Source: Azolla caroliniana
Taxonomy: Eukaryota > Plantae > Polypodiophyta
Assembly: GCA_043228905.1 (NCBI GenBank)
Contig: JBHGNT010000001.1
Location: 15,500,001 to 15,564,000, forward strand
Reading direction: 5' to 3'
DNA: 64,000 nucleotides
Positions 1 through 64,000 of the stretch are shown here, one piece after another; position 1 is the first letter of the stretch, and each line of letters opens with the position of its first letter. A program made the translations under genes and the position numbers. The notes below the pieces were generated by a model. The model was not told the origin of the DNA. It ran no database searches and worked only from the letters and a program-made list of their open reading frames with translations.

Positions 1-164
1 TGGAGAGGTGTGGTAATGGAAGGATGGATTAAGGAGAAGCGCTTAATTATTAATTCACAAACTAAAGGGAAGAAGGTAGCAGTGAAGATTGATTGTGGAG
101 AGGTCTGGTAATCGAAGAAATGGAAGAAAAAGGCGTGCAATTTATACATAATTTACGCGGTTTT

Positions 165-186
165 GGGGGGGGGGGGGGGGGGGGGG
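165..186 (+). repeat. poly-G tract (22 nt)
   Basis: Uninterrupted G run read directly from the sequence. Confidence 0.9.
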
Positions 187-2228
187 CAGGAATGACTGGA
201 GGAGGCCATTCATTTCCCTTTTTAAAAAGTTGCCACGATGGAGTTCACGTTCCAGCACTGCAACGACTTTGAGTTAGAAACTTGTCGAACACGGTGCATT
301 GCCACATGCCCAGAGGGCTGCTCTCCCATTACCGAGAATTAGTTAATAATACCTCCCGTCTGTCTGTCTTCTATATACACCACATATTTTGGAGTAAATG
401 GTATTTTCACTCAGTTTTCATGACACACAACCGCCGAAGTTGGGTTACTTTAGACAAAAAAGAAGAGACTATTATTCATAATCGATGCTTTGGTTTCACA
501 CAAAATTTTGTGGAATATGGAAATTAATATAAGAGTTATAAAAAGTGCACATTTCAATATTTAAAGTGAAGTCAATCTTTTGTTGTTGGAGTCCCATCTT
601 CGTAGAGCTACACGGTTCTCCATCATCACTAATTTTAGGGGTGACAAAAAAACTTGGACTTGGTAAAAGTTGACTTGGCCAAAAGTCCATGCTGCGGGGA
701 GAGGGAGAGATAAGCGAGGCGGATGCCAAATTCAGCACCGTCCGTCCGGTTATTATGGAGTATATATATTGTGGTGTGTTCCTTTTGTGCATTTCACAAT
801 ACATATGTATATTGATATAGTAGAATATAATAGTATATTATCCATACCAATTGCAAAATGTAATTTGTGTGCCCAAGTATATAGATATGTATGAAACGTA
901 ATTCTAGAACTAATTGCTTGTATAATAATAAGGGAGTGTGTGCAAGATTGAAGTATGTGCAATCTAGTTTCCTATGCATGTGATTATTTGTTTTGAACTA
1001 TATGTGTGCGTAGGTATATGTGTGAGTGTCTACATGTAGTGATTGTTGAGACAGTAAAACATTTGCTTAATGGTCTGTCCACGTAAGTGGGCCATTCTAC
1101 TATGTGCACATTTTTATGGAGGGCCAAAATCTAGGTAAAAAAATTACATTGTTTCATGACAATAATTACATCAAACTAAATTAAAACTATATTCCAAACA
1201 TTTAAAATCAACGATATCATCAACAAAAATCAGATCTCGAAGTCTTTCTTCTATGTCATACCAAAATCATGTAAGGATAGTTGCATACTTTTTGCTATAC
1301 GGTTAGAACTAATGGCTGAATTTGCTTGCATCTTGAATAATTCTACGAGTACTCAATAAAGCTAATTTTACTTGTTTTGCCTTTTTTGAACTCAAAGAAG
1401 TTTTTATAAGGATAAAATTGAGCAAGAGCTCACTATCAACAATATGTTGCAACAGTTCAAGGATAATCACATTTGCTTTCCTTGAGCATCCATGCATACC
1501 TTGCATCCCAAGTAGCTCAAGGAGTTATTTTCATCATATGTAAGTGGTTCTTTGGTGTTGGAAGCTTGTATTATAACTTCATCGATCTCTTCAAGAAGAT
1601 TTGATTAAGTTTTTCTTATTCATTTGCATCTACATTGACACATTCCATGATTTCATCTGCAATTTCTTCTACATTGTGTGCATGGAAAATTGCAGTTACA
1701 TAATAAAACAACAACATCATCAATGCATTCATCTTCCATTTCAATGACTTTAGCATCATCAATACAAAATAATGGGATAATATCCTCCTTTTTATAACAA
1801 TTTAAAAGTATACTGGTTGATCTCATTCCAAGCAATAACATTGACATTGGTAGCCTCTAGCAAATGTTTCTGAGTTTCCAAAACCTAAACCAATAGAATC
1901 TCTTTTCATACGTTTAGTCGTATCCTCCAAACAAATCTTAACAAATTCTAGATTATCATGATAAGAAAAAATTCTTCTTATCCATTGATATTTGTAAAGG
2001 ACCTCCTTTACAAAGCTACACTAATTCTCATATGCAGTGGTTTCATCCATGATGTAGGGAAGAAAACCACTTTGATAGCATTAAGTTGTGGTGAAGCAAT
2101 TGCTTCCCGATATAAAATATCGTAAGTGACAGTTTGAGGCTTAAACCTGTAACCTCAAATATCAGAAACCAAGAGTAAACCATTAAGATAGGTTCTTCTG
2201 CAAATTTACAAACTCATTATTATAACTA

Positions 2229-2915
2229 TGTTTTATGATCGGCATGAATGTCATATATTGTCTCGTGTAACTAAGCTTCAGGACATCAAAACAATGTCAA
2301 AAAGTTACAAAGAGCTTCAACAAGAAGCTAAGAGTTCTAATGAACTAGAGATTGCGACAAGGAATGCGCAGGATTTTATGGTTTGTGAATCGAACACTCA
2401 AAGCCAATGTTCCAGCCTTGAGAAGGATAGTGTTAGGTTAAAGATTGTTCGGGATAAAAATGTGCGGGCAAGTCGAGATAAAATAATTTCAATTTTGGAT
2501 TTTGTCAAAAGGTGTAATTTTATAATTGTAATTACAAAAACCCCAACCACCTCTACGTATAGGAGTGTTCAAGTGGTTTATTTCAAACACTCCTTCCCAA
2601 GAAGCGGTTGCAAGGTCTAGTTTTGCCAAGTTTTGTAAGATAAACGTTGTAAATATAAAAAGGGCATGAAAGGAAAATAAGTTTACCACAAAAGCCTTTC
2701 TTCCCAAAACGAGATTTTGGCAAAAGAATATTGTATGTGTTTTGTATTCAATTAATTTTATTTTATTGACGACTTTGCACTTGTCTCTTCTTCTTGCCAT
2801 TCCACTATCCACGATTATGCATTGTCATACTGATCTCCCTTGAGACATAGACCCCCAGCAGTTGCGACACTTGACCACGATCTTTACAACATAAAATTTG
2901 GTGAATCCGACATGA
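2229..2915 (+). mobile_element. Putative Gypsy 5' LTR (about 2229-2891) plus tRNA-Trp-type primer binding site (2899-2915)
   Basis: Termini are TGTTTTA...TACAACA with an internal TATAAAA. They are followed by TGGTGAATCCGACATGA, two mismatches from the complement of the plant tRNA-Trp 3' end as recalled (TGGTGAACCCGACGTGA). A gag-like ORF follows. The left boundary is uncertain. Confidence 0.55.
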
Positions 2916-3533
2916 AGCATCGCCGACAAGGAGGGTTTCAAAATTAAAGTTCTAAAAAGAAAAGATAAAAAAAGTGACAAAGATGGTGGAGAAGGGCATC
3001 CACACGAAGTTGGCGGACAAGGGCTTCAATGCAGAGACGACAAATTTGATGATGACAATGATGAGTCCAATGTTGGAGGAGCAAAGTTTGTTAACACTTG
3101 CCATACAAATGTTCATCAAAAGGATAACCAGGTTTAGTAGTGAGGACATCACCCGGTTCCTCGAGTTCTACAAATATGAGCTAACTCATGGGGAAACCAA
3201 TGTTCATATGGTGTTGCAGATAAATCCGCACAGTTTATGTCTGAGTGAGGACTAACAGAATTGCAAGACAACTTCCATGAAGATTGGGCCAAAGTTCGTC
3301 GCTAGGTGTCAAAGAAGAGCTTTTTTGAATAGCCAGGGAAAGGAGGTAAAAGACTCCCAATCTCAAAGTTACTAAGGGAGTTCAGGACGAGATATAATGA
3401 GGTCTTGATAAGAGACCAGGAGCTATTACAATTTCAGAAGGTAGATTGATTCTTTTGAATAGCGGATAAATCTTTCTAGAAAGATCTCCACATTTTTCTA
3501 AAGGATCAGGCAAGTATTTTACTAGGCAAACCT

Positions 3534-4972
3534 TGTCGTGAAAATTTTTGGCAACGGTGAGAAAATCAGATCGGGGGAATAAAACAGGGATGTGCAACAA
3601 TTGCGTCTCATGCATATGAGAAAATGTATATAGAGATAAGAGAGAATAAGGGTAAAATGTAAGGGTGCTAAAGTGCACAAAAGAGTTAGTGCGGAATAAA
3701 TGTGATGTGTATGCACACGTAGTGGGTAGTGGGGGACTCTGAAACTGAGTTTAATGTACAGGAATGTTCTTTCAATCACCTATAATCATTGGCTTAAACA
3801 TTGAACTATAATGAATTCCCCATTGGAGTCTTGCATGTGGATGTTCGTTGGTTCTTGTTAGGTGGTTGACCGGATCAATACCGCGCTTGTGATCAACTTT
3901 TGTCATGTATATACTGTTGAGAGATCAAGCTCAACTTAGTTTAGTCAACCATGTAACTTCGTAGTTACCTAGATAGAATCTAGTTAGAAGTGTTGACTAT
4001 AACGACTTAAATAGGACCTTGTACTTAAGTAGGATATTCTAGATCCTCCACTCCCAAGGTCATTTAATATAGGACTGACACGGTTGTACCTATATTATCC
4101 TCACACATGTGCACCCTTGCACATGAAATCTATATATACCTCATTGATGGTATTTTTCTATTTGATGATGATGATAATGCGAATTTAATATACTTACTCA
4201 TCCCCCATCTTGTGTTGTATCTCTCTCTCTCTCTCTCTTCCTCTCTCACACATACACACATACAAACACATACACACACATATCACTTAATCTTCCTCTT
4301 ATCAACTAATCACATAATTAGGTACTAATTAATCCTTGCTTAATTCCTTACCTAATTCTTAACATATACATATGAATCGTGTCATGATGAATGTGGGTTG
4401 ATTCTTCTATTGTTCTTTCTCTTTGTACCGGTTTGTGTGTATGTGTGTGTGTGTTCCCTTCTCGCCCTTGGTCTTACATATCTTACGCTTCACGACAGTC
4501 GAGAGGGAGCCGACACGGTCACAAGGTGTTGATTGAGGTCATTCTTATGACGTGGTGATGGTTCCGCCAGCGCCAAGACCGATCCAGACAACACATGAGT
4601 TGGCCGACAAATCTCGATCGGTCAAGGCTAAGTCGGATGACCAAGGTGAACAATTGGGGACCATCCAGGAAAATGACCGGATCCGACCCGGTTGGTTCCC
4701 AACAGTCGGCCGACTGAGCCTGATCGAGCTAAATAGCCCATGTCGGACTAGTCGATCAAGACTCGCATGATCCGACAAGCGATAGAAGACTGTTGGAAAC
4801 GCTAGGTTGAACAAGCAATCGGCGTGGAAGGATGATCGCCAAGTCGGCAACCTAGCCGGAGCGCCCGAAGCCGAGAAAGCCCAGTTCATGCGGCCCTCAC
4901 AATCCTCTCCGGTCCAAAAACCCAATGATCCCATCCAAGCCGATCCCCAAGCCGTAGGTTTCCGCGTCAACA
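3534..4972 (-). mobile_element. Long LTR-like insertion inside the Gypsy gag
   Basis: Non-coding block with TGTTGACGCGG...CACGACA termini on the minus strand that separates two gag segments. No clean TSD. Confidence 0.4.
3915..4364 (+). mobile_element. Solo LTR with 5-bp TSD TATAC
   Basis: TGTTGA...TTAACA termini flanked by TATAC at 3910-3914 and 4365-4369. Homologous to the LTR at 26549-27050, which carries a Met PBS. Confidence 0.85.
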
Positions 4973-6008
4973 TGCCAAAGCTTTGTCAAATACTCAAAAG
5001 GACAACAATAAGAATGGAGGATAACTATAACACTCGGAAGAAGACAACTATCATAGAACATCCAAAGCAAGAATTAGGAACCTATGTGGATGCTGGCAAT
5101 GGATAGAAGCCAGAGTCAACAATCGATGAGCTAATAAAGGGAATGAAGGATTTACAACCGAAGTTCCCTAACCTTGAAAAGGGTGAAAGCTTGGGTGTCA
5201 AGAAGGAGCCCAATGAGGAAGAAATGAAAATGTTTGTTCATTCATATGGATCAATAATTGTAAGCACCTTAAAAGAGTATCTAAGGATCACAATGAGGTG
5301 TTAGAAAAGAATATATCTTCTACCAAAGTAGGAGAATCCACTCCTTTGAGACCTGAGAACCCTAAATTCCAACTTTGCCAAAGGTGGAATGAAAAAGTTG
5401 ATGCAGGATGCAGAGTTAAATAATGTACATGGTATGGACTTTTTGACTACCTTTGGGTTGGAAGTTGGTGATCCCCAAACTAGATTAAGATTTTGGAGAA
5501 AATTGGTTAATTCGCTGAATGGAAATAATTTACTAAAGGCTAGTGCTAGGTAGAATGACCTCATAGGTGCATTGATAGCAACTACCAAGATAATAGGGGT
5601 GAACACCCACAAGGCGTGAATGGAAGAGAGGAGAAGAAGAACTAAAGAAGCGGGTTTATAAATTGACCCGAGACCCAAGAACAAAAGAGACAAGAAAGAG
5701 AATTAGTTGTTGTAGGGGCAAAGAAGGAAGAAAAAGGGAATTAGAAGGTCACCCTGTCATTCAAACTCTCCTCCGACATTGAAACATCCATTGATCTAAA
5801 GAAAGTGCTAGAATCTAGGATTCTCAATAGCAAATTCGAGTTGACACTTCGAGAAATCCTTCGGATTCTGAAGAAAGTGTTCCATGAAGTGATCATTGAC
5901 ATGATTTGTTGAGAAAGAAGCTCAAGGTGAGCCGGATCGGCCGAAGAAGTCGACAACCGAGTTGGCTGAGGAAGCCAACAACTAGATCGGCTAGAGAAGC
6001 CCACGGGT

Positions 6009-8090
6009 TGTTAGGGCCGATGTTCGAGTTCGTGGTAATAGGATCTTGCCCAGGTCGACTAACACAAGGAGTCTAATGAATACCTTACAGAGTCATCTAT
6101 CAATAAGATTGTGGTTGGAGATTGGATTCGGTCGACTCTGCTCGCCTCTCCTCAAATTACCATCCTCAATCACTATGATTATAAATATAGTATTATGATC
6201 GACTGTTAGGTTCATGTATTATGACTAAGAGAATCTAAATTAGTAGTCCACAACATAGAATATACTCTAACTAAAAATTTATATTAAACTTATAGCAATA
6301 TAGATCAATCATGTTACTATGCTCTCAGCCCCTTCTTATAGGTGGCCTGAAAGACTTTCCAAGATTTATAAAATAATACAACTTCTTGTTCGGCGAGAAT
6401 CCTACAGTTACACTAACTGTCCTAATTTTTACTTGGCCTTAATACTATTTCTCGACTATCCTTTCACATTTTTCCTATTCTGACTATACTTCATTTTCGA
6501 CTACGGCTATACTTCCTTCCGACTACGACTACGACTATACTTCATTTCCTAGCTCATTGACTTATGCTTTTCCTAGCTTGATCGGTCGAACCGACCAACT
6601 AACACATGGCACGCCCGTGGGAAAGTGCCTTGCACGGTCGAACCCAAAATTTTCCTCCTCTAGTCGTTGTCTTCCTCAATTCTGTGGTCTTCAAAATACC
6701 CAATAGATTGGGTTCTTCTTCCTCTGGCTCTGCCTCCACATTGACCTCTTCTAAAATTTGCTCAATTAGCTATTGTCTCAGCTCCGACTGTACGACCTAC
6801 TCTGTTTCAAACTCATTGTGTTGTGGAGGCTCCTGCTCTTGTTGGGTTTGCTTTGCTTGCTTTTGTTCTTTCTTCTTAGCATGTTCTATCCTCTCAACTC
6901 TATCCTACACATCCGACTAGTTTCCCTCCTCTTGAAACCGAGGGTGAGCTATAATTGGTTGTCGTCATATTCTTCCAGCAATTTAGTGATTTCAGCTGTG
7001 TATTTAGTTGTGAGCTCCTGGAAGTTGGCCGACAATTCATCCCGAATTTCAGTTAAACTCGCCTGGTCCAATTTGTGTTCTCCTAATTAGCCCTTAGCAG
7101 TTGTAATTTTGTTGCTTGAGTCGACTAGGTTTTCCATCCTTGTTCAAGGGATGCTATTATTTTTGTTGGTCGGCAAAGACTCTAGAGCCAGATAGAGTCT
7201 AGAATGGGAAAGGGATAATTAATATAGAATTATTATGATTTTGAGAAGTGAATGGACGGACCCGGTTTGTTTGCAATGAATTAGCGGATAATTAATAGAG
7301 TGTTGTTGTTCTATATCTTAATCAGTGTTAATTACCATTCTGTGCTAAGTGTAATTCATTTTACGCATGTATTGTGACTAATGATCTTGCTGACTAGTAA
7401 CCGATTAGGGTTTCATTAATAGTTCGGTCTAAGTTTATCTCACCGCAACACCCCTTTGGTGAAGTGTCTCAAGGGGGCACCCTGTGTTAGGGCATTGTCC
7501 GATCCCTAGGGATAACAATTTTCTCATGTAGCCTTTGCTTATGTTGGTTTAAGATAGCTTGAATCTTTTGGTCGCCCATATTGAGTCAATATTCCAAAGC
7601 CTTCATTTTGGCGTGTCGCTCATCTTGTTGAGATACTATTGAATCTTGTGCAATTTGCAATTTCACTTCTGGCCCTAAGAGTGAGTTTCACACCAGTTCG
7701 TATTTCTCTGTGGGGTTCTTGATTTGTTGCATTGTTCTGTCTTGGTCATCTTGGAAACCTTGGTGCATATTTTCCTTTTCTGCTTTGAATTTTGTTGTGT
7801 CTTTGGGAAATCTCCTCGTGTGCTTTGATGTGCTTGTTGAGATCGGCTATTATTTGTTGCTTCCGATCAAAATGAAGTTTTAGGTGTCGGTGTTCTTCTA
7901 GGATTTTGTCAAATTCTTTTTTTCGGGCTCGAAGCGTGTCATTGATGTGTTTCTGAAATACTTCGACCTGTTGATGTATTCTTCGAAGTTGGCCCCATAG
8001 TCACTTGACTTCAGTGTCAGTAGTCTCTAGTTTTTTATTTGGCTTGATGGGCAGATCCTCCTTTTGTTTCAATTCGTTGCATAGATGCCT
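6009..8090 (-). mobile_element. 3' part of an LTR retroelement: LTR (about 6009-6648), polypurine tract and degenerate coiled-coil ORF
   Basis: Minus-strand PPT TAGAGGAGGAAA sits next to an LTR start (TTTGGGTTCGACCGTGCAAGGCACT) that matches 63431-63470. Upstream is a stop-riddled E/K/Q-rich coiled-coil frame rather than integrase. Confidence 0.5.
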
Positions 8091-8099
8091 GTTGACAGT

Positions 8100-9840
8100 T
8101 TTGGCAACAACTATGACATCCTCAATAAACAATCTATTCTTACCATCATCTAACATATTACATGTTAGCCACTCCACAACATCATGTGGATTTTGTAACT
8201 TCGCACCTTTATTATCCAACTGCTCGCTTGTAAGAGCGCACTTGATCACAACCCACGCGCCATCATGCTATCCCTTTCCATGTCTAGACCCAAAGTAATT
8301 TCATTGCATCCTAATGTTGGACAATGACATGTATCTGGGCGTTTTGCATGAGAGCTAGCTAACAAACATAGTTAGTGTATCACTGGTAGCCAACAATTCT
8401 TTAGATGACTTAAACCATAATTAGTACTAATGCACGAGATGAAACAATACTAAGTTATACATTAGTACTAATCCGTTAGAGAGGACAGTACTAAGTTATA
8501 AATTAGTACTAATGCACGAGAGAGGACAATACTAAGTTATAAATTAGTACTTGTGCATGTGGATCACAATACTAAATTGTAAAATAAGGGTACTTTACCA
8601 GGCCTATACCATAATCAGTACTTGTGGATGTGAGATGATAGTACTAAGTTCAAAAATAAGGGTACTTTACAAGGGTTAAACCATAGTCAGTACTTGTGCA
8701 CGTGTGAGGACAATATGTAGTTATAAATTAAGGATACTTTAAAAGACTTACACCATACTTAGTACTTATGCATGAGGGAGGGCAATACTAAGTTGTAAAT
8801 TAAGGATAGATTACAAGGCATGAACCTTAATTAGTACTTGTGCATCTGGGAGGCCAGTACTAAGTTGTACATTAAGAATACTTCATATAGCTATTACCAT
8901 AATCAGTACGGGTGCATTTAGGAGGACCGAACTAAATGACCAATAAGTTTAGATTCACATTTCATGACAATACAAAGTTGTAACATGAAAATCCTAAACA
9001 TGACCACTTCTAGTGATGGACATGATAGGATGATATTAAGTTGTTATTAAGAACACTAAAACATTCAATGACTAGAAAATAAGTACACACGCAAAAGGGA
9101 GTACAATAATAGGATGTTCAATCCGAACACTAGTAGGAGAATTACTAATTGTATTTTATAGAAACATTTTTTATGAGTGTTCATAGAATATTTGTATTGG
9201 TAGGAAACTAAAGCAATAGGTAAAGAACTATGAAGTATTACCAAACTAGACTTTCATTTATAAGTACTAGACATATGTATTAAAAATCACCTTGCAATGA
9301 AGTAGAAGGATTGGGCTACCTTAAAATGCAAGGCAACACCATCGGACCAGGCCCAATGACGATGAACACCCAGGAACAATAAAATTATGTGGTGAAGCTT
9401 AAAACAATGTTGAACAAATAGGGTAAGTGTATCATGCTTTTTATCATTTGAAATGTAGAATATTGATTTCTGATGTAACTTACCATTTCCTCTCCAGTAG
9501 CAAATATGTACAAGCATTGTACATTGCTCATTATACCAATGCATTGACTGAACCTCATTTTGAACTTTAAACGTATAATTCTCTGCAAAGTCAATAATAG
9601 ATACCATTACATCTTGTGGTAAGTTATTTATACATTACTTAAACTGTGAATTCTGCCAATAACTCCTAGAGTTATGTGGAATGAACTCCCCAAATTGCTT
9701 CTTAAACTCTGAGACAAGGGTAGTAGCACATGTATCCTTATATACTTCCTACATACACTTACTAACGAGACCCTTACCTATATTTTCTATCAAATACTCG
9801 AAATATTTCCATTTCACAATATGAGAGTTATCTTTTGATG
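8100..9840 (-). pseudogene. Intron-containing Sola2-like DDD transposase (exons about 9840-9291 and 8334 to about 8100)
   Basis: Exon 1 has DFAENY, QSMHW, SNDKKHD and WSDG motifs. A GT..CAG intron (9290-8335) joins in frame (GCA AG|A TAC) to exon 2, which reads (W*)NYFGSRHGKG(*)HDGA..VIK. Several premature stops. Confidence 0.75.
8417..8940. repeat. Minisatellite array: about three 41-bp units followed by about five 72-bp units sharing an AGTACT...CAATACTAAGTT core
   Basis: Repeated units read directly. The array lies inside the predicted transposase intron. Confidence 0.85.
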
Positions 9841-9957
9841 CGAAACCCTTAAATAATGGACTATGTGAAGAACCACCCGTCCCTTGCTTTGTTTAGACAT
9901 AGATGTGCTACATCACAACTCACTCTCCTTCGCGACTACCATTGTCACTGTCAATAC

Positions 9958-10310
9958 TGGAAGGAGGTGTGAGCGGCTTTCCAGGTATCATGGTCCTAAA
10001 CTCACACAACTACTCTGACAGGAAGATCAAGATGGAAGATCTTCTAATACTCAAGGATGTATGCGAGCCCATGGACAAAGAAGAAATACCCACCGGGGTG
10101 TTATAGTCTAAATGGAAACTCTTGAACAGAAAGGCAGTGGCCACCATCAGATAGTGTGTAGATGTAAATATTCTACAACATGTTGCAAATGACACCAATG
10201 CCTACGAGATGTGGCACAAACTGTTTGGGCTATACGAGAGGAAGAATGCCCTCAATAAAACCTCTCTGATGAGAAAGATCAGAAGAATTAAGTACAGAGA
10301 CGAAGAAAGA
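9958..10310 (+). pseudogene. Copia gag N-terminal fragment (Tork/Tnt1-like family)
   Basis: EGGVSGFPGIMVLNSHNYSDRKIKMEDLL...RKAVATIR...ANDTNAYEMW is collinear with the gag start of the intact element at 55361. Contains stops. Confidence 0.8.
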
Positions 10311-11432
10311 TCCTTTCAGATATAGATGTCCTTAGTGGCTACCATTGGCACTCTCATCTATTCCTTTTCCAAAACAATGAATTTTTAAGAAAGACAACCA
10401 TCATTTGAGTTAGACTATTCTAAAATGGATGAATGAAAAAGAACATGCAAAACCGGTTCCTATTTACCTTCTATGGCCCAACAGGCTTCACCTTTGAGAT
10501 AAGAGGAGGTGAAGAAGCTAGTGGCAGTATGGTTAAAAAGCTCCATCAACAAATCACAAAAATGGCATGAAGAGTAGCTCTGCTAAACCCTAAATGATTA
10601 GTTTTTTGGATAGGCGTACATATTGAACATGAACTCACAATATGGAACAAAATCTAAACCCTAAAATGACCGCTATAGGAAAATCAAAGTGATTCACAAC
10701 TTTCAATATATAAGGGATAAGGAATATAAGGGACAAACATAACTCAGTACTAAGAATTTGAAATTGGGAAAATGATGATGGTCATGGACAATACTTTAAA
10801 TTAGTAATACAATATTTGTGCTATAGGAATGATTTTTCAGGAGTCGCAAGATTACACCAACACATGAACTTTACTCATAAATATGACAACAAATACATGG
10901 TGAAAGAACATCTATTGGACAAAGAAAACACATGTTGTAATATTCTTTATTCAAAACAACAACATGAGGCTATACATGTGGATCCCCCTTATTTCTGAAT
11001 TTCATCAAGTGCACCTAATTTTTTGTTATTTCAGCACCTATGTAATCAGAATAATTGCTTAATACATCGTAGAATAAACATACTTAATACGCCATAACAT
11101 AAACATCAACTAGTTTTCTGATAAACTCTAAATAATAAAGCCTAAATAAGTGTTCTAAAATAACCTACGCCATTTAAACCATAGCTCTGATCAACACTGA
11201 ATCCATTGTACAGAAAGTGAAGACACATACCGGAGGAAGGAGAAGATGGGGAAACTAGTGCTTCAACATAGATGGGGAAGACGCGTGACACAAAGAACCT
11301 CAAAACGAGAGACGAGCTCAGTTGGAAGGAGGAAGAGGAGACATGATGAGGAAGAAGCACCAAAATCATTCAATGTGGCTCACTAAATTAAAAGTGAGGG
11401 GGAAATATCCCCCAAAACAGTCTAGAACACGT

Positions 11433-14085
11433 TGTCATGCCTTTCGGCACCGGATCATTGTGTGAGTCGGGTGGGAACCGCTGGGGTTTTCTACGAATAG
11501 ATTGCAAGATGAAGATATGAAACTCATGAATCCCACGAGTATAATGTATTAATTTGATACTTAGATTGTAAGAGAGAAATAGATGGTCAAATCGTGAATC
11601 CCACGAATATTTTATATTAATCAACCTTTATAAAAAATCAACAACCATATACATCTTTTCTCTCTTCCTTATATAGTGATGGAAGAGGCTAAGCATAGCA
11701 TCATGCTTTTTCCTAAAGTGTTCATGCACACTAGATGTGCATGAGTTGCCTTTTTCAACCATGCTTTTTTATTTCCTAAATATAGTGCTCATGCACACTA
11801 GATGTGCATGAGTAATTGGCTTGCGTTTTTCTTCCAAATAAAGTTCTCACGCACTCTAAAAGTGCATGATTTACTTTTTTGTAAAAATAGGCGTAAATAT
11901 AGCTCTTATACCTATTAAATTTATATTTAGATTACTTATGATAAGTTAGTGCAATGGTAAAGTTTGGGTTTGTTTACATGGAGGTATAGGGTTCAAATCT
12001 TGCCCTATGCATGTAACAATATTTTTTAATATTTTCTTTTATTTATTTATGCATACTTAAATCGGATATATTTTTTACATATTTCACATAGTGTGCAAAT
12101 TACACTACGACAGTCACCCCCTCCAAACCCGCACATCCTCCGGTATGTGCCGAAGTTCCTGATGCTTGTTATTCGCCTTCATCCGTAGCACTCTATGATT
12201 CTCCCCTTATGTCGATTATCAATTGTAGTCCACTTTCTTCCCTTTCCACATCACCACGATCTTTGTCCGATTGCTCCTCTTTGTCGATCTTGTCTAAGCT
12301 TACATAAGGTTCGTCGTTAGTCTGCTTCTTGAAAATATTCACCTGTTTCCCCACTATAGGCACCTGTAGTACTGTTCCATCTACGCATAGTTAGCAAGTT
12401 CCGTTGTTGAAATCTTTTTGAACCTCGTATGGCCCGAACCACCTTTTAGCAAACTTTTGTATTGTTGTATGTTGATGATTCAAACTACTGTCATAGACAA
12501 TCACCCAATCTCCTTCTTCAATCTTCCGTGATCGTAGTCGATGCTTTGTGTCATAACGACTTTTGTTCCGGAATCACGCTTCCTGTTGTCGGCGTGTTGC
12601 TTCCGCTAGTTTTCGTATCCGGACCGCTACTAGTTCTTCCCGGCTCATTTCTTCCATCCACGGTAGTAGTGTCCATGTTGCAATTGTGGTTTCCGTCGGC
12701 ATTACCGGTGCTTGTCCGGTCATAAGTTCGGCTGGCATATAACCGGTCACGGAACTATGCGTCGTGCGATCCGCCCATAGTGCATACGGAAGCATCTACG
12801 ACCAAACCTTCACCTTTTCGTCGCATGCTTTTGCAAGTGCTTTAACAATTGGACTATGTCCTCGCTTGATCTTTCCGTTGGCTTCCGGATTGTATGTCGT
12901 AGTTAGTGTTAAGTGTACTCCATGTTTGACGAAGAATTCCCTAGCTTTATCAGAGTTAAGTTCTCCCTGATCCGCAATCACTTGTCCTACGCACCCGTAC
13001 CTACAGAACACTTCTTCCAAGAGAAATTGGCATACTGCGGAACATGTTTTCCTCCGTACTGCCCGTCCTTCTACTTGGTTTGTTAGATCTTCGCGGGCTA
13101 ATACCAAGTACTTCTTTTGTCCAATCCCGGTTGGCATGGCCCCAATGTCGACCATCCATTGGAAGTTGATTGTCAGTGAGAATGTTGGATGTAATTCATC
13201 TTGTTGTCGAACTCCGGAGTAGATTTGACATTTCTCACAGCTTTCTGTGAACTCCGCTACATCTTTGTACATATTCTTCCACCAATATTTTTGTTTGATC
13301 TTCGCAAATGTTGCCCATTTTCCCCGATGTCCAGCCCAATTGGATTCATGAAATTCGGACATCATCTAGTTTTGTTGCTCTTTTGTTCCGACTACCTGTA
13401 GTGGTATACCATTTGGTCTTTTCGGCTCCCTCTAGATTAATCCATTGTTCAAGAAAAACTTATGGATTTTCCACTTCTTACTTCGGATCTCGGCTCTCTT
13501 TTCTTTATTGTCCGATGATTCCTCGATTTCTCGTAGCACTTTCCCGACCAGCAAACTTTTTCACTCGTATTCTTCTTCCCGGAATTCTCGGATTACATTC
13601 ACCCGGCATATGTGCTCCGAAGTAAAGTAGTTTTCGGAAACTTCTTCATTATCGAATTCAGCTATGTCGTCTCCGAACTGTGCCCTTACTAGCATATCTG
13701 CTACCGTGTTGTCTTTTCCAAAGATGTGTCATATCTCCAGATTAAGCGACTTTACATATGCAATCCATCTTAGCATAGCCACATGCGGTATCATGCAACA
13801 CCGCATCATCCCGAGTATTAGAAGACAATCCGTTTCGATCACTACTTCGGCTCCAATTAAGTAATCTTGATCTGATTTTATCGCTGACACAACTCCCCAT
13901 AATTCTCTTTTAACTTGTGCATATTCGCGTTGCCTTTCGTTGAGAACCTTTGCTCCGAATCGGATTGGATATCGTGAACCATCCGAATCCTCTTGATTGA
14001 TGACCCATCCGATCCCGGTTGGACTTGTATCAACCGTTACTATAATCGGTCGGTCATAGTTCGGCTTCTTAAGTGCTTCTGCCTT
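11433..14085 (-). mobile_element. Truncated non-chromovirus Gypsy (Phygy/Selgy-like): 3' LTR 11433-12112, PPT, integrase and RNase H remnants
   Basis: TGTCATG...TACGACA LTR and minus-strand PPT GGAGGGGG. Integrase ORF 12796-13365 (GHRG, CEKCQ, YNPEANG). Same family as 32145-37530. Confidence 0.85.
11937..12011 (+). promoter_or_regulatory. tRNA-like Pol III A-box/B-box module inside a Gypsy LTR (antisense to the element)
   Basis: TAGTGCAATGG (11947) and GGTTCAAATCT (11990) at tRNA-like spacing. Ends CCCTATGCA, with a T-run shortly downstream. Confidence 0.6.
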
Positions 14086-16467
14086 CGCCGAATGGCGACC
14101 CTATCTGGCTGGGGCCCAACATCGTATTCAGGTGCTGACGGACCACAGGAATCTCATCTACTTCACCACCACTCGTACGTTGAATCGGCGGCAGGCTCGA
14201 TGGCCATATTTTTTCGCCAACTATGACTTCAAAATCTTGTTTTGACCCGACGTTCAACATGGGATAGCGGATGCTATCTCTCAGCGACCCGACTTTGCAT
14301 TACGCCCAGGTGACGATGCATATTCTCAACAATCACATTGTTTATTGCGGCTCGATCAACTCCACATGTTTGCAAACTATATGTTGCATGATATTTCCTT
14401 GCTCAACGAGATCGCCTAAGCAACCATGTCGGACCCTTTCGCTACTGACATAATGGCGCGCCTTAACAACCCATCCCAAGAAATGCAAAGCTTAGATCTT
14501 AGTCACTTTACAACTCAGGATGGGCTACTCTATCGTAATCACCCCCTTTACGTACTAGCTCGTCCATGTCGCATCCGAGTACTACAAACTTGCCACGATG
14601 ATCCTCTTGTCGGACACTTTGGGGTCGTGAAAACACTGGCGTTGTTATCTCAGGGGTTTTGGTAGCCCCAACGTTGGAAATTGGTCAAAGAATTTATCAA
14701 AAGTTGTGACGTTTGTGCTCGCTCCAAAGCGGCTAACCATCGTCCATAAGGCCTTCTACACCCACTTCCAATTCCCAGTCGACCTTGGGCATCTCTCTCC
14801 ATCGACTTTATCACCGACCTTTCTCGGGTCGGTGACCATGACACAATGCTAGTGGTTGTCAATCGGTTTTCGAAGATGGCTCACTTTGTCCCACGTGCAA
14901 ACACTATTTTGGGGGAGAAGACGGCTGGCCTTTTTCCCCGAACAATACCTTTGGTGTACAGTCAGCTACCAACAAGATGATTGGGTGGACTTCCTTGTCA
15001 TGGAAAAATTTGCCTACAATAATAGTATCCATGCCGCAACTAAGTGTTCCCCATTCTTTGCAAACTATGGTTTCCACCGTCATTTTAGCATTTCCATTCC
15101 GGAGACTTCCGCCAATCCGTCGGCCGAGAGGCATGCCCACACCTTACAAGAAGTCCATCGTGACCTCTCCCTTGAGCTCCGTGCCGCTGGAAAACAATTT
15201 AAAGCTTACGTTGACCGACATCACTTGGTCACGCTGACTTCTACAGACATTTGAGACTTTTGTGAACTTGTCAACTGCACACCACCCTCAAACTGATGGC
15301 CAAACTGAAAGAGTCCACCAAATCCTCAAACAATACCTCTGGTCTATAGTCAACTACCAACAAGATGATTGGGTGGACGTCCTTGCCATGGTAGAATTTG
15401 CCCACAATAATAGTATACAAGCCTCAACTAAGGTTTCCCCATTCTTTGCAAACTACGGTTTCAACCCTCGTTTCAACATTTCCATTCCGGAGACTTTTGC
15501 GAATACATCGGCCGAGAGGCGTGCCCACACCTTACAAGATGTCCATCGTGACCTCTCCCTCGAGGTTCATGCCGCTAGAAAACAATATAAAGCTCACATT
15601 GACCGACATTCGCAATTGATGACATGGTTCGGCTGCTACGTCGCCACATCGCAACCACCAGTCCTTGCGTGAAGCTGGACTACAGAAAGTTAAGGCCCTT
15701 CCGTATCCTCGAGCGCGTTAAACCAGTCACCTTCCGGTTAGTGCTTCCCTCCACATTTCGGGCTCACAATATTTTCCACGTCTCTCTTCTTGAACCCTAC
15801 TATCCTTCTCGCATTCCGGAATGACAACCTCTGCCGCCACCGCCCGTGGACTTATCGACAGGTGAGGAGTACGAGGTTGACTGGATCCTTGACTCCTGCT
15901 TGCGTCGTCGAAGACTTCTTTACTTGGTCTTATGGAAAGGTTACCCTCTTTCAGATGCAACATGGGAACCAGTTACACATTTACAAAATGCGCCCGAGAC
16001 AATTCGCGCTTTTCATCAACGATACTCTCATAAACCGATTGCGGGTGTTAGGAGGCGGCCTTAGAGGGAGGATAATGTCATAGACATATGCTACGGAGGA
16101 AGGTAGGGATTGAACCGAAGAACTCATGGTCTCTATTGGGCAACCCTACCAATTGAGCTACCTATGCATCCTTGTACCAAATCCAACTTCATGTAGTGTA
16201 GATTGAACATTGGAAGTTTCTAGCTTGGACACATTCTCATGCATTCTCTATTGCATGCATCCTCATGCATTCTCCATTACATGCATACTCTATTTCTAGC
16301 TATAGCTTACATAGCCCTACCTTCTTGTATAAATACTCGGGTGCACCTTGATTGTATCAAGGTGAACAACACCAGTTACGGATTCTATAATTTGAGTTAT
16401 TGTTCTTTTCCTCTCTCTTGTGTTCTATTCTTCTCTTCTCTTTTCTCTATTATAGTTGTCCGAGACA
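14086..16467 (+). mobile_element. Truncated chromovirus (Tcn1-like) Gypsy: RNase H, integrase, chromodomain, PPT and 3' LTR 16076-16467
   Basis: EWRPYL...TDHRNL...LNRRQARW (RNase H), HHPQTDGQTER (integrase) and chromodomain EYEVDWILD...YLVLWKGY...TWEP (15846-16064). PPT AGAGGGAGGATAA is followed by TGTCA...AGACA. Confidence 0.85.
16098..16168 (-). promoter_or_regulatory. tRNA-like Pol III A-box/B-box module at the U3 start of the chromovirus LTR (antisense)
   Basis: Minus strand reads GCATAGG TAGCTCAATTGG TAGGGT...GGTTCAATCCC, with A and B boxes at tRNA spacing. Confidence 0.6.
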
Positions 16468-17910
16468 CCGAAATGTTGTGAGCGTAGGTGGTAGTATGAA
16501 TCTAGAGATTGAACAGTTGGATGTCAAAGTAACATTCTTGCATCAGGATTTAGATGAAGAAATCTATAAGCTGGTAGAGAAAGGAAAACCGAACCTTGTG
16601 TGTCAATTGAGGAAAAACATGTATGGTTTGAAACAAGCTCCACATGTTCAAGTCCTTCATGTTGGAGTAATGGGTTCCATAAAAAAGAAGCTGATCTTTG
16701 TTTGTAAAAGGGTATGATAAAGGTGACTTCTTGATTCTCTCATTGTATGTAGATAACATGTTATTAGTCGGACAAGACACAAAGAAGATCGTGAGCTTGA
16801 AGAAAGCATTAGGCAAGTCGTTTGCCATGAAAGATGTTGGGCGGGCTAAACAGATCTTGGGAGTAGACATAGTTCGGGATAGAACTAAGAACGTACAATG
16901 GCTTTCACAAGTGAAATATGTGACAAAGATCTTGGAAAGGTTCAATATGTCGAAAGCAAAACCAGTCGGATCTAAATTGCCGACAAATTGCAAGCTGAAT
17001 GCCAAGCAATGCCCAAAAGGGAAGGAGGAGAAGGCTGATATGAGGAAAGTACCGTATGCCTCCGCCATCGGAAGTTTAATGTATGCTATGGTCTGTACGA
17101 GATAGACATAACATTTGCAGTCGAAACGGTGAGTCGATACATGAGTAATATAGGAAGAGAACACTGGGCAGCAGTAAAGTGGATACTCAAGTACTTGAAA
17201 GGCACCTCAAGGGTGTGCCTTAGGTATGGTTTCGGAAAACCTGTGCGCGAAGGTTTTACTGACTCAGACATGTCAAGGGATGCAGACTCAAGTCGATCCA
17301 CTTCCGCTTATGTGATGACTTATGCAGGGGGAGTAATGTAGTGGCAATGAAGACTATAGAAGGTTGTGGCTTTGTTAACCACAGAGGCAGAGTATATGGC
17401 TTCGGTAGAGGCCAGTAAAGACCTGATTTGGATGAAGAACTTTCTTAGTGAATTGGGAATGAAGCAAGAAAGATTCTAACTTGACTACGATAATTAGACA
17501 ACCATACACTTAGCCAAGAACGATGGCTATCACTCTTGAACAAAGCATATACAAAGAAGGTATCACTGGTTATGAGAGAAGGTGGATCAGGAGGAGTTTA
17601 CCCTTGTCAAAATCCACACTGACGATAATGGATCCGACATGCTCTCAAAATACCTACCTATGGACAAACTCAAAATCTGTTGACATAATATAGGACTTGC
17701 CTACTCTGGCCATAGGAGTGAAGGGGGAGTTTGTTAGGATTTTGTCCCTCCTAAGGGAGAGGTCAGTTAGCGGACATGGAGAGTTGACAATAGTGGATAG
17801 AGGATCCAAGTCAAAGACAAGACTGACTAGTTAGGCCGACTGGATAACAGACATAGTAGTGGGCTAGTCAAATCGACTAGGCAAATAGTCGGTTGATTTA
17901 CAATTATTAT

Positions 17911-18692
17911 TATTATTATATAATGATAAGAATAACTTACCCCCTATCTATAGATATGTAAAAGCTAGGGCAAACTCAGTAGTTGTAGAGTACAAGATTG
18001 TAAACGATTACTTGCGGAAGCGTTAGAAAGCAGAGAAAGCAAAGAATACACAGAGTACACGGGAGAGACAGAGAGAGTAGAACGTAAAAGCTATACTCTG
18101 TACATACAACTGTGCTCAGTAGCACTATTTATACAAGTCCTCGTGGGACTGACAAAAGTATTATTATATAATGATAAGAATAACTTACCCCCTATCTATA
18201 GATATGTAAAAGCTAGGGCAAACTCAGTAGTTGTAGAGTACAAGATTGTAAACGATTACTTGCGGAAGCGTTAGAAAACAGAGAAAGCAAAGAATACACA
18301 GAGTACACGGGAGAGACAGAGAGAGTAGAACGTAAAAGCTATATTCAAAAACGATAAAAACACTCTGTACATACAACTGTACTCAGTAGCACTATTTATA
18401 CAAGTCCTCGTGGGACTGACAAAAGTATTATTATATAATGATAAGAATAACTTACCCCCTATCTATAGATATGTAAAAGCTAGGGCAAACTCAGTAGTTG
18501 TAGAGTACAAGATTGTAAACGATTACTTGCGGAAGCGTTAGAAAACAGAGAAAGCAAAGAATACACAGAGTACACGGGAGAGACAGCGAGAGTAGAACGT
18601 AAAAGCTATATTCAAAAACGATAAAAACACTCTGTACATACAACTGTGCTCAGTAGCACTATTTATACAAGTCCTCGTGGGACTGACAAAAG
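17911..18692. repeat. Tandem triplication of a 267-bp unit spanning an LTR/LTR insertion junction
   Basis: Near-identical units at 17911-18158 (with a deletion of about 19 bp), 18159-18425 and 18426-18692. Confidence 0.9.
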
Positions 18693-21600
18693 TACCGCGT
18701 ACTTCAATGCTCACACGAGCATTTGACACTTACTACAAGACTATAACTGCCTAGTAGTCTAAACTAATACTAGGCTTTTGGTTACCGATTGGATCCGGCT
18801 AATCGGCTCTATTGCTTGCCGGCTCGGTTGCTCACCGGCTTACCGATCCGTCTCGCTTGCCGGCTCAGGCTTATCCAGACGATCCGGCTCCAGTTGAGCT
18901 TGCCGCTCAACACTCCCCCTCAAGCTCAACTTGAGGTTGGATCCTAGTGTCAACGTTTGTGGCAGTCGGTTCTTCCAACCGACTTCTCCTGGCGTCACAG
19001 GTGGCAATGGTAGCGTCCCGATACTCAGCCTCAGTGCTCGACAGAGCAACTCTTTGCTGCTTTTTGCTGCTCCACGCAACGGCCGCGCTACCTAGGAAAA
19101 ACATGTAACCGGAGGTTGATCGGTGATCTGATGCATCGCCGGCCCAGTCGGCATCTGTGTATACCGCGCCGGTATAACAGGCCCCAGTCCTTCGTGCCGC
19201 TTACATATCACAGTATCCGTTGCGCGCATTGAAGGTGCTCCACGGTCGGCTTCTGCATGAACTGACTTATCATTCCGACCGGATAGTTGATGTCGTGTAG
19301 CGTGATTGTCAAGTAAATAAGGCTTCCGACAATTTGTCGGAACCGTTGCTCGTTGCAGGCTGGTCCGGAGCTGGGACGAAGGGTGTGGAGACAGGTTGGC
19401 ATTCTGTCATGCCAAACTTGTACAACATATTCAAGACGTAATGTCGTTGTGAGAGCAATATGCCGTCGAGGGTTCAGATCACCTCGATCCCAAGAAAATA
19501 ATGAAGGTCCTCCAGGTCCTTCATTTGAAATGCAGACGAGAACTGGGACTTGACGCGATTGACTTCTCGAAGACCCGGTCCGATGATGACTAAATCATCA
19601 ACATACAACAGGATACATACCGGACCGGTTGAGCCTTGTCGGATGAACAACGAAGAGTTGGAATTGGAGGTCGCAAACCCCATCTTACACATACAGTGCG
19701 TGATCTTCGCATTCCAAGCGCGAGGGGCTTGCTTCAGGCCGTACAACGACTTCTTCATCCGGCATACTGCCGACTTGTTAATCTTTGATTGAAAACCGAG
19801 GGGTTGAGTCATAAAGACTTCTACTTCAAGATCACCCTGAAGAAACACATTCTTCACATCCATGTGGTGAAGATGCCACCACCTTGCATCACCAACCGCC
19901 AGCACCACAAGAACCGTCGTCATCTTCGCTACCGGAGCGAAGGTCTCGTCGTAGTCAATTCCATGGGTCTGCGCGTATCCCTTCACCACTAGCCAGGCCT
20001 TGTACCGGTTAACTGAACCGTCGGCATTGTACTTTACCTTGTACACCCACTTGCATCCAATCGGTTTACAGTGACGGGGAGGGTCAACTAGGTCCCATGT
20101 CTCGTTGACATCAAGTGCCCACATTTCTTCCTCCATAGCGGCACGCCAATTGGTGTCCTTTGCCGCTTCTACGTAGCTCTCCGGCTCACGCACTTCCGCC
20201 ACCTTAGTCATGTACGCATAGTAATGCGCCATGTACTCTTTGTACCCGTACCGCTTGACGGGATCCTTTTGGCGGGTGGACCGGCGTAACTCACCGTTAC
20301 CCGGTTTGAGGCCCTTCTTGGCCAGTTCAGTCTTCGTTGCTGGTTTCGAATTCCGGCATCTTCTTCGTCCCCTTCTCTGTGAGCGTGAATCGTCTCCTCT
20401 GTTCCTTGCGCGGGGAGTGCACGGCGGAGTCTCCACTACTCGTTGGTTCCTGATCGGACTGGTCAGATTGACTCAGTCTCTCATTGGGCCCGCTCAACCG
20501 GAACGTTTCCGGACTCTCATCCTGAGTCCATGCTTCATCAACCTCTACCTAGGCCGGATCAGGCTCACTACCCTCATCCACCGGCATCGGGTCGGAATCA
20601 AAAGTCGGAGTCGGTAAGGAATACGATGATGCTGATTCATCGAACTCGACATCTCGACTAACTTTGACCTGCTTTGTCCAAGGGTTATAACACTTATAAC
20701 CCTTTTGCTCTTCAGCATAGCCGACTAGGATCCATTTTTCCGATTTTGCATCCAGCTTCGTCTGCTTCTCATCTGGTACATGCACATATGCAATGGTACT
20801 GAAGATCTTAAGGTGTCTCAACTTCGTCTTGCGTCCGAAATACAGCTCGTGAGCTGACACGTTGTCACCAATCTGGTTCTGGATGTACACAACCGTTTGG
20901 ACTGCCTCCGCCCAGTAGAATTTGGGCATGCTCTTCTCTTCCAGCATTGCCCTTGCCGCATCAATAAGCGACCGGTTCTTCCTTTCGGCAACACCGTTCT
21001 ATTGCGGTGTGTATCTGTAACTGAACTCTCGCCGAATTCCCTTTTGCTGCAAATAACTGTTGAATTGGCCGGAGAAGTATTCTTTTCCGCCATCCGACCG
21101 CAAGCATTCGATCTTCCTCTCCGATTCCTGTTCCACCATGATTTGGAGACTCCAGAAACACTCGAAGACTTCACTCTTCCGCTCAATGAGGTAGATCCAG
21201 TTGTGCTGCGTATAGTCGTCGATGAAGGAGATGAAATATCGACTCCCGCCAAGACCAACATTCTGTGTCGGTCCCCACACATCAGAATGAATAAGGTCAA
21301 GCTTATTACGGCTTCGGTTACGTTCGGTAGGGAATGGAAGCCGGTGTTGCTTCCCAAGTTGGCAGGCTTCACATACTTGGGCCTTCCGGCCGTTGAACTT
21401 TGGCAAACCGAAAACAACTTGTTTCGTTTGTAGGTCTTGAAGCCTCCGGTAATTGACGTGGCCTATCCGCTTGTGCCACAGGTCGATGTCCGATTCGACC
21501 TTCTATCCTTTTGCAAACAGAGCGGTGTCGACATCATTGGTGTCGAGGATAAACATCCTCCCGTCTCTGCGCCCTTGCGTAATAATCTAACCCTCTTCCT

Positions 21601-23353
21601 CGATGAAGCACCCAAGGTGCGTAAACCGCACTTGCATCCCCTGGTCGACGATCTGTCCAACCGACACCAGGTTCTTCGTGATTGTCGGAACATGTAATAC
21701 GTTCATCAGCTTCCCCTTCTGTCCGACGTGGCTCAAAGGGACTTCTCTTACGTGCACGATTGGGTGAGGAGTGTAGTCTCCGGTTTTGACTACTCCTGGT
21801 TGATCCGGTTTCTCCAAGAAGGAGAACCACTCTTTGTGGCTCGTCATGTGGTTCAACACACTAGAATTAACATACCACACTTCCTCTGATTTGGAAGTGG
21901 TCTTCTTCATCGAGTTCGCCTCGTGCTTCATCACCAAGGCTGGACTGTTACCGTTCTTGGATCCTCCCGATCCCTTCGCGTAATGTGAGCTTTGCCGGCC
22001 ATCCATGCCGGCCTTGCCGGATCCGGATTTGTCCGACTCGGCGCATTTTCTCCAGCACTCGCTTTCTCTGTGGCCCTTTTTGCTACAGTACCAACATTCT
22101 GTTGCAGTTTTCTCTTGCCGTCTTCCGGTGCTGCCATGACTCCCCCTGCTCCCGGAGGGTCCGGAACTGCTGTTGGCACGTTCTCTGTGCCTTTGTTCCT
22201 GGTCTTGCCGGCCGCCTCCATTGCGTGCCGACCCGCCTCATCCACCACGCCGATGGGACCGATCCACTTCCGTGTACAACATATGCCTGTCAATGGGTGC
22301 GCTAGTTGACGCACCGGCGTGGTTCTCCTCAACAAGGAGCATCGACTGTAAGTCGAAAAATGACGGTGTATTCTCCCTTGTACATACCGTCGTTCAGAAC
22401 GCTCTGAACTTAGACGCCAGGCCCCCAAGATAGACCTGTACCATCTTGTCTTCCTCTACAGTAACGTTGATAGAGGCAAGGGAGTCACAGATCTCTTTGA
22501 TCCGGGCCGTGTAATCTACCACCGACATGTCCTTCTGTCGGACATTGCTCAACGCCTGTCGGAGTTGCAGCTTCCGGGCCGTAGTGCTCACAGCGAAAAC
22601 CTTCTTTAGGTTTCCCCAAGCCTCCTTCGGCGTCTTGGTGTCTCGGATGTGGCTCAGCAGCTGGTCTCCGACACTGGACGCGAAGCATTACATCACTCTG
22701 CTTGCCGATTGTTCCCCCACTGGGAAATCCTTATGTGTCGCATCGTGTTGTTTCGTTGGCTCCTTCGACGAAACTCCAGTAGCCATGCCCAAGCAGGTAC
22801 TGGTGCATCTTGTACGACCAAGATGTGTTGTTGGATCTGTCGAGTTTCTCCACAAGGAGTGAGCTAGCCCTTCCTCTATCCATCACTTCTCTGCCTGTTG
22901 TTCCTATGAGCTATTAGGGCTGCAGAGATTCTCAACCCTCGCGCTCTGATACCATGTAAACGATTACTTGCGGATGCGTTAGAAAACTAAGAAAGCAGAG
23001 AATACACATAGTACACGGGAGAGACAGAGAGAGCAGAACATAAAAGCTATATTCAAAAACGATAAAAACACTCTGTACATACAGCTGTGCTCAGTAGCAC
23101 GATTTATACAAGTCCTCGTGGGATTGACAAAAGTATTGCGTACTTCAATGCTCACACAAGCATCTGACACTTACTACAAGACTATAACTGCCTAGTAGTC
23201 TAAACTAATACTAGGCTTCCGGTTACCGATTGGATCCGGATAACCGGCTCTGTTGCTTGCCGGCTCGGTTGCTCACCGGCTTACCAATCCGTCTCGCTTG
23301 CCGGCTCAGGCTTATCCAGCTGATCTGGCTCCAGTTGAGCTTGCCGCTCAACA
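18514..23353 (-). mobile_element. Near full-length degenerate Copia element (LTRs 18514-18912 and 22955-23353, Met PBS)
   Basis: Two similar 399-bp TG..CA LTRs, PBS TGGTATCAGAGC at 22943-22954 (minus) and PPT AGGGGGAG. Gag, protease, integrase (20999-21406) and RT (19474-20436, YVDD) are in Copia order with frameshifts. No clean TSD. Confidence 0.9.
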
Positions 23354-24295
23354 GACATAACGGAACGTTAGATAGAGCTTTTGTACAATGTGTAATAGAG
23401 AGACTGAGAGAGAAAGTGTGAGTGAGCGGTGGCACAATTCTCAGAAACTTGCCAAGAACCCTAAGTGGGTATTCTCTGAGTCACAGAGAGTTGTAATTTG
23501 TTCCTCTCTCCTCTATTTTCTTTCCATATAATGGAATATCTGTTCCCGTGGTTTTCCCCTGCTTAGGGTTTCCATGTAAATACTGTGTACCGTGTTTTCT
23601 CGGTTGTTTGTTTTTGTTTCCGCGTTGTGTATTTCAGTTGATCTTTCTCCCTACATCTGTTGTTCGATCTCAACAAATGAAAGGGCATAAAATATTTCAT
23701 GAAACAAAAGAATGTATACCTAATGTTGTATCTACCAAGAGACGGAGCTCCACGTAAGCTTCAAAGTATAGTTGGAGGCATTGCTCCTATTAAGAAGTTC
23801 CTTAAGGCCTAACCTTTGATCCAAGAAATCTTGATAAGCCTCATTCAAGCCAAAAAGGAAAGGCAGAAAGAGTGGACCCTCAATGAGGTAGCCATTCGTA
23901 AAAACTCCAAACACACAATAAATGAAGAAGACGAAAACAACATTGAGAGGTGAAAGCACAAACTGAAAATTAACGTTGCCATCAACAAAGGAGATGGTGC
24001 ACCTGTCCATAAATCATTCAAATAAATGAGTATTCATGCTACCTATCCATAAAGCAATACACAGATCATGTATTGGGAAATAATATTTCGTTTGGACTGC
24101 ATATTCTAGGTAGCTCCGATAGGACATGTGCACCGAAAGATCATGGGCATTATGTTAATTAATATTTAGAGACGTAAGTTGCTTGCAACCTATGAATATT
24201 GAAAGATTCAATCCACAGTTATATCCCTATCCAATACATAGTCCAGGTATGAACTGATAATTAATTTTCAATAGCTTCTGGAAGCCAGGATTCCC

Positions 24296-24441
24296 ACCTA
24301 CCACTTAAGTCGTTATTGTGCTGGGCCACACGTGAATTCAAACGCTGAAACTTCAAAAGTCAGCGGGTCACACGTGAATGGCCTCCGACGTTTTCATCCC
24401 ATCCTCCACCGTTCATTCAATACGACTTTTCCCTATTTAAA
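24296..24441 (+). promoter_or_regulatory. Putative dirigent gene promoter: AC-I element, two G-boxes and a TATA-like box
   Basis: ACCTACC at 24296-24302. CACGTG at 24329 and 24371, both within a repeated GGGYCACACGTGAAT motif. TATTTAAA at 24434. Confidence 0.5.
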
Positions 24442-24718
24442 TACACCATTTATCTCCTTTCTTCTCATTATACACTAATCATTCCAAGCAACCACCACAC
24501 TACAACTTCAGCGCTTCTCTTTCATCCTCCCTTCACTACCAAACCTCTCTGCAATCAATCTTCACTGCTATCTTCTTCTGTTTCTTCGTAAAATATATTA
24601 TACATAATAAATTATTTGAGCTCAATTACAAATTTCCTGGCTATCTTCTTCTTCGTCTTCTCTTCGTAATTGTGTGAATTATATTATACATAAAAACTAA
24701 TTCAGCACAATTACAAAC

Positions 24719-25303
24719 ATGGTTCAGCAGTCCATCTCATATGGCTCCTCCGCCACTACACTCGCCACTACACTCGCTTATCTACTGTTGCTGGCCGCTC
24801 CTTTGACCACCACTGTATCGGCTCGACGGAAGCCTCCCCAGGGACCAGAGACCTTCAGCTTCTACATCCACAACCAGGTCTACAACCCGGCCGTCAACAA
24901 CTCCGTCTTCGACTCCGTGTACAGCGCCGGACCCTTCAACTTCAGCCAGCCCAACCCCACCAACTTCGGTGTCCGCTCCACATTCGAGAACCCCATCACT
25001 CCCGACGCCTCCCCGGACTCGGAGCCCATCGGCGTTGCCCAGGGCTTCTGGATCTTCAACTCACAGAAGGGTTACGTCCTCATGCACATATTCACTGCCA
25101 CCATCACGTCGGGGCCATACACGGGCACCATCGCCATCATGGGGCAGGAGGATGAGTCTCTCGACAACCGGACATTGGTGGTGGTCGGGGGAACCGGAGA
25201 CTTCCTCGCGGCTCGTGGTGCCGCCATCTCCAAGCGGGTTGTCATCGACAACGTTGCGCCCGCGCACTGGACCCTCTCCTTCGACTTGGACCTCTATTAT
25301 TGA
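24719..25303 (+). CDS. Dirigent-family protein (secreted, intronless, 194 aa)
   Basis: Hydrophobic signal peptide. Dirigent motifs FYIHN, FG..STFENPIT..SPDSEPIGVAQG, GTIAIMG and RTLVVVGGTGDFLAARG. N-glycosylation sequons and a GC-rich intact ORF. Confidence 0.9.
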   Translation: MVQQSISYGSSATTLATTLAYLLLLAAPLTTTVSARRKPPQGPETFSFYIHNQVYNPAVNNSVFDSVYSAGPFNFSQPNPTNFGVRSTFENPITPDASPDSEPIGVAQGFWIFNSQKGYVLMHIFTATITSGPYTGTIAIMGQEDESLDNRTLVVVGGTGDFLAARGAAISKRVVIDNVAPAHWTLSFDLDLYY

Positions 25304-26548
25304 TCATCACACATTCAAGGGTGGCCCCAATCCATGCATGCATGCAGGCATCCTACCCTCCCTATTTGTTTGTAACTCTTTGTCTACCGTCAATCACAAT
25401 CAATGTGTGATGGATGCCCTTTCGTCGATCACAACCCACGTTGTTGTTTTGTCCGATTGATATTACATTGAAATAATACTAGAATTACTATTAAATTCGA
25501 AAATTCTGTCACTCTTAAACAGTACTGATATCAGTAGAATACATTGGTCGCTGCTATTGTCATTAAAGATGCGACGCCTTTTTTTGCTTGTGAAATGATA
25601 TGCGTTTTTAAACACTGCACTGCTGCTGATCATTCCTCAATTGAATTTTAAACAGTACGTGACGGAAGCAATTAAATTTTGCATTGAACCGTCATTCGTC
25701 AATCACATGAGTACCACCATTGGCGTGGCTAGACACTTGATCGGATCCAGACTAATCATAACGCAGGAGATTGAGTGATGGATAAGAAAACTTGCTCCCA
25801 TATTGGCCATCTTATATACAATTAAATTCCCTTACATTTGGAACATGTATTGCTCTCAAGGATCACATTTGGAACAGGTTATAATAAGCACAGAGTGGAC
25901 GTTGCTTGCATCTATCCTCACCTCGGCATTGCTTAGCATTGTCATAATCGCTTATCTGAGAAATTTAGTACATGTGATAGATATTCTGGGATTTTGATTC
26001 GTTTTATGTTCAGAGTACCCTACAATATATCGTGCAAATAGTCTTGGATCAGATCATCGATGTAAGGGGAATATTTGTGGAGAAGTATAAGGGTGCGCTA
26101 CAACAGCGATTTGGTGGTTGAATGGATCTCGCAAGGAATATGTAAATGGGACCAAAGTTATTCCAACTTTTAAATGTAGTGGGGGAAATAGTGAATTAGA
26201 AACGAAGTATTTGCCTCCCACTACGTGGTGGGCCCGCATTTCCGACATGTTATCATTTAAAGAATTGGAACCCAATCCTCCGCAATGAATCTTCATCATT
26301 TCCATTTTAGCTTTTAGCATCATTTCCATTTTATATGAAAACATGGGATTCTGCAACTTTTGCACCGTTTTCGCTAGGGGCTAGGGAGGGTTATATTTAT
26401 AGATTTACTATCGAAAGGGATGGTTTTCCAAACTTCCATATATTTCTCAATCTTCTCACTGTTTACATGAATAGATAGAGAATCTATGGACCTTAGTACA
26501 ATTTTTTCTTTGTTTTGGCAATAGTGTAGTTATTAATAGCATACTGTG

Positions 26549-27062
26549 TATTGAGGTATCAAGCTCAACTAGGTTTAGTCATTTAGTCAACCATGTAACT
26601 TAGTAGTTACATAAATAAAATAATCTTGTTAGTGTGTTCACTATAAAGTTTTACGTAGGATTTTGTTCTTATACTCAAATGGGTACATTTTAGATCCCCC
26701 ACTACCAAGTCTATTTAATATGGGACTTATACCCTTGTAAGTTGTACCTATATTCTCCTCACACATGTGCACCTTTATACATGATATGTATATATATACC
26801 TCATTGTAAGTATTTTTATAACTTGATGCTTATTAACAAAGAGAAAGGTCTTCAAGCTAAACTCTTGTTAATCACCCTTCATTTCTCTTATTGTTCAGAA
26901 GTATATTTCATCTCTATCTCTTATTTAACTTCCTTACTCTCACACACACATATATATCACATAGTCTTCCATTGCTTAATCACATACGTGATTAACTACT
27001 CACATAATTAGATACTAGTTAACTCTTAATTAATTACCTAATTATTAACATGGTATCAAAGT
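26549..27062 (+). mobile_element. 5' LTR (26549-27050) plus Met-type PBS; internal region absent
   Basis: Homologous to solo LTR 3915-4364. Ends TTAACA and is followed by TGGTATCAAAG. Confidence 0.75.
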
Positions 27063-27064
27063 GT

Positions 27065-27215
27065 GGAACAGGAGACTTCCTCTTGGCTTGTGGTGCCTCC
27101 ATCTCCAAGTGTGTTGTCATCAACAATGTGGCACCCACACATTGGACCCTCTCCTTTGACTTGGACCGCTATCATTGATCATTAAACTATAAAGCGTGTT
27201 GCAATCCATGCTACC
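27065..27215 (+). pseudogene. Decayed 3' fragment of a dirigent gene copy (last about 37 codons, stop and start of the 3' UTR)
   Basis: Aligns with about 25190-25340 (GTGDFL..GA.ISK.VVI.NVAP.HWTLSFDLD.Y.*). Many differences are CpG to TpG/CpA. Confidence 0.85.
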
Positions 27216-27223
27216 CTATTTGA

Positions 27224-29830
27224 TGTTGGTCCACATGATCCAGTAGTTGTAACTGATGTTCTATATACTTATAAATACATTAAATGAACACAATAATAAC
27301 ACACATATGCAATTATATTGTCTAAACTTTTGCTTATAACTCTTATGAGAACTCAAGCAAAATCAAGATTACTCTTGCTCCACATCAATTCTGATGATTT
27401 AGTTTTGTTATGCTTGATGTTCTTGGACCACAACCAACATTCTCCAATTGAAAATTGCATTTAAATAGTACTAAGAAAGAGATAGATATCAAGAGAGAGA
27501 GAGAGAATGAGGGAAAACAAATGAATTAAAAAAAAAAATCCACAAAGAAAAACAAATATATTATTATTATCAACACCCTAATTGTTACAACAGGTGGTGG
27601 TGGCTTTGTAAGGGACCACCATTGAGGTGGTTTCCTTCATCTTGATAAGAAAGTAACTAATATTATTTCGCTTATTACAACAACTAAGAAATTTTCGAGA
27701 AGTGTAGATTCTCATCTTCATCTTTAATTACAACAATTAATCCAACTTGCTTGCAACAAATATTGTGCTTAGAATTGTCGAAGAGGTTTAATTAGAATAT
27801 TTGCCCACATATGATGAATGAGAGCAAACTTTAGTTCTATGTTCTTTGTTTCAATGAGATCACGAAGAAAATGATGTTCCAAGGCCACATGACGTATGTT
27901 GTCACTCATTGTCAGACTATTAGGTAGCTTGATGCATGCTTGATGATCATAAAACAAAGTCACTATTGAAATAATAAATAGGTTGAAATTCTTCAAGCAT
28001 TGATTTAATCCAAATGCCTTCTTTAACAGCTAGAGTCGTTGTTACATATTCAACTTTGGTGGATTATAATGCTATAATATATTGTTTCTTTGGCTTCCAA
28101 GAAATTGTAACACCAACTAGTGTATAGACATAGCCAAATGTTCTCCATCCCAATTGGAATCAATCCAATCAATTACCTAATAAGAGGGGTTTGTCCATTC
28201 TTGCACAAGTGAGGCCGACTCAGATTGTGTGGCTGAGTAAGTCAATGCACAATATTGAGTATACTTCAAATATCGTAGTAAATGTTTCACAGCAATCCAA
28301 TACTTTGGTCCTGGATTAGCTATGAAATAAGAAAGAAAAACAACAACAAAATAAATATGTGGACATCGGCAACTCACTAAATATCTAATACATCCAAGGA
28401 TTTGTTTACATGCTACATCCTTCACTTCAAAAATCTCCCAACTTTTTTGGACAATCATCATTAGAGAGTTTACTGAGAGAGGTAAGATTAGTATGGAACA
28501 TGTCAAATCTTTGGAGAATAGAGGTAATATATTGAGTTTGTGATATAGAGCTAGCATGATTTGATCTATTTTTAATTACTTTAATGTCAAGGAAATGTAT
28601 CATAAGCCCTAAATCAATGGTAGAAAAAACACATGCAAGTTCCTTCTTTGCAATTGCTAGATAAGATTTAGTGTTGGAGATCAAGGGCAAATCATCAACA
28701 TAGACACCTATGCTAGCAAATTTGGATTTGGTTTTCTAACATAGATATTTGGCTCATGTTGTTAAGACAATGATATCCAACCTTAATGAGAAAAAAGTGA
28801 AGTTGACAAACAAATGTTAGATGACTTGGATCTTCAAAAATTTCTAGTTGTTGCTGATAAAGTTCTTCATCCAGATCCCCATTAGGAAAGGCAATTTGTA
28901 CATCCAAGTGGTGCAACTCTAGATCATGTTGAGCAACAAGAGCAATGAGCATTCGAGAACCACGTATTCTAAGTGTTAGACCAAATGTATCTTGAAAATC
29001 AATACATGGAACTTGAGAAAAACCATTTACCAACAACATGAGCCTTAAAGAGAATTGGATTGCCATTACCATCTTGCTCAATTTGTAAGACCAATTTGGA
29101 ACCAATTATGTGACGATCTTTTGGAGGCTCAACGAGGGTCCACATATCATTTTTAATTAGATCCTTCATCTCTTCCTCCATAGCCATTCTCCATTTGATA
29201 GAAACAGATCCTAAGAGTCCTTCTTTGGGTGTTAGATTTGTGTCATCACTAAGGATTGGAATATCCTCTTGTTGTATGTAAGCTTCATGGTCCATGTTGA
29301 CAAAATGTGCTTCCATTTAATCAAGTTGTTCATAGATACTATTTAGAGATAGGTACATAGTTGGAGGAGAAGATGAATTCAGAAGATAACAATGCTTGTG
29401 TTATTACAGATAGATGAGCAATGTGTATTTCTCCAGGAATTAGGAAAAAGAGTTCAACAATTCGAGGTTGGGGAGATGGAGGACAAGAAGAAAATTTAGT
29501 TAGTGGATGACGATTGACCTTTGACTTCTAAATCGCCACACAAATACGTGAAGTAGAGGATGAACCACTATGAGAATTATTAATATTGGAGATGGTTGAG
29601 GAATATGGCTGGAAGTGGGCAGGGGTAGGTAATAAAGGAGATAAATTTGAAGGAAGTGGAGAAGAAAGCTTTGAAGAAATATGTGATTAAAGAAAATTCT
29701 TTTTATTTGTGGATTGTAGAGCTTGTACACCTTGTAGCCCGAACCTTTTCCATATACAACAAAAATTGATTTAGTAGCTCTTGGATCTAGGGCCACACGT
29801 TCGCGTTCACAAGTGGAAGGATTGGGCATT
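27224..29830 (-). mobile_element. Old degenerate Copia remnant (integrase end, RT, RNase H, probable 3' LTR about 27224-27575)
   Basis: Fragments LDPRATKSIFVVY, HHLDVQIAF.NGDL.EE, KHLLRYLK and RHVALEHHFLRD, with many stops. Confidence 0.7.
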
Positions 29831-30857
29831 CCACTTGTAGAATCTTCTTGAAACTATCCAAATATACCCACTCTACAAAAATTGAATGCATTAGTATCAC
29901 ATGTTCCACAACTTGATTAGAATTTGCAAATATCAAAATACATGATAGGTCTATGAGTGGAGATCATTAGAAATCATGGAAGTTTGGACGTGCTGATAAG
30001 TTAATGTAGGCATAATAAAGTTCAACAATGGCTCAATATGTCACTAATGTGCGACATTGGTAACACTAAGTTAAAGACTTATATTAATTTGGTAAGTTCT
30101 ACAAAAATATGAGGTGTACTTGTAACCATACTAATAAAATGAGTTATAATTTATACTTTGACCCATACTTGCATGTATATAATTGTGGACAATGTAGGAT
30201 AGTGCACTTTAGGATAATGTGATTGGAATAACTAACTTATTAAAGTATTTAATACTTGTATTTAAAGTTGATCTAATCTATTCCTCAGTTTGTTCGTATG
30301 GGATCAAACCATATGTATATAATTGTGGACAATGTAAGACAGTGAAATGTGGTAGAAATAACAAACCTATTAAGGCTTTCATACTTGTATTATACATCTA
30401 TTGCTTAGGTGATTCACACGGGATCAAACTCTAAACGATAACGCTAGTGGAACGACAAGCGTATAAAAACATGCGGATAACGCTAGTGGAACCATTATCA
30501 ACACACTACACAATCTAAGCAACAATGGAAAAGAAACATAATAGTTTTAACAATAGAAGACAAAGATCCATAATAACAACATGGACACTCATGGCAACAA
30601 TTCTACGACCATGTTATGTTAAGGTAAACTTTGACCAAAATCAGCCTAAATTTAAACTAATTCATGTTTCTTCATAAATTTGGTGGTCAGCAATGCACAC
30701 GGTGAAACCAATGTCATAAGTCTACTAACCAAGTATATAAAAATAAAATTGAAACATATAGAAGATTATAAAGAATAGAATCCACCAAGTAATACCCCAA
30801 ATTTGTATTAATAATGTGAAATCCAAACAATACATTTCGCGTTTTTAAAAGAGTCTA

Positions 30858-32144
30858 TTACATAGCAATCAAATCGTCAATGTCATTTTCTTCATCATCT
30901 TGTATAGAAGTCTCTTCGGCTATACATGCATTGGCTTCCCCTGTTAGCCGAGCCAACAAAATATCTTCTATAAGCTCATCATCAAGCTCTATTAGCTCCC
31001 CCGGCTCCCCGGCTCACGGAGGAATAGGCTCTCGCGAAGCAAGTTGAAACCTTTCAATATCATCGAGGTTCTTTGCATTGACCTCCTCCTCCTGGTTTGG
31101 GCACTCCCACAAAGCCTTAATGCTCATGTTTATAAATTTAACTTGCTCCTCGTCCTTCTCCAATGCAACTGTGTTTCTAAAGAGCTTCAATGCACATGTA
31201 GACGTCGTTCCTGTAAAGAAAGTAACAACAAGAATTAGTTCTCAAACAAAAAAGATTCAGTATTGGTGGTCTCAAGATCGTTACCCTAGTTCGAGGAATA
31301 CTTGTGCCAGAAAAGAGTTCTAATATCCAGTCTCCTTCGACAGAAAACATCTCGATCAAGCGCATCATAAGTCGTTGAGGTTTTTGGTATGGGTTGACAA
31401 GTCCCCGTTCTATCGTGGTGACATGTCGCAATTTCCGTGTCACTGCTGGATATACCAACAGATTTGAACCTCCCACTTCATTAGAATGCTCCTTGATTCT
31501 TTGTTTCTTAATTTCATCGAAGTAGCCAACCGCGATGTATTCAATGTCATTAACAAACCGAAAGGTTGACCCTCTATTTACATTGGTTTTTATCTTATAA
31601 CAAATATTACATCGAGTTAAGAATAGATTGAACAATCTTAAGAAAGACAATATAGTGAATGAGACCTATAAATAATCCTTACCATGCAAGATTCTCGATG
31701 CCATGGCAATGAGATCTCAAAGCTTGAGCTACCGAGTACCCTTGGTCCATACTATGAAAGACAACTATTCTCCACAAGGATGCAGTCGTTAGCTCAGCAA
31801 AATCCTTGACCATCTTCTCCAACTATTTAAACCTAAACGGTTCATCGTCGTATGATGACCTTGCCATTCGAAATCCGTAAGGAATATCCGCAATCATTAG
31901 CGTATATTCCTTCTTTGGCACTTTTTGGATCATGTCAACGACATCGCCGCAAACCACATTGTAGTAAAGATCTCTTGTAATATCTTTTTTGTGGCTAAAT
32001 TTTTTGAAGGAGCCATCTTCCTCCATTTCGTACGCCTTGACTAAGCGACGATCCTTTTCTTTTCTGGCTCTCTCGAGATGTGCAAGGAGGGATGTCGGGA
32101 AATCGTGTATATCCTTAACTTCTCCTTGTTTCTTGCCATGACAG
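30858..32144 (-). pseudogene. Spliced beta-class N6-adenine/N4-cytosine DNA methyltransferase (N6_N4_Mtase-like), 5'-truncated by a Gypsy LTR
   Basis: Exons 32144-31683, 31594-31302 and 31210-30858. They give GDVVDMIQKVP...LMIADIPYG (motif IV), W-IKTN...DIEYI, NPYQKPQRLMMRLIEMFSVEGDWILELFSGT and TTSTCALKLFRNTVALEKD (motifs X-I-II). Introns are 88 and 91 bp. Two premature stops and one damaged acceptor. Confidence 0.8.
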
Positions 32145-35100
32145 TGTCGTGCCTTTCGGCACAGGATCGTTTGTGTGAGGCGGGTGAGAACCGCTGGGGT
32201 TTTGGACCAGGAGAAAGAAGAATATGAGATAATGTTAGTTAGGAAGAGATTGTAGGAAGAAGATATGAAACTCGTGAATCCCACGAGTATAATGTATTAA
32301 TGGGTATTTACTTTGGAAGAGAGAATTAGATGGTAAAATTGTGAATCCCACGAATATTTTGTATTAATCAATCCTTATCAAAAATCAACAACCACTATCC
32401 ATCTTCCTTTCTTCCTTTTATAGTGTTTGAAGAGTCTAAGTTTATCACATGCAAGCATCATGCTTTTCCTAACTTTAGTTTTCATGCACACTGCATGTGC
32501 ATGATTAGCTTTCTATCCCATCTTTTCTTTTAACTCGACTGTGTATGCATGAATAAATTTTTGTACCATGCATATCTAGAATATTTACATGGGATAAAGT
32601 TTAGTTTAACTTTAAAATTCATAGTGTGCTAATATAGTGGTAAGGTTGGGTTTTGTCTACGTGGAGGTACAGGGTTCGAATCCTGCCCTATGCACGTAAT
32701 AAATATTTTCAATATTTTATTTTTATTTATTATATGTACTCTAAATCGGATATAGTGTTTTACATATTTCACTTAGTGTGTGATTCACACTACGACACTC
32801 GCCCCCTTTGAACCCGCACATCCTCCGGTATGTGCCGAAGTCCCTGATGCTTATTATTCACCTTCATCCGAAGCTTCCTCCGATTCTCCCCTTAAGTCGA
32901 CTATAAGTTGTAATCCACTTTCTTCGCTTTCCACATCACCACGATCTTCGTCCGATTGCTCCTCCTTGTCGGTCTTATCTAGGATCACATAGGGTTCTTC
33001 ATCAATCCGCTTTTTGAAAATCTTCACCCGTTTCCCGGCTATAGACACTCGTAGTATCGTTCCATCCAACTCTCATAGTCGGTAAGTTCCATTGTCGAAA
33101 ACTTTCCGAACCTCGTATGGCCCAAACCACCTTTTCGCAAACTTCCACATCGTTGTATGTTGATGATCCAAACTACTGTCGTAGACAATCACCCAATCTA
33201 CTTCTTCAATCTTCCGCGATCGTAGTCGGTGCTTTGCGTCGAATCGGCTTTTATTCCAGAATTGCACTTCTTGTTGTCGGCGTATTGCTTCCGTTATGTC
33301 TTCATGTCTTCCCTCTAGTTGTCGTATCCGGACTGCTAGTAGTTTTTCCCGGCTCATCTCTTCCTTCCACGGTAGCACTGTCCATGTCGCGATTGCGGTT
33401 TCCGTTGGCATTACCGGTGCTTGTCCGGTCATGAGTTCTGCCAGGATGTACCGGTTACGGAGCTATGCATCGTCCGATCCACCCATACTGCATATGGAAG
33501 CATCTGTGGCCAATCCTTCACCCTTCCGTCGCATGCTTTGGCAAGTGCTTTCACGACCGGACTATGTCCTCATTCGATCTTCCTGTTGGCTTCCGGATTG
33601 TATGCCGTTATCAGTGTTAACCGAACTCCATGTTTGGCGAAGAATCCCCTAGCTTTGTCAGAGTGCATATGGGAGCATCTGAGGCCAATCCTTCACCCTT
33701 CCGTCGCATGCTTTCACAAGTGCTTTCACAATCAGAGTATGTCCTCGTTCGATCTTCCTGTTGGCTTCCGGATTGTATGCCGTTGTCAGTGTTAACCGAA
33801 CTCCATGTTTGGCGAAGAATCCCCTAGCTTTGTCAAAGTCAAGTTCTGCCTGATCCGCAATCACTTGTCCTACGCACCCGTACCTACAAAACACCTCCTC
33901 CAAAAGAAATTGGCATACCGCAGAACACGTTTTCCTCCGTAGCGCTCGACCTTCTACTTGGTTTGTGAGATCTTCCCGAGCTAACACCAAGTATTTCTTT
34001 TGTCCGATCCCGGTTGGCATGGCTACAATGTCGACCATCAATTTGAAGTTCATTGTTGGTGAGAATGTCGGATGTAACTCATCTCGGTGTCGAACTCCAG
34101 AGTATATTTGACACTTCTCGCAGCTTTCCGTGAACTCCGCTATATCTTTGTACATGTTCTTCCACCAATATTTTTGTTTGATTTTCATAAAAGTTGCCCA
34201 TGTTCCTCGATGTCCAGCCCAATCGGATTCGTGAAACTCGGATATTATCCGGTTTCGTTGCTCTTTCGTCCCGACTACCCGAAGTGGTATGCCATCCGGT
34301 CTTTTCGGCTCCCTCCATATTAATCCATTTTTCAAGAAGAACTTTCGAACTTGCCGCTTCTTACTTCAGATCTTGGCTCTCTTCTCTTTAATGTCTGATG
34401 ACTCCTTGATTTCTTGTAGCACTTTCCTGATCAGCAAGCTTTCCCCCTCGTATTCTTCTTCCCAGAATTTTCGGATTGCGTTCACCCGGCATATGTGCTC
34501 CGAAGCAAAGTAGTCTTCGGAAACTTCTTCATTATCGGATTCGGTTATGTCGTCTCCAAAACGTGCCCTTTATAGCATATCCGCTACCGCGTTGTCTTTT
34601 CCGGAGATGTGTCGTACCTCCGGATTAAGCGACTTAACATATGCAATCCATCTTAGCATAGCCACATCCGGTATCGTGCAACACCGCATCATCCCGAGTA
34701 TTGGAAGACAATCCGTTTCGATCACTACTTCGGCTCCGATCAAATAATCTTGATCCGATTTGATTGCCGACACGACTCGCCATAATTCTCTTTTGACTTG
34801 TCCATATCCGTGTTGCCTTTCGTTGAAAACCTTTGCTCCGAATCGGATCGGATATCGCGAACCATCCAAGTCGGCTTGATTGATGACCCATCCGATTCTG
34901 GTTGGACTTGTGTCCACCGTTGCTATGATCGGTCGGTCATAGTTCGGCTTCTTTAGTGCTTTTGCCCTCCATAGTGATTTCTTGAGCTTCTTCACGGCTT
35001 TGCTATGCTCCGGTTTCCATTCGAACTTCTTACCCGTCCGCAACAAGTGATAGAGTGGGTCCACAATATGTGGACAGTGTGGAATCCATATGTGATAGAA

Positions 35101-37530
35101 TGCACATGCTCCAAGAAACCTTCGGACTTTGGATTGTGACTCGCATACTTCTTTCATAGCTTGAATCACATCGATCTTGGTTGGTGACAGTCTTCGGCCG
35201 TAGGGCCCACATAGTTGTCCGACTACCAATATTTCTTCTTGCCTGAATGTTGATTTCTCAGTGGAAAGTGTTAGGTGCACATCTTCTAACTTTCGAAGCA
35301 CTTTCTCGCAATCACAAATATGGTCGACTACGAACTTTCGGCATCCCCGATCATCCATAGTTTCATCTTTTTCTTCTATCGCCCATCCTTTCATCGGAAT
35401 GTCATCTAGGAATGGCATCGTTATCTCCGGAATGCAATCTCGAAGCACCTTGTTCATCGCATTCATCATATGTACCACCGAGTTTGTCGCTCCTTGTGGT
35501 AGTGTGCACGTTCGAACTAATCCTATCGGTGTTCGCATGGTGGTGATGTCTCGGCTCTCCACAACTAGTTGGAATTGGGCATACCCCGAGTATAGGTCTC
35601 CGATGGAGTATATCACACGACCAGCAAATGCTTCCGCAAATTCATCCACTATCGGACCGACTCTGGAGTTCCGGATCGTGACCTTGTTCACCGGTTGCAA
35701 GTCTTGGATAAATCAAAGTGACCCATTCTTCTTCGGAACCGTAAACCATCGATTTGAGTACAGAGCATTTGATGGCTCTAGAATCCCCATCGCCACCTTC
35801 TCCTTGAGCAAGTCAATGATTTTCGGAATATGCACCCATGGCACCGGAATCGGCTTCAGGTTCCACGGCACATGGTCAATCATGAATATCACCATCGGCT
35901 CCACTATCTTCGGGTCACCGCATCCTATTTCTTTCGATGTAAATGCAAATGCTCTCCCATGTCGCGCTAGCATCCCACAGAATCGTTCTTCTTCATTCTT
36001 TAATAGGAACCCACCTCCACCGATCCGAAGTTTCTTCCGGGTCTCATCCGTGAAGCCATGTCCGATATCCATGGACTTCCGAAGTGTCGGATCCCCCGAG
36101 ACTTCTTTCCTCTTTTGTTCGCTATCGGCGGGTAACGGTCGCGCAACCGGTTTCACTTTCTTCTCCACGGTCTTGTATTTCGTACATACCATTGCTTCTT
36201 CTTTGCGAAGCGCATCCGGCCCCATTTTCATAATGATCTCGTACATCTCGACCGATTCCACCGGGACTACCTGGTCTCCTTGGCTTGTATCGTCCGCGAG
36301 CTCTTCAAGTCGTTGTAGCGTGCTCCCATAGAACACTTCTTCAACTATTCCCACGATTTCTTCGTCTTCTTTTATTATTGATGTCGACCGTAGCTTACCC
36401 TCCATTTTTCGGTATTCTTTCTTCATTCCTCCGGTTACGGCCGTGTATGTAGATACCCCATCCAGACCGATTCGTACTTGTCTTGCTCCGAGAATTTCCT
36501 TCCTGTGTGGGGTATCAGGGCTTCTCGGACTATCACTTCCCCACTCTGCAATAGTCCGCTCTAAAAATCCATCCTTGTTTGGGACAAGAGCTCTCTCTTG
36601 TTCCTTTCATGATTTGCCGGCACCGTTAGGAATTGGACAGATTTCCCTCCGTTTTGGTTCTGAATTTGTGCAAAAGCCGCACCGCTATCGAGCACCTTTG
36701 TCTCCATCTGTGAAGCCATGATAAAGGGTTGCCCAAGGATCACGGAGTGAGAGACCTCGTCTTGCACAAAGAAATTTTGGTCGATCTCAACATCGCTAAT
36801 CTTCACCGTCACATCCGGACAAGCCGCAAATACATCTTCCGTTGCTTTAGTGGTCGCCCGGATCTTCCATCCATGATTGGTGTTAATAGGCCACTTCCCC
36901 TTCCGGTAGAACTCCTTAGACATCAAATTGATCTCCGATCCGTGATCAATCAATGCTAGCACGGGCTCTTTCATGTTGCCGATTCGGACCGGAGTCTCCG
37001 TAGGTGCACGTGCCTAGTGTAGCCTTCTGTAGTGGGAGTTCGGAATTTCGTACTCCACTTCGGTATTGTTCATCAGAATGGTATTTGCATTCACCATCGG
37101 CGCATTTTCCTCCGTAGTTTGTCTTTTTCTTTTTACGAGATCCACAAGAAGATCATGGAACTCCTCTTTTGCTATTCCAAGTAGTTCCCAAAGCGAAAAA
37201 TCTACCCGGTTGTCGAGGATTCTCTCCTCAAACACTTTCTTTATGTCCGTCTGTTGCTCGATGTCCGAAGTGAGCTTGAATGCCGGAATTGTCTTTTCTT
37301 TTTCCTTCCCTCCGGAGTTCCTGCTTTCCGGTGTCTTCGATGGTCTGGCCACATCATCCGTGTGCCATCTTCTCTCGTCTACATACACTTCATGCAATTG
37401 ACATAGCGCATGTACGCTATTCTTATCTATGGGGCACTCCCATCCCGTAGCTTCCCGAATACATTCCACGGCACTTCGGATTTCATCATGGTCGGCTTTC
37501 TTAGAAATTTCTAGCACTTCCATGTTTATA
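32145..37530 (-). mobile_element. Non-chromovirus Gypsy (Phygy/Selgy-like): 3' LTR 32145-32797, integrase, RNase H, RT, protease and partial gag
   Basis: RT 34570-35700 (LPQGATNS, FLDD), protease 36561-36974 (LIDHGSEIN), integrase 33658-34335 and gag 37014-37530. PPT lies next to the LTR. 5' end missing. Confidence 0.9.
32620..32694 (+). promoter_or_regulatory. tRNA-like Pol III module in a Gypsy LTR (best-preserved copy)
   Basis: A-box TAATATAGTGG (32630) and perfect B-box GGTTCGAATCC (32673) inside a CAGG/CCTG T-arm. 3' end CCCTATGCA, with TTTT about 12 nt downstream. Confidence 0.7.
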
Positions 37531-37536
37531 ATGTAA

Positions 37537-38156
37537 AGGCTTACCATTATACTAACACATCATAAGTGTTAAAAAGTAGATATCCCACATAAAAAGGTAA
37601 AGTTCACATATATTTTCTAGGAAAAAGCTTTAGTTAGAAGAAAAACGCATAATACAAAAAAGCTACACATGCACATTTAGCATGCATGAACACTATAGTC
37701 GATAAAAACGCATAATGTTAGAAAAAGCATGATCACTTTTAGAAGAAGCATGTTAGAGAAAGCATATAGTCTATAGATAGAGAAAGCATGGATTACTAAG
37801 ACTGTCTCATCACTATATAAGGATTGGGAGCAAAATGTAATAAAGGGGGAGAGAAATTTATGGATGAAAGATCATTTGGGTTCAAAAATAATGATTAATA
37901 AAATAAACTATGCTTGTGGGATTCACAAGTTTTCTATATCTTTCTTTTCCAATCTATTCCAAAGTATAATTAGGGTTACTTATTAATAAATAAATAAATA
38001 AATAAAAACTATATTCGTGGGATCCACGAATTTCTATTTCTGTTTCTTATAATCTATTTATATTCTTATTAGCCTTAAAACTCTCCTCCTCCTAGTCCAG
38101 AACCCCACCGGTTCCCACCCGCCTCACGCAACGATCCGGCACCGAAAGGCACGACA
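37537..38156 (+). mobile_element. 5'-truncated LTR of the same Gypsy family in the opposite orientation
   Basis: Ends ...GGCACCGAAAGGCACGACA, the reverse complement of the 11433 and 32145 termini. Begins inside the tRNA-like module; the A-box complement is at 37540-37554. Confidence 0.8.
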
Positions 38157-38174
38157 ACGTATGACAAACTGGCT

Positions 38175-38578
38175 TAGCCGGATACCAACAGAACGTAGAG
38201 AGAAGGTTTAACAGAGAATGCACGGGAGAGACAAAGAGAGCAAAACACAAAAAAACAATTCAAATTTATAATACACTCTGTACATAGAATGTACTTAGAG
38301 AGCACATTTATACAAGTCCATAAAGGACTGACAGAAGTATTGACAAGTAATTCAATGCTCATACGAGCGACTGGCACTAACTCCCAAAACTATGCCTACG
38401 TACTAGGCTAGATCCGTAGGCCTCTAACGGCCTACCAGTTTCAATATGATCCAGCTCTCCGATCTGGCTCCTGGTTCCAGATACCATCCAGACACCGATC
38501 CGGCTCTCCGTTTCAGATACCAATCCGGCTCTGGCTTATTCAGCCAATTTAGATCAACTTGAGCTTGCTCGCTCAACA
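38175..38578 (-). mobile_element. Copia LTR remnant related to 18514-18912
   Basis: Shares blocks CACGGGAGAGACA, CACTCTGTACATA, TTTATACAAGTCC and TTCAATGCTCA. Ends GCTCAACA. Confidence 0.65.
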
Positions 38579-41500
38579 TGCCCATCTCAACTCCTTCGTG
38601 TTGGGAATTCGGTCCCTCCGGATCGGATCTGGATGACACGGATCGGATTGATCCGGTGTGAAGCGGACCTAGGGACATATCTCTAAATGTGCTTCTAGCG
38701 TGCTTGTCATGGCCATATTTGTAAATAGCCCTAAAGTCATATAAGTATAAATATGACTTAGGGCAATCACTTTTTGTGTGGTTACTTGTTATCATTATTA
38801 GTGTTGTATAGAGTAAGTGAGAGCTCTAAATACAGAACCAATTTTTTGTTGTAACCGTCGACTGGCAAAGACATAGGGATCGAGGTCATTGCGTCTTAGT
38901 CTCGCATTGTATCCTCTTCTTATAGTGATAGTTTGAGTCTATTGGCTCCCGTGATTTTCCCTAGGGTTTTCCATGTTAACATCTTGTGTCCTCTCTGTTG
39001 TTTGTGTAAGTGTATTAATCTCCATTTCTATTTTAGTCTTCCATAATTTGAGTTTTTATGACTCGGTTGTGGCCAAGCGTCATTCCGCACAATCTGATAT
39101 CAGAGCGAACAACAGATGGAAGAGTCATTCGGAAGAATGTTCAAGCTCACAGGCTCCAACTACCCAGTCTGGAAGTCGAAGATGAGGGACATGTTTGTGG
39201 TCAAAGATCTCTGATTGCCGGTACAATTTGAGGACAAGAAATCGGACAAGATCGATGCCACGACATGGGACGTGATGCATATGAAGACGACGGCATACAT
39301 CCAATGCTTCATCGACATGAGCTTGTACAATAACTTTAATGAAGAAAGTAAGACACATGTGCTCTGGGAGAAAATCAGTACCATATTGGAGAGCAAGAAT
39401 GTTGTAAATCGGGTTTTGGCATTCCAAAAGTTTGTGAGACTCCGGTACCAAGACGGCTCCAGTATGACAGAGCACAAGAATGCATTCCAGGGGCTCATAA
39501 ACCAAACATCCTCGCTAGAAGTACCTCTAGCCGACAAGGTACTTGTGTTGCTCTTGCTCGGTTCCCTTCCGGATAGTTGGGAGATGCTAGTTGTTACTTT
39601 GGGCAATGCTAGGCCGAAAAGAGAACAACTGTCCCTAGCAAGGGTAAAATCAAGCTTCCTAGATGAAGAACCTTGTTGGAAGGACCAGGAATCCTGAACT
39701 GATCCGAAGGCCTTGGTTACGGAAGACGACCGGGGAAGAGGGCGACATCGGAGTCCCTAGAACCGGGACAGGTCGGGGCCAAGGTCGAAGTCAAGGGGGA
39801 GGCCCACTTGCTTTTATTGCGGAAAGTCGGGGCACTTCCAGAAGAATTTCTAACACTTCCAGAAAAACCAAAGGGGGAGCCGACATTCTAGAACCAAAGA
39901 AGATTTTGGAAAGGAGACGAACGTCGGCAATCGCGACAAGTGAAGAAGAATTGGTGCTAATCACCAAGGAGAGTGAGCTGCATCTTGTTAGCGGCGCAAC
40001 GACGTGGGTGGCCGACTCTGGAGCGTCATTCCATCTGACGCTAGACCGGAAGTGCTTCTCATCTTTTAGAGCCGGAGACCATGGTTCGGTCCGGATGGGA
40101 AATGAAGGTGTGTGCCGAATGAATTGTTGGCATAGGAGACGTGTGGTTGATGACGTCAACCGGGTGCAAGTTGTTGTTGAAAGATGTCTGACACGTTCCA
40201 GAGGTTCGGTTGAGCTTGATATCAACCGGTTGGCTAGATGATGAAGGCTACATGGGTAGCACCTGGAACGGAGTCATGAAGTTTTACAAAGGAAGCTTGA
40301 TCGTGTCCCGATCCCGGAAGATCAACACATTGTACCTGATGCATGCCCGAATATGCCAGGAAGAAGTGAATGTAGCATCAGACGATGCCGGTGAGCTATG
40401 GCATAAGAGGTTGTGTCACACGAGCCAGAAAAGGATGAGAAGACTACTGAAGATAACCTCATTCCGAAGGTGAAAGATGTGCATCTAGAGAAGTGCACCG
40501 ATTGCTTGGCCGGCAAGTAGAACAGAACCTCTTTCCGGTCGAGACCATTGTCGAGACGGAATGCACCGTTGGAACTTGTGCATACTAATGTATGCCAAGT
40601 GGACATGAAGTCACATGCCGGATCGCAATACTTCGTGACGTGCATAGACGACCACAGCCGGAAGTTGTGGGTCTCACCACTGAAGACTATAAAGAGATGG
40701 AGCTGGTGGTGTAATGCAGAGAAAGATAATTGAGTGTGTTTGTGTGTGTGTGTAGCAAACAGAGAGAGAGAGAGAGAGAGAGAAGGAGAGCTCTTAACAA
40801 GAAAACTGTATATTACTTCCAACAGTAACAAAGTTACAAAGGGTTGGTTTAAATACCAACTAAACTAGGGCAAAGGGCCCTTTCTACTATTTACAAAACT
40901 AGCATGGTATGTCCATGAGCTAGTGTAAAACCTATTTTCTATGGGAAGTTCGATTATCAACACACTCCTTCGAACACAACTTCCGAATATCGACAAATTG
41001 TTTCGGATCAGTCTTCGGAACGATTCCAACTTCGATTCTTTGACTTTTCGGTTGCGTACTCCTTGTTTGGCCGACATGTGCTTCGATCAATCGATCGGTT
41101 CACTGCTTTGTTCTATACTCCCCGTCAAGCTTGGCTGGTCGGGAAGAGATAAGCCAAGGTTCGATGCGAACTACCACAGCTTGTCGATACCCAGGGCTTT
41201 CGTGAAAATGTCGGCTACTTGTAGATTCGTGCTGATGTGGTGTAAGTCTATATCTTTGGCCTGCATGCATTCGCGGATGAAGTGGTAGTGCACTTCGACA
41301 TGCTTAGTCCACACGTGGAATATGGGGTTCCACGCTAGGTAGATACTGCTCACGTTGTCACAGTATAGTTGAATCGGATCTTTGATGGGTACGTCCAGAT
41401 CCTTCAGTATACGCTTAAGCCATACAGCTTCGCTTCGGCCTCCGTGCTCGATAGTGTGACTGCTAGTTGCTTCTGCTACTCCATGAGATTGCTCCGCTGC

Positions 41501-43770
41501 CGAGGGAGAAAATGAATCCTGATGTTGACTGTCTATCTGCTTTATAACCTGCCCAGTCCGCATCTGTGTACCCTTCAAGTCGAATTATCGTATTTGACCT
41601 GTATTTGACGTCATAATCCATCGTACCGCCGGTGTACCGAAGTACCCTCTTAGCGCAGTCAAGATGAAGATTGCGCGGATTCTGCATGAATTGGCTGAGT
41701 AGGCCGATGGAATAGCTGAGGTCGGGTCGCGTAATGGTTAGCTCGGTGAGGTTGCTGATCAATTGGCGATACTCAATTGGTTCGCACTCGGTTGTGCCAG
41801 AATCAACATCAAGCTTGAGATTACGGTCAAGCGGGGTGGACACAGGTTTGCACTCCGTCATCCTGAACTTGTAGAGTAAGTTGAGGACATAGTGTCGTTC
41901 TGAGATCGTTATCCCGATTGGTGTCTGAATCACTTCGATGCCTTGTTAATCTTTTCGAATCTGCCAGAGAGAAGTGATTTGACCTTGTTAATCTTTGCGA
42001 GCTCCTTTCCTCCGATGACCAAATCATCCACGTATAGGATGATGACAATCGGGCTATCCGACTTGTTTCAGATGTACAGAGAGTTATCAGATTTTGACAT
42101 TCGAAATCCGATTTGATGAAGATACTGTGTGATCTTCGAATGCCATGCACCAAGTGCTTGTTTGAGGCCGTAGAGTGGCTTCTTGAGTCGGCACACGGCG
42201 CTCGGATGATTGCGCGATTGAAATCCGGGTGGTTGAATCATATACACTTCCTCTTCTAATTCTCCTTAGAGGAAGGTGTTTTTCACGTCCATCTGGTGGA
42301 GGTGCCACCCTTTTGCCACTGCCAGGGAAATTACGGTCCGTACAGTTGTCATCTTTGCCATCGGGGCAAAGGTCTCTTCATAGTCGACGTCGTGCATTTG
42401 CGCATATCCTTTCGTAACGAGCCGTGCTTTAAAGCGATTTATAGAGCCGTCAACATTGTCTTTTACTTTGTAAATCCATCGGCAACCAATTGCTTTCTTG
42501 TGCAGAATGTGAGGAACGAAATCCCATGTCTCGTTTTTGCATAGGGCTTGCATTTCGTCATTCATCGCATTGACCCATCGCAGATCCTTTATAGCTTTGG
42601 AAAGGGTTTCCGGCTCCCGTACTGACGCCACCTTCATCATAAAGGCATAAGGATATGCCATGTACTCATTGTAGCTGTAACGGCTTACGGGGTTCTTCTC
42701 TCAAGTGGACTGGCGTAGCTTTCCGTTCGCGAATACTAAGGCTTTCTTCACTCCATTTTTCTAGATGTCGAGGCCTTCGGGCTCACTATCGAGGGAGTGA
42801 GTCGATTCGTTGATGTCGAAGTGATCGTCTTCATACTCTGCCATTTTCGCCTTCCCTTTGTACAGCTTCGGACTCGGCCAAGATGTCCTTTGATCACTCG
42901 GAGGTTCTTGTGGCCCACTTAATCGGGTCGTGAGTGGACTTTTGTCGAACATGCGCATAACTCAATCTTCGGCTTTAGCCTCTATTTCGGCGTATTCCGG
43001 GTGGAGCAGAGTCGAAGTTGGAGTCGAAGTTGTCTCTGGTGCGTACTAGGATGCGGATTCGTTGAAAACATCTCGACTTGTTCGAACTTTTCAGGTACAT
43101 GGATTGTAGCATTTGTACCCCTTCTGATCGAGCGAGTACCCCACGAGGATACATTTCTTCGACTTCGGGTCGAGCTTTTGTCGCGTATCATCCGGAATAT
43201 GCACATAAGCGATTGAGCCGAAAATACTAACATGTGATAAGTCTAGCTTCTTACCAAGAAACTTCTCATGGGGGGGGGTGTTGAGGACAAAGGCCGTCAA
43301 TGCGGAAGATCAAATAGCATTCGATTCGTGTTGAGTACCTGCGTATGACAGTTTCAGAGATCGTGCACAGAGAGAGAGAGAGAGAGAGGAGGCACAAAGG
43401 ACTCTTTCTATTCAATAGAAACAATAATACAACCCACCTTACAAAAAGGTTACTAGGTCACTTTATATAGTGACGAACTTAGGGTAACTACCATTTATGC
43501 TAATTACACAAATGGCCCAAACTTGATCTATACAAAGGGATAGTGTGAATACGTCCATTATACACTTGTATTCGACACTCCCCCGTAATGGGCGTATACA
43601 TGGGTTATCTAAGATTACAGGTATAAACCTAGGTTCTCGGACATATCAGTTTTGTTCGAGTCGGCAGGGTCCGAAGGCAGAAGACCGGACTGGTCGGGTC
43701 GGAAGAGTTGAAGCCGATCATTAGGGAACTGATGTCGGTTGTCTGAAACCATCCTGCGATGTGTCCGGCT

Positions 43771-46235
43771 CTAACCAGACTGGTTTGTCGTTACGCCCAT
43801 CTGATGCCGAAGGGACCGAAAGCGGTCTGCCGAAAGACACTTGGTCATTCCATCTGCGACATTGTCGGTTGTGGATATTTTCTCTAGACCGATTTTCCCT
43901 GAAATGACGCAGTCCCGAACGAAGTGATATCGAACGTCGATATGTTTGGAGGCGTTGTGGTGAACCGGATTTCTCGACAAGGCAACAGCACCTTGACTGT
44001 CGCTATAGACAACTGGAGCCGAGTCATGGTCGACTTGCCGAAACGTGTGCACCAGCCGGCCGAGCCACAAAGCTTCTTTTGCAGCGTCGGACGCAGCTAC
44101 ATATTCTGCTTCGGTCGTTGAGGTCGCTGTGCACTCCTGAAGTTTCGACTTCCACGAAATTGCTCCATTGCCGAATTTGAAGCAGTATCCGGTTGTTGAT
44201 TTCCGACTGTCTATACAGTCGGCGAAGTCCGAGTCGGTGTAACCGACTACGCCTGAGGTTGAGTTCGGACCGAAAAGAATGTCGTGATCTTTTGTGCCAG
44301 CCAGATATTTGAACACATGCTTGACTGCGTTCCAATGCGATCGGCCAGGATTGTGCATAAATCTGCTAACGACTCCTACGGCATGAGAGATATCAGGCCG
44401 TGTCGCGACCATCAGGTACATAAGGGAGCCTACTGCCGGTGCATACGGTACCGACTTCATATCTTCCCCCTCCGGACCGGATGTCGGGCAGTCTCGCTGA
44501 GAGAGCCGAAGATTCATGGGGAGCGGGGTTGAAGCAGATTTGGCTGATTGCATGTTGAAGCGTTCCAAGACACGTCCGATATAGTCGGTCTGAGACAAAA
44601 AAAGATGTCGTTTATCGCGATGCCGACTAATCTTCATGCCAAGTATGTGTCGTGCCGGACCGAGGTCCTTCATGGCAAACTTCAACCGCAGTTGCCGAAT
44701 GAGATCGGCAAGTTCGCCCGCGTTGCGTCCAGAAATTAGCATGTCGTCCACGTAAATGATGAGGAAGATGGGTGATCCATCTTGAGCTGTGTTGGTAAAA
44801 AGACAATGGTCCTCATCGCTTTTGGAGAAGCCGATCGATTGGATGAAGTCGTCGAACTTCTTGTACCATTGTCGCGGTGCCTGTTTGAGGCCGTATAGAC
44901 TCTTCCTGAGTCGGCAGACTAGATGTTCTTGGCCAGTTGCCACGAAGCCTTTTGGCTGCTCCATATAAATTTCCTCTTCAAGATCACCATGGAGGAAGGC
45001 TGTTTTGACATCTAGCTGAATCAGCTCCAAGTTGTCGGCTGCCACTACGCCGAGTAGAAAACGAAGGGTTGTCATTTTCACCACTGGTGAAAAAATCTCG
45101 TCGAAGTCGACGCCATATTCTTGTCGGAAGCCCTTCGAAACTAATCTGGCCTTGTACTTTGGGGTGGTCGAATCAGACGTCTCTTTTAGTCAATAAACCC
45201 ACTTGCAAGGAAGAGCACGTCGATTCTTAGGTAATTCGACCAGATCCCAAGTCTTGTTTGCTCGAATGGAGTGCATTTCCGACTCCATCGCCAGATGCCA
45301 GGTGGCTGAATCGACAGATGTCGATGCTTCTTCGTAAGACGTCGGTTCACCGGCGTCGGTGAAGAAAATTCCAGGAGAATACCTCTCCGGAGGTTGCGAC
45401 AGTCTCTCGGATCGTCGAGGTATGATTGGACTGGTCGCATCGGGTATCGAGGTCGGATGGTCCGAAAGCGAATTATTCTGCTGTGCCGAGTCAGAGTTGT
45501 CCGAGTCGGTGGTGTAAGGTTCAGCTACCCGTGAAGCTGACCGTGTGTTAAGAGCGGGGCCTTCTTGAAGGGTTGGCACATCGGAAAATGTTACCCTTCG
45601 GACTTCGATCGGTTTTTCGACTGATGGATTCATAGCCGACTCGTTGAACACAACGTCCGAACTTCGAACGATTTGTCTGCGTTCGGGGTCCCAGAGTCGG
45701 TATCCCATTTCGCCGTCTGATCCATATCCAAGGAAAATGCATTTCCTGGACCGAGGTGCAAGTTTTCGGCGATCATCTTTCGGAATAAGGGCGTATGCCT
45801 CGCATCCGAAGATCCTCAGCTTGTCGTAATTCGGCTTACTGCCGATCCATAGTTCCTGAGGAATTTGAAGTCCTAGAGGTCTGCTTGGCGACATATTGAT
45901 TATGTGTACTGCCGTGAGTAGAGCCTCTGCCCAGAAGCCATCCGACAGTCCGGAGTGTTGGAGCATGGAAACTATCCGTTCTTGGATTGTCCGATTCATG
46001 CGTTCTGCAATCCCGTTTTGCTCCGGACTGTGTGGTGCCGTAAATTCACGTCGGATGCCGCGTTGTCGGCAGAATTTGACGAATTCTTCTGATTTGAACT
46101 CTCCCCCATTGTCGGTCCGAAAGCATTTCAGTTTTCGGTCAGTTTGATTTTCTACCATAGCGAGCCAATCGGAGAAGATCGAGAAGACACGATCTTTGGT
46201 GCGAATTGGATAAGCCAACACCAATCGAATGCTAT
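43771..46235 (-). pseudogene. Copia pol 3' part (integrase, RT, RNase H) with one premature stop at 45190
   Basis: ORFs 45190-46290 and 43771-45084 with TDNGGEF, YVDD, YTDSD and KHIDVRYHF motifs. Confidence 0.85.
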
Positions 46236-46963
46236 TTGATCTTCCGCATTGACGGCCTTTGTCCTCAACATCTGGTATCAGAGCCTGCACAGATTCGGTC
46301 CTTCAACCCGCTGTCGGCCGTCGTCTCAGCCTGCACAGCATTCGGTTTCTTGCGTCATTCGAAGAAGAGAGAAGAAGAAGAAAAACGAGGCTTGCATCTC
46401 ATCGCGTTAGATCATCTTCGCTTGGAGTAAGCCAGCCGGTTGTACTCTGTTCCTTGTGATCGTAACCGCTCGAGGTGAAATCCCCTTGTGCAACATTGAC
46501 ACGATCGTGCTCCACTCGGTTAAACGGCATCCGAAGAGGTCATCAAACGCTGCTCGCCGCTCATTGTAACCACTCGGTGCAGATCGGTCTCAAGACAACA
46601 ACCCCAATTCGTGCTTCATCCGGCTGATCGACATTCGGGAGGATCAGTTGGATCCGTCTCTCTCGTTGCTGCAGTCACCCGAAGCAGAATCGGTCCAGAC
46701 AATCGGTTTCAATATTCGGTATTTGGCATATATATTCGGAAGCGAACCGGGCTCACTCCGACTCGGCAACATTCGGGAAGACCAGTCGGTTCTGTCCCTC
46801 AAGTTACCGGAGTCAATTCGAGCAAGTTCAACAATACATATATCCGAAGCCGAACCGACTCGGGTTCAAATCCGACTAGAACGATATCGGGTGAGCCAAC
46901 CGGCTGCACTCCAACAAGGTTCGTAGTCAACTCCGAACCGAGCTTCGTCAACCGAAACCAAAT

Positions 46964-49900
46964 TTGATGGCATCAACATCCGGCTCGTCAGAAATGAGTC
47001 TACGAAAGTTCGATGGATCGAACTTCAACTTCTGGAAAGATCAAATGCAGGACTATCTCATAGTCAAGGGGCAAATCGATCCCATCGAAAATGAAGAACC
47101 TCCAGAAGGATACAAACCAACTGAGTGGCAGAAGCTGGACAGGATCGTCCGCGCCACGATTCGGATGCACCTATCGGAATCGGTATACTTTACGGTGCAA
47201 TCGTGTACGACAGCATTCGAACTGTGGAAAACACTGTCGGACACCTACGAAAAGAAGGTCGCTGCAACAAAGATGTTTCTGATCCGGCGCCTCTACAACT
47301 TGCGGATGAAAGAATCAGATTCGGTTCAAGCACATCTCAATGAGTACGAAAGCATAAGCTCCCAAATCTCATCTCAGGGGACGGCAATCGAGGATGAACT
47401 CAGAGCAATGATACTCATGAGCAGCCTTCCCTCATCATGGGAAACTTTCGTCACAACCGTGTGCAACGCGTCAACCACGGCTGTTAAATACTCCGAAGTC
47501 ACGAGCGCAATCCTGACCGAAGCAGCTCGGAGAAAGTCTTTCGCCAAAGACTCAACAGACGACGCTTATGTAGTACAAGGTTCGATAGAACGATCGAACA
47601 TACGAGGAAGAGATTCCTCACGGCAGCCGAACAATCAGCGAAGACGGAGCCAGTCACGGGATAATCGAATCTGCAACTATTGCAAGAAACCCGGACACAT
47701 CAAAGCCGACTGCCGCGCACTCAAGAACAAGAACGACAAGTCTCAGAAATCAGACAAGAAGAGTGGCCGGCATGAGGAGATCAATTACGTCAGCTTCTCA
47801 GCTGATGTGCTACCAAACGACCCGAATATACTATCAATCGAAAATCCAGTCGGATCAGAAGTTCTGCTCACGACTGAAGAATCGAGCACATGGCTCTTAG
47901 ATTTGGGCGCGTCATTTCACGTGACTCCTCATCGATCCCAATTTCGGCAATATACGATCCGTCACTCCGACTCAGTTCGAGTCGGCAACTCGCAACACTG
48001 TGACATCATTGGAATCGGCACAGTAGAGCTCAACCTTGCAGGTGGCTCTACACTTGTACTTCACAATGTCCGACATGTACCCGAGCTCTCAAGGCCATTG
48101 ATCTCAGTCGGACAACTAGATGAAGACGGCATTCGTGCCGGTTTTTCTTCGGGAGGGTGGACACTCCACAGGGGGAACCTCCTGCTTGCTAGAGGACCCA
48201 AGATACACTCACTGTATCCGTTACACGTTACGCTCAGAGAGGGTAACCTGTTTTTGGTGGATATTCCTGTGTCATCACTATGGCACAGAAGATTAGGACA
48301 CCTCAGCAAGGCCGGCATTACGCATCTATCGAGAGCCGGATACATCCCTAAACTCTCCTTCTCGGACCATCAATTCTGCGAACATTGCCAGTATGGCAAA
48401 CAAGCAGCCGCATCACACCCGACATCAGCACCAAGAGAAACGAGACCTCTCGATTTAGTCCACTCGAACTCTCGGCGGTGCCTCTTACTTCGTCAGTTTT
48501 ATTGACGATAGCATTCGATTGGTGTGGGCTTATCCAATTCGCACCAAAGATCGTGTCTTCTCGATCTTCTCCGATTGGCTCGCTATGGTAGAAAATCAAA
48601 CTGACCGAAAACTGAAATGCTTTCGGACCGACAATGGGGGAGAGTTCAAATCAGAAGAATTCGTCAAATTCTGCCGACAACGCGGCATCCGACGTGAATT
48701 TACGGCACCACACAGTCCGGAGCAAAACGGGATTGCAGAACGCATGAATCGGACAATCCAAGAACGGATAGTTTCCATGCTCCAACACTCCGGACTGTCG
48801 GATGGCTTCTGGGCAGAGGCTCTACTCATGGCAGTACACATAATCAATATGTCGCCAAGCAGACCTCTAGGACTTCAAATTCCTCAGGAACTATGGATCG
48901 GCAGTAAGCCGAATTACGACAAGCTGAGGATCTTCGGATGCGAGGCATACGCCCTTATTCCGAAAGATGATCGCCGAAAACTTGCACCTCGGTCCAGGAA
49001 ATGCATTTTCCTTGGATATGGATCAGACGGCGAAATGGGATACCGACTCTGGGACCCCGAACGCAGACAAATCGTTCGAAGTTCGGACGTTGTGTTCAAC
49101 GAGTCGGCTATGAATCCATCAGTCGAAAAACCGATCGAAGTCCGAAGGGTAACATTTTCCGATGTGCCAACCCTTCAAGAAGGCCCCGCTCTTAACACAC
49201 GGTCAGCTTCACGGGTAGCTGAACCTTACACCACCGACTCGGACAACTCTGACTCGGCACAGCAGAATAATTCGCTTTCGGACCATCCGACCTCGATACC
49301 CGATGCGACCAGTCCAATCATACCTCGACGATCCGAGAGACTGTCGCAACCTCCGGAGAGGTATTCTCCTGGAATTTTCTTCACCGACGCCGGCGAACCG
49401 ACGTCTTACGAAGAAGCATCGACATCTATCGATTCAGCCACCTGGCATCTGGCGATGGAGTCGGAAATGCACTCCATTCGGGCAAACAAGACTTGGGATC
49501 TGGTCGAATTACCTAAGAATCGACGTGCTCTTCCTTGCAAGTGGGTTTATCGACTAAAAGAGACGTCTGATTCAACCACCCCAAAGTACAAGGCCAGATT
49601 AGTTGCGAAGGGCTTCCGACAAGAATATGGTGTCGACTTCGACGAGATTTTTTCACCAGTGGTGAAAATGACAACCCTTCGTTTTCTACTCGGCGTAGTG
49701 GCAGCCGACAACTTGGAGCTGATTCAGCTAGATGTCAAAACAGCCTTCCTCCATGGTGATCTTGAAGAGGAAATTTATATGGAGCAGCCAAAAGGCTTCG
49801 TGGCAACTGGCCAAGAACATCTAGTCTGCCGACTCAGGAAGAGTCTATACGGCCTCAAACAGGCACCGCGACAATGGTACAAGAAGTTCGACGACTTCAT

Positions 49901-50018
49901 CCAATCGATCGGCTTCTCCAAAAGCGATGAGGACCATTGTCTTTTTACCAACACAGCTCAAGATGGATCACCCATCTTCCTCATCATTTACGTGGACGAC
50001 ATGCTAATTTCTGGACGC
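46964..50018 (+). pseudogene. Copia gag-pol with a frameshift near 48466, truncated in RT
   Basis: Gag zinc knuckle CNYCKKPGHIKADC, protease WLLDLGASFH, GAG-pre-integrase, integrase and RT up to YVDDMLISGR. Confidence 0.85.
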
Positions 50019-53000
50019 CACGGGGAGGTTGCGTCGTGTACTCCCGAGGTTGTGCACCTATTCATGAGGTATATGAACGTGTTCGCCGCTTCTGCCGAAT
50101 ATGATTTCGGCAGGTTCTTCTCATTCATCATTGCGCATGCTACCTCTAGTATGTGCCGGTTCTTCCGCTCGGCTACGCCGTTTTGCTGAGGTGTGTGACG
50201 GCATGAAAATTCTCATCGGATTCCTTCCTTTTGGAGATACGTCGTATACTCATTCCAAAAATATTCTTTTTGAGATTGCTCCATGCTTCTTTCGACGTTT
50301 TTGCCTCTCGAATATAACGAAGCATGTGATCATGTACACATGATGCCAGGCAATACAACACACAGCTTGCAGCCTGATTCCATGCTGGGTAGTCGGCATG
50401 TGTCGGGTTAGGTTGCGTTTCGTGAGCTCCTTCAATATAGCTCCAGTATCCTTGTCTGATAAGGTACTAATGCATCTTGTACTCCCAAGATGCGAAATTT
50501 GTCCTGTCGAGCTTCTCCGTAGGAAGAGCGCTTCCCATTTGAGTATTCATGGTGATTTCTTCTTTGCTAATAAGCCGGTTCTATTGATCGTTAGCGTGTA
50601 CCACAACACAGTCGAATAGATTTGATTAAGCAACCACACGCTCTGATACCATGTAAAGAGATGGAGATGGTGGTGTAATGCAGCAGAAGATAATTGAGTG
50701 AGTGTGTGTGTGTAGCAAACAGAGAGAGAGAGGGAGGGAGGGAGGGAGGGAGAGCTCTTAACAAGAAAACTGTATATTACTTCCAACAATAACAAAGTTA
50801 CAAAGGGTTGGTTTAAATACCAGCATCTGAAGGTGTTCGACTGTCTTGCATACATGCATGATGTAAAGGACAAGAGCGCAAAGTTGGATCCGAAGTCCCG
50901 GCCATGCATATTCCTTGGATATGGCGATGAGGAGTTTGGCTATCGAGTGTGGGACTAGGTCGACAAGAAGGTCTTCTCAAGTCGAGACATAGTCTTCATG
51001 GAAGACAAGACTATTCCCGACAAGGAGTCGAAGAAGAAGTAGCGGACTTCAGGTTGACTGATAGAGATTGGTCGGAAGATACAAGGACCCATCCAACCAG
51101 AAGCCGGATGACGCTTGATGAACCAGTCGGAGTCAGACAAGAGTACGAACCGATCGAAGAAGAAGAAGATTTGGACACCGAAACTAGACATGAACTCGAA
51201 TTGGATTCGGATGAAGAACAGACGGAGGAACCAGTGGCTGAAGAACAAGGAAGAAGATATCCCCTTAGGGAGAGAAGAGCCCGCCGAAGATTTCCGGATG
51301 TAAAGCATGTGGTGCGGACCGATGAGGGCTAGCTAGAAAGCTTCGAAGAAGCAAAGAAAGACACCCACAACCGCAAGTGGTTAAGTGCCATGTAGGATGA
51401 GATGGATTCGTTGCTTGCGAACCACACATGAATTGACGGAGCTGCCGAAAGGAAAGAATGCGCTCCGGAACAAGTGGGTGTACAAGATGAAACGGAGAGA
51501 TTCCGGAAATCCACCAAGGTATAAGGCCCGCATTGTGGTGAAGGGCTTCCAACAGAAGAAAGGAGTGGACTTCGAAGAGATCTTTGCCCTAGTAGTGAAG
51601 ATGACATCCATCCGGACTATGGTGAGCATAGCGGTAAGCATGGACCTCGAGGTCGAGCAATTAGACGTCCAGATGGTGTTCCTGCACAATGACCTCAAAG
51701 AAGAGATCTGCATGCAACAACCGAATAAAGTTGTCAAGAAAAGGAAGGAGAACCTAGTGTGCCGGTTGAAGAAGAGCTTATATGGATGGAAGTTTGACTC
51801 CTTCATGACCGATCAAGGATACCACAAGACGCACGCCAACCACTGTGTACTTGTGAAGAATTTTGATGGAGGAGACTTCCTAATACTCTTACTATATGTG
51901 GATGACATGCTGATCGTTGAACCGAACCGAACCAAAATCAGGAATCTAAAGAAGGCCTTGAACTAAACCTTCTCAATGAAAGATTTGGGTCCAGCAAGAC
52001 AGATACTCAGGATGCACATAGTCTAGGTCCGGACGAAGAAGCTATTGTGGTTGTCGTAGGAGAAGTACGTGACAAACGTGCTCCAATGGTTCAGCATGAC
52101 GGATGCAAAGCCAGTCGGGTCAACACTTCTGGAAAACTTCAAGCTATAGGGGAAGAAAAGTCCGAAGACAAGGATGGAGAAGTCGGAGATGATGAAGGTA
52201 CCATATGCCTCTGCCATCGGAAGCTGAATGTACGCAATGGTGTGTACCAGAACAGATATCGGATATGCAGTCAGAGTGGTCAGCCGATTTATAAGAAATC
52301 TGGGAAGAGAACCCTGGAACGCGGTCAAGTAGATACTCCGGTACTTGAAAGGCACCTCGAGTATGTGCCTTCGATTCGGCTTAGAAAAACCCCAACTCGA
52401 AGGATACACGGATTCAGATATTTCAGTTGATGTGGATACCAGCCGGTCTAGTTCTGGGTATGTCATGACCTATGCGAGGGGAGCCATATCATGGCAGTTG
52501 AGGTTGCAGAAGTCCGTTGCACTATCGACTGCGAAAACAGAGTAGATGGCATTTGTAGAAGCCGGTAAAGAGGTGATTTGGATGAAGAACTTCATCGAAG
52601 AGCTAGGGATCTAGCAAGAGGAATTACGACTCTACTGCGATAGTCAAAGTGTCATCCACCTTGCAAAGAACGCAACATACCACTCCAAGACGAACCACAT
52701 CTAGCGTAGATACCACTGGCTTCGGGAGAGAGTAGAAGATCAAGACTTCGCACTGCTGAAGACCCACAAGGAGGAGAATAGGTCGGACATGCTAACCAAG
52801 GTGTTGTCAGCCGACAAGCTAGACGTGTGTAGGAGATGGATCATATTGACAAGACATCACATGCCGGAGTGAAGGGGGAGAATGTTGGGAATTCGGTCCC
52901 TCCAGATGAGACGGATCCGACGGATCCGAGGACCCAGGGACATATCTCTAAATATGTTTCTAGCATGCTTGTCATGGCCATATTTGTAAATAGCTCTAAA

Positions 53001-54755
53001 GTCATATAAGTATAAATATGACTTAGGGCAATCACTTTGTGTGTGGTTACTTGTTGTCATTATTACCATTGTATTGAGACAGTGAGAGTGCTAAATACAT
53101 AACCTATTTTATGTTGTAACCACCAGTTGGTGAAGACATAGGGCTCGAGATCATTGCCTTTGAGTCTCACATTGTATCCTCTTCTTATAGTGATAGTTGG
53201 AGTCTCTGGGATCCCATGGTTTTCCCCAGTTAGGGTTTTCCACGTTAACATCCTGTGTACTCTATGTTGTCTGTGTAAGTGTATAAATCTCCATTTCTGT
53301 TTTGTTCTTCCATTGAGTGTTTAAGACTCGGTTGTGGTCGAGCGCCATTTCTGCACAGTTCATTGTTCGTGCTTCTCAACCCATCGGTTCCTCCGTATCG
53401 GTGTCGATTTTTGCTGCCTTCTCATCCGTTTGGCCTTCAATTGATTCGGCTCCTCTGAGTTGAAAAATCCAACCGAATCGGTTGCGTCCTATTCATTCCC
53501 CCTCTTGTCCGAATTGGTGGCCTCCAATTCGTCTTCAATCTTTAGGCCCTTTACCACATCAGACCATGTTCGGATCTTGGCCCTCTTCTTTGGTCAGCTC
53601 TATCCTTGATTGTGCCGCCATCACCGCTCGTTCTGACTTTTTCGGATGTGCCGACTTCTTCAATCGACTCAGCGTCCTTTTTCTTCTTGTATCCCCTTGT
53701 TTCGGTCTTTTCCTCTTCTCCGGCTGCATTATCGGTGCCTCTACTTATTCTTCTGGTTCTCCCCCTCAAGTGCGGCATCTAAAGATACTATAACCCAAGC
53801 ATCTCTGAAAAATGTTGCAACTTTTTTTACTAAATAAAATGGCTCATCACTCCGACCGGATAGTTGATATTGGGTCGGGTGATTGTCAAATAGATAAGGC
53901 TTCCGACAATTTTCTGGAACTGTTTCTCACGGCAGGCTAGTTCGGAGTCATGATGTAGCTTGAGGTTTCGGTCCAAGGGTGTCGAAACTGGTCAACATTC
54001 GGTCATGCCAAACTTGTACAACATATTCAATACATAGTGGCGTTGTGACAACAATATGACGTCAGGGGTGTGGATCACTTCGATCCTGAGGAAGTATTGA
54101 AGGTTTCCCAGTCCCTTCATTTCGAATGCTTCCGACAGCTGGGACTTCACTCGGCTAATTTCAGGGAGGTCGAGTCCGGTGACGACCAAGTTGTCGACAT
54201 AAAGCAGAATGCATATTGGACCTTTCGGACCCTTCATGATGAACAAGAATGAGTCAAATTTGGAGGCACGATGTGTGATCTTTGAATTACAAGCCCACAG
54301 GGCTTGCTTCAGGCCATAGAGGGACTTCTTGAGTCGGCACACTGCGGACTTGTTCATCTCTGACTGAAAACTGGGGGGCTAAATCATGTAGACTTGTTCT
54401 TCAAGATTGCCTTGAAGAAATGCATTCTTCACATCCATTTTGTAAAGATGCCACCCCCTTGCCACAACAACTGCCAGCACCATAGGAACCATCGTCATCT
54501 TCGCTACCAAGGCGAAGATCTCATCGTAGTTTATTCCATGGGTCTATGCATATCCTTTCACCATTAGTCGAGCCTTGTACCGATTGATTGAACCGTCAAC
54601 ATTATATTTCACTTTGTATACTCACTTGCAGTCAATCGTTTTGTAGTGTTGGGGGGGGTCAACCAGGTCCCAGGTGTCGTTGGCATCGAGTTCCCTCATT
54701 TCTTCCTCCATCGCAACATGCTAGTTCGTGTCTTTCACTGCTTCTACGTAGCTCT

Positions 54756-57700
54756 TGTTGGGATTACGGTCCCTTCGGATGGGATGGTCGGATCCGGACG
54801 GGACGGTCCCGGTTTCGGTTTCGGTACCGGATGACGAATGTACCCGGAGAGCGATCCGGATGCAGGGACATATCAGTGAATATGTTTCCTATGGGCCCAT
54901 GTGGCTACAGTTGTAAATAGCCCAAAGTCATATAAGTATAAATATGACTTAGGGCAAACAGTTTTTAGTGTTGCTTCTCATTTTTCTGTTTTTCCACTCA
55001 AGAGGAGTGAAGAGTAAGCAGCCGTGAGAGAGAGAGAGAGAGAGATAGAGCGCGAGAGAGGAAGAGGACGACGCCTCTGTGTATTTCCGCCGCCTGTGGC
55101 GAGGACAGCGAGCTCAAGGTTGTCGCCTTGGAGCTCGTCATTGTATACTTCTCTTTGTATAGTGTTGTTTGGAGTCTTGTACTCCCGTGGTTTTTCCCAT
55201 CTAGGGTTTTCCACGTTAATCACTGTGTACTCGTGTATTTCTCTTTTGGTTCCTATTTTCTGCTCCATTGATCCGCAATTACTCGGGTGTGGCCGACTGA
55301 AGAAGGTGAATCGAAGCGTTGATTCTCAACAAACTGGTATCAGAGCGACTGTTGCAGAAAATGGAAGGCGGCGGCAGCGGGCAGCCGGGGATGATGGTGC
55401 TGAACGCACAGAATTTCGCCGACTGGAAGATCAAGATGGAGGATCTTCTGATTGTTCGGGACCTGTACGAACCGATTGACAGGTCGGAAATACCGAAGGG
55501 GGTACTTGAGTCGGAGTGGAAGCTCCTGAACCGGAAAGCCGTAGCGACGATCCGACAATATGTCGATGTAAGCGTCCTACAACATGTGGCGAACGACACC
55601 AACGCATATGAAATGTGGAAGAAGCTGTCGGGCCTCTACGAGAGGAAGAATGCGTTGAACCGGACCTCCCTGATGAGGAAGATTGTGAATCTCAAGTACC
55701 GGGACGGCGAGAGTATGGTGGAACACGTAAGCACGTTCATGGGATTCGTGAATCAGCTTGCGGCGATCAAGTTCCCGCTGGAGGATGCAATGCAAGCCAT
55801 CATCTTGATGTGTACATTGCCGGACAGCTGGGAGAACTTGGTGGTGACTCTCAGCACCTCCTGCACCGAAGATAACTTGTCCTTGCAAACGGTAAAGACA
55901 AGTATCTTGAACGAAGAAGCGCGTCGGAGAGACAAGGAACCGGCCTCCGAACCGAAGATGCTATTTACCGAATCGGATCGGGGAAGACAATGGAACCGGA
56001 GTCCGCAAAGACGGGAGAAGTCGGGGACCCGGTCGCAGTCAAGAGGAAGGCCCACATGCTTCCACTGTGGGAAGCCGGGGCACTTCCGAAAGAACTGTCG
56101 GCATTACCGAAAAGACAACGGAGCCGACGACACCGATTCGAAGAAGTCACCGGAGAGAAACGGTGCATACCGGGGAGCCACGGACCGGAGAGGTTCGGAT
56201 CGGCGAGGGCAGGACCGGAAAGGAACGACGGCACTCGCGGCAAGTGAAGAAGAAATCATGCTCATCACCGAAGAAGGTGAGCTAAACATTGCCGGCGATG
56301 AGACGACCTGGGTGGTCGATTCCGGAGCATCGTTCCACCTGACCCCGGAGAGAAGATACTTCTCATCCTACACAGCCGGGGAGCATGGCTGCGTTCGGAT
56401 GGGAAACGAAGGTACGTGCCGGATTGCCGGCATAGGAGACGTGTGGTTGACAACCCCGACCGGATGCAAAATGCTGCTGAAGAATGTCCGACACGTTCCG
56501 GAGGTCCGACTGAACCTGATTTCGGCCGGGAGGCTAGATGATGAAGGCTACACGGGTAGCATCCGGAACGGTGTCATGAAGTTCAGCAAGGGGAGCTTGA
56601 TAGTGGCTCGGGCCCGGAAGGTCAACACACTGTACCTGATGAATGCCTGGTTGTGTCCGGAAGAGCTGAACGTGGCAGCCGACACTGCCGGTGAGCTGTG
56701 GCACAAAAGACTGTGCCACATGAGTGAGAAGGGGATGAAGAGGCTTGCAGAAGACAACCTTATCCCAGTGAAGCATGTGCACCTGGAGAAGTGCACCGAT
56801 TGCCTGGCCGGTAAGCAGAACCGAACTTCCTTCCACTCAAGGCCACCGACGAGACGCAGTGCACCATTGGAGTTGGTGCACACGGACGTGTGTCAAGTAG
56901 AAACGAAGTCACATGGCGGAGCCCAGTACTTCGTAACATTCATCGATGATCATAGCCGAAAACTGTGGACGGCACCGATGAAGACAAAGGACCAAGTGTT
57001 GTGCGTCTTCAAAGAACTCCACGCGAGAGTGGAAAGAGAATCCGGCAAGAAGCTGAAAGCAATACGAGCGGATAACGGAGGGGAATACCGGGGGCAGTTC
57101 CAGGAGTACTGTCGCTCGAAGGGAATCCGACTCGAATTTACTGTGCCGAAGACGCCGGAACTGAACGGGCTGGCCGAGAGGATGAACCGGACCATAATGG
57201 AGAGGGTCCGGAGTATGCTGGCACATGCGAAATTACCCAAGGGATTTTGGGCTGAGGCAATGTCGACGGCGACATATGTGATAAACAGATCACCCTCAGT
57301 ACCTTTGGACGGAGACACGCCGCAGAGAGTGTGGACCGGTAGGGAAGTATCCTACCGGCATCTGAAGGTGTTCGGGTGTCTCGCATACGTGCACGTGGCG
57401 AAGGACCGGAGAGGAAAGCTAGATCCGAAGACCCGGCCATGCATATTCCTCGGTTACGGCGACGACGAGTTCGGCTACCGAGTATGGGACCCGGTCGACA
57501 AGAAGATATTCAGGAGTCGAGATATCGTCTTTATGGAGGACAAGATACTCACCGACTGGGAGTCGGAGAAGAAGATGAAGAGCTCCAAGGCGACTGGTGA
57601 GGATAAACTCTACGAGGAGCAGTCCCGACCGGCAAGGGACCGGTTAGCACTCGAGGATCCGGCCGAAGACGGTGAAGAAAGAGAACCGGCCGAGGAAGAT

Positions 57701-60023
57701 GAAAATGATACCGGAACCGTTCCCGATCCCGAAATGGATTCGGATGAAGAAGAAGAATCGGGAGAACCGGTTACCGAAGCTCCGGAACGGAGATATCCTC
57801 TAAGAGAGAGAAGGGCCCCCCGGAGATTTCCGGAACCAGAGCACGTGCTGCTAACCGACGAAGGGGAGCCGGAGAGCTTTGAAGAAGCAAAGCATGACAC
57901 CCAGAGCCGCAGGTGGTTGAGTGCCATGCAGGACGAGATGGATTCCCTGCATGAGAACCACACATATGAACTTGTGGAGTTGCCGAAAGGAAAACGGGCA
58001 CTCCGTAACAAGTGGGTGTTCAAGCTGAAACCGGGAGATGCCGGAAACCCCCCGAGATACAAAGCCAGGATCGTGGTGAAGGGGTTTCAGCAGAAGAAGG
58101 GCGTCGACTTCGACGAGATATTTGCCCCGGTAGTGAAGATGACCTCCATCCGGACGGTGCTGAGCATAGCGGCAAGCATGGACCTCGAGGTAGAACAGAT
58201 GGACGTGAAGACGGCATTCCTTCACGGTGACCTCGAAGAAGAGATCTACATGCAGCAACCGGAAGGATTCGAGAAGAAAGGGAAGGAGCACCTGGTATGC
58301 CGGTTGAAGAAGAGCCTTTACGGACTGAAGCAGGCTCCCCGGCAATGGTACCGGAAGTTCGACTCCTTCATGACCGACGAAGGGTACCTCAAAACGCAGT
58401 CCGACCACTGCGTGTTTGTGAAGAAGTTCGAAGGAGGAGACTCTCTAATACTCCTCCTGTACGTGGACGACATGTTGATCGTCGGACGGGACCAGGTCAA
58501 GATCCGGATGCTGAAGAAGGCTCTTCACCGAACCTTCTCAATGAAGGACCTGGGTCCGGCGAGACAAATACTAGGGATGCACATCATCCGGGACCGGAGC
58601 AAGAAGCAGTTGTGGCTGTCACAGGAGAAGTACGTGACGAAGGTGCTTCACCGGTTCAACATGTCGGAAGCAAGACCGGTCGGATCGACCCTCCCGGCAA
58701 ACTGCAAGCTATCCAGCAAGCAAAGTCCCAAGACAAAGGCTGAAAAGGAGGATATGATGAAAGTGCCGTATGCCTCAGCCGTCGGGAGCTTGATGTACGC
58801 CATGGTGTGTACGAGACCGGACATCGGATATGCAGTCGGAGTGGTGAGCCAGTACATGAGCAATCCCGGTAAAGAGCATTGGAACGCGGCCAAGTGGATA
58901 CTCCGATACCTGAAGGGCACAGCAAACGTGTGCCTCCGATTCGGCTCCGGAAAGCCCGAACTCGACGGCTTTACCGATTCGGATATGTCGGCTGATGCAG
59001 ATACCAGCCGGTCCACATCAGGGTATGTGATGACGTATGCAGGGGGAGCTGTTTCATGGCAGTCGAGGCTGCAGAAGACGGTTGCGCTGTCAACCACGGA
59101 GGCGGAGTACATGGCGGCTGTTGAAGCCGGCAAGGAAATAATATGGATGAAGGACTTCATTGGAGAGCTCGGTATCCGGCAGAAGGAGTACCGACTCTAC
59201 TGCGACAGTCAGAGTGCAATCCACCTTGCAAAGAACGCGGCCTATCACTCCCGGACGAAGCACATCCAGCGAAGATATCACTGGATCCGGGAAAGGATAG
59301 AAGACAAGGAGTTCGTGCTGACGAAGATCCACACGGACGAGAACGGGTCGGATATGCTGACCAAGGTGCTCACACCCGACAAGCTGGAAGCATGCCGGAA
59401 GAGGATCGGATTGGAGAGACATCCCATGCCGAAGTGAAGGGGGAGTTTGTTGGGATTACGGTCCCTTCGGATGGGATGGTCGGATCCGGACGGGACGGTC
59501 CCGGTTTCGGTTTCGGTACCGGATGACGAATGTACCCGGAGAGCGATCCGGATGCAGGGACATATCAGTGAATATGTTTCCTATGGGCCCATGTGGCTAC
59601 AGTTGTAAATAGCCCAAAGTCATATAAGTATAAATATGACTTAGGGCAAACAGTTTTTAGTGTTGCTTCTCATTTTTCTGTTTTTCCACTCAAGAGGAGT
59701 GAAGAGTAAGCAGCCGTGAGAGAGAGAGAGAGAGAGATAGAGCGCGAGAGAGGAAGAGGACGACGCCTCTGTGTATTTCCGCCGCCTGTGGCGAGGACAG
59801 CGAGCTCAAGGTTGTCGCCTTGGAGCTCGTCATTGTATACTTCTCTTTGTATAGTGTTGTTTGGAGTCTTGTACTCCCGTGGTTTTTCCCATCTAGGGTT
59901 TTCCACGTTAATCACTGTGTACTCGTGTATTTCTCTTTTGGTTCCTATTTTCTGCTCCATTGATCCGCAATTACTCGGGTGTGGCCGACTGAAGAAGGTG
60001 AATCGAAGCGTTGATTCTCAACA
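54756..60023 (+). mobile_element. Intact, very recent Ty1/Copia (Tork/Tnt1-like) retrotransposon
   Basis: 576-bp LTRs at 54756-55331 and 59448-60023 with no differences seen. GCTCT TSD on both sides, PBS TGGTATCAGAGC at 55335-55346, PPT at 59434-59445 and a single intact ORF. Confidence 0.97.
55361..59437 (+). CDS. Copia gag-pol polyprotein (1358 aa from the first ATG after the PBS)
   Basis: Uninterrupted ORF: zinc knuckle CFHCGKPGHFRKNC, protease WVVDSGAS, integrase HTDVC/DNGGEY/NGLAER, RT LYVDDML and RNase H FTDSD...SRTKHI. Confidence 0.95.
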   Translation: MEGGGSGQPGMMVLNAQNFADWKIKMEDLLIVRDLYEPIDRSEIPKGVLESEWKLLNRKAVATIRQYVDVSVLQHVANDTNAYEMWKKLSGLYERKNALNRTSLMRKIVNLKYRDGESMVEHVSTFMGFVNQLAAIKFPLEDAMQAIILMCTLPDSWENLVVTLSTSCTEDNLSLQTVKTSILNEEARRRDKEPASEPKMLFTESDRGRQWNRSPQRREKSGTRSQSRGRPTCFHCGKPGHFRKNCRHYRKDNGADDTDSKKSPERNGAYRGATDRRGSDRRGQDRKGTTALAASEEEIMLITEEGELNIAGDETTWVVDSGASFHLTPERRYFSSYTAGEHGCVRMGNEGTCRIAGIGDVWLTTPTGCKMLLKNVRHVPEVRLNLISAGRLDDEGYTGSIRNGVMKFSKGSLIVARARKVNTLYLMNAWLCPEELNVAADTAGELWHKRLCHMSEKGMKRLAEDNLIPVKHVHLEKCTDCLAGKQNRTSFHSRPPTRRSAPLELVHTDVCQVETKSHGGAQYFVTFIDDHSRKLWTAPMKTKDQVLCVFKELHARVERESGKKLKAIRADNGGEYRGQFQEYCRSKGIRLEFTVPKTPELNGLAERMNRTIMERVRSMLAHAKLPKGFWAEAMSTATYVINRSPSVPLDGDTPQRVWTGREVSYRHLKVFGCLAYVHVAKDRRGKLDPKTRPCIFLGYGDDEFGYRVWDPVDKKIFRSRDIVFMEDKILTDWESEKKMKSSKATGEDKLYEEQSRPARDRLALEDPAEDGEEREPAEEDENDTGTVPDPEMDSDEEEESGEPVTEAPERRYPLRERRAPRRFPEPEHVLLTDEGEPESFEEAKHDTQSRRWLSAMQDEMDSLHENHTYELVELPKGKRALRNKWVFKLKPGDAGNPPRYKARIVVKGFQQKKGVDFDEIFAPVVKMTSIRTVLSIAASMDLEVEQMDVKTAFLHGDLEEEIYMQQPEGFEKKGKEHLVCRLKKSLYGLKQAPRQWYRKFDSFMTDEGYLKTQSDHCVFVKKFEGGDSLILLLYVDDMLIVGRDQVKIRMLKKALHRTFSMKDLGPARQILGMHIIRDRSKKQLWLSQEKYVTKVLHRFNMSEARPVGSTLPANCKLSSKQSPKTKAEKEDMMKVPYASAVGSLMYAMVCTRPDIGYAVGVVSQYMSNPGKEHWNAAKWILRYLKGTANVCLRFGSGKPELDGFTDSDMSADADTSRSTSGYVMTYAGGAVSWQSRLQKTVALSTTEAEYMAAVEAGKEIIWMKDFIGELGIRQKEYRLYCDSQSAIHLAKNAAYHSRTKHIQRRYHWIRERIEDKEFVLTKIHTDENGSDMLTKVLTPDKLEACRKRIGLERHPMPK

Positions 60024-60727
60024 GCTCTCTAGCTCACGCACTTCCGCCACTTTCGTCATGTACTTATAGTGATGCGCCATGTACACATTATACCCATACC
60101 ACTTCACGAGATTCTTTTGGCAGGTCGATTGGCATAACTTCTTGTTAGTTGATTTAAGCGCCCTTTTGGCCGACGGTCCGTCCTCATTCTTTTCGGAGTC
60201 GAATTCGCTCCGATATTATTCGTGTCTTATGATCTCGTATTCCAACATCTTTTTCTTCCCCTTCTCTTTGCGCGAAGACAACACGACTAAGTCTCCACTA
60301 CTTGTCCGCTCATCATCCGATCGATCGTTCCGACTCAGTCTTTCATTCGGCCAACTCAACCGCAATGAAATGGGATTCTCTTCCAAAGTGCCGGACTCTT
60401 CTTCCTCTTCTTCTACCCGAATCATTTTGGGCTCACTCACCTCATCCTCAGTGATCCGATGATCGGAGTTTTCGAGGGTCGGAGTCGGTAAGGAGTACCA
60501 TAATGCCGACTCATAGAATTCAACATCTCGGCTCGCTCGGACATCCTTTGTCTGCGGGTTGTAGCACTTTTACCCCTTCTGAGCATGTGAGTAGTCGACC
60601 AAAATTCACTTTTCCGACTTTGGGTCCTGCTTTCTAGGCTTCTCATTGGGCACATGCATATAGGCAATGTTGTCGAATATCCTCACATGATCGGTGCCGA
60701 GGCAGACTCGTGCAGAATCGCGGAGTT

Positions 60728-61186
60728 TGTTACCGTACGAGATATATGAGTGATTGATAAGTATGATAAATGAGGGTGAAAGATGTAATGTGTTGATATG
60801 TATGTATAATGTTATACGATTATGAGTGTGAATGTAAGTGTGAGTGGTGAATACAAAGAGGTGTGAGTGAATGACTAGGTGTAAAGGCTCAAGGGGCTTG
60901 CACCCTTGTGTATCCACCCTTTTGTACCTATTTAACCCCTTATGGGGAATGAATGAAGAATAAAAGAACATTTCTCTCTCAATCTCTCTCTCCCTTACGT
61001 TGAACCCCTTTGGGAGGGGGGTGGAGCCATTCTAGGCACCACCCCCCACCCCTCAATGCTTGTCTTGTTCTTCATGATCTCTCTCACCATTATACTCTCC
61101 ATTTTCACTATTACACAATGTCTATCTTCATCATCAATTATTATTATTATCATTATCATTAACCCTAACCCTAAAAACATATAACA
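60728..61186 (+). mobile_element. LTR-like element (TGTTA...TAACA), with a partial second copy at 63477-63632
   Basis: Terminal inverted pentamers, a TATA-like motif and AATAAA. The first about 155 bp recur at 63477. No TSD. Confidence 0.6.
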
Positions 61187-61372
61187 CCTTTTGACGACTA
61201 CTAAGGCAACCCCCCTTTGAAGTTGAAGTCGAAGACTAATACGAGCCAAAGCCATGGCTACAACAAAATGTGCAAGAAATCAAATCAATGATGTGTGAGA
61301 AATGCTGATGATTATTGAAAGCCGTCGAGGAATGTAACACGATGATGTTTACGTGAGTGCAAGAATGGAGAC

Positions 61373-61594
61373 GACAATGTGCAAATGTGTAGTTAGCAAC
61401 GTGTGTGCAAGAAAGTGTGTTGCGAGAGACAACCAGAAAGACGGCCAGATGAACGACAGAGCAGGAACCAACACAGAAACTCGACAATGTGCAAATGTGT
61501 AGTTAGCAACGTGTGTGTGCAAGAAAGTGTGTTGCGAGATACAACCAGAAAGCCGGCCAGATGAACGACGGAGCAGGAACCAACACAGAAACTC
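61373..61594. repeat. Tandem duplication of a unit of about 110 bp
   Basis: 61373-61482 and 61483-61594 are near-identical. Confidence 0.85.
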
Positions 61595-63430
61595 TGGATA
61601 GAAGGGAGCCAGTCCCAGCACGCCCGGAAAGAGGGAGACTGCGGAGGAGGAAGACGAAGTGTGTGGAACGGAGGCCAACTGGATGTGCTGAGAATGCACA
61701 GGACCGGAATCGGAAGTGTTCACAGTGTCCAGAAGAAGCAACGCGGAGAGAGTCGGAACCAGAACTAGAAATGGTTAGCACTGAAGCAGCCGTAATCGCC
61801 AGATGGCAGCCGGAAACAGTGACAATGACGCCGAAAAGCGACGGACGGAGAGAAAACCGTCAGACATCAACAGCCGAATGACAACTGGATGTCGACTGAA
61901 CAGAGCGGCCAAGCGACGGAACTCAACCAAAAGAGACGGCCGACTGCAGACTGGCCGAATAGGACCTACAAGGTCGGCGACAACGACAAATGGAGATAGA
62001 GATGGAGCCGGTGGGCAGGGCGGACAAATACGGACAACAGTCGGAGCGGACGAAGTGGCCGGATTGCAGTTGGAGCGGTCGGAATGGCCGGACAGCAACG
62101 GCCACAATGGTAGTCGAACGTCATCCGGCCGTAACGAATAGAGACAGCCGGACAGAGACGGCAGACCAGAGAATGGCCGGACAGGGCCGACATAGACGAC
62201 AACGACGCCGAGGCAAACAGCGACAAAAGGAAGCAACAGAGACAACGATGATGGCAAAATAGAGACGAAGAATGACCAAGCACATAGACGGGGGCGCCGG
62301 AAAGATGTGGCCAAACAGGCAGTCGGAATGTACCTAAAGGTGACGAACAACACGGGAGATGGACGCGACCGAAGCATACATCGGCCAAGAAGGGCGACGA
62401 TCAGATAGTAGCCGGAATGGCCGGAGAGCGACTAAATACCGGCTGGAATGGCAACACACCCCAGAACGGAGGCGGCTGGACCGGTCGGGATGAACAAACA
62501 GAGGACGTCGGACAATGACGAAGATGGAGACGGCCAGATTTTTGCAACGAGAACGGACAGATGAAGGGTCGGCTAGACGACGGCCACGATGACAGAAGAC
62601 GGACATCGGACGAATAGATGAGGAACGATGTCACAGAGATGGACAACCGACGGCCAAAGAGCAACTGGAGTGGCCAGACATCAGTCGAAGCGGCATCCGG
62701 GACAGCGACCGGATAGCCAAAGTGCGAACAGTAGCGGCCAGAGGAGTGGCGATGAAAAGGAGACAGAAACGACGAACAAGGACGAAGAAGGAGAAAGAGA
62801 AGAACAAGAAGAAAAGAATGACAGAAGAAGGAGAAGAAGAAGAGTTTAACACCAAGAAGATGGAGAAAGAAAGCACGTAGCAGCACAAACAGAGAAGAAG
62901 AGAAAGAGAGAGAAATGGAAGAAGTCATGGAGAAAACGTAAGGAGTAGAGAAGAGAGTAGAGAGAAGAAGACAAATACAGAAGCGAAGGAAAAAACGACC
63001 TAAAAGCAAAAGTGAATGAAACTAAAAAACCAAAAAGAGAGGGAAAAATATAAAATAGGGATATGCGACAAATTTTGAAACCCTGAGGGTATCGAGTGAA
63101 ATTTCAAAAACTGGAGTGTATATATTAGAATTTTAAATAAAAAAAACTAAAGGGCAGCAAGGAAATTTCGAAAACTTATTAACCTGAAAGAAATAGTCAA
63201 GATATACTCACAACAACTCACAAGATACAAAGAAGAACACACATACACACAACGTCTTTTTGACGACCCAAATGATGTTACCAAAGTTTGAGAGCCGACA
63301 GAACGAGAATGTTCGTGTCAATGAAGTGGTTCACCGAAGGAGATGTTCGAGTCAAGCGCTCCAATCGAGGGAGTCAATCGTTGAGACGATCGATGGAAGT
63401 TCCGGTCGAAGAAAGATTATGATCAAGGCA

Positions 63431-64000
63431 TGTGGGATCGACGTGCAAGGCACTCTCCCATAGGCATGCCATATTGTGTTACCATACGAGATGTATGGGT
63501 GATTGATAAGTGTGATAAGTGAGGGTGAAAGATGTAATGTGTTAATATGTATGTGTAATGTTATACGATTATGAGTGTGAATGTAAGTGTGAGTGTGGTG
63601 GATACAAAGAGGTGTGAGTGAGTGACTAGGTGCTCCAATCAGAGAAAGACGAACTGATCAGGAAACACAGCCAGTTCAAGGCCAAATACGAGGAGAAACG
63701 CTTGGCACTACTAGTAGTGGCCAAAGCGAAACTCATGTTCGACCAAGGGTCGGTTGAGGCTCGTCTAGCACAGATGAGGAAGGAACTTGCCACCATGCAA
63801 TACCATGTGAGTATGGGCGAGGAAAAGGTAAACCAAATCCTGTAATCACACAAGCGTCGAACGGGGTCGGCACAGGCTGCCGAACTCCAAATGTTACGGA
63901 CCGATAGGGAAAATCGGAAGGAACAGGGCATTGGTTTCTTCAAATTGGAGGACGAAGCTATTATTACCGTCCAAGAAGACATGGCCCACGATTTGTATGA
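63431..64000 (+). mobile_element. Jumbled retroelement remnants: LTR start matching the 6648 family, partial LTR and degenerate coiled-coil frame
   Basis: TGTGGGATCGACGTGCAAGGCACT matches the minus-strand LTR start at 6648. From 63630 onward there is a coiled-coil-like frame with a stop. Confidence 0.45.

Follow-up and report, generated by a model that had tools for sequence, protein, structure and literature searches.

A degraded, intron-containing methyltransferase gene in Azolla caroliniana

We analyzed a 64-kb stretch of the Azolla caroliniana genome (64,000 nucleotides, hereafter the window, to which all unprefixed coordinates refer). Positions 30858-32144 of the window hold the catalytic domain of a beta-class amino-DNA methyltransferase, encoded on the minus strand by three exons. 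Its features, in the direction of the gene, are as follows:

31683-32144, minus strand: exon A, cut at its 5' end, carrying motif IV (DIPY) and a premature TAG at 31823-31825
31888-31877, minus strand: motif IV, DIPY, in exon A
31595-31682, minus strand: intron 1, 88 bp, GT..AA, with the donor GT kept and the acceptor AG changed to AA at 31596-31595
31302-31594, minus strand: exon B, with the W-x-K-x-N, E-x-I and NPYQKP segments and the start of SAM motif I
31395-31378, minus strand: NPYQKP, in exon B
31314-31303, minus strand: FSGT, the start of SAM motif I, at the end of exon B
31211-31301, minus strand: intron 2, 91 bp, GT..AG, both kept
30858-31210, minus strand: exon C, coding to 30861, with the remainder of motif I (TTSTC), a conserved ALEKD segment and an acidic tail
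31014-31016, minus strand: in-frame TGA, in exon C
30860-30858, minus strand: natural stop TAA, at the end of exon C

Single exons, or natural annotated relatives, were used as search queries. Exon B alone matched the Pfam family PF01555 (N6_N4_Mtase) with an E-value of 4.7e-5 and 23.9 bits; because exon B is a fragment, this score lies slightly below the whole-protein cut-off of 26.7 bits, which is exceeded by full-length relatives from Ginkgo (65.7 bits) and Adiantum (33-50 bits). The Ginkgo protein Gb_37443 (670 aa) matches all three exons, in their order and in register (aa 350-446, 448-546 and 546-638; E 9e-42). The order of the motifs is permuted, DIPY in exon A being N-terminal to the FSGT/TTS segment that spans the junction of exons B and C. 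An initial annotation, made from the letters of the window alone, had proposed a spliced, prokaryote-type amino-methyltransferase of the beta class at this place; its coordinates proved exact, and both the N6_N4_Mtase match of exon B and the register with Gb_37443 bear the proposal out. It had also taken the gene for a resident of a eukaryotic genome and not for contamination, in agreement with the two introns, whose GT-AG boundaries are conserved among related copies.

Decay of the window copy

To describe the decay of the gene, we aligned the window to 24 related copies found in metagenome contigs and read the direction of each change from the intact copy nearest to it (L005, at 91.6% identity) and four outgroups. 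Window-specific substitutions numbered 47; the L005 branch had 9. Of the 47, 24 were C>T or G>A, in line with the earlier description of a pseudogene with mostly transition lesions. The dN/dS ratio of the window copy against its nearest intact copy was 0.38.

Two premature stops, attributed at first to a CAG>TAG and a CGA>TGA change, are both real. The nature of the first had been recognized, the TAG at 31823-31825 deriving from CAA, through C>T at 31825 plus A>G at 31823. The second is no CGA>TGA change: the TGA at 31014-31016 derives from TTA, through T>G at 31015. The two splice-site lesions, by comparison, were confirmed. Loss of the intron 1 acceptor (AG>AA) is a window-specific G>A at 31595, the AG being present in 24 of 24 related copies. 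The G>A reported at a donor falls on the last base of exon B (31302), where arginine now replaces the second glycine of FxGxG; this SAM-binding loop is intact in the close relatives of the window copy and not intact in the window. Because of the two stops, the lost splice acceptor and the Gly>Arg change in the SAM pocket, the window copy does nothing: it is an inert fragment without function.

The methyltransferase gene lies at the end of a DNA transposon

Downstream of the gene, the following features were recognized:

29839-30857, minus strand: non-coding subterminal region, downstream of the methyltransferase stop
29795-29838, minus strand: right terminus of a DNA transposon, the terminal inverted repeat (TIR) reading ACACGTTCGC... 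on the plus strand
29809-29838, within the right terminus: conserved hairpin with 10-nt arms, found in the window and in the related loci L011 and L022

A scan of metagenome contigs retrieved 80 related loci. Homology with two of them, L010 and L011, is continuous over 29795-32143, at 79% nucleotide identity. In 11 loci (L010, L011, L015, L016, L019-L024 and L026) a terminus matching window position 29795 is followed by unrelated flanks, and near-matches to the window terminus were found by a motif scan in four further loci. Over a length of up to ~4.9 kb, ending at the terminus, L021, L023 and L024 share 99.4-99.7% of their bases, and their flanks differ.

Complete elements of ~7.7 kb are present in L041 (696-8421) and L042 (3145-10951). 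Both are bounded by TIRs of ~30 bp whose first 10-mer is the same as that of the window terminus. The presence of both TIRs was seen only in the L041/L042 subfamily; no left-end TIR with the window-type terminal 22-mer was found in the loci of the window-type subfamily. A candidate target-site duplication, TGTT/TGTT, fits L041 but not L042. The transposase was identified in L022, L041 and L042 as open reading frames of 818-872 aa with a match to PF25273 (DUF7869; E ~1e-52), the only Pfam family that it matched. In all three loci it is encoded on the strand opposite to the methyltransferase gene, from which it is divergently oriented.

At one Adiantum locus (L004), only retroelement genes were found beside the methyltransferase, without a transposase. 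The gene model at a further locus (L003) spans 61 kb and could not be used.

The initial annotation had raised the possibility that the gene was carried by a transposon, and this suggestion is substantiated by the shared terminus with unrelated flanks, the TIRs and the DUF7869 transposase alongside. On the sequence evidence, the methyltransferase is an accessory gene of a DNA transposon with a DUF7869 transposase, and stands outside the plant's own gene set.

Nested insertions at the locus

At its upstream side, the methyltransferase gene abuts a second mobile element:

32145-33664, unstranded: Gypsy long terminal repeat (LTR), beginning with TG at 32145, with a 76% identical copy at 11433-12956
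33658-37547, minus strand: open reading frames for Gypsy integrase, reverse transcriptase and protease, adjoining the LTR

Homology to the window ends at 32143 in every related locus, and many of these loci run on for kilobases upstream. The sequence from 32145 can be assigned to an LTR because it starts with TG, recurs at 11433-12956 and is adjoined by the Gypsy integrase, reverse transcriptase and protease reading frames. That a Gypsy LTR cuts off the 5' end of the gene, as the initial annotation had it, is confirmed, the relatives losing homology at 32143 and the LTR starting at 32145. Since the pattern of third-codon-position variation among the relatives persists up to 32143, the LTR cut the gene inside an exon and not in an intron. 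On the other side of the transposon remnant, translation of the DNA below 29795 gives the C-terminal end of a Copia integrase. The order of insertion was Copia, then the DNA transposon, then Gypsy.

Using protein queries, we found no similarity to the transposase or to the N-terminal domain of the intact methyltransferases (see below) anywhere in the 64-kb window, even at E 10, and the missing upstream part of the element was not found by nucleotide similarity in the whole window. Given the structure of the complete copies, with both transposase and N-terminal domain undetected in the 64 kb, we conclude that the window holds only the right-hand 2.35 kb of the element. A Sola2-like transposase gene is present in the window at 8100-9840; it shows no similarity to the DUF7869 transposase.

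Intact copies are under strong purifying selection

All three methyltransferase exons are open and of conserved length, with GT-AG at both introns, in 20 of the 24 related metagenome copies. Intact paralogues, anticipated when only the window had been read, therefore do exist. Pairwise dN/dS ratios among intact copies were 0.03-0.11, at dS values from 0.15 to above 2, with the exception of one listed pair, the near-identical L013 and L001 (dS 0.06, dN/dS 0.33). Between subfamilies, identity was 75% for the N-terminal domain, 58-65% for the methyltransferase and 58% for the transposase. DIPYG was found in every copy with a readable motif, the frameshifted L032 being the sole unreadable one, and NPYQKP and FSGT-TTS are kept in all copies but two decayed ones.

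When a transposon gene is under strong purifying selection, the copies that left descendants are those whose protein worked, and no others. The pattern constitutes indirect but strong evidence that the methyltransferase protein helps the element to spread. Because the intact copies are very strongly conserved, their enzyme probably works.

Intact family members resemble bacterial N6-adenine methyltransferases

The catalytic tetrad reads D-I-P-Y in the window and in every related copy with a readable motif, compared with the canonical (D/N/S)-P-P-(Y/F/W). Variants were D-A-P-Y in Adiantum, D-I-P-H in Ginkgo and D-L-P-R in two unplaced contigs, and motif IV always keeps its Asp, its second Pro and the Gly after it. 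The S-P-P-Y/F motif of N4-cytosine enzymes is absent from the window copy. A profile of the family matched adenine enzymes (MboIIA 9.5e-12, RsrI 1.5e-11, CcrM 1.5e-7) far better than N4-cytosine enzymes (rotifer N4CMT 2e-3, PvuII 2.2e-3). The fold was modelled with AF2 on a relative, using residues 335-640 of the Ginkgo protein (pLDDT 57 overall and 75-89 in the core). The top 24 Foldseek matches of this model were all beta-class methyltransferases (E 4e-9 to 3e-6), with CcrM as the best (4e-9); they comprised the N6-adenine enzymes CcrM, MboIIA, M.BceJIV, RsrI and M1.HpyAVI together with the putative methylase TTHA0409, while PvuII ranked 25th and N4CMT 27th.

With CcrM, M.MboIIA, M.RsrI, M.BceJIV and M1.HpyAVI, which are its best profile (1e-11 to 1e-7) and fold (4e-9 to 1e-6) matches, the family shares the position of motif IV before motif I, an NPxQKP-type segment and the FxGxG loop. 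It differs from these bacterial enzymes in sequence, at 15-21% identity and with D-I/A-P-Y in place of DPPY. Its gene, moreover, has introns, is fused to a conserved, eukaryote-specific N-terminal domain and does not belong to a restriction-modification system. Adenine-N6 is the better guess for the methylated position because of the profile scores, the fold ranking and the Asp in motif IV. We infer that the intact family protein is an active SAM-dependent DNA methyltransferase, for which adenine-N6 is more likely than cytosine-N4. The Ile in place of the first Pro of DPPY, and the His or Arg in place of the aromatic residue, count against this inference, as regards both activity and base specificity.

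These same substitutions could mean that the methyltransferase domain of the family is catalytically dead, or has been repurposed as a SAM- or DNA-binding module or as an RNA or protein methyltransferase, the first Pro being replaced by Ile, Ala or Leu and the Tyr by His or Arg in Ginkgo and the two unplaced contigs. There is a precedent in the DIRS1 retrotransposons, where a methyltransferase-like domain is likewise found on a eukaryotic mobile element and is considered inactive, although that domain belongs to a PCIF1-like group and lies inside a retroelement polyprotein (PMC4738411). However, the Asp, the second Pro, the Gly, NPYQKP and FxGxG are invariant or nearly so across the fern, Ginkgo and other copies, and such invariance has the look of an active site under selection. 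We consider a dead or repurposed domain unlikely, while giving it more weight than any other alternative discussed here.

The N-terminal domain of intact copies

In intact copies, a large upstream exon encodes a domain of ~240 aa, N-terminal to the methyltransferase. In this domain, identity between the fern-type metagenome copies and Ginkgo is 47-48%, the figure for the Adiantum protein P0039 being 32%. The Pfam family DUF6551 matched five of ten members of the N-terminal domain (best E 0.006). Profile searching of the PDB gave no match. The top eight Foldseek matches were all ParB/Noc proteins, at E-values of 0.2-1 and on a poor AF2 model with a pLDDT of 59. The domain may be ParB-like and DNA-binding, its link to ParB being weak.

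Distribution of the family and its relation to host methyltransferases

An exhaustive HMMER search with exon B against 1.84 billion representatives returned 57 matches in total. The named ones came from Ginkgo biloba and from two species of Adiantum ferns, so that every named match was a plant, and all matches that were checked were either intron-split or annotated as plant. No flowering plant was found among the named relatives of exon B. The initial annotation had drawn a contrast with flowering plants, which does not stand as drawn: the only named relatives are ferns and Ginkgo. The family is present in many copies, with >25 dispersed in Adiantum nelumboides, variably truncated and often mis-fused to retroelement domains, and at least five in Ginkgo. 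No prokaryotic relative was found across 185,579 prokaryotic genomes, and a scan of IMG/VR retrieved two 60-aa motif matches only, with no close viral relative. The introns, together with this eukaryote-only list of matches, argue for long residence in eukaryotes.

Bacterial-type amino-methyltransferases of the beta class are known from other eukaryote genomes, namely MpDN4MT1a/b of Marchantia and N4CMT of bdelloid rotifers. At first, the window copy had been taken for what remains of a 6mA/4mC writer family of the host, comparable to these enzymes; any link to a transposon would then be incidental. The very strong purifying selection on the family would suit such a role, one or more copies could have been domesticated, and the hosts are plants with swimming sperm (ferns and Ginkgo), as is Marchantia, which has DN4MT1 (bioRxiv 10.1101/2021.02.12.428880). 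Nevertheless, the distance between the gene and a common element terminus is constant, the flanks being unrelated in at least 11 loci, and the gene lies inside TIRs beside a transposase; near-identical copies occupy different sites, and the dispersed copies of A. nelumboides and those of Ginkgo make it a multi-copy family. The enzymes themselves also differ. MpDN4MT1a/b and N4CMT are host genes with S-P-P-Y, Marchantia DN4MT1 carrying TSPPY (bioRxiv 10.1101/2021.02.12.428880), whereas the present gene is transposon-borne and has D-I-P-Y, and N4-cytosine enzymes score about 1e9-fold worse against the family profile than adenine enzymes do (~2e-3 compared with ~1e-11). We therefore abandon the host writer family proposed earlier, which appears highly improbable.

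Recent horizontal transfer, or bacterial or phage contamination, would make the methyltransferase essentially a prokaryotic gene and could appeal to its bacterial beta-class fold and profile and to matches with the PHROG DNA-methyltransferase families 67 and 498 (1e-27 and 2e-20), but it can be dismissed with near certainty in view of the two spliceosomal introns with GT-AG conserved in 24 related copies, the position of the window copy between plant Copia and Gypsy elements, the plant identity of every named match among the 57 in 1.84 billion representatives, and the prokaryotic and IMG/VR searches described above.

A transposon with a methyltransferase accessory gene

We are highly confident that 29795-32144 is the right-hand end, now dead, of a TIR-bounded cut-and-paste transposon with a methyltransferase accessory gene. 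The complete element, as seen in its relatives, is ~7.7 kb long and carries two divergent genes, one for a DUF7869-type transposase and the other an intron-containing accessory gene, in which a highly conserved, probably ParB-like N-terminal DNA-binding domain is fused to a beta-class DNA amino-methyltransferase. This transposon went into the integrase gene of a Copia element. Later, a Gypsy element interrupted the first methyltransferase exon, its insertion taking the upstream part of the transposon away from this place, and the remnant decayed under C-to-T-biased mutation, giving rise to the two stops, the lost acceptor and the Gly>Arg change in the SAM pocket. In intact copies, the N-terminal domain would direct the methyltransferase to the element's own or nearby DNA, and methylation would aid propagation of the element, for example by marking its own DNA or by opposing host silencing.

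A similar arrangement has been described in the brown alga Ectocarpus in a 2025 transposon survey: Sola1-1_Ec32 is a giant Sola1 element of 21.5 kb, in which a gene with ParB-like and N4C/N6A methyltransferase domains lies opposite the transposase, and its product has been proposed to bind the DNA of the element itself and to mark it. Like the present family, it is a cut-and-paste transposon whose opposite-strand gene joins a prokaryote-type DNA-binding domain, a putative one in the present family, to a methyltransferase of the N4C/N6A type, a likeness drawn from its description, with the transposase here classed by its DUF7869 match alone. The two differ in host (a brown alga; ferns and Ginkgo, that is land plants, here), in size (21.5 kb compared with ~7.7 kb) and in the length of the accessory protein (1104 aa compared with ~650-700 aa), and all that the window keeps is a dead fragment of one end, without the N-terminal domain. 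In its predicted organization, the family is a land-plant case of a design already published for algal transposons, one in which selection on the methyltransferase is unusually evident. No report of a land-plant ParB-methyltransferase transposon was found in the literature that we covered, coverage being incomplete, and nothing relevant on DUF7869 was found there. A 2015 survey of eukaryotic adenine methyltransferases, which showed land plants to have few N6A methyltransferases, listed no such clade in land plants (PMC4738411).

Implications for non-5mC methylation in non-flowering plants

Reports of 6mA in plant DNA are contested. To our knowledge, land plants have very few DNA amino-methyltransferases, and in non-flowering plants this family is a candidate origin of DNA methylation other than 5mC. 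What is left of the gene in the window leads to a transposon lineage, present in many copies in ferns and Ginkgo, in which the methyltransferase has been kept at least as strongly as the transposase. Tentatively, and at somewhat less than even chances, we propose that an old DNA transposon lineage, recently active in some host lineages, lives in ferns, in Ginkgo and possibly in further non-flowering plants, and that its conserved accessory protein is a working adenine-N6 (or cytosine-N4) methyltransferase. If so, transposons would be the writers of part of any 6mA/4mC signal in these genomes, perhaps for self-marking or to counter silencing, and the family might be a case in which a transposon manipulates epigenetic marks. 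This would be the land-plant counterpart to what has only been proposed for algal transposons.

The worth of the window copy itself lies in its being a pointer to this lineage and a dated example of nested insertion by Copia, a DNA transposon and Gypsy. Elsewhere in the window, a dirigent gene is present at 24719-25303.

Sequences flanking the transposon

On both sides, the remaining right-hand part of the transposon adjoins sequence of retrotransposon origin. The features concerned in the window are:

29500-29794, minus strand: Copia integrase, C-terminal part
32145-33664 and 11433-12956: LTR family of ~1.5 kb, present twice in the same orientation at 76% identity
33484-33833: tandem repeat of two 175-bp units, 93% identical

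Translation of the flank just beyond the transposon terminus yielded the Copia integrase segment, and the DNA transposon was therefore inserted into a Copia element; the upstream half matching this integrase part was not located. At the other end, the tandem repeat is located where the LTR meets the integrase ORF of the Gypsy element. An inverted match at 38010-38156 covers the initial 150 bp of the LTR, and thus the Gypsy element beside the methyltransferase gene lacks a clean second LTR in the window.

Variation among related copies

Copies of the window-type subfamily carry a conserved hairpin 14 bp inward of the transposon terminus, with arms of 8-10 nt and a loop of 10 nt, which is a candidate protein-binding site:

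Window 29809-29838; related loci L011 4856-4885 and L022 8587-8612: conserved hairpin

At locus L040 (1187-5946), both genes are on one strand, with the transposase gene downstream of the methyltransferase gene, whereas it is upstream and divergent in L022, L041 and L042; the L040 arrangement reflects either an inversion, some other rearrangement of the copy or a chimeric assembly. At locus L071, an element terminus (193-214) is found upstream of a further methyltransferase fragment (1212-1340), at a distance of ~1 kb, a layout that suggests nested or adjacent insertions within one transposon family.

In the catalytic motif IV of the methyltransferase, D-x-P-Y-G is replaced by D-L-P-R-G in two distant family members (proteins P0045 and P0036; Logan contigs, L002) and the motif reads D-I-P-H-G in Ginkgo. 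The wider family therefore does not conserve the aromatic residue of this motif.

A dirigent-family gene in the window

The window also contains an intact gene without introns:

24719-25303, plus strand: dirigent-family gene (PF03018), 194 aa

Relatives that are 86-99% identical to it were found only in ENA/JGI metagenome contigs, and therefore the host plant or its close kin are common in those samples.
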